A stretch of 20,000 bases of DNA from an uncultured virus (IMG/VR IMGVR_UViG_3300044858_002168). Its lineage: Duplodnaviria > Heunggongvirae > Uroviricota > Caudoviricetes. The stretch covers positions 52,508 to 72,507 of the IMG/VR virus record IMGVR_UViG_3300044858_002168; one strand, 5' to 3'. The position numbers were made by a program, and so were the translations under genes. This document shows, one piece after another, positions 1 to 20,000 of the stretch. Every line of letters starts with the position of its first letter. Positions within the stretch are counted from its first letter, which is position 1. Below the pieces are notes generated by a model. It was not told the DNA's origin and made no database searches. It saw only the letters and a program-made list of their open reading frames with translations.

Positions 1-38
1 GTTATGAGCCCTCCGTGCTTCCATCACACTCGCCCGCA
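1..38 (-). tRNA. trnM: tRNA-fMet(CAU), 5' half; truncated by window edge
   Basis: Minus strand TGCGGGC-GA-GTGT GATGGAA GCAC-G-GAGGG CTCATAA C...; CAT anticodon with the GGG anticodon stem typical of initiator tRNA. Confidence 0.75.
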
Positions 39-44
39 ACTGGT

Positions 45-416
45 TTAGTAATAGTATTTATGTGGCTTGTGGCTCACACTGGGTTTGTCCAGCTCTTCCA
101 GTTCTGGAACTGGTGTGTGAGCTGCTGTATGCTCCCACAAGTGGGCTGCTCGACGCTGTGGACGATTCATCATCATTCGGGTCCACCAACTTGGTGTGCT
201 GCCCATCCAGTGCCAATTACAGTCCACTGTTTTGCGCTTTTTGGTTTTGTAGCCCGGTATTTCTTTGTACCAGTAACGTGTGTAGTCTACCCACTCATCT
301 GGGTCGTAGTAGGACCGCCTCTGACTACTATAAGGAATCTTTTCAGTTCCAAACTCCCAAGTATAGTTTTCAGGAAAACGCACTTTGGCTGGGCGATCTT
401 TGTAGGTTCTGCTCAT
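45..416 (-). CDS. hypothetical phage protein (123 aa, basic, Trp/Tyr-rich)
   Basis: ATG with AGGAG RBS; same strand as neighbours. Confidence 0.85.
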   Translation of the reverse strand: MSRTYKDRPAKVRFPENYTWEFGTEKIPYSSQRRSYYDPDEWVDYTRYWYKEIPGYKTKKRKTVDCNWHWMGSTPSWWTRMMMNRPQRRAAHLWEHTAAHTPVPELEELDKPSVSHKPHKYYY

Positions 417-456
417 TTTTTATTCTCCTACCTTGGTTTAAGATATGACATACCCT

Positions 457-497
457 AAAACAAAGTAACAGGCTCGAGGTATCGGCCTGTTGCGTCT
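457..497 (-). terminator. intrinsic terminator
   Basis: GCAACAGGC...GCCTGTTAC stem followed by TTTGTTTT, after the 514-684 gene. Confidence 0.65.
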
Positions 498-513
498 AAC
501 CAGGCCTCAGCCC

Positions 514-684
514 TTAGACTTTGCGTTGATCAGTCGCCTCTTTGATCTGTTCAAACAGTTCATGAACGTGGTTCTGTAACTGAGTTCTGCTTTCCATTAG
601 TGTATCGTAAGTCATAGCGCTCAATTGGCTTGCTGCCGCAGCCATGTTATCTGCGAGTGCTAGTACTTCTTTTTCTGTTATCAT
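514..684 (-). CDS. small helical hypothetical protein (56 aa, MITEKEVLALADNM...QRKV)
   Basis: Translated by hand; below the ORF-track cutoff; fills the gap directly after the collagen gene. Confidence 0.75.
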   Translation of the reverse strand: MITEKEVLALADNMAAAASQLSAMTYDTLMESRTQLQNHVHELFEQIKEATDQRKV

Positions 685-693
685 TTTCCGTCC

Positions 694-1317
694 CTATTCA
701 TAGTGTGCAACAATATTCCAGCCGTCTGTTCTAAACAATACTGTAATGCTTTCATAGGCATTTTCTAGTACCACAGACGACTTGCCGTCTATTAACTTTC
801 CATTACCTTTGAGTGTTACTTTTCTATTTCCTACAGGTGGCTCCATTTCTAGTTTGATAACGTATATCTTTCCTTCAAGCGGGACAGGTGGTAAAAAGAC
901 ATTCAGTGGCTTTGTGGCCTTTACACCTATATAGTAATCGGTGTCTGTAACAGAGTAGTCTTTTTCTATTAGTATGTTGTCACTGCAATTTATACAAGAC
1001 TCTGAGGGGCTTGAAGGTCCTGGCGGGCCTTGAGGACCTGTTGGACCTGCTTCACCCTGCGGACCTGGATCGCCTTGCGGACCTGTTGGACCTGCTTCAC
1101 CCTGCGGACCTGTTGGACCTGGATCGCCTTGCGGACCTGTTGGACCTGCTTCACCCTGCGGACCTGTTGGACCTGCTTCACCCTGCGGACCCTGCGGACC
1201 AGGCGGTCCAGGAGGGCTAGGCGGATCATAGTTTATCACTACTGGATCGCTAAAGTTTGGCATTCCAACAGGAACAAATGGTACATGGGGCCAGAATAAA
1301 AATTGTTGTTGGTTCAA
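694..1317 (-). CDS. collagen-like protein (22 G-X-Y triplets) with C-terminal beta-rich domain
   Basis: [15 protein letters not shown] run; TTG start with GGGAGA RBS. Confidence 0.9.
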
Positions 1318-1371
1318 GACAATCTCCCCAAACCCGGCCCTTGTGGGACCGGGTTTAACAAAAGTCAGAGA

Positions 1372-2139
1372 TTATCGGATGCTTGTGTTTGTATTGCTTG
1401 GGTTAGCGGTCAGTGTGCCGCTTCCAACGTTGATTGCGCCGTTAGTGATGTTTTGGCCTAGAGCATAGATCAAGTGCGCTAGTTGGCTGTACTGAGCTTG
1501 CTGTTGAGCTTGCTGCTGCATCTGGTTAACAGTGGTTGTTGTGTTGACTTCTACACCACGTGTACGCTCTGCGGTATCAAAACGAGACTGCAGTGCAATA
1601 ATGTTTGCGTTGGCATCGCTCAGCTGACGATTCAGCGTGGCTTCGTATTGACTAGTGATCAGTGCACGAGTCTTGTCACCATCATTGTTAATGTCTTGTG
1701 CCAGCTGGTAACGATTCTCCATTACTTGTTGCTGTACACCGTTCAATTGCTGTGAAAGCAGCATAGCGGTCGCATTGACTGCTTCTTTGGTACCGTCAAC
1801 GCGAGTTGCCAGTGAACCTGTTTGTGCATTCAATTGATTTGTAAAAGCAATGGTTTGATTGGCTTGTGACGCTTCCATGGCTGCTGTACTAACAGCTACT
1901 GCCTTGTCAACAGCACCAATGCTCTGCATTAGGCTCATGTTGGCTTGAACTTGCTCTGGAGGTGAGCGTAACACTGCTCCACCTGCACCATCGCCGTTCC
2001 CGCCGAAAAGGTTACCGTTGTTGCGGAGCAGGCTGCCTAGGATCAGACCGCCAATCAATCCGCCACCGCCGCCACCGCCAAATAGGCCGTCGCCGCCACC
2101 GCTCATCATCATACCGCTTGGATTTAGAATTTCTGCCAT
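1372..2139 (-). CDS. Gly-rich/hydrophobic N-terminus plus long Gln/Ala/Asn coiled-coil protein
   Basis: 255 aa ORF, AAGGGG RBS; GGLIGGLILGSLL glycine-zipper-like segment and heptad-like helix. Confidence 0.85.
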   Translation of the reverse strand: MAEILNPSGMMMSGGGDGLFGGGGGGGLIGGLILGSLLRNNGNLFGGNGDGAGGAVLRSPPEQVQANMSLMQSIGAVDKAVAVSTAAMEASQANQTIAFTNQLNAQTGSLATRVDGTKEAVNATAMLLSQQLNGVQQQVMENRYQLAQDINNDGDKTRALITSQYEATLNRQLSDANANIIALQSRFDTAERTRGVEVNTTTTVNQMQQQAQQQAQYSQLAHLIYALGQNITNGAINVGSGTLTANPSNTNTSIR

Positions 2140-2217
2140 TGTATTCCCCTTTTTTATTATTTTAAGTGGGTTAATAAACAGCAGTTAAGGCCGGCAAGCC
2201 CTAGCTGCCGACCAGGA

Positions 2218-2415
2218 TCAAGCGACCGTGGGTTTCTTTGTTATGTGTTCAAATTCCTCGATTGTGAGTGGATCTGTGTCCTTGCTCATCCAGGCCAAGT
2301 TATTGACCAACCAATCAAAATCAGTTGCTGTAATTTTAGGGTCTTTGACAAACTCAAACAGCTTTTTCATCAATTGTGGAGTGAGTTCAATCTCCATTCG
2401 CTTGTACTTGCTCAT
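2218..2415 (-). CDS. small hypothetical protein, paralog of 2412-2594
   Basis: LM..L.EF......T..D...L..NL shared with the upstream gene; ATGA overlap. Confidence 0.75.
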   Translation of the reverse strand: MSKYKRMEIELTPQLMKKLFEFVKDPKITATDFDWLVNNLAWMSKDTDPLTIEEFEHITKKPTVA

Positions 2416-2594
2416 GACAACCCCACCAATTGGTCATAGTCTTTCATGCTCAGGTAACTGGTTGGGTCACTGTGTTTTACTAAGTTCTCTGTTAAAAAAT
2501 GCAGGTCAAGGTCCGTATTAGCGTCTTCCCGTGCAAATTCTAACAGCCTTAGCATAAGCGGCACGTTTAGCCGCAATACTAATTCGTCTGACAT
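2412..2594 (-). CDS. small hypothetical phage protein (VPLMLRLLEFARED motif)
   Basis: ATG with AAGGA RBS. Confidence 0.8.
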   Translation of the reverse strand: MSDELVLRLNVPLMLRLLEFAREDANTDLDLHFLTENLVKHSDPTSYLSMKDYDQLVGLS

Positions 2595-2651
2595 AAGATT
2601 TCCTTTGTTTTTATTATTATACCAATCCTATGGTTTGGTTCTGGTCTTCAA

Positions 2652-2742
2652 CCATATTGAAACACACTCTTGGCTGTCTAAACACGCGGTTGATCAGTCC
2701 GCTCACCTTTGCCCTATTGTGGGAGAATGTGTTTTAATATGG
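2652..2742 (-). repeat. inverted-repeat RNA cassette C1
   Basis: ccatattgaaacacactct ... agaatgtgttttaatatgg; on the minus strand it begins with the CCA of tRNA-Leu. Confidence 0.85.
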
Positions 2743-2816
2743 TGCCCCAGAGGAGACTCGAACTCCTAAAATTTGGTTTCTAAGACCAACACGTATGCCA
2801 ATTCCGTCACCGGGGC
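2740..2816 (-). tRNA. trnL: tRNA-Leu(UAG), short variable loop
   Basis: GCCCCGG/CTGGGGC-A-CCA acceptor, TTGGT CTTAGAA ACCAA anticodon arm, AGGAG TTCGAGT CTCCT T-arm. Confidence 0.93.
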
Positions 2817-2819
2817 GAT

Positions 2820-2909
2820 TGGTGGGTTCTGATGGTAACGCTCCACCTGTCCAACTTCCACTCGGTTTAGGGACACCGGATTTACAGTCCGGGGAGTGGG
2901 GCAGAACCC
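2820..2909 (-). tRNA. trnY: non-canonical tRNA-Tyr(GUA) lacking a D-arm
   Basis: GGGTTCT/AGAACCC-A-CCA acceptor, CCGGA CTGTAAA TCCGG anticodon arm, long variable arm, atypical T-loop AGCGTTA. Confidence 0.8.
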
Positions 2910-3106
2910 TAGATTGATTGTTTGTAAGTCTTGATTGCGTCGGCATCTAGGCTACAGTAGACCCGGAACTTGTCACGACCAACCTCGTCGTAGAAGCGAT
3001 TGGCCATGGACTCTAATTCTACAAGCTGTTCGATGGTGATCAGAGAACAGGCCAAAAACCTGCTCATGAATGCGTCAACTAGAAAGTCTTTGGTATAAGC
3101 AGCCAT
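2909..3106 (-). CDS. hypothetical protein (65 aa)
   Basis: GAGGT RBS; TAATG coupling to the upstream ORF. Confidence 0.75.
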   Translation of the reverse strand: MAAYTKDFLVDAFMSRFLACSLITIEQLVELESMANRFYDEVGRDKFRVYCSLDADAIKTYKQSI

Positions 3107-3306
3107 TAACTCAGTACCTCATAGTCGTTGATGTTACCATGTTGGAACGTGTTCCACGGCTCTGCATCAATGCTCTGGGCAGTATAGCCTTCTACATCTG
3201 TTATATAGGCACCCAGTTTTTTAGCAGCCCTGTACTCACTAGGAGCCCACACACAGTAGGCAGTCCAGTCACCTATTTCATCATAAACCCTGCAATACCA
3301 ATGCAC
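3106..3306 (-). CDS. hypothetical protein (66 aa)
   Basis: GGAG RBS right after tRNA-Arg. Confidence 0.75.
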   Translation of the reverse strand: MHWYCRVYDEIGDWTAYCVWAPSEYRAAKKLGAYITDVEGYTAQSIDAEPWNTFQHGNINDYEVLS

Positions 3307-3320
3307 TTGTTACTCCGTTA

Positions 3321-3395
3321 TGGTCGAGCCACCAGGAATCGAACCTGGATTGACGGCTTAGAAGGCCGTTGTTCTGTCCGTTGAACTATGGCCCG
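3321..3395 (-). tRNA. trnR: tRNA-Arg(UCU)
   Basis: Canonical cloverleaf: CGGGCCA/TGGCTCG-A-CCA, ACGGC CTTCTAA GCCGT, CCAGG TTCGATT CCTGG. Confidence 0.95.
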
Positions 3396-3403
3396 AAAGA
3401 TAT

Positions 3404-3432
3404 ATTATGGCACTTTCAGTGACCAACTTCAA
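3404..3432 (-). promoter_or_regulatory. sigma70-type promoter for tRNA-Arg
   Basis: TTGAAG-N17-CATAAT. Confidence 0.75.
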
Positions 3433-4405
3433 GACAGAATTTATCGGCTGCCAAGTTCTTCATCTTCGACTCCAGCATGATATCATGCGTGTTGGAGAAA
3501 CTGTAGGCCCAGCAGTTACTAGCCGTATTCCAGTAGTAATCACTGTGAGCACGCAGTTGGGTTTTTGTGTATCCCAAATACAACAGCTCTACCAAGTCTG
3601 GTAACAGGTCTGGGTCCCAGCCGTCTAACACTTCTTCTCGACTGAGTGAGTAGTGGATTACAGGACGCACGCCGCGCCAGCTTTCCATCATCCTTAAGAC
3701 TCGACTATCACTTGGTTGGATATACTCACCAGTTCTAATTAGGTGATGGTGAATGTCCAACACAAGAGCGCAATCGTTGACCAGTTCCAGACTGGCGTCC
3801 ACTCCCCACTTGAACTCGTCGTTTTCTACAGTGATAACATTTCGTGCTTCACGGCTCAACTTCTTCAACGCAGCTTTAAAGCCAGTTGGGCCAGCCTTGC
3901 CGCCAATGTGGATGTTGCATTTAAAGTCTTGGAAAACTTTGCCGTACCCCATGTAACGGATCAAGTCTACGTGATACTCGAATTCCTGGATAGAGTTCTC
4001 CACAACTTGTGGATTCTCAGATCCCAACACACAAAACTGGCCTGGATGAAAACTCAGTCTTACGTCCAATTCTCGAGCACGATTGCCTACCTTCATCAAT
4101 TCACGTTCTAGGAAGGTCACTGTGTCGTGTTCCCAGTAGAACCAGCTCCAGTCGTCGTGAGTATATGCGGGTAACACATCGCTGCTTATACGCAGCATAC
4201 GCCGACCAGGTGGCAGGGCTCCCACATGGTTTACCTGACTCATTAAAGCCACTACGTTGTGCTTCATCAAGTCTGTCAACTTTTCAACAGCCCTTTGACG
4301 GGTGGCTGAATTCAACCACGTAATAGTGGTGGTCTTGATGTTGGGGACACTTAGTTCTTCGAACTTGCAGGCAAAGCCGACTCTGTTGATTTGTTGATTA
4401 AACAT
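3416..4405 (-). CDS. uvsE: UV DNA damage endonuclease (UvsE/UvdE family)
   Basis: GFACK, RISSDVLP, RLSFHPGQF.VL.S, NIHIGG, TVENDE, VLDIHHH, RAHSD, DIMLESK.K motifs. Confidence 0.95.
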   Translation of the reverse strand: MFNQQINRVGFACKFEELSVPNIKTTTITWLNSATRQRAVEKLTDLMKHNVVALMSQVNHVGALPPGRRMLRISSDVLPAYTHDDWSWFYWEHDTVTFLERELMKVGNRARELDVRLSFHPGQFCVLGSENPQVVENSIQEFEYHVDLIRYMGYGKVFQDFKCNIHIGGKAGPTGFKAALKKLSREARNVITVENDEFKWGVDASLELVNDCALVLDIHHHLIRTGEYIQPSDSRVLRMMESWRGVRPVIHYSLSREEVLDGWDPDLLPDLVELLYLGYTKTQLRAHSDYYWNTASNCWAYSFSNTHDIMLESKMKNLAADKFCLEVGH

Positions 4406-4427
4406 AGTTGTAGTTGATTAAAACACT

Positions 4428-4456
4428 ATTTTATATCAAATGACTATAACAATCAA
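4428..4456 (-). promoter_or_regulatory. promoter for uvsE
   Basis: TTGATT-N17-TAAAAT. Confidence 0.75.
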
Positions 4457-4457
4457 G

Positions 4458-5054
4458 TCAGGGATTTACAAGGTAAAAGGCTTTGCTAAAGCCCAATGGT
4501 GTCATACTTCGTAGTTCTTTTGTTTTTTCACTCTTGCCGCCCAGCCTCATAATGGGACTATTGCCCAATGAGGGCTCAACAGGCTTTTTCTCTGGGGTAT
4601 TGAAGGTTCCCCACAGTCCGGTACGCTTGTTGTAGGCCTCGGTTGATGGATCGGATAGATAGCCAGCAAACTCGCAGGGATTGAAATACCATGGTGTTCC
4701 CAGTTCTGGGAACAATTTGTTCAACCGGCCCACAGGGTTTTCAATTGCCCAAACACGCGGTTTGTAGTAGTGGATCAATTCTAGGGTCTTGGACACCAGG
4801 TCCATGCTAGCCTCAGTGCGACCATCGTTGTCTTTGGTCTTCCAGTACTGAGCACCGCTTGAGGCAAAGTCAGTACAGGGTGGAGCTGCGAGTATGATTC
4901 CTATCTCTGAGGCCGGAATGTCGTCTGGTGTTAGGTCCAGTATGTCCACACCAAGTTTGACGTCTACTTGGTAGACTTCGTAGCCGCTTTCACGGTAGGG
5001 ACTACTCCATCGGCCGCTAAAGTCAAACAATGACAGTACTGTTTTACATTCCAT
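4458..5054 (-). CDS. short DNA (cytosine-5) methyltransferase-like protein
   Basis: Motif I-like LSLFDFSG, catalytic PPC(TDF), motif VI ENPVGR, K.T.LWG. Confidence 0.8.
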   Translation of the reverse strand: MECKTVLSLFDFSGRWSSPYRESGYEVYQVDVKLGVDILDLTPDDIPASEIGIILAAPPCTDFASSGAQYWKTKDNDGRTEASMDLVSKTLELIHYYKPRVWAIENPVGRLNKLFPELGTPWYFNPCEFAGYLSDPSTEAYNKRTGLWGTFNTPEKKPVEPSLGNSPIMRLGGKSEKTKELRSMTPLGFSKAFYLVNP

Positions 5055-5250
5055 AAAATCGATTACATACTTTGCAAATTGGGTTGCCGTCCAAGTCTGG
5101 GATCAATTCTGTACTACGAAACCAGATACTACAATTGCTGCAGGTTTCGATGGTGGGAATGTCTGCTTCTTCCACTGGGATGTTGAACTCCAAACACGCT
5201 TCCAATAAACTCTTCTTTTTACGGTACAGGGACTTCTCTAGTTCATTCAT
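5044..5250 (-). CDS. hypothetical zinc-finger protein
   Basis: CSNC...CKVC pairs; overlaps neighbours in operon fashion. Confidence 0.75.
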   Translation of the reverse strand: MNELEKSLYRKKKSLLEACLEFNIPVEEADIPTIETCSNCSIWFRSTELIPDLDGNPICKVCNRFYGM

Positions 5251-5753
5251 CTTTTAAAACGGTCATCATTGTTGTATCGGTCCTTGTACTTGCTGTAGTA
5301 AATCAGGAAAATTACATTGCAGCCAGCGTGGGCTAGGTGGCTCAGTCCACTTTCAGGGTCCAAGTCCTCACCACGACTCCAGGCGAATAAATGGCGGAAC
5401 AGTGAGCTTAACACTCGGGTATAACGGAAACCATCTCCTTGGGTCCAGTTGTGGGCAGCGTACTTACGAGCACCAAACTCCAATACCTTGTTGATTTCTT
5501 CTACCGCCTCAAACGGCATCAAACTCCAGTCCGTTTTACCACTGTCATATTTAACTGCAGTGGCCTCAGTTTTAGGGTCTGGAGTTGGGTCCACAGTAAC
5601 CTTAGATAAAACAGGCGGACTGTCCTGTACTGTGACTGTGATGTTAACAGGCGGACTGTCCTGTACTGTGACTGTGATGTTGTCATCACCAGGGGTTGGA
5701 AATGGATGGTCAAAGTCTTTCCAGAACTGTTGTAGGTCTGATCGAGAATTCAT
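5247..5753 (-). CDS. dATP/dGTP diphosphohydrolase N-terminal domain (DUF5664) protein
   Basis: KYDSGK..W.L.P, VL.FGA.KY...NW, RHL.AW..GE..DPESGL.HLAHA..N; start uncertain (no RBS). Confidence 0.85.
   Translation of the reverse strand: MNSRSDLQQFWKDFDHPFPTPGDDNITVTVQDSPPVNITVTVQDSPPVLSKVTVDPTPDPKTEATAVKYDSGKTDWSLMPFEAVEEINKVLEFGARKYAAHNWTQGDGFRYTRVLSSLFRHLFAWSRGEDLDPESGLSHLAHAGCNVIFLIYYSKYKDRYNNDDRFKR
5610..5681. repeat. perfect 36-bp tandem duplication inside the DUF5664 gene
   Basis: aacaggcggactgtcctgtactgtgactgtgatgtt x2 (NITVTVQDSPPV x2). Confidence 0.95.
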
Positions 5754-5775
5754 AGATGGTTGAGTTAGGTTGATA

Positions 5776-6018
5776 GTTGGGGGCCCGGGATCGCACCGGG
5801 CACACAGATGGCCATCTGTGTTGCAGATCTTACCCTCTGGCTCGGTAATAACTTCACGTTATTCAAAACAGCACTTGGCATACAGATCCGTACTGTTGGG
5901 TAGAGCTACTGCACTGGTTTCAAGCAGTTTGTATAGTTCTGCTTTCATGAGATACAGCTTATGGACAGTTTAGTTTTTTCATGGCTTTCGCTCGTGCAGG
6001 GTAAACGTCAAAACCCCG
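5776..6018 (-). ncRNA. candidate structured RNA with tmRNA-like traits
   Basis: 5' GGGG TTTTGACG; TTACCCT/AGGGTAA helix; T-arm-like CCCGG TGCGATC CCGGG then CCCCCA. Confidence 0.35.
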
Positions 6019-6198
6019 TTAATTATCCAGTGGCCAAGGTTTAAAGAGGGCCGGCTCTTTGCGAGATAGTTTATCCACTACTGGCATTTCCAACACAGGT
6101 TTGGCGCCACCAACCAGTTTGTAGTATTTGTGGTATACTGGCAGCAACTTACTGCACAAGTTTTCAAGGTCTTTAACGTACTGGTTGTCGTTGTTCAT
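6019..6198 (-). CDS. hypothetical protein (59 aa, starts MNNDNQ)
   Basis: GAGGA RBS; a promoter inside the longer predicted ORF fixes the start at 6198. Confidence 0.75.
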   Translation of the reverse strand: MNNDNQYVKDLENLCSKLLPVYHKYYKLVGGAKPVLEMPVVDKLSRKEPALFKPWPLDN

Positions 6199-6220
6199 GG
6201 TGGTATCCTCGCTATTTCGT

Positions 6221-6249
6221 ATTATAGCACTATACCTGGACCCGCGCAA
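6221..6249 (-). promoter_or_regulatory. promoter
   Basis: TTGCGC-N17-TATAAT with extended TG. Confidence 0.75.
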
Positions 6250-6285
6250 ATCAAAAATTCTTTTGCTCATAGATTAAATTTAGAT

Positions 6286-6326
6286 AAAACAAAAGCCACC
6301 GTGCCTTTAACAGCAGGGTGGCTTTT
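6286..6326 (-). terminator. intrinsic terminator ending the RNA island
   Basis: AAAAGCCACC...GGTGGCTTTT GTTTT. Confidence 0.85.
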
Positions 6327-6332
6327 GAACCG

Positions 6333-7241
6333 ATCGAGTTTTTGTTGCCTGTAGAAATTCAGACTGGGGTAACCCCCAGTATTCTACGAGTACGTATTCG
6401 GCTTGTTGGCCAGGCGTTACAGGGATTTTCCAACCTCCCACTACAGTGTTCTAGTTTACGCTAGCTGTACGGATTTAAGTGTTTGTTTACCCGGTTGACT
6501 CCGGGGAAAGTTAGTTTACGGCAACTTCAGTCTATCACGTATGGACTCTGGGTCCCATATACCCACTGGTTTCGGTACCAACACACTAGTCGTAAAACTA
6601 TGGTGGTTGGGTTTCGAAGTACCGACTAGATTTGATTAAACCGTTTACAAGTACAGGCTGTAACTGACCTCAGGCACGGATTTTTCTGTCCAGGCTAAAG
6701 CCCCGCCCTTCCCGGTCAATCCGGAGGCCGATATGTTTTTTGACAGACACCACTCTCTCACTCTGACAGGCTGATTACTGTCCCTGGCGTGGATTTAGAT
6801 GACAGCCGTTGTGTACATAAATGCAGTGACTTCGGGCAAGTCTGACGCTACCACACATGATGCGTGTGTATCACAGTTAGTTGGTCGGTTCGGTATTTGA
6901 TTTCCAATCCTTATACCTTGGCGGAGTATTGATAAACTATTAGAGTCGCCCCTCTTTAGTTTATTCGCTAGTGGGATTCCAGACCCACATTACAGGATAT
7001 ATCCTGCTCTTGTTGTTCAGGTTGTGTGTTCCTGAGTTAGAAGATAGCTGTATTTTACAGACTTCTTTGTCTGCGAGTTTAACGTCACCTCACCGTGGAC
7101 GCGAGCATTTAAGGCAGTCTCGAAGCCGCAAATGTTTACCGTAGCCTGAAAGAAGCTGGTGTGGGTGTCATATTAACCGCCTTGCGAGCGGCCCTCACCA
7201 TCGAAGGCTTAGGGAGTAAACCTGTCTGCCGAAACCTCAAC
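6333..7241 (-). ncRNA. candidate large (~910 nt) structured ncRNA, family unrecognised
   Basis: No credible ORF; dense hairpins; 5' GTTGAGGTTT can pair with 3' AAAACTCGAT; bounded by a promoter (7567) and a terminator (6286). Confidence 0.7.
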
Positions 7242-7248
7242 AGTATAA

Positions 7249-7464
7249 TCTACGAATTAAACACTTTAGGATTTGGAGAAACGAACGTGCTGCTTTGCTC
7301 AGAGAACTTTTCCAATTATTCCGTTCGACAACGCATAGAAACTCAAATATGCCTATTCGGTTTCTAGGATCTAGTTGGGCAGTGGGCATAGACTCTTATC
7401 GCGTCTAGCGTGATCTTTGTCCTAGGCATTAGGACCTTTCTCCAAATTCTAAAGAGTTTGTAGA
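7249..7464 (-). ncRNA. ~150-nt structured insert closed by a long stem
   Basis: ctttaggatttggagaaa / tttctccaaattctaaag 18-bp stem, extendable to tctac/gtaga. Confidence 0.55.
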
Positions 7465-7566
7465 GGGCTGTGGCTCGGTGACGTAGCTTGTCCACAATTA
7501 AGTCGTATCACGTAGCAGTAATATATCGCTGTGACCGCTGACACCCTTTTCTCAACAATAAAATCT

Positions 7567-7595
7567 ATTATACACTAACGGGTAGTTACCATCAA
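7567..7595 (-). promoter_or_regulatory. promoter driving the large-RNA transcript
   Basis: TTGATG-N17-TATAAT then AGATTTTATT. Confidence 0.8.
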
Positions 7596-7610
7596 GTGTA
7601 AATTTTTATA

Positions 7611-7716
7611 CCATATTGAAACACACTGCTGGATCCTGACTACCGTTTACAACTATTAAGTCTACTGCCGTATTCCTAGTCTAGTGTAAAACTCGCCACA
7701 ATGCGTTTCAATATGG
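7611..7716 (-). repeat. inverted-repeat RNA cassette C2
   Basis: ccatattgaaacacactgc ... acaatgcgtttcaatatgg. Confidence 0.85.
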
Positions 7717-7889
7717 CAACAAGCCGATCTCCGCTATTATAGATCACATTCGTCCCCATATTACGCCGGCAGGGATAGCGGTAAGTAGTTACAGTTGATA
7801 CGTGCTGGTAGCCAATTTATCCGACTCGAACGGACAGCTTACTAATGACATGCCTGTCACTGCTTTCTCAACATCTACACTTGTTTACC
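7714..7889 (-). ncRNA. CCA-ending RNA with a T-arm, between cassettes
   Basis: GGTAAACAAG/CTTGTTGCC-A terminal stem; TCCG TTCGAGT CGGA; CCGCTAT/ATAGCGG. Confidence 0.6.
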
Positions 7890-7950
7890 ATATTGAAACA
7901 CACTATGCCACGCTCTGAACCTGGGCTCTTAGTAATATGCTTCAATATGG
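7888..7950 (-). repeat. inverted-repeat RNA cassette C3
   Basis: ccatattgaaacacacta ... taatatgcttcaatatgg. Confidence 0.85.
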
Positions 7951-8082
7951 CGACCCATTGTGGGGTGGACTTCGAAACCACCATTTCGCTGCGTTTTGAC
8001 CACTAAACTAACGTTCCTTGGAAGGACCGTACGGGATTCGAACCCATGTCTCCTGCGTTTTCCCTTAAAACTACCACGGGTC
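7948..8082 (-). ncRNA. double-elbow tRNA-like RNA without anticodon arms
   Basis: GACCCGT/ATGGGTC-G-CCA acceptor enclosing two D-arm + T-arm modules. Confidence 0.75.
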
Positions 8083-8129
8083 ATCGGAGTCATGACTTCC
8101 GACTATGTTAAAAGTTAATTACTCTTTTA

Positions 8130-8250
8130 CCATAGTTTAACACACTGCACTATCTAGATGGATCAGTAGCTGTATTCCGGAATTATCTACTATCCCCACC
8201 CTACGCTCCCGTGGACCTTTGGGAATGGCTTGCAATGTATTAAACTATGG
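8130..8250 (-). repeat. inverted-repeat RNA cassette C4
   Basis: ccatagtttaacacactgca ... tgcaatgtattaaactatgg (compensatory changes). Confidence 0.85.
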
Positions 8251-8271
8251 TTTGTCTCACACAATAAATAT

Positions 8272-8300
8272 ATTATTGCACAAACAACAAAATGTTTCAA
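8272..8300 (-). promoter_or_regulatory. promoter
   Basis: TTGAAA-N17-AATAAT, extended TG. Confidence 0.7.
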
Positions 8301-8315
8301 GACAATAATCTTTAA

Positions 8316-8450
8316 CCATATTTCAGCACACTGATTAGGGAATCGAACCCTTTACGACTGCGCTTTTGTATCACCATGACATAGTATTACCTATTGTGGC
8401 AGGATTCGAACCTGCTTCTACGTTGACCACGTCAGTGTGCTGAAATATGG
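8316..8450 (-). repeat. inverted-repeat RNA cassette C5 enclosing two T-arms
   Basis: perfect 19-bp ccatatttcagcacactga / tcagtgtgctgaaatatgg. Confidence 0.88.
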
Positions 8451-8530
8451 TCCCGTCGCGTCACTGAACGGGTACGGTTTCCATGGCCGTGAAAGGATAA
8501 CTCCACCATGTACACACCAAAACGCACTTA

Positions 8531-8651
8531 CCATATTTTAACACACTGTCGTTTCGCGTTCACTTCTAGAATCACCAGATTACGAATTTCTGGAACTTCA
8601 CAGCTTACAAGGCTGGTCGTCAAACTACTGGGGCAGTGTGCTAAAATATGG
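8531..8651 (-). repeat. inverted-repeat RNA cassette C6
   Basis: ccatattttaacacactg ... cagtgtgctaaaatatgg; begins with the CCA of tRNA-Glu. Confidence 0.85.
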
Positions 8652-8723
8652 TACTCAGTACGGGAGTCGAACCCGTCTTTCCGGCGTGAAAGGCCAGCGT
8701 CCTAACCAATAGACGAACCGAGC
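8649..8723 (-). tRNA. trnE: tRNA-Glu(UUC)
   Basis: GCTCGGT/ACTGAGT-A-CCA, CTGGC CTTTCAC GCCGG, ACGGG TTCGACT CCCGT. Confidence 0.95.
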
Positions 8724-8868
8724 ATGTTACTGGTTACGTGTCCAGTGTACCAGCGCCAGGTACCGCGACAGCCGCTCATTGAGGGATAACACCGTGCTGG
8801 CTAGGCACTAGCGGATATTTGACGCATATCTACGGTCAACGCTGAGGCGGTTGACATACCTACGAGTC

Positions 8869-8982
8869 GGGTCTTTCTTCTCACATTGTGATGCTACCAA
8901 GCAGTTTCCGGACTAAAACGTTGGGCGTAAGCTAAGGGTCGTTCCTCTCACATTAAGATGCTATCGGGCACAATGCCAGACC
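8869..8982 (-). repeat. two diverged copies of a ~46-nt structured motif
   Basis: 8869-8914 and 8936-8982 share GTCYGG...TGC....TAGCATC..AATGTGAGARGAAMGACCC. Confidence 0.7.
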
Positions 8983-9002
8983 TATATCACCCAACAAACT
9001 CT

Positions 9003-9031
9003 ATTATACAGGGTTGACAATCGCTTTTCAA
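9003..9031 (-). promoter_or_regulatory. promoter
   Basis: TTGAAA-N17-TATAAT. Confidence 0.8.
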
Positions 9032-9070
9032 GACAACAATTATCAACCCTGTACAACAGGGAATCGAAAC

Positions 9071-9272
9071 AGACCTTGGATAGGTAACGACTCCTATCTG
9101 TATCTAGCTTTCATGGCTGCCACTCACATACTGCCCTTTCCACGTCTAGCTCAGAGAGCTACTCGCGCTGATATTCAGAGAAAATCAGCTCTATTGCCAC
9201 ATGGATAGTGCCTATGACTGTTGGGGCTTACCACTACCGATATTTTTGTCGCACAAGGATCGCCAAGGGTCT
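9071..9272 (-). ncRNA. candidate ~200-nt structured RNA
   Basis: AGACC(C)TTGG/CCAAGGTCT closing stem, internal hairpins, own promoter. Confidence 0.5.
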
Positions 9273-9291
9273 CCTCATCAACAGAAACATT

Positions 9292-9320
9292 ATTATGACA
9301 CAAAAGGCAACAGACTTCAA
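9292..9320 (-). promoter_or_regulatory. promoter
   Basis: TTGAAG-N17-CATAAT. Confidence 0.7.
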
Positions 9321-9344
9321 ATGAAAATTTCTGTTGCCTTGACC

Positions 9345-9647
9345 TCAGAACCGGGCTGCGATCAACACCAGTTGGTCGCGGCTGCACTTGGAGAGGCTGT
9401 CCAACACACCGGCCTCAAAGCCCATGCCCGCCTCGATACGAGCCACCAGGTCCTCCTTGGTCAGCCGGCTGGAAGCAGTCTTGGTCTTGGCCACGTACAC
9501 GCCCTCGCGGCTCAGCTTGGCAACCACTGATCGAACAGTACGGCTCAGTTCGCGGGCAATCATTTCCACAGGCATACCTGCGGTGTACCGAGCCACCAGG
9601 TCTTGGGTTTGTTCAGGGGTGTAGTTCACATTCTTTGCTTCAGACAT
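9345..9647 (-). CDS. HTH-like DNA-binding protein, T5 A2/D3-like (paralog 1)
   Basis: NYTPEQT...Y..G..VE.IA.....TVRSVVAKLSREGVY; AAGGAG RBS; A2 resemblance from recall. Confidence 0.75.
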   Translation of the reverse strand: MSEAKNVNYTPEQTQDLVARYTAGMPVEMIARELSRTVRSVVAKLSREGVYVAKTKTASSRLTKEDLVARIEAGMGFEAGVLDSLSKCSRDQLVLIAARF

Positions 9648-9676
9648 TGCTTTCTCCTTTGTCGATCAATAAAACT

Positions 9677-9705
9677 ATTTTAGAGAGTTTAGGTTTTCTG
9701 TTCAA
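9677..9705 (-). promoter_or_regulatory. promoter
   Basis: TTGAAC-N17-TAAAAT. Confidence 0.7.
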
Positions 9706-9892
9706 ACTCAAATTTTTCAAACTGTTCTGGCCAACAGATCTTGAAGTGCTCAACCAGGCTGTTCATTGACCAACGATAGAAATCATTTTCTAGTCGGTCG
9801 CCAACAAAGTCCATCATGTCGGCCTTGCTCATCTCGGCAATAGTAAGGTTGACCATCTTCTGAATCATGTTGTGTAGGTCTGTATCGGTCAT
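9689..9892 (-). CDS. hypothetical protein (67 aa)
   Basis: AAGGA RBS, own promoter. Confidence 0.8.
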   Translation of the reverse strand: MTDTDLHNMIQKMVNLTIAEMSKADMMDFVGDRLENDFYRWSMNSLVEHFKICWPEQFEKFEFEQKT

Positions 9893-9923
9893 TTTTTGAA
9901 TCCTTTGGCTATCGAATAAATCT

Positions 9924-9952
9924 ATTATCTCTCAAAACAGACCACACTTCAA
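9924..9952 (-). promoter_or_regulatory. promoter
   Basis: TTGAAG-N17-GATAAT-AGATTTATTCGAT. Confidence 0.7.
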
Positions 9953-10072
9953 ACTCAAAATCTTTGATGTACTGTGACAGCCAAGACCTTTTTAGACACC
10001 AACGACAACACAATTTCAGTAGCCGTTGGTATCGGTAGAAGCCGGTGGTTACCCTTTCCATCGAATAAATCT

Positions 10073-10101
10073 ATTATGGCACAGTGACTTTAAGTCTTCA
10101 A
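10073..10101 (-). promoter_or_regulatory. promoter (leftward side of the divergence point)
   Basis: TTGAAG-N17-CATAAT-AGATTTATTCGAT. Confidence 0.75.
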
Positions 10102-10161
10102 GAAAATATTTTTGGATTTGAACGCAAGGCACGTTGGCGCTGCGGCCACGAAATTTTTGGC

Positions 10162-10190
10162 TTGATCACCACCTGCTTTTGGTTTATAAT
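10162..10190 (+). promoter_or_regulatory. promoter (rightward side of the divergence point)
   Basis: TTGATC-N17-TATAAT. Confidence 0.8.
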
Positions 10191-10214
10191 AGTGTTCTCT
10201 AACGGAGAAATACC

Positions 10215-10403
10215 ATGAATATTCTAGAAGAACTCACTGGCCCGCAAAAAATCTTTAAAGTGCAAGAAGACGGCTCAGAGACTGTAGAGTACAGGCCGCC
10301 CAATGCAGTTATGCTCCGAGCGGCTAGTATAATCAAACAGATGGATCAATCAATTAAAGTGTTGCAGCTTGAGTTACACAACATTCGTGGAGGCGTACAA
10401 TGA
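10215..10403 (+). CDS. hypothetical protein
   Basis: GGAGA RBS after promoter. Confidence 0.8.
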   Translation: MNILEELTGPQKIFKVQEDGSETVEYRPPNAVMLRAASIIKQMDQSIKVLQLELHNIRGGVQ

Positions 10404-10588
10404 CTTGGAACTTTGACAAAACTCAACTGGAAAACCTCAAATTTGCAGTAGACAACCTGGGTGTCAAAGAAGCTTTTTGTTTGGTCAACCAACTGGACAA
10501 TATTTCTAGTGTTCCTGTAGATGACTTGGTCGACTTCCAACACCAATTATTTCAACAGTATAAACAACAGTACGGATGCGGCTATTAA
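10400..10588 (+). CDS. hypothetical protein
   Basis: GGAGG RBS, ATGA overlap. Confidence 0.8.
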   Translation: MTWNFDKTQLENLKFAVDNLGVKEAFCLVNQLDNISSVPVDDLVDFQHQLFQQYKQQYGCGY

Positions 10589-10833
10589 TGGATAAGACTA
10601 AATTATATCAAAAAGCTATGGAACTGGCTCGTCAAGCAGACTTCCAGTTCTGGGAGGGTGAGACTTGGGCTCCTGAACTTCAGGCCATCGACTGGAGCTG
10701 TGACTATGATGACCAGGTTGTAGAACTGGTCAGGTTGACTGTTAAAACCTGTGCAAACCTAGCTGACAACACCAACAGCAGATTACTAATTTTAGAAAGC
10801 TTTGGCTTGGCTCAAAAATATACAGTTGATTGA
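10588..10833 (+). CDS. hypothetical protein, small helical paralog family
   Basis: TAATG coupling; ELARQA...LVRLTVKTC...ILESFG pattern. Confidence 0.75.
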   Translation: MDKTKLYQKAMELARQADFQFWEGETWAPELQAIDWSCDYDDQVVELVRLTVKTCANLADNTNSRLLILESFGLAQKYTVD

Positions 10834-10854
10834 AGTTCCCAAATGATCTATAAT
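10826..10854 (+). promoter_or_regulatory. promoter
   Basis: TTGATT-N17-TATAAT. Confidence 0.75.
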
Positions 10855-10863
10855 AGTTACACT

Positions 10864-11088
10864 ATGACACACTACTGCATCAACTGTTCAGATGACGTCA
10901 ACCCCAACCGCTGGGCCATTGGTTTCAAAACCTGTTTGGCCTGCGGCGAGGCACTGGCCCGTACAATACGCCACACCATTGTGCCCATGCACAAGTCAAA
11001 CTATGTTCCGGTCTTTAACCACAGTGATCTAGTAGGCATTAACTCTAAGGGTGGCATTGTCCACAATCGCTATGATTCAAAATCTTGA
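10864..11088 (+). CDS. DksA/TraR-like C4 zinc-finger protein
   Basis: CINC...V...R.....TCLAC. Confidence 0.65.
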   Translation: MTHYCINCSDDVNPNRWAIGFKTCLACGEALARTIRHTIVPMHKSNYVPVFNHSDLVGINSKGGIVHNRYDSKS

Positions 11089-11476
11089 CTATCACCTAAC
11101 CCAGACCTTTCCTCAAATCTTTGTCCGCACACCCGGAACCAACCACCAAGACAAAGCCGACCAGCAATACTGGGGTTTTGAGTGTGACAGCGGCTGGTAT
11201 CAGCTGATCTATGACCTGTGCAGTGAGATCATGACACACTGTGAAACCACAGGCGACCGAGTTCCTACAGCTGAACAAGTCAAGGAGAAATTTGGTGGAA
11301 TGAGGTTTTATGTAGACCGGGCTAGTGAAGCGGTATACAATATCATTGACCGCTATGAAAGTCGTAGCTACAAGGTATGCGAAACTTGTGGTGAACCTGG
11401 ACACCGCAGATTGGATTTGAGCTGGATACACACACTGTGCGATCACCACTACGAAATCAAGAGGGGACTGAAGTGA
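11072..11476 (+). CDS. phage hypothetical protein with C-terminal zinc ribbon
   Basis: GFEC..GW..LI, QVKEKFGG.RFY, CE.CG.PG, TLC..H. Confidence 0.85.
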   Translation: MIQNLDYHLTQTFPQIFVRTPGTNHQDKADQQYWGFECDSGWYQLIYDLCSEIMTHCETTGDRVPTAEQVKEKFGGMRFYVDRASEAVYNIIDRYESRSYKVCETCGEPGHRRLDLSWIHTLCDHHYEIKRGLK

Positions 11477-11685
11477 AATTTTTTAAGCGACATGTACTTC
11501 GTGAAACCACCTATGAGGAGGCCATTCTTCAGGAGTTGGAGGAGTCCCGGCTGGCTTTGATGCGGTCAGAAACCGCAATGGACTGGGCCGAAGCAAACTG
11601 CGATTACAACTACAATCGCATCAAGCGGCTGGAAGGAAAACTCAATGAACTCAGACAAAGTATGCCAGGAGTGCAGACTGTATAA
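11473..11685 (+). CDS. small coiled-coil hypothetical protein
   Basis: GTG start with GAGGGG RBS, GTGA overlap. Confidence 0.7.
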   Translation: MKFFKRHVLRETTYEEAILQELEESRLALMRSETAMDWAEANCDYNYNRIKRLEGKLNELRQSMPGVQTV

Positions 11686-12121
11686 CAGTATTTGGCGGAC
11701 CGTTACCATGGCCCTGTGTGTGGTAGCACTGTGGGCCTCAGTCAACCCAGCACACAGCAAGGCCACCAGTTATGACCAACGAGTGCGTTGCCTAGCAGAA
11801 GTGGTCTACCGTGAGGCTCGTGGCGAGCCTCACCGTGGCCAACTAGCAGTGGCTCAAACGGTCATCAACCGGGTAAAGAGCTCACAATTTCCCAACGACA
11901 TTTGCAGGGTGGTGTTTCAGCGGGGTCAGTTCTCCTGGACTCAAAACTGGGACCGTGCATGGAGAGCAGATCACCACAGCACCCAAGTAGCCCGGGTTGC
12001 CTTAATGGGTACCCATTCCATGATGGACTTCCAAGCCCTGTACTTTCATAATGCCTCAGTAAAGCCAGACTGGAAGCGCAAACATATAGCAACCATTGGC
12101 AATCACGTTTTTTACAAGTAA
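11645..12121 (+). CDS. SleB-like cell wall hydrolase (Hydrolase_2) with N-terminal hydrophobic segment
   Basis: CLA.VVY.EARGE...GQ.AVA.T.INRV....FP..IC.VV.Q..QFSW, ALYFH, IGNH.FY. Confidence 0.93.
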   Translation: MNSDKVCQECRLYNSIWRTVTMALCVVALWASVNPAHSKATSYDQRVRCLAEVVYREARGEPHRGQLAVAQTVINRVKSSQFPNDICRVVFQRGQFSWTQNWDRAWRADHHSTQVARVALMGTHSMMDFQALYFHNASVKPDWKRKHIATIGNHVFYK

Positions 12122-12125
12122 CGTC

Positions 12126-12311
12126 ATGAACAAGAACAAATTCAACAAAGTAATCGAACAACAGGTCCTGGACAAGGTAATTCATGACCCCGATTACTTC
12201 AACGAGGTGGCCACAGAAGTCAAGCCCAGCCGCATTGACAGCCGCCGGCAAAAGAGTGAGCAACATGAACAGAAAAAGGCTCGTCGCAGAAACTTCAATG
12301 AATACAACTGA
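12126..12311 (+). CDS. small basic hypothetical protein
   Basis: Tightly packed ORF. Confidence 0.65.
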   Translation: MNKNKFNKVIEQQVLDKVIHDPDYFNEVATEVKPSRIDSRRQKSEQHEQKKARRRNFNEYN

Positions 12312-12504
12312 ACACTACTGCTTTTGGAATGGGTGTGACGATCAACATCCTACCTGCTGGAGTGTTGAACAGATCATAGACCACTACTGGAGTTACTGGA
12401 GTGATGCTATGAAGAAAAAGTTTGGTCAAGGTGTTGAGTTAACCCAAGAACAGTGCTTGGAAGACTGGATTGTGGTAAATTGGGCGTGGAGGAGAGATGA
12501 CTGA
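12298..12504 (+). CDS. Trp-rich hypothetical protein
   Basis: I...YW.YW...M.KK.G.......CLEDW.VVNWAW. Confidence 0.75.
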   Translation: MNTTEHYCFWNGCDDQHPTCWSVEQIIDHYWSYWSDAMKKKFGQGVELTQEQCLEDWIVVNWAWRRDD

Positions 12505-12673
12505 AACCGACATTGTTTACAGGCTGATGAAGCGGGCTGAAATTCGTCGCCAAATCCCAGACCGCCGTAGTGTTGTTGAAAACAAGCCTGACCACATAGC
12601 TGACCTGCTAGAGGAGGCTGCACTGGAGATCGCAACGCTCAGAGACCGGTTGAGTGATTTTGGGTGGAATTAA
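12497..12673 (+). CDS. hypothetical protein (58 aa, MTETDIVYRL...IADLLEEAA.EI..LR)
   Basis: Hand-translated; GGAGG RBS. Confidence 0.8.
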   Translation: MTETDIVYRLMKRAEIRRQIPDRRSVVENKPDHIADLLEEAALEIATLRDRLSDFGWN

Positions 12674-12676
12674 CAT

Positions 12677-12734
12677 GGGGCACACAACTTCAATAATTTT
12701 GATGTTGTGTGCCCTTTGTCTTTTAGGTTATAAT
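12677..12734 (+). promoter_or_regulatory. terminator hairpin fused to promoter
   Basis: gggcacacaac/gttgtgtgccc + T-run; TTGTGT-N18-TATAAT. Confidence 0.7.
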
Positions 12735-12753
12735 AATTCAAACAAAGGGGATA

Positions 12754-12909
12754 GTGTTGGAAACGATCTTTACAATCATATTTGTGTTGTTGCCCGTGTG
12801 GTTGTGGTTGTTGGTCACCGTCTTCAACGCCCTGTTTGGAGTTATGCCCAAGAAACCTGGCCGACCTGTAAAAAAGCCACAACCCCCCACAAACAATGAC
12901 TGGAGTTGA
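12754..12909 (+). CDS. small membrane protein (51 aa)
   Basis: GTG start, AAGGGG RBS; TIFTIIFVLLPVWLWLLVTVF hydrophobic helix, basic Pro-rich tail. Confidence 0.7.
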   Translation: MLETIFTIIFVLLPVWLWLLVTVFNALFGVMPKKPGRPVKKPQPPTNNDWS

Positions 12910-13161
12910 ATGATGAACCCACATTTTCTCGAACTGTATCAGCGTAGTCACAGTGTTCGAACCCACGACGGCGACCCGGCTCTAGATGGCAATCCCAGCA
13001 CTGTGTACTGGCAAGGTGATGTTAGTGCAGAAAAGTTTGCCCGTCTGATCTACAAGGACATCATCACTGTGGTGGCAGCTCAAGCCATGATGGGTGAGAC
13101 TGCACTGGACGTTTTTATCAACCTGGAAAGGATCTATAATGATCAACCCAAGAGTTCGTGA
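12910..13161 (+). CDS. hypothetical protein, small helical paralog family
   Basis: GGAG RBS; MN....EL...EKFARLI. Confidence 0.75.
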   Translation: MMNPHFLELYQRSHSVRTHDGDPALDGNPSTVYWQGDVSAEKFARLIYKDIITVVAAQAMMGETALDVFINLERIYNDQPKSS

Positions 13162-13378
13162 ATTGATGGAGCAGGCCGGTTATGCCGCACCAGAATTGGC
13201 AGGGCGTGCTCAGGTGTTGGCTGACCTGATTGTTCAGAGTTTTGCAGATCGCCTAGAGCTAGAATTAGTGGAGATGCGTTGCCACGACAACTGGGATCAG
13301 GGATTTCGTGCTGGTTTAACCCATGCACTCAACCGATTGGAAGAATTTTATGGTGTGGTCCACCCGGAGGTAAAATGA
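13139..13378 (+). CDS. hypothetical protein, small helical paralog family
   Basis: AAGGA RBS; N.RVRELMEQA...LADLIVQ...EEFYGV. Confidence 0.8.
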   Translation: MINPRVRELMEQAGYAAPELAGRAQVLADLIVQSFADRLELELVEMRCHDNWDQGFRAGLTHALNRLEEFYGVVHPEVK

Positions 13379-13560
13379 AAAAACACGAATTGAACGACGT
13401 ACTTTACAGGATGCTAGGGTCGGAAGACTTGGTGAGCCGTTGGTGGCACACACCCAACAAGTTCTGGGAGGGTGACACACCTTATCAAGTCTGGACTCAA
13501 GATCCACTAGCAGTTGAACGTTACATCATGGGCTTTGCCATGGGGGGAGATTATTCATGA
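13375..13560 (+). CDS. MbcA/ParS/Xre antitoxin C-terminal (DUF2384)-like protein
   Basis: GGAGG RBS; LGS.D....WW.TPN..W.G.TP. Confidence 0.6.
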   Translation: MKKHELNDVLYRMLGSEDLVSRWWHTPNKFWEGDTPYQVWTQDPLAVERYIMGFAMGGDYS

Positions 13561-13739
13561 AACCTAAAACCTATCAAGTATTGTGTATGGCTGTAGAAGA
13601 AGGCGTCACCTACGGCTTGAACCGTGCCTACAAGCACACCGACACACCCACCCGTGACCAAGTGGTGAGTGCTGTCACAGACCAAGTATTGACTTCAATC
13701 TGTGAGTGGTTTGATTTGGACCAAGACCAGGAGACCTAA
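13557..13739 (+). CDS. hypothetical protein
   Basis: GGAG RBS; AVEEGV.YG.NRA.KH.D.P. Confidence 0.8.
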   Translation: MKPKTYQVLCMAVEEGVTYGLNRAYKHTDTPTRDQVVSAVTDQVLTSICEWFDLDQDQET

Positions 13740-13740
13740 C

Positions 13741-14055
13741 ATGCAAGGAATGACAGAAACCCCAGACTGCTGGAAGTTTGTGAAGATAGTACCACATGAT
13801 AACACCATTCCTAGCCACAACCGTGTGCTTTGCAGCTGGTATGGTGGGTACTTGGGCGGTGACTGCTGGAAGATCAGCAGCGGTAACAAGGAAATAATCG
13901 ATTACGGTGACTACTTGGAAGTTCCACAACACAGTGGCACTGTTTACGTTCTCTACAAGAACCGTGAAAGGATGAGTGGTTATATGCAGAACATCTTTGA
14001 CGGCACCAATCGGAAAGCTGTGGATTACAGACTAGAGGTGTTTGACCATGTTTAA
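13741..14055 (+). CDS. hypothetical phage protein
   Basis: AGGAG RBS; PD.W.....W.GGYL.GD.W..SSG...SG..Y. Confidence 0.8.
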   Translation: MQGMTETPDCWKFVKIVPHDNTIPSHNRVLCSWYGGYLGGDCWKISSGNKEIIDYGDYLEVPQHSGTVYVLYKNRERMSGYMQNIFDGTNRKAVDYRLEVFDHV

Positions 14056-14245
14056 GACCCGCTACAGAGTGGTTACAGATCGTTATCTGGGATTTGAAGC
14101 CCAGGTTAGGTACTGGTGGTCGCCGTTTTGGATTGAGTGTGGATTCACCAACACCCACCCATCAATTGAAAAGGCTGTGGAACACATCAAGCGGTATAAA
14201 CGTCACAAGGGTTTTGTTCGAAAACCTGTGATGTATGTCGAATGA
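14048..14245 (+). CDS. hypothetical protein
   Basis: GAGGT RBS. Confidence 0.75.
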   Translation: MFKTRYRVVTDRYLGFEAQVRYWWSPFWIECGFTNTHPSIEKAVEHIKRYKRHKGFVRKPVMYVE

Positions 14246-14260
14246 TGTAAAGGAGTTCAA

Positions 14261-14386
14261 GTGAAAGAAGACTACGAAGGACAGGGCCTTGAGCTACTGT
14301 TCAGGATCTTGGGCGTGCTGGCAGGTACTGGCTTGGCAGCCTTGTTAGGGTTGGTAGTGTGGGGAGCGTGGAAATGGCTGAGTTAA
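14261..14386 (+). CDS. small membrane protein (41 aa)
   Basis: AAGGAG RBS, GTG start, hydrophobic helix ILGVLAGTGLAALLGLVVWGAW. Confidence 0.75.
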   Translation: MKEDYEGQGLELLFRILGVLAGTGLAALLGLVVWGAWKWLS

Positions 14387-14730
14387 TCACGCTACCCCGC
14401 GCCACGGTGCAACAGGCACTGGAGGCGTTGGAGAACAGTTCGCCGGACCAGTACCCAGAAGACGCTGGCGTGTTCTACGATGCTAAGGACGCCCTCAAGG
14501 CCGCGCTGGAGCAGCCGGAGCAGTGCAGTTGCGGCGACCGCCTTAAAGACCAGTGCCCCGGCGAGTGGGAACCTGGGTGCGATCTTGGCAACAACCCACA
14601 GTACGCAAGGCGGGTGAACTTGCCAAGGGGTTGTGGGGTATGTGGGCTTGGAAGCAGCGGGGAGGTGACCGGCTATGTTTGTCAGCGAACCAACTGTCCC
14701 ACCAGAGTTACTTGTGGGGGTACTTTATGA
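14374..14730 (+). CDS. Cys-rich hypothetical protein
   Basis: GGAG RBS; QALEALE N-terminus plus Cys clusters. Confidence 0.75.
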   Translation: MAELITLPRATVQQALEALENSSPDQYPEDAGVFYDAKDALKAALEQPEQCSCGDRLKDQCPGEWEPGCDLGNNPQYARRVNLPRGCGVCGLGSSGEVTGYVCQRTNCPTRVTCGGTL

Positions 14731-14903
14731 CTGACCTACGCGAACTGCTGAAGCAGATCCGACAGTGGGATGCGTTAGACATTCCTGACACTGATGGTGA
14801 GTACTGGAAGAGGCGGATTGACGCTGCCTTGGAGAAATCGGAGCAGGAGCAGGAGCAGGAGCCCGCGCCGCCATCGCTAAAGCCGAAGGAAAAGTATGAT
14901 TAA
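14727..14903 (+). CDS. hypothetical protein
   Basis: ATGA overlap; EQ dipeptide repeat. Confidence 0.7.
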   Translation: MTDLRELLKQIRQWDALDIPDTDGEYWKRRIDAALEKSEQEQEQEPAPPSLKPKEKYD

Positions 14904-15186
14904 CGTAAATCAAGTGGTGTTAGCAAAACTGACCCGTCGTGGAGCCTTTATGGTCAACGAACAAAACCGAGAACTGATGTTTCGCTTTCCAGACCAAAAA
15001 CTCAAAGCGGACTACAAAGCAGGCGAACTGTACGAACAGTACATGTGGGTGTTGATGAAACACTTTGGGTCAGAGTTTGTGTTGAACAAGGAGGCACCTT
15101 TTACCGACATTTACCCCACAGATCGTGGTCGTACAGGTGAACAGAAGAGTCCAGAACCCGAACCAGAAAACTGGGAGCATGCATAG
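14896..15186 (+). CDS. hypothetical protein
   Basis: AAGGA RBS; N.N..V..KLT..G ... W.LM..FG. Confidence 0.8.
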   Translation: MINVNQVVLAKLTRRGAFMVNEQNRELMFRFPDQKLKADYKAGELYEQYMWVLMKHFGSEFVLNKEAPFTDIYPTDRGRTGEQKSPEPEPENWEHA

Positions 15187-15190
15187 GGTA

Positions 15191-15246
15191 GGGGCACACA
15201 GGTCAAAAAATATTGGCTTGTGTGCCCTTTTTGTTTGGGTTATAAT
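15191..15246 (+). promoter_or_regulatory. terminator hairpin fused to promoter
   Basis: gggcacaca/tgtgtgccc + TTTTT; TTGTGT-N17-TATAAT. Confidence 0.75.
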
Positions 15247-15273
15247 GTTTTATCAAACAATGAAAGACCAACC

Positions 15274-15483
15274 ATGAACAACCGAATTTTTGAATTGGCC
15301 AACCAGGTTTTGCCCCGCGAAGATGACCTGATCGAAGGCGATCCAAAGGTGTATGCTTACTTCTTCTCAAGCCATGAACTGGTACAGTTCGCCGAGCTGA
15401 TTGCCAAGGAATGTATTCAATTTTGTGGTCATCCTGACAGCATTCGTGTTAAATCAATGAAAAGTCATTTCGGAGTTGAATAA
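15274..15483 (+). CDS. hypothetical protein, small helical paralog family
   Basis: MNNRIFELA...FAELIAKEC...HFGVE. Confidence 0.8.
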   Translation: MNNRIFELANQVLPREDDLIEGDPKVYAYFFSSHELVQFAELIAKECIQFCGHPDSIRVKSMKSHFGVE

Positions 15484-15484
15484 A

Positions 15485-15697
15485 ATGAACGAACGAATCA
15501 AAGAACTAATTCCCAAACCATGGACATTTCCGTATCCCGACAGAGAAATGTATTCTAGAGAACAAATGGAACATCTCGCCGAGTTGATCATCAAGGAGTG
15601 TGCCTACATTGTAGAGAACAGCCCCTGGCAGCTGAATCGTGGGTACAAGGCAGCCGACCAAGCCAACCTGGTCAAGCAACATTTCGGAGCACTATAA
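15485..15697 (+). CDS. hypothetical protein, small helical paralog family
   Basis: MNERIKEL...LAELIIKEC...HFG. Confidence 0.8.
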   Translation: MNERIKELIPKPWTFPYPDREMYSREQMEHLAELIIKECAYIVENSPWQLNRGYKAADQANLVKQHFGAL

Positions 15698-15864
15698 TGG
15701 AGATTGTGTTGTATTTCTTCCTACCCATATTACTGGCAGCAGTGTCTATTCCCATGATCTTGGGTGGTATTCTTTTGATTGATGCCATCGACAGGGGATT
15801 GGGGGGTCGTCTTACCAAAGCAGTACTGAGAGTGTTTAGGTTGATGGAGAACAAACATGACTGA
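15697..15864 (+). CDS. small membrane protein
   Basis: GGAG RBS, TAATG coupling, long hydrophobic N-terminus. Confidence 0.7.
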   Translation: MEIVLYFFLPILLAAVSIPMILGGILLIDAIDRGLGGRLTKAVLRVFRLMENKHD

Positions 15865-16042
15865 CCGTATCCAAGAATTGATGGAGACCTGCTGGGATCC
15901 TGGCCGTGGAGTGGTGAACCCTCGCAAATTGGCTTATATGGTGATCAAAGAGTGTGCACAAGTGGCACGAAAGAATCAGCAAGAAAACATGAACTGGGAT
16001 ATTGCTGATATCTTGTTAGAACATTTTGGGATAAACACATGA
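15857..16042 (+). CDS. hypothetical protein, small helical paralog family
   Basis: MTDRIQEL...LAYMVIKEC...EHFGI. Confidence 0.8.
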   Translation: MTDRIQELMETCWDPGRGVVNPRKLAYMVIKECAQVARKNQQENMNWDIADILLEHFGINT

Positions 16043-16824
16043 ACATTCAATTGGTGAGTGACCTACACCTGTGCTGGGGCGATCTGGTACTGCCCGGCGG
16101 TGATGTATTAGTCATGGCCGGCGACGTCTTTGAGGCCAGTGACTGGACAAAGGTTCCTGCTGTGAGCAAGGTCTACGACCGCTTCTGCAACGAAGAGCTG
16201 ACCAAATACCACACTGTGTTGTACGTGTTTGGCAACCACGAACACTACGGGTCGGAGTACTCCAAGACCCGAGCCACCATCCAAGGCCACATGCCGTCCA
16301 ATGTGGTCATTCTGGAAAACGAATACCTTGACCTGGACGGCACACGATTCTGGGGAGCCACGCTGTGGACTGATATGAACAGAGGCAACCCGGTGGTCAT
16401 GAATCTGGCCCAGGGAGCAATGAACGACTACGTCCACATCAAGCACACCCACCGTGTAGTCCAATCCACCGGCCACAGCTACTGGACCAGCCGCTTCCAA
16501 CCACAAGACACTGTAAACTCACACAAAACCAGCCTACAAAGTCTAAAGTCCAGCCTCCAGTCCGGCCTACCACATTTCGTGATCACACACCACGCCCCTA
16601 GCCAAGGCAGCGTGCACCCCCGGTATGTAGGCGATCCAATCAACCACTGCTACTACAGCAACCTAGAAAACTTTATCCTGGACCATCCCAACATCAAACA
16701 CTGGGTACATGGTCACACCCACCACCCCTTCCACTACAACGTGGGAACCACCACAATCACATGCCACCCACGTGGATACTACGGAGTTGACACAGATGAA
16801 TACCAACCGCTACAAGTTGAATGA
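16039..16824 (+). CDS. calcineurin-like metallophosphoesterase
   Basis: SDLH, AGD, GNHEHY, THHAP, HGHTH motifs. Confidence 0.95.
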   Translation: MNIQLVSDLHLCWGDLVLPGGDVLVMAGDVFEASDWTKVPAVSKVYDRFCNEELTKYHTVLYVFGNHEHYGSEYSKTRATIQGHMPSNVVILENEYLDLDGTRFWGATLWTDMNRGNPVVMNLAQGAMNDYVHIKHTHRVVQSTGHSYWTSRFQPQDTVNSHKTSLQSLKSSLQSGLPHFVITHHAPSQGSVHPRYVGDPINHCYYSNLENFILDHPNIKHWVHGHTHHPFHYNVGTTTITCHPRGYYGVDTDEYQPLQVE

Positions 16825-16993
16825 GACATTCTACAGCAGACGATCATACACCCATCACTTTGACCACATGGTAGACTGGACTTTCGAACTGTACCAAGAA
16901 CTACCTAATGGCAGCCTGATAATCCAGTGTCCAATCCGTACAGACAGAAAGATCCAGGTGGAACGTGACGAAGTTGTCACAATAAACAACTGA
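16796..16993 (+). CDS. hypothetical protein
   Basis: GGAG RBS; start uncertain. Confidence 0.55.
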   Translation: MNTNRYKLNETFYSRRSYTHHFDHMVDWTFELYQELPNGSLIIQCPIRTDRKIQVERDEVVTINN

Positions 16994-17019
16994 CCACTAC
17001 CTCCTCCTAAAATTTAGGC

Positions 17020-17048
17020 TTGCAAAACACAAATTTCTGTGCTATAAT
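17020..17048 (+). promoter_or_regulatory. promoter
   Basis: TTGCAA-N17-TATAAT, extended TG. Confidence 0.75.
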
Positions 17049-17083
17049 CTGTTATAACTTATGGAATACATAAAGTCCCAAAT

Positions 17084-17198
17084 TGGAGGTTGAAAAAATA
17101 AAAACTACACAAAAATTTGAAAATGTGCAGCGCGATTCCTGAGCAAGCCATCCATTTTCAACATTTTCAGTAGTTTTTCTAATTTTTTACAACCTCCA
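17084..17198. repeat. long imperfect inverted repeat (candidate origin or leader hairpin)
   Basis: tggaggttg/caacctcca, aaaaactac/gtagttttt, ttgaaaatg/cattttcaa nested arms. Confidence 0.75.
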
Positions 17199-17316
17199 GC
17201 AATTCTAGGGTCAGATAGCACTGCTCAAGTGAGGGGGGCCTATTTGTTTGACTAATTGTAACTAAAAATTTTAACTAAAAAATACTGGGGTTCCTCTCCG
17301 GTTTTTTCCACTTCTA

Positions 17317-18102
17317 ATGGTACAAATGACTAAGAAAAATATACGGTATATCAACTGGGAAAGTGACACGGTTCAAGATGGTAATAGTTCCTGGGTAATT
17401 CCCCAAATCCTGGCTAATATGGGGTCTAACTGGCCTCTAGTTCGTGGTGTCAACGGTTCCTTCTCGTTCAAGGAGACTATCCGGTCTTGGGGTGTAATGA
17501 TGGACCGAGGTGAATTGACTCTGGATTCGGCTGTGATGACCAAGAAGGGTTTGACTAACCTGCTCAACTGGCTTAACTTGGTTCCACGTGGTGAGGTTCT
17601 AGGGTCAGGGGCTCGTCAGACTGCCAAGGACTGGCTTCGTTACAATGCAGGTGTTCCCCTAGTATTGAGTGCATTCAAGGAGTACCGCGATGTTGGATAT
17701 AGTTCATGGGATTGGACCGACCCATTCAAGGAGTTTCTCGTAGACGGTGACATTGTGGCTTGGAGTAGCCACTTCGGTAAGGATGTGGTGTGGTCCACGG
17801 ACGCACTTTTAGGGTTTCGTGAAGGTTCATTGACTGTGAAGACAGGTAAAAATCAGGGCACTGTGCGTAAGCCCCAGAGTACCACTCAAGTCTACGGTGT
17901 AACAGACCCGGAGTTCAAGGGACTACCCAGGTTGATGAAGCTCAACCTAACTCAGCTGTGGTGTTTTCATCCCAGTCTAGTCACCAAGTTCACTATTGGT
18001 AGTCACATGGATCTTGACAATCCACAACAACCTCTAGTAGCTGGTGAAGTGTTAGAGGTAACCCAACCACGTAGTCAGGCCTCAATGTGGGATATGGTAT
18101 GA
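17317..18102 (+). CDS. hypothetical phage protein (261 aa)
   Basis: Long ORF; VPL..S......Y..WD and L...Q.W segments recall a T5-like hypothetical (unverified). Confidence 0.85.
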   Translation: MVQMTKKNIRYINWESDTVQDGNSSWVIPQILANMGSNWPLVRGVNGSFSFKETIRSWGVMMDRGELTLDSAVMTKKGLTNLLNWLNLVPRGEVLGSGARQTAKDWLRYNAGVPLVLSAFKEYRDVGYSSWDWTDPFKEFLVDGDIVAWSSHFGKDVVWSTDALLGFREGSLTVKTGKNQGTVRKPQSTTQVYGVTDPEFKGLPRLMKLNLTQLWCFHPSLVTKFTIGSHMDLDNPQQPLVAGEVLEVTQPRSQASMWDMV

Positions 18103-18425
18103 AGTACACTAAAGAGATCGCAGACCAGGTTGTAGCCCAATACCGTGAGGGGACCTCAGTTGAAATTATAGCAGCCAGCTTAGGTGTACCCACTCGCAGT
18201 GTGATCGCCAAGCTGAGCAGCCTTGGGGTCTACCAGAAGGCTCGTTACCTCAACAAGCGTGGTGAAGCACCAGTCAAGAAGGAGGTCTACATTGAGCAAG
18301 TGGCAGAATTGCTGGAGGTTGAAGTAGATCGGCTGGAGAGTCTGGAAAAGTGCAATAAGAGTGTGTTGGTGTTGATAATCCGTGCACTGGAGGCCGTGGC
18401 AGATCAAAAAAATCAGCCCAATTAG
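18099..18425 (+). CDS. HTH-like DNA-binding protein, T5 A2/D3-like (paralog 2)
   Basis: YT.E.....V..Y..G..VE.IA..LG...RSVIAKLS..GVY; ATGA overlap. Confidence 0.8.
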   Translation: MKYTKEIADQVVAQYREGTSVEIIAASLGVPTRSVIAKLSSLGVYQKARYLNKRGEAPVKKEVYIEQVAELLEVEVDRLESLEKCNKSVLVLIIRALEAVADQKNQPN

Positions 18426-18509
18426 AAAACAAGTCCAAATATCTGGACTTATCCCACAACTCGCCGCCTTCGCGGCAATTAACCCAAAACTTGTCCAATC
18501 ATCCCCTGT

Positions 18510-18542
18510 AAGCCCCCAATTTGTTCAAATTGGGGGCTTTTT
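18510..18542 (+). terminator. intrinsic terminator
   Basis: aagcccccaattt/aaattgggggctt + T-run. Confidence 0.85.
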
Positions 18543-18592
18543 GCATTGGTTGTCGCGAAGGCGACCATCCGGGCAGTCTCGAATAAATACAC

Positions 18593-18622
18593 TTGACTTG
18601 ACCAGGTTGATGAAGTTATAAT
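18593..18622 (+). promoter_or_regulatory. promoter-like element reading into the repeat block
   Basis: TTGACT-N18-TATAAT. Confidence 0.6.
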
Positions 18623-18645
18623 GTTGGCGCCGAGGACCGTGGAGT

Positions 18646-18729
18646 TTTTGCACTGGCGCAGCTTTTGCACTGGCGCAGCTTTTGCACTGGCGCAAACTTT
18701 TGAGTTTGCCAAGGTTTTGCACTGGCGCG
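18646..18729. repeat. four direct repeats TTTTGCACTGGCGC
   Basis: Copies at 18646, 18663, 18680 (17-bp period) and 18715. Confidence 0.95.
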
Positions 18730-18743
18730 GCGGGGCTGGCAAC

Positions 18744-18816
18744 GTAAGTGAGTGCTCACTTACCAAAATTGCTGCAGTGCAACATGCTTATATAATGATA
18801 TGCTTATATAAGCATG
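18744..18816. repeat. palindrome cluster
   Basis: gtaagtgag-tg-ctcacttac (18744-18763); atgcttatataagcat (18800-18815) with a duplicated atgcttatataa. Confidence 0.85.
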
Positions 18817-18841
18817 GACTTATGTTGTCCAAGCCACCTCA

Positions 18842-18871
18842 ATTTTATCACGCGGCGGTGGCCGGGGTCAA
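18842..18871 (-). promoter_or_regulatory. promoter-like element, convergent with 18593
   Basis: TTGACC-N18-TAAAAT, extended TG. Confidence 0.6.
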
Positions 18872-18916
18872 GTTGTTTTTTAACCACACATGAACAGTAG
18901 GGGTAATCGAAAAATG

Positions 18917-18946
18917 TTGACAGCCCCCCAAAATTAGTGATATAAT
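18917..18946 (+). promoter_or_regulatory. consensus promoter with no downstream ORF
   Basis: TTGACA-N18-TATAAT. Confidence 0.65.
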
Positions 18947-19000
18947 TTTGGCGCAAATAACCCTATAACCTGGTCAACAATAGGGTTATAGGGGCAAAAT

Positions 19001-19023
19001 AAAAGGGGCATATTGCCCCTTTT
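19001..19023. terminator. bidirectional terminator
   Basis: aaaaggggca-tat-tgcccctttt. Confidence 0.85.
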
Positions 19024-19024
19024 A

Positions 19025-19237
19025 TTATTCCTCAGAATCCAAAACCCATTTTGTAGTGGTAACCATAGAAACCCTGTCGGGGTTTACCATTTCAAAAAAC
19101 CGAACATTTTCCATGTCCAATTCTGCCTCAGTAACTTCTTGATCGTTCAACAGATTTTCCCACGCATTTTGTGGAGAAAAACCCTCGGCAGAAATCTGAA
19201 AACCCTCGGCAAAAATAGTCGCAAAAACCACAAACAT
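19025..19237 (-). CDS. acidic hypothetical protein (70 aa)
   Basis: GAAAGGA RBS before MFVVFA. Confidence 0.75.
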   Translation of the reverse strand: MFVVFATIFAEGFQISAEGFSPQNAWENLLNDQEVTEAELDMENVRFFEMVNPDRVSMVTTTKWVLDSEE

Positions 19238-19268
19238 GATAGTTCCTTTCAAATGAAAACAAATGGGG

Positions 19269-19348
19269 TGGATTGTCAGGGATTACGTTTCCGGCCGGAT
19301 TCGTCGAAACTACTGTAGGCCTACTGTTCAACAATCCCTGACAATCCA
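19269..19348. repeat. perfect 16-bp inverted repeat around a 48-nt insert
   Basis: tggattgtcagggatt / aatccctgacaatcca. Confidence 0.85.
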
Positions 19349-19428
19349 GATTCAAGAAATAGGGGCACCTTTTGGTTATTTAAGAGTAGGCGGAACCCGT
19401 TTGTACCGCAGCCACTCCCCCCTATATA

Positions 19429-19755
19429 TCAGACAGGCCGGCTATTCGCCAGTGCCTCAAAAATAGTCTTCAAGGCAGACTTGTTTGCCTTGGTGAGACT
19501 GTCGATCTCACCCTCACTCAATTGCAGGATAGCGCCGATGGCATCGGCATGAGCATCCTTCTTGACCGGCTTTTCGCCCGTCTTGCTCACATACTCCTTC
19601 TTACGGTAAACCCCTTCACGGGACAGTTTTGCCACAACCGAACGAACGGTCTTGCCCATGGATTCTGCGATAGATTCCACGGTGACACCTTGAGCATAAT
19701 CTGCTACCATCTTGGCAGTTTGCTCAGGGGTATAGTTGACAACCTTTTCAGCCAT
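19429..19755 (-). CDS. HTH-like DNA-binding protein, T5 A2-like (paralog 3)
   Basis: GGAGA RBS before MAEKVVNYTPEQT; RSVVAKLSREGVY. Confidence 0.8.
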   Translation of the reverse strand: MAEKVVNYTPEQTAKMVADYAQGVTVESIAESMGKTVRSVVAKLSREGVYRKKEYVSKTGEKPVKKDAHADAIGAILQLSEGEIDSLTKANKSALKTIFEALANSRPV

Positions 19756-19834
19756 TCTCAATTCTCCGAAAGTTAAAAAACACTTGCATGGGGAAACTCT
19801 GATTGATACCCGGCATTCCCCGATCCGTTTCACT

Positions 19835-19863
19835 ATTTTAGGGTAAGTGAGAAACCATGTCAA
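19835..19863 (-). promoter_or_regulatory. strong promoter
   Basis: TTGACA-N17-TAAAAT. Confidence 0.8.
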
Positions 19864-19910
19864 GTGTGGGGTTTTTGCTCCTTCTGCCTAGTTCCTGAAC
19901 CGATAGAGAG

Positions 19911-19939
19911 ATTATGAGTCAGCGATAAAATTCTGTCAA
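19911..19939 (-). promoter_or_regulatory. strong promoter
   Basis: TTGACA-N17-CATAAT. Confidence 0.75.
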
Positions 19940-20000
19940 CGTCCACCAGGAAAGACCCTTCGGCCAGGTCGGGAATTTTTGGGGCCACTTGACGCCCCCC

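What the first reader, a model, noticed from the sequence alone, without database searches (positions are those of the whole stretch)
6333..7241. ~910-nt ornate non-coding RNA candidate of unrecognised family
Seen: an ORF-free stretch in an otherwise gene-dense phage, bracketed by a promoter (7567-7595) and a terminator (6286-6326). It has near-continuous helices on the minus strand: ACTGGGG/CCCCAGT, GTAGAA/TTCTAC, CCCGG/CCGGG, TACAG/CTGTA, CCAAC/GTTGG, GACAG/CTGTC, ATAAACTA/TAGTTTAT, GCAGGA/TCCTGT, TGGTG/CACCA. The 5' and 3' ends can pair. Loop motifs recur (YTGGAA T-loop-like x3, CGTAAAC x2). Established: giant RNAs such as GOLLD and ROOL occur beside phage tRNA clusters, but I do not recognise their signatures here. 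Inference: possibly a new large RNA class.
Basis: partly seen in the sequence, partly recalled or inferred. Interest (0 to 1): 0.85.

Follow-up and report, generated by a model that had tools for sequence, protein, structure and literature searches.

The report
New large structured lake-phage RNA
A lake-water phage carries a gene for a roughly 900-base RNA that codes for no protein, keeps its many helices through compensating base changes, appears in lake RNA libraries and matches no catalogued RNA family. It is probably a new large functional RNA of the same puzzling sort as GOLLD and ROOL.

Summary
Window 6333-7241 (minus strand) is ORF-free and lies between a sigma-70 promoter (7595-7567) and an intrinsic terminator (6327-6290).

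Three related uncultured phage contigs carry the same unit. On the 4-sequence alignment, 27 of 197 predicted pairs changed on both sides and stayed paired. Shuffles gave 12.4 +/- 2.3 (0 of 500 reached 27) and slid controls gave 1-7.

No Rfam 15 family matches at E <= 10, including GOLLD, ROOL, introns and RNase P. The three homologues give no match either.

The primary transcript is about 1270 nt: a leader, a 216-nt 5' domain closed by a ~25-bp helix, the ~900-nt body, then the terminator. The body has two conserved cores (80-89% identity) around an exchangeable insert of 200-354 nt.

Weak points:
- only four lineages are known
- single-sequence folding energy is marginal (z -1.95)
- the long-range helices never vary
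- the function is unknown

Best reading: an undescribed family of large, stable, trans-acting phage RNA in a tRNA island, comparable to GOLLD and ROOL but not a member of either.

The parts
7567..7595 (-). Sigma-70-type promoter TTGATG-17-TATAAT. The transcription start is inferred near 7560.
   Evidence: 10 of 12 matches. The -35 TTGA and the -10 TATAAT are kept in 3 of 3 sequences that reach it (alignment A1).
7466..7560 (-). 5' leader with three small predicted hairpins (7557-7536, 7535-7507, 7497-7468).
   Evidence: RNAalifold on 3 sequences, coordinates. Compensatory changes occur in hairpins 2 and 3 (pairs 111/137, 112/136, 152-154/173-175 of A1).
7249..7464 (-). 5' domain closed by an interrupted helix of about 25 bp (7464-7438 with 7280-7249), with a variable interior. 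It is a possible RNase III site that would free the body (inferred).
   Evidence: the basal helix is kept in 3 of 3 sequences, and 24 of the 43 compensatory pairs of A1 lie in this domain (my count from the table). One RNA-library contig lies on 7250-7418 in X15.
6328..7247 (-). Body of the RNA, about 900-920 nt. This is the part on which RNA-library contigs lie (6335-7221).
6926..7247 (-). 5' conserved core. It holds the hairpins 7247-7223 and 7222-7206, the helix 7200-7192/7165-7157 with a variable tip, the three-way unit 7048-6967, and the hairpin 6966-6931.
   Evidence: 83-89% pairwise identity. Compensatory changes occur in helices 3, 4, 12, 14, 17 and 18.
7106..7132 (-). Expansion site. 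The window has 27 nt here that L008, L009 and L021 lack. One RNA-library variant has 63 other letters here.
   Evidence: alignment gap. joint 7127/7130 in X17.
6567..6920 (-). Exchangeable insert domain closed by the helix 6925-6921 / 6566-6562. It is 354 nt here and 200, 291 and 240 nt in L008, L009 and L021.
   Evidence: lengths; identity 58-93%. RNA-library contigs join 6540 to 6889/6891, 6512 to 7038 (391 other letters between) and 6635 to 6822 (24 letters between).
6749..6796 (-). 48-nt hairpin module (stem 6782-6778/6769-6765). It is shared at 90% identity with an otherwise unalignable ORF-free stretch of a 104-kb related phage.
   Evidence: GACAG/CTGTC becomes GATAG/CTATC. L021 has GTCAG/CTGAC. 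A 35-nt copy lies in L040.
6328..6566 (-). 3' conserved core, including a stretch of about 100 nt that is nearly invariant (about 6540-6440) and holds three hairpins (6505-6490, 6469-6442, 6439-6422).
6349..6390 (-). Best-supported helix, GUAGAA/UUCUAC (6387-6382 / 6356-6351), with a variable apical hairpin (6380-6363).
   Evidence: It occurs in three versions, all fully paired: GUAGAA/UUCUAC, GUUGGG/CUCAAC (L009) and GUUAGG/CCUAAC (L021). Four compensatory pairs lie in helix 31 and five in helix 32.
6290..6327 (-). Intrinsic terminator: a 15-pair stem followed by a U run.
   Evidence: Invariant in the 3 sequences that were aligned through it.

Best explanation
This is the gene of an undescribed family of large, highly structured, non-coding phage RNA. 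It lies in the tRNA and tmRNA gene region of an uncultured freshwater phage whose replication genes and tRNA island resemble T5-like phages.

Shown:
- a stand-alone promoter-to-terminator unit with no conserved reading frame
- many helices maintained by compensatory changes in four lineages
- contigs from RNA libraries lying on the body
- no match to any Rfam family

Inferred:
- Host RNA polymerase makes a primary transcript of about 1270 nt (7560 to 6290).
- Cleavage at the ~25-bp helix of the 5' domain (RNase III-like), together with 3' trimming back to the base of the folded body, leaves a stable RNA of about 900 nt.
- In that RNA, long-range helices bring the 5' and 3' cores together around an exchangeable insert.

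Most likely mode of action (inferred, about 1 in 3): it accumulates as a compact RNA particle and acts in trans. Its repeated loop and junction motifs (GUAAAC 5 times, UGGAA 3 times) would serve as a scaffold for self-association or for multivalent binding of a host or phage factor linked to translation or tRNA use. This is what is suspected for GOLLD and ROOL.

The confidence given is for the identity (a real, expressed, structured RNA of a family not in Rfam), not for the mode of action.
For: Gene unit: promoter and terminator with no usable frame.

Homologues: the unit lies in L008, L009 and L021 at the same place, downstream of tRNA-Glu and upstream of a small ORF and an amidase gene.

Structure:
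- 197 pairs in 33 helices, with 97.3% of cells paired.
- 27 pairs carry compensatory change, against 12.4 +/- 2.3 in shuffles (0 of 500 as high) and 1-7 when partners are slid.
- 13 of 33 helices carry at least one such pair.
- One helix has three fully paired versions.
- On the three-sequence alignment of the whole transcript, 43 of 294 pairs are compensatory.

Strand: G-U pairs favour the minus strand. The best helix has 4 compensatory pairs there and 2 on the reverse complement.

RNA libraries:
- 6 rows on record as RNA hold part of the stretch.
- In the 4 that I laid, from 4 studies, contigs lie on 6335-7221, and one lies on 7250-7418.
- They show the same kind of insert swaps as the DNA homologues.
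- Contigs of 3 runs stop at 6335-6338 with no loose end there. This is a weak hint of a 3' end before the terminator.

Not a known family.

Context: 21 tRNA genes and a permuted tmRNA lie on the same strand in the record.
Against: - Only four lineages are known, with 80-89% identity in the cores.
- The structure was predicted on the same alignment that was then counted, which inflates paired cells and favours it over the slid controls.
- Eleven of 33 helices never vary.
- The long-range helices that define the global fold (7149-7094 with 6539-6410; 7209-7201 with 6337-6328) show only one-sided or no changes. The 3' end also has a rival partner.
- Folding energy is marginal (z -1.95, with 6 of 100 shuffles as good).
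- The RNA data are contigs, so they give no strand, no true ends and no level. The tool warns that DNA can be present in RNA libraries.
- None of 50 related phage records holds a BLAST-detectable copy, so the family is narrow or evolves fast.
- No partner, target or phenotype is known. The processing steps and the scaffold mechanism are inference.
Confidence: 0.75

Rival explanations
1. A very divergent member of GOLLD or ROOL, the two known giant phage RNAs found beside tRNA islands.
For: The setting is the same: a phage, a tRNA island, and lake samples. The size is similar (about 900 nt), and so is the mix of conserved and variable parts. [quoted passage not shown]
Against: No match to RF02032 or RF03087 was found in any of these searches:
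- at gathering score
- at E <= 10 with lax filters on 3.4 kb and on 1.3 kb
- in the whole record
- in three homologues at E <= 1

In addition, both ends are conserved here and the middle varies, which is not the GOLLD layout.
Confidence: 0.05
2. A multivalent protein sponge. The repeated GGA-containing hairpin loops (UGGAA) or the GUAAAC motifs would titrate an RNA-binding protein of the host, as CsrB and RsmZ titrate CsrA.
For: Three YTGGAAW motifs lie in predicted loops of the body, and two of the three are kept in 4 of 4 sequences. Five GTAAAC motifs occur where about 0.28 is expected, and three of them are kept in 4 of 4. The promoter is close to consensus.
Against: There are too few motifs for a sponge of 900 nt. 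Most of the conserved sequence lies outside them. No CsrB or Rsm family match was found. The extensive conserved long-range architecture is not needed for a sponge. The host and its proteins are unknown.
Confidence: 0.12
3. Not an independent functional RNA. Instead it is a long structured spacer or leader of the tRNA and hairpin-cassette region, or a decayed remnant of tRNA genes and mobile cassettes that is merely stable.
For: The neighbourhood is full of tRNA-like remnants and long-stem cassettes that come and go between relatives. The insert domain is swapped between lineages. One module is shared with an unrelated stretch of another phage.
Against: The unit has its own conserved promoter and its own terminator, and no gene lies between them. 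No tRNA or tRNA-like match lies inside it in 4 of 4 sequences. The cores are held at 80-89% identity with compensatory changes. There is no complementarity to the phage's tRNAs or tmRNA beyond chance.
Confidence: 0.08
4. A self-splicing intron, another ribozyme, or a mobile-element RNA (group I/II intron, HEARO-like, retron or RT template).
For: The size, the dense structure, and the variable peripheral elements.
Against: No intron, ribozyme or HEARO match was found at E <= 10. The flanks are a promoter and a terminator, not exons. No reverse transcriptase was found in the 72.5-kb record, though the record is only 69% complete. No transposase or intron-encoded ORF lies in or beside the unit.
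Confidence: 0.03

Closest known systems
GOLLD RNA (Rfam RF02032)
   Same: A phage-encoded large non-coding RNA (over 800 nt) beside tRNA islands. It was first seen in lake and marine metagenomes, mixes conserved and variable regions, and has no known function (passages of PMC12286853).
   Different: No covariance-model match. Here the two ends are conserved and the middle is exchangeable, whereas GOLLD has a conserved 3' half and a variable 5' half. No tRNA lies inside the variable part. The oligomeric state is unknown.
ROOL RNA (Rfam RF03087)
   Same: A large ornate RNA of phages and prophages, often near tRNA islands. It is reported as very abundant yet non-essential in one strain, and no protein partner is known (passages of PMC12286853).
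   Different: No model match. This RNA is about 300 nt longer than the ROOL model's 574 positions, and its sequence is unrelated.
Other orphan large bacterial RNAs (OLE, raiA, HEARO)
   Same: Long, heavily base-paired RNAs recognised through covariation, with unknown or only emerging function.
   Different: No Rfam match of any kind. Those RNAs are chromosomal or transposon-linked, not part of a lytic phage's tRNA island.
Small stable RNAs of phage tRNA clusters (T4 species 1 and 2; T5 tRNA-region RNAs). Recalled, not looked up.
   Same: Non-tRNA stable RNAs encoded among phage tRNA genes and matured by host RNases.
   Different: Those are about 100-140 nt. This one is about 900 nt and has its own promoter and terminator.
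CsrB/RsmZ-type sponge RNAs
   Same: Repeated GGA-bearing hairpin loops on one abundant transcript.
   Different: Only three such loops in 900 nt. An elaborate long-range fold. No family match.

Membership tests
GOLLD (RF02032) | Match to the family covariance model at or above its gathering score (150 bits). | tested here: not met
   No match at gathering score. None at E <= 10. None in the whole record, where 3 candidates were scored. None in the three homologues at E <= 1.
GOLLD (RF02032) | Encoded in a phage or prophage near tRNA genes. | tested here: met
   The record holds 21 tRNA genes and a tmRNA on the same strand. tRNA-Glu lies 1.05 kb upstream of the promoter and tRNA-Arg 2.9 kb downstream.
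GOLLD (RF02032) | [quoted passage not shown] | tested here: inconclusive
   The 3' core is conserved (80-89%), but so is the 5' core (83-89%). The variable part is the middle, at 58-93% identity and 200-354 nt.
GOLLD (RF02032) | Homo-oligomeric nanocage (14-mer). | not testable with these tools
   No RNA 3D or assembly tool was available. Cryo-EM or mass photometry of the transcript is needed.
ROOL (RF03087) | Match to the family covariance model at or above its gathering score (99.1 bits). | tested here: not met
   Searches found none. One search also found none, but its control rang nowhere, so that call alone says little.
ROOL (RF03087) | Phage or prophage location near tRNA islands. | tested here: met
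Group I / group II introns | Match to intron core models, with flanking exons. | tested here: not met
   No intron family at E <= 10. RF01998 (group-II-D1D4-1) has no match in the record. The flanks are a promoter and a terminator.
tRNA / tmRNA / RNase P RNA | Cloverleaf or family model match inside the unit. | tested here: not met
   ARAGORN and Rfam find none inside the unit in the window or in L008, L009 and L021.
Csr/Rsm sponge RNAs | Many GGA motifs in hairpin loops, with a family model match. | tested here: inconclusive
   Three YTGGAAW loops. No family match. Binding cannot be tested here.

The most novel reading that the evidence does not exclude
A third, independent class of giant RNA from phage tRNA islands. 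Like GOLLD and ROOL, it would fold without protein into a compact particle and self-associate. Its distinctive feature would be a built-in exchangeable 'cargo' domain (200-354 nt) whose modules are traded between unrelated RNAs of different phages, as the shared 48-nt hairpin suggests. That would make it a modular RNA platform rather than a single fixed fold.
Probability: 0.15. Interest if true: 0.9.

Novelty: new variant of a known kind. Interest (0 to 1): 0.78.

Why it matters
Only a few very large structured RNAs are known in bacteria and phages. The two phage ones, GOLLD and ROOL, turned out to form RNA-only cages whose purpose is still unknown.

A further, unrelated RNA of about 900 nt in the same genomic niche would show that this niche repeatedly evolves giant RNAs. 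The niche is a tRNA island of a lytic phage. The same conclusion is suggested by unchecked earlier notes of this scan from other genomes.

Such an RNA gives a new subject for structure work. Its natural insert swaps mark which parts are core and which are dispensable. It is present in many public lake data sets, which could supply the sequence diversity needed for a rigorous covariation model.

Tried and rejected
**Searches that found nothing new**
- Cultured-phage database. Neither megablast nor blastn found a match for the unit or for the G001 stretch.
- Pattern scans of IMG/VR returned only contigs already known. A scan of GTDB genomes found none. The single metagenome scan added one locus.
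- nhmmer with the alignments against L005-L007 and against 51 loci of related phages found only the promoter/arm element.
- BLAST of the body against 50 related phage records found 0 of 50, and 0 of the 18 that are at least 90% complete. With no positive control in that call, this shows only that no close copy is there.

**Other negative checks**
- No exact complementarity to the phage's 21 tRNAs or its tmRNA beyond chance. The longest run was 10 nt, and the shuffled maxima were 9-13.
- No reverse transcriptase in the incomplete record.
- No tRNA inside the RNA in any homologue.

**Poor control**
- My column-shuffle control for helix counts destroys sequence runs: 882 real helices against about 32 shuffled. 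I do not rest on it beyond its count of helices with 2 or more compensatory pairs (4 real against 0 in 40 shuffles).

**Read laying holes**
- No contig of the 4 RNA runs lay on 4400-6169 or 7586-8470, which hold the flanking genes and the cassette array.
- A stable RNA would give this pattern.
Their listed shares are not used as evidence of anything beyond presence.

**Mis-recalled accession**
- I first used RF01998 for GOLLD. It is a group II intron domain model. The GOLLD search was redone with RF02032.

**Papers**
- PMC10690425 (candidate structured RNAs in viruses) was seen only as a search listing and abstract. My query to it failed on a term and I did not repeat it, so its candidate list might hold this RNA.
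- The Minerva preprint (passages) describes UG27 RT-linked ncRNA arrays. These do not fit, since no RT was found and the units differ.
- Four literature searches found no paper describing this RNA.

Full report
**Where it lies**

The window is the last 20 kb of a 72.5-kb viral record that CheckV estimates to be 69% complete. The record carries:
- a Pol I-type DNA polymerase, a DnaB-like helicase, SbcCD-like nuclease subunits and a ribonucleotide reductase
- a D5-like regulator, a T7-lysozyme-like amidase and a UV-type endonuclease
- 21 tRNA genes and a permuted tmRNA, all on the minus strand, between record positions 44.5 and 61.2 kb

The tmRNA scores as the betaproteobacterial type: RF01850 at 100 bits and RF04321 at 117 bits. 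Related records are about 100-105 kb, and some have direct terminal repeats. I infer a T5-like lytic phage of a freshwater betaproteobacterium. Neither the phage type nor the host is shown.

**The observation**

Between 6271 and 9174 there is no minus-strand ORF of 60 aa or more. In the 1371-nt stretch and its homologues all three stop codons occur in every sense frame, in 4 of 4 sequences. The longest sense frames are 46-70 codons.

A promoter, TTGATG-17-TATAAT, lies at 7595-7567. A 15-pair terminator lies at 6327-6290.

Within the body, GTAAAC occurs five times and YTGGAAW three times on the minus strand. From the shuffle densities of those calls I expect about 0.28 and 0.34.

Single-sequence folding energy is only marginally better than shuffles. 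For the minus strand z = -1.95, with 6 of 100 shuffles as good. For the plus strand z = -0.51.

**Homologues**

Neighbouring proteins led to two IMG/VR contigs (L008 = L003, L009 = L004) that carry the same unit at 75-91% nucleotide identity with many indels. One metagenome scan added L021, where the contig end cuts the unit at its 5' side.

In all of them the order is tRNA-Glu, promoter, RNA, terminator, small ORF. L021 is cut by its contig end, so there the order could be checked only downstream of the cut.

Nothing similar was found in 50,697 cultured-phage records, in further pattern scans, or in 50 related phage records (0 of 50). The family is therefore narrow or evolves fast.

**Structure**

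On the three-sequence alignment of the whole transcript, RNAalifold predicts 294 pairs. Of these, 43 have both sides changed with pairing kept.

On the four-sequence alignment of the body it predicts 197 pairs in 33 helices. Counting that structure gives:
- 97.3% of cells paired
- 27 pairs with compensatory change, against 12.4 +/- 2.3 in 500 shuffles (none as high) and 1-7 when the 3' partners are slid by 1-3 columns
- 13 of 33 helices carrying at least one such pair
- 11 helices that never vary and so say nothing

The clearest case is 6387-6382 / 6356-6351. It reads GUAGAA/UUCUAC, GUUGGG/CUCAAC or GUUAGG/CCUAAC, and is always fully paired. On the reverse complement this helix keeps only 2 compensatory pairs instead of 4. 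That fits the minus strand, as do the promoter and terminator.

Caveat: the structure was derived from the alignment on which it was counted, and four related sequences give little power. The long-range helices (7149-7094 with 6539-6410; 7209-7201 with 6337-6328) show only one-sided or no changes. The 3' end has a rival partner at 6403-6398.

**Anatomy** (coordinates)

- Leader, 7560-7466.
- 5' domain, 7464-7249. It is closed by an interrupted helix of about 25 bp, and its interior holds 24 of the 43 compensatory pairs.
- Body, 7247-6328.
- Terminator.

The body has three parts:
- a 5' core (7247-6926, 83-89% identity)
- a 3' core (6566-6328, 80-89% identity)
- an insert between them, closed by 6925-6921 / 6566-6562, which is 354, 200, 291 and 240 nt in the four sequences and 58-93% identical

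Smaller expansion sites lie at 7132-7106 and at the tip 6380-6363.

A 48-nt hairpin of the insert (6796-6749) recurs at 90% identity in a 104-kb related phage. There it lies inside a different ORF-free stretch next to tRNAs. It carries a compensatory stem change, and nothing else there is alignable.

**RNA libraries**

Twenty of 22 listed public runs, from 18 studies, hold part of window 6000-7700. All are labelled lake water, freshwater or aquatic. Six are on record as RNA, and two DNA runs may be the source of the contig.

I laid four RNA runs from four studies on 4400-9700. Their contigs lie on 6335-7221, and one contig of X15 lies on 7250-7418. In X19, tRNA-like pieces with loose ends lie on the tRNA-Glu gene.

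Contigs of three runs stop at 6335-6338 with no loose end there. That is a weak hint of a 3' end just before the terminator. I did not lay a DNA run to complete that test.

Several contigs join across the insert: 6540 to 6889/6891, 6512 to 7038 with 391 other letters between, and 6635 to 6822 with 24 letters between. One has 63 other letters at 7127/7130. These are the same variable sites as in the DNA homologues.

Contigs give no strand, no true ends and no level, and DNA can be present in RNA libraries. The lack of cover on the flanks is recorded under Tried and rejected, as the tool requires.

**Comparison with known families**

cmscan against 4227 Rfam families finds only the three tRNAs in the window at gathering score. 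At E <= 10 it finds nothing relevant on the unit, apart from a 16.8-bit match on the plus strand to a thermometer family whose threshold is 125. At E <= 1 it finds nothing on the homologues.

GOLLD (RF02032) and ROOL (RF03087) do not match the record at E <= 10. The ROOL control rang nowhere, so the cmscan runs are the real test for ROOL.

Passages of PMC12286853 describe both as phage RNAs of unknown function near tRNA islands that form RNA-only cages. GOLLD is described as over 800 nt with a conserved 3' region. The present RNA shares that niche and scale but not the models. Its layout, with conserved ends and a variable middle, also differs.

Literature searches found no description of it. 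One relevant paper, PMC10690425, was seen only as an abstract.

**Mechanism**

Shown: a conserved stand-alone gene for a structured RNA whose body is present in RNA libraries.

Inferred:
- transcription by host polymerase from a near-consensus promoter
- release of the body by a double-strand-specific cut at the 25-bp helix, and by 3' trimming to the base of the fold
- action in trans as a stable particle, whose repeated GUAAAC and UGGAA elements mediate tertiary or intermolecular contacts or bind a factor

I found no complementarity to the phage's own tRNAs or tmRNA, no tRNA inside the RNA and no reverse transcriptase in the record. These results speak against antisense, tRNA-carrier and RT-template readings.

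**Verdict**

The RNA is a new family in a known niche. Its function is open.

Noticed in passing
window 7611-8653 (minus strand): Upstream of the RNA's promoter lies an array of five long-stem hairpin cassettes. Each has arms of about 18-21 bp of one shared sequence family (ACCATATTTCAGCACACTG / CAGTGTGCTGAAATATGGT) around 27-97 nt of different cargo. Their fold z-scores are -3.9 to -5.8. The first 5' arm starts at the CCA end of tRNA-Glu. One cargo (8431-8335) holds two T-arm-like hairpins. The array is nearly absent in L008. The 3' arm plus the A/T-rich stretch before each promoter recurs 5 times.
   Followed up: partly
window 8029-8058 and 8334-8363 (plus-strand coordinates): Two copies of a T-arm/acceptor-like segment that are 83% and 67% like that of tRNA-Glu (8658-8687). 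Rfam gives a sub-threshold tRNA match at 8031-8073 (18.9 bits). They look like tRNA remnants or tRNA-like modules.
   Followed up: no
G000 record 44947-45315 (L077 4947-5315, minus strand), outside the window: The phage encodes a permuted tmRNA of the betaproteobacterial type (RF01850 at 100 bits, RF04321 at 117 bits; ARAGORN tag ANDSVYALAA). This hints at the host.
   Followed up: partly
L014 about 960-1815 (minus strand) = G001 record about 35.3-36.1 kb: A 104-kb related phage has its own ORF-free stretch of about 850 nt between a 404-aa gene and tRNAs. It shares only the 48-nt hairpin module with the window's RNA, and it has no match in cultured phages. It may be another lineage-specific large RNA.
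   Followed up: partly
L040 3267-3301: A 35-nt copy (86% identity) of the same hairpin module in a third, fragmentary phage contig, at a different position relative to the 404-aa gene.
   Followed up: no
G001, G008 and G012 records: Three near-complete related phages each have several stretches of 1 kb or more with neither an ORF of 70 aa or more nor a tRNA. Examples are G001 44931-45930 and 57254-58629, G008 61831-63136, and G012 52183-53400. They may hold small genes or further non-coding RNAs.
   Followed up: no
window 6019-6270 (minus strand): The 83-aa ORF just after the terminator starts at an ATG with no ribosome-binding site. An internal ATG at 6198 is preceded by GAGGA (6210-6206) and a TATAAT (6226-6221), so the real product may be about 59 aa with its own promoter. 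It matches no PHROG family.
   Followed up: no

Follow-up and report, generated by a model that had tools for sequence, protein, structure and literature searches.

The Phage and the Cassette Locus

The window, as the term is used here, is the whole stretch of 20,000 nucleotides that was analyzed, and it is the final 20 kb of an IMG/VR virus record that is 72.5 kb long and has a completeness rating of 69%. The record encodes a replication module consisting of a family A DNA polymerase, a primase, a DnaB-like helicase, a flap endonuclease, an SbcCD-like pair, an NAD ligase, a class II RNR, ThyX and PhoH. Over 98% of its length, the DNA polymerase shares 49% identity with the polymerases of T5-like phages such as Pectobacterium My1, Escherichia EC105 and Vibrio Gary, and the phage is a distant relative of T5. 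DNA runs labelled as lake water contain 0.95-1.00 of the window's sampled words. There are 21 tRNA genes and a permuted tmRNA in the record, all of them on the minus strand, and between positions ~6350 and 9175 of the window no open reading frame (ORF) of 60 amino acids or more is found on that strand.

The initial annotation described six copies of one stem with unrelated interiors, and all six were recovered as hairpin units of the minus strand. Here these units are called cassettes C1 to C6, and their interiors are referred to as cargo. Read along the minus strand, the region begins with an ORF-free leader (8724-9031) containing a promoter-like site (9031-9003; 11 of 12 consensus matches) and a 35-nt direct repeat (8869-8903 and 8936-8970). 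The leader lies upstream of a tRNA-Glu(TTC) gene detected by ARAGORN (8649-8723), the CCA of which provides the first three stem bases of cassette C6 (8531-8651). It is followed by a spacer RNA of 82 nt (8448-8530), comprising a hairpin and an ACCA end that runs into C5 (8316-8450), which has a perfect 20-bp stem and a multi-branch cargo; the fold of the spacer RNA is no better than those of shuffles. The next cassette, C4 (8130-8250), has a variant arm sequence and comes after a promoter-like site (8272-8300; 10 of 12 matches) located just upstream, not after an RNA end. Between C4 and C3 (7888-7950) there is a putative RNA with two T-arm-like hairpins within a terminal helix, named here the 'double-elbow' RNA (7948-8129), whose GCCA tail leads into C3. 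Its fold has a z-score of -0.2, and a weak partial tRNA match was obtained at 8031-8073. Cassettes C3 and C2 (7611-7716) are separated by an RNA of ~170 nt (7714-7887) with a 7-bp terminal helix, a T-loop-like hairpin inside and a GCCA tail running into C2; this RNA folds no more stably than shuffles either. C2 is the last unit before a promoter at 7595. Cassette C1 (2652-2742) starts on the CCA of tRNA-Leu(TAG) (2740-2816; ARAGORN), the three bases being again the first of the stem, and its 19-bp stem includes one A.C mismatch and one G-U pair.

Two further observations were made beside the cassettes. A unit of 1.27 kb (7595-6296) has no resemblance to T5 RNA X. A structure for this unit was not supported by the three sequences compared, with double changes in 7 of 165 pairs and a covariation term of +4.2. 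Outside the window, the same record contains four stem-closed units with other arms, one after tRNA-Lys, one after tRNA-Thr and two elsewhere in the array. Three of the four were folded and gave z-scores of -3.9 to -7.6, and a CACAC/GTGTG box near the top of the stem is retained in three of the four.

Stem and Fold of the Cassettes

A degenerate pattern of the arms matches the window nine times, compared to 0.00 matches expected from 200 shuffles, and has no further match in the rest of the 72.5-kb record. Folded as minus-strand RNA, each cassette has a branched interior that is closed by an unbroken stem of 18-21 bp. The minimum free energies range from -26 to -53 kcal/mol and the z-scores from -3.3 to -5.8, with 0-2 of 200 shuffles being equally stable. 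Two of the cassettes, C1 and C6, are slightly more stable when folded as plus-strand RNA, and the other four of the six favor the minus strand. Outside the 17-nt arms, the cargos of C1 to C6 are 57, 72, 29, 87, 101 and 87 nt long, respectively, and belong to six separate sequence clusters.

The compensatory changes initially reported for C4 and C5 are real. C4 departs from the consensus on both arms at stem positions 6, 8 and 9, and C5 does so at positions 8, 9 and 11. Over the 17 stem positions of the six copies, the imperfections on the minus strand amount to nine G-U pairs and one A.C mismatch, the plus strand being the reverse.

Distribution of the Stem in Viral Contigs

The exact 17-base 3' arm is present in at least 131 stretches of uncultured viral contigs, which range from 4 kb to 400 kb, and almost all of these matches have a partner arm upstream and an unrelated interior in between. 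From the window and the arm-match loci, 265 unique cassettes were collected. Seeds were possible on either strand, and thus an asymmetry in G-U pairs was not built into the set. The strand richer in G-U pairs is that of the nearby tRNAs in 190 cassettes and the opposite one in nine, while 46 cassettes are tied and 20 have no tRNA near. In total, 450 G-U pairs were counted on the tRNA strand vs. 61 on the other. The original claim that the imperfections are mostly G-U pairs on the minus strand, indicative of selected RNA pairing, therefore agrees both with the six copies of the window and with the ratio of 190 to 9 in the larger set. Selection acting on RNA pairing in the tRNA-sense strand is supported by these sequence comparisons.

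In the 257 cassettes that could be oriented, stem positions 0-18 are paired in 80-100% of the cases, and from position 19 inward pairing drops to ~28-47%, which equals the background. The least paired of positions 1-17 is position 8, with 84% including G-U pairs. The length of the helix has its mode at 18-20 bp and the helix ends sharply after ~19 bp. Covariation is seen at positions 6, 7, 8, 9, 11, 12, 14 and 16. Identity reaches 96-100% at positions 3-7, 10, 15 and 17, and 77% of the cassettes retain a U.G wobble at position 16. The 3' arm ends with TGG in 91% and is followed by T in 84%, the CCA of the 5' arm (77%) being less constant.

Cultured phages gave no match, either by megablast of 7400-9100 or by blastn of C3 against 50,697 phage records. 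A search of the whole window against Rfam 15 returned three tRNAs as the only hits above the gathering threshold, and nothing relevant was obtained for 6200-9400 at E ≤ 5 or for 14 cassettes of two other loci (L081 and L027) at E ≤ 1. The arm sequences occur in no paper searched, and topical searches gave no description of such a family, the subscription-only T5 literature lying outside their scope. The stem had been put forward as new provided that Rfam contained no such motif. Indeed, Rfam contains none, yet the stable RNAs of T5 discussed below are an earlier sighting of its kind. When the two-arm pattern was searched in 185,579 species genomes, a single match was found, on a contig of 1,478 bp in the bin of a Ca. 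Planktophila MAG, which is too little for naming a host.

Position in tRNA Arrays

The cassette loci are dense tRNA arrays, in which CCA is encoded by 743 of the 766 unique tRNAs. Stems with a score of at least 13 out of 15 start on the CCA of 98 of these 766 tRNAs (13%), compared to 5 and 1 in offset controls. When the threshold was set to 12.5, there were 101 CCA-anchored stems, 89 with the main arm sequence and 12 with other arms. At the other foot of the helix, 21 cassette calls are followed by a tRNA whose first bases are the terminal GG of the 3' arm. The upstream neighbor of the 257 cassettes is a tRNA detected by ARAGORN in 90 cases, another cassette within 6 nt in eight, a promoter-like site in nine and something else in 150.

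A CCA start is found in 198 of the 257 cassettes. Other starts (TTA, CTA, CTT and TCT) covary with the 3' arm, and in one cargo family the foot changes in concert from CCA/TGG to CTT/AAG and TCT/AGA. Locus L081 contains five head-to-tail cassettes with 3-nt linkers, where the TTA of the 5' starts pairs as U.G with the conserved GG. Anchoring to CCA is thus common, not obligatory. According to the initial annotation, the first stem bases were the CCA of the preceding RNA. This stands for tRNA-Leu and tRNA-Glu, and short helices followed by N-CCA also end the stretches ahead of C2, C3 and C5, the folds of all three stretches being no better than those of shuffles. As a strict rule it does not stand, given the covarying starts of other sequence and the cassettes that are placed in tandem or after a promoter. 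A tRNA-like acceptor helix ahead of the cassettes that lack an upstream tRNA was considered as well and proved weak (33 of 91 vs. 18-26 of 91 in controls). It had also been proposed that the stem matures the upstream tRNAs. With only 98 of 766 carrying one, 87% of the array tRNAs are without a cassette and the element cannot therefore be a general requirement for tRNA maturation.

Cargo Diversity and Conservation

The 257 interiors, with a median length of 56 nt, fall into at least 177 clusters, of which 140 are singletons, and the original description of a standard stem module around variable cargo is well founded. Some of the cargos are nevertheless conserved. The 29-nt cargo of C3 is nearly unchanged in eight contexts, the flanks of which are all different. 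The cargo of C4 recurs in locus L061 within consensus arms, and the arms of the two copies differ in a compensatory manner at positions 6, 8, 9 and 19. In a cargo family of six members, double changes keep the pairing in 12 of 39 pairs. To judge from these comparisons, some cargos are clearly under selection.

The cargo of C5 includes a 20-nt copy, in the same sense, of the T-arm found in the tRNA-Pro of this phage. Resemblance to tRNA was rejected as a general rule, a canonical T-arm being present in only 10 of the 252 cargos examined. A search of the phage's own record for sequences antisense to the six cargos gave nothing beyond chance. Guides and decoys had been among the roles first suggested for the interiors; with no significant antisense match in the own genome and no partner protein, nothing points in that direction.

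Variation at the Arm Edges

Variants of the locus were found in contigs from four RNA libraries, which represent related populations. These are assembled contigs with a depth of 3-16 over the cassettes and with parts uncovered, and they cannot show ends, strand or level. Since they cannot separate RNA from DNA variants either, they are read here as genome variants of related phages. Contigs of this kind span 7717-7904, across the ~170-nt RNA. In others, 7883 is joined to 8126, by which the double-elbow RNA and C3 are dropped; the join was seen in two runs and loose ends that match it in another two, and the joint shares only nine bases. Another contig joins 8231 to 8633 and loses everything from the cargo of C6 through the 5' arm of C4, and still others diverge at 7620, where a different cargo follows, and at 8629-8633. 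All of the breakpoints fall at arm edges. Taken as genome variants, and together with the recurrence of whole cassettes in unrelated flanks, these contigs show units and cargos to be gained, lost and swapped at the arms. No target-site duplication was detected among the 257 cassettes, as 3-nt flanks are identical in eight, compared to 4.4 by permutation, and 4-nt flanks in none.

Search for Partner Proteins

No RNA-processing enzyme was recognized among 67 ORFs, 54 of the record and 13 of the window. Searches of Pfam and PHROGs with the 67 ORFs and with 17 recurrent flank ORF families yielded no RNase III, RNA ligase, CCA enzyme, TROVE/Ro or dsRNA-binding domain. As the record is 69% complete, a phage-encoded partner could have been missed. 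The lack of a recognized phage RNA-processing enzyme fits the use of a host enzyme. Elsewhere, the ORF families embedded in the arrays include PF04308 (15 loci), a metallophosphoesterase (12), a 173-aa family (11) and a deaminase (11), and HNH and GIY-YIG endonuclease genes are also located in arrays. When the array-embedded families were compared to the genome of the window, nothing recurred except a 5'-3' exonuclease.

T5 Stable RNAs and Other Known Systems

The T5 record (AY543070) lists RNA I, III, IV, 2H and X as stable RNAs of unknown function within the tRNA region, in addition to RNA 1 and RNA 2, annotated as tRNA-like stable RNAs, and RNA 3, a putative tRNA-like RNA. RNA I ends with GCCA, and RNA III starts four bases on and ends where tRNA-His begins. 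The closing stem of RNA III is 12 bp and, together with 7 bp from the flanks, forms a 19-bp precursor helix that extends from the CCA of RNA I to the first bases of tRNA-His. At the database-annotated ends of RNA III the last two bases are unpaired, which corresponds to a 2-nt 3' overhang. The ends of the T5 stable RNAs were reportedly determined by RNA sequencing. RNA IV and RNA 2H are also found inside longer stems. A second hairpin, unannotated, is located in the interval from promoter P14a to tRNA-Tyr. Of its 19 positions, 17 are paired, its z-score is -7.0, and the 3' arm terminates with CAAATATGG at the GG of the tRNA.

At the nucleotide level, blastn of 6290-9100 of the window against the T5 tRNA region gave matches of 15-20 nt only. 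The arms of T5 RNA III and the lake consensus have a TTGAA/TTCAA core in common, and T5 and window arms share this short core and the 3' end CAA(A)TATGG. Given this partial resemblance, homology of the T5 and lake arms is plausible. Similarly to the T5 stable RNAs, the cassettes are found in the tRNA region and in tRNA direction, and HNH endonuclease genes are interspersed in both arrays. T5 has few such RNAs, each with its own arms, whereas in the lake phages a single arm sequence recurs in at least 131 contig stretches and encloses at least 177 families of cargo. The T5 stable RNAs are an earlier known instance of the same kind of element.

The stems of 16S and 23S rRNA are RNase III stalks, in which a helix formed by the flanks is cut on both strands and the RNA is released. 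The scRNA precursor of Bacillus subtilis is described in similar terms, the enclosed RNA being freed by cuts in both strands of a long helix made by the flanks (PMC1935012). The cassettes resemble such stalks in their uninterrupted helix of about two turns. They differ from them in that the RNAs are small (29-101 nt), diverse and interchangeable, and in that the sequence of the stalk is conserved; for the cassettes, cleavage itself is a prediction. Another kind of element next to phage tRNAs is the HDV-like theta ribozyme, a self-cleaving pseudoknot of gut phages reported to lie directly after tRNAs, of which only 4.5% encode CCA, and proposed to define the tRNA 3' end (PMC10879173). The cassette, in contrast, is a plain helix with variable cargo, its arrays encode CCA in nearly all tRNAs (743 of 766), and no ribozyme family was matched. 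The promoter-stem-loop cassettes of T4-type phages and the attC sites of integrons are short conserved repeats on either side of variable modules, and genomes exchange modules at these points. Unlike these, which flank protein genes and act as DNA, the two arms of a cassette make up one RNA helix around non-coding cargo.

Proposed Mechanism and Alternatives

We interpret the cassettes as small structured RNA genes in stable-RNA operons, released by an RNase III-type stalk, the arms of which also function as recombination points, and we give this reading about an even chance of being correct. Upon transcription of the minus strand, the two conserved arms would pair into a helix of ~19 bp, the foot of which would be flush with the 3' end of the preceding RNA, usually CCA, and with the 5' end of the following RNA. 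A double-strand-specific endonuclease, which we infer to be most likely the RNase III of the host, would then cut ~6-7 bp up from the foot, with the two strands offset by 2 nt. If T5 RNA III is taken as the model, the 5' arm is predicted to be cut between stem positions 6 and 7 and the 3' arm 2 nt out of line with this. Exonucleases would trim the upstream RNA back to its CCA, RNase P would define the downstream tRNA where there is one, and the cargo would persist as a discrete, presumably stable RNA closed by ~12 bp, with a putative role of its own. At the DNA level, the arms would serve as short homologies for exchange, gain and loss of cargo or units between related phages. The RNase III-like handle of the initial annotation would still be the best guess, considering the fixed length of ~19 bp and, as an analogy, the 2-nt 3' overhang annotated for T5 RNA III. 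RNase III has little sequence specificity, however, and alone it leaves the identical positions and the wobble at position 16 unexplained. Conservation of the arm sequence may result from constant recombination between cassettes or from a specificity factor.

It could be argued that the hairpin is pure punctuation, that is, a spacer or insulator, a block to exonucleases or Rho, or a cut mark, and that the interiors are filler. The placement of the cassettes exactly between RNA ends would be expected of such a device, and so would the extreme diversity of the cargo, with 140 singletons in 177 clusters and no match in Rfam for the 14 cassettes or the window. This explanation seems improbable, however, since in unrelated flanks some cargos show a conservation far above that expected under neutrality and some covary internally, 668 of the 766 tRNA junctions do without a cassette, and the five tandem cassettes with their 3-nt linkers have nothing to separate. 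Conservation of the arms exceeds the needs of pairing (96-100% identical positions, the wobble in 77% and the TGG-T end), which might indicate that the stem is a sequence-specific handle for a phage or host protein that uses or displays the cargo, as in the case of the Ro stem of Y RNA, cleavage being secondary. The CACAC/GTGTG box that units of this genome with other arms keep towards the top of their stems is in line with this, and Y RNA and YrlA (RF02553) likewise combine a conserved closing stem with a variable module, which in them is sometimes tRNA-like. A protein handle is nonetheless hardly probable: the best YrlA score was 20 bits over tRNAs against a cut-off of 69, no protein family recurs except the 5'-3' exonuclease, no TROVE/Ro gene, RNA ligase or dsRNA-binding domain was found in the ORFs searched, and arm families of quite different sequence exist (12 of the 101 CCA-anchored stems).

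It is also conceivable that the inverted repeats are recognized as DNA or ssDNA hairpins in a mobile or recombination element of MITE or attC type, RNA folding being incidental. Whole cassettes do occur in unrelated flanks, natural variants break at the arm edges, endonuclease genes of the HNH and GIY-YIG types reside in the arrays, and G-T pairs are tolerated in ssDNA hairpins. Against this, the strand of the wobble pairs follows tRNA transcription by 190 to 9, the stems are in exact register with CCA and with the 5' ends of tRNAs, and T5 RNA III is annotated as an RNA product. A MITE would leave a target-site duplication and have shared interiors, whereas the cassettes have no such duplication and their interiors make up at least 177 clusters. 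As for attC, no integrase or transposase was found among the annotated flank ORF families and the 54 scanned ORFs of the record, and, as judged by eye, the arms do not display the core-box consensus. Taken together, a DNA element is highly improbable.

Implications for Phage tRNA Arrays

In a wider and rather doubtful form of the interpretation, the 19-bp helix would be a universal 'socket', a portable module of conserved sequence by which freshwater phages, from T5-like to jumbo, express, process, protect and horizontally swap hundreds of unrelated small structured RNAs in an integron-like manner. The cargos would then be effectors directed at the host, acting for instance as binding partners or decoys of tRNA-targeting defences or of RNA-processing enzymes, and after processing the conserved TGG-T tail of the 3' arm could base-pair with ACCA ends.

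If the interpretation of the cassettes as small RNA genes released by an RNase III-type stalk is true, phage tRNA arrays also hold a large repertoire of small structured RNAs, which is absent from Rfam and comprises at least 177 families of cargo in one standard helix, and the search for the arms would be a simple rule for finding such RNAs. It would yield a concrete model for their processing and link the lake cassettes to the tractable phage T5, for whose RNA III no function is listed. In addition, short arms of an RNA helix would double as recombination handles that shuffle non-coding genes between phages.

An ORF-free transcription unit

Approximately 1.27 kb of the window lacks ORFs and is organized as a transcription unit on the minus strand (6296-7595), which begins at a promoter-like site (7595-7567) and ends at an intrinsic terminator (6316-6296). 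In RNA-library contigs from four runs, the word depth over positions 6410-7130 of this unit was 170-2400, compared with 3-16 over the cassettes, the window RNA units that share a closing stem. In some of the RNA-library contigs the segment 6633-6784 is replaced by other sequence. The whole unit is also found in two other viral contigs (L146 and L147) at 75-86% identity, the middle being variable in these copies. Three sequences are too few for such a comparison to support a structure for the unit. No match to the unit was found in Rfam. T5 RNA X, one of the annotated stable RNAs of phage T5, occupies an analogous position in the T5 tRNA region and has no sequence similarity to the unit. Inside the unit there is also a 23-nt inverted repeat (7259-7281 and 7437-7459), with arms 91% complementary and 155 nt apart; it constitutes a further segment closed by a long stem, and its arms differ from those of the cassettes.

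Stem-closed units outside the window

Four more stem-closed units, with arm sequences other than the cassette arms, reside elsewhere in the same virus record (44357-51498 of the G000 contig, corresponding to L144 6357-13499). Two of them start on the CCA of a tRNA, in one case tRNA-Lys and in the other tRNA-Thr. The contig also contains a permuted tmRNA (44915-45306) with the tag ANDSVYALAA. In phage T5, an unannotated 109-nt hairpin (L145 13427-13535; T5 record 35426-35534) is located between promoter P14a and tRNA-Tyr. Its stem is paired at 17 of 19 positions, and the 3' arm finishes on the tRNA's first GG.

Other repeats and array-embedded genes

The ORF-free leader between tRNA-Glu and the promoter-like site at 9031 carries a 35-nt direct repeat (8869-8903 and 8936-8970; copies 80% identical). 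Elsewhere in the window, four overlapping copies of a tandem 17-nt unit, TTTTGCACTGGCGCAGC-like, are found at 18646-18731, and these are possibly iterons or operator sites. A minus-strand ORF (694-1317) contains collagen-like 9-nt periodic repeats and matches phage tail-fibre families.

Small ORFs, oriented in the same direction as the tRNAs, are situated between them in the arrays of several viral loci (L014, L018, L028, L036 and others). A permuted tmRNA is also present in L014, and a group I intron in L042. The array-embedded ORF families are an RNase H-like family (PF04308; 15 loci), a metallophosphoesterase (12 loci), an unknown 173-aa family (11 loci) and a CDA-fold deaminase (11 loci), which could be dCMP- or TadA-like.
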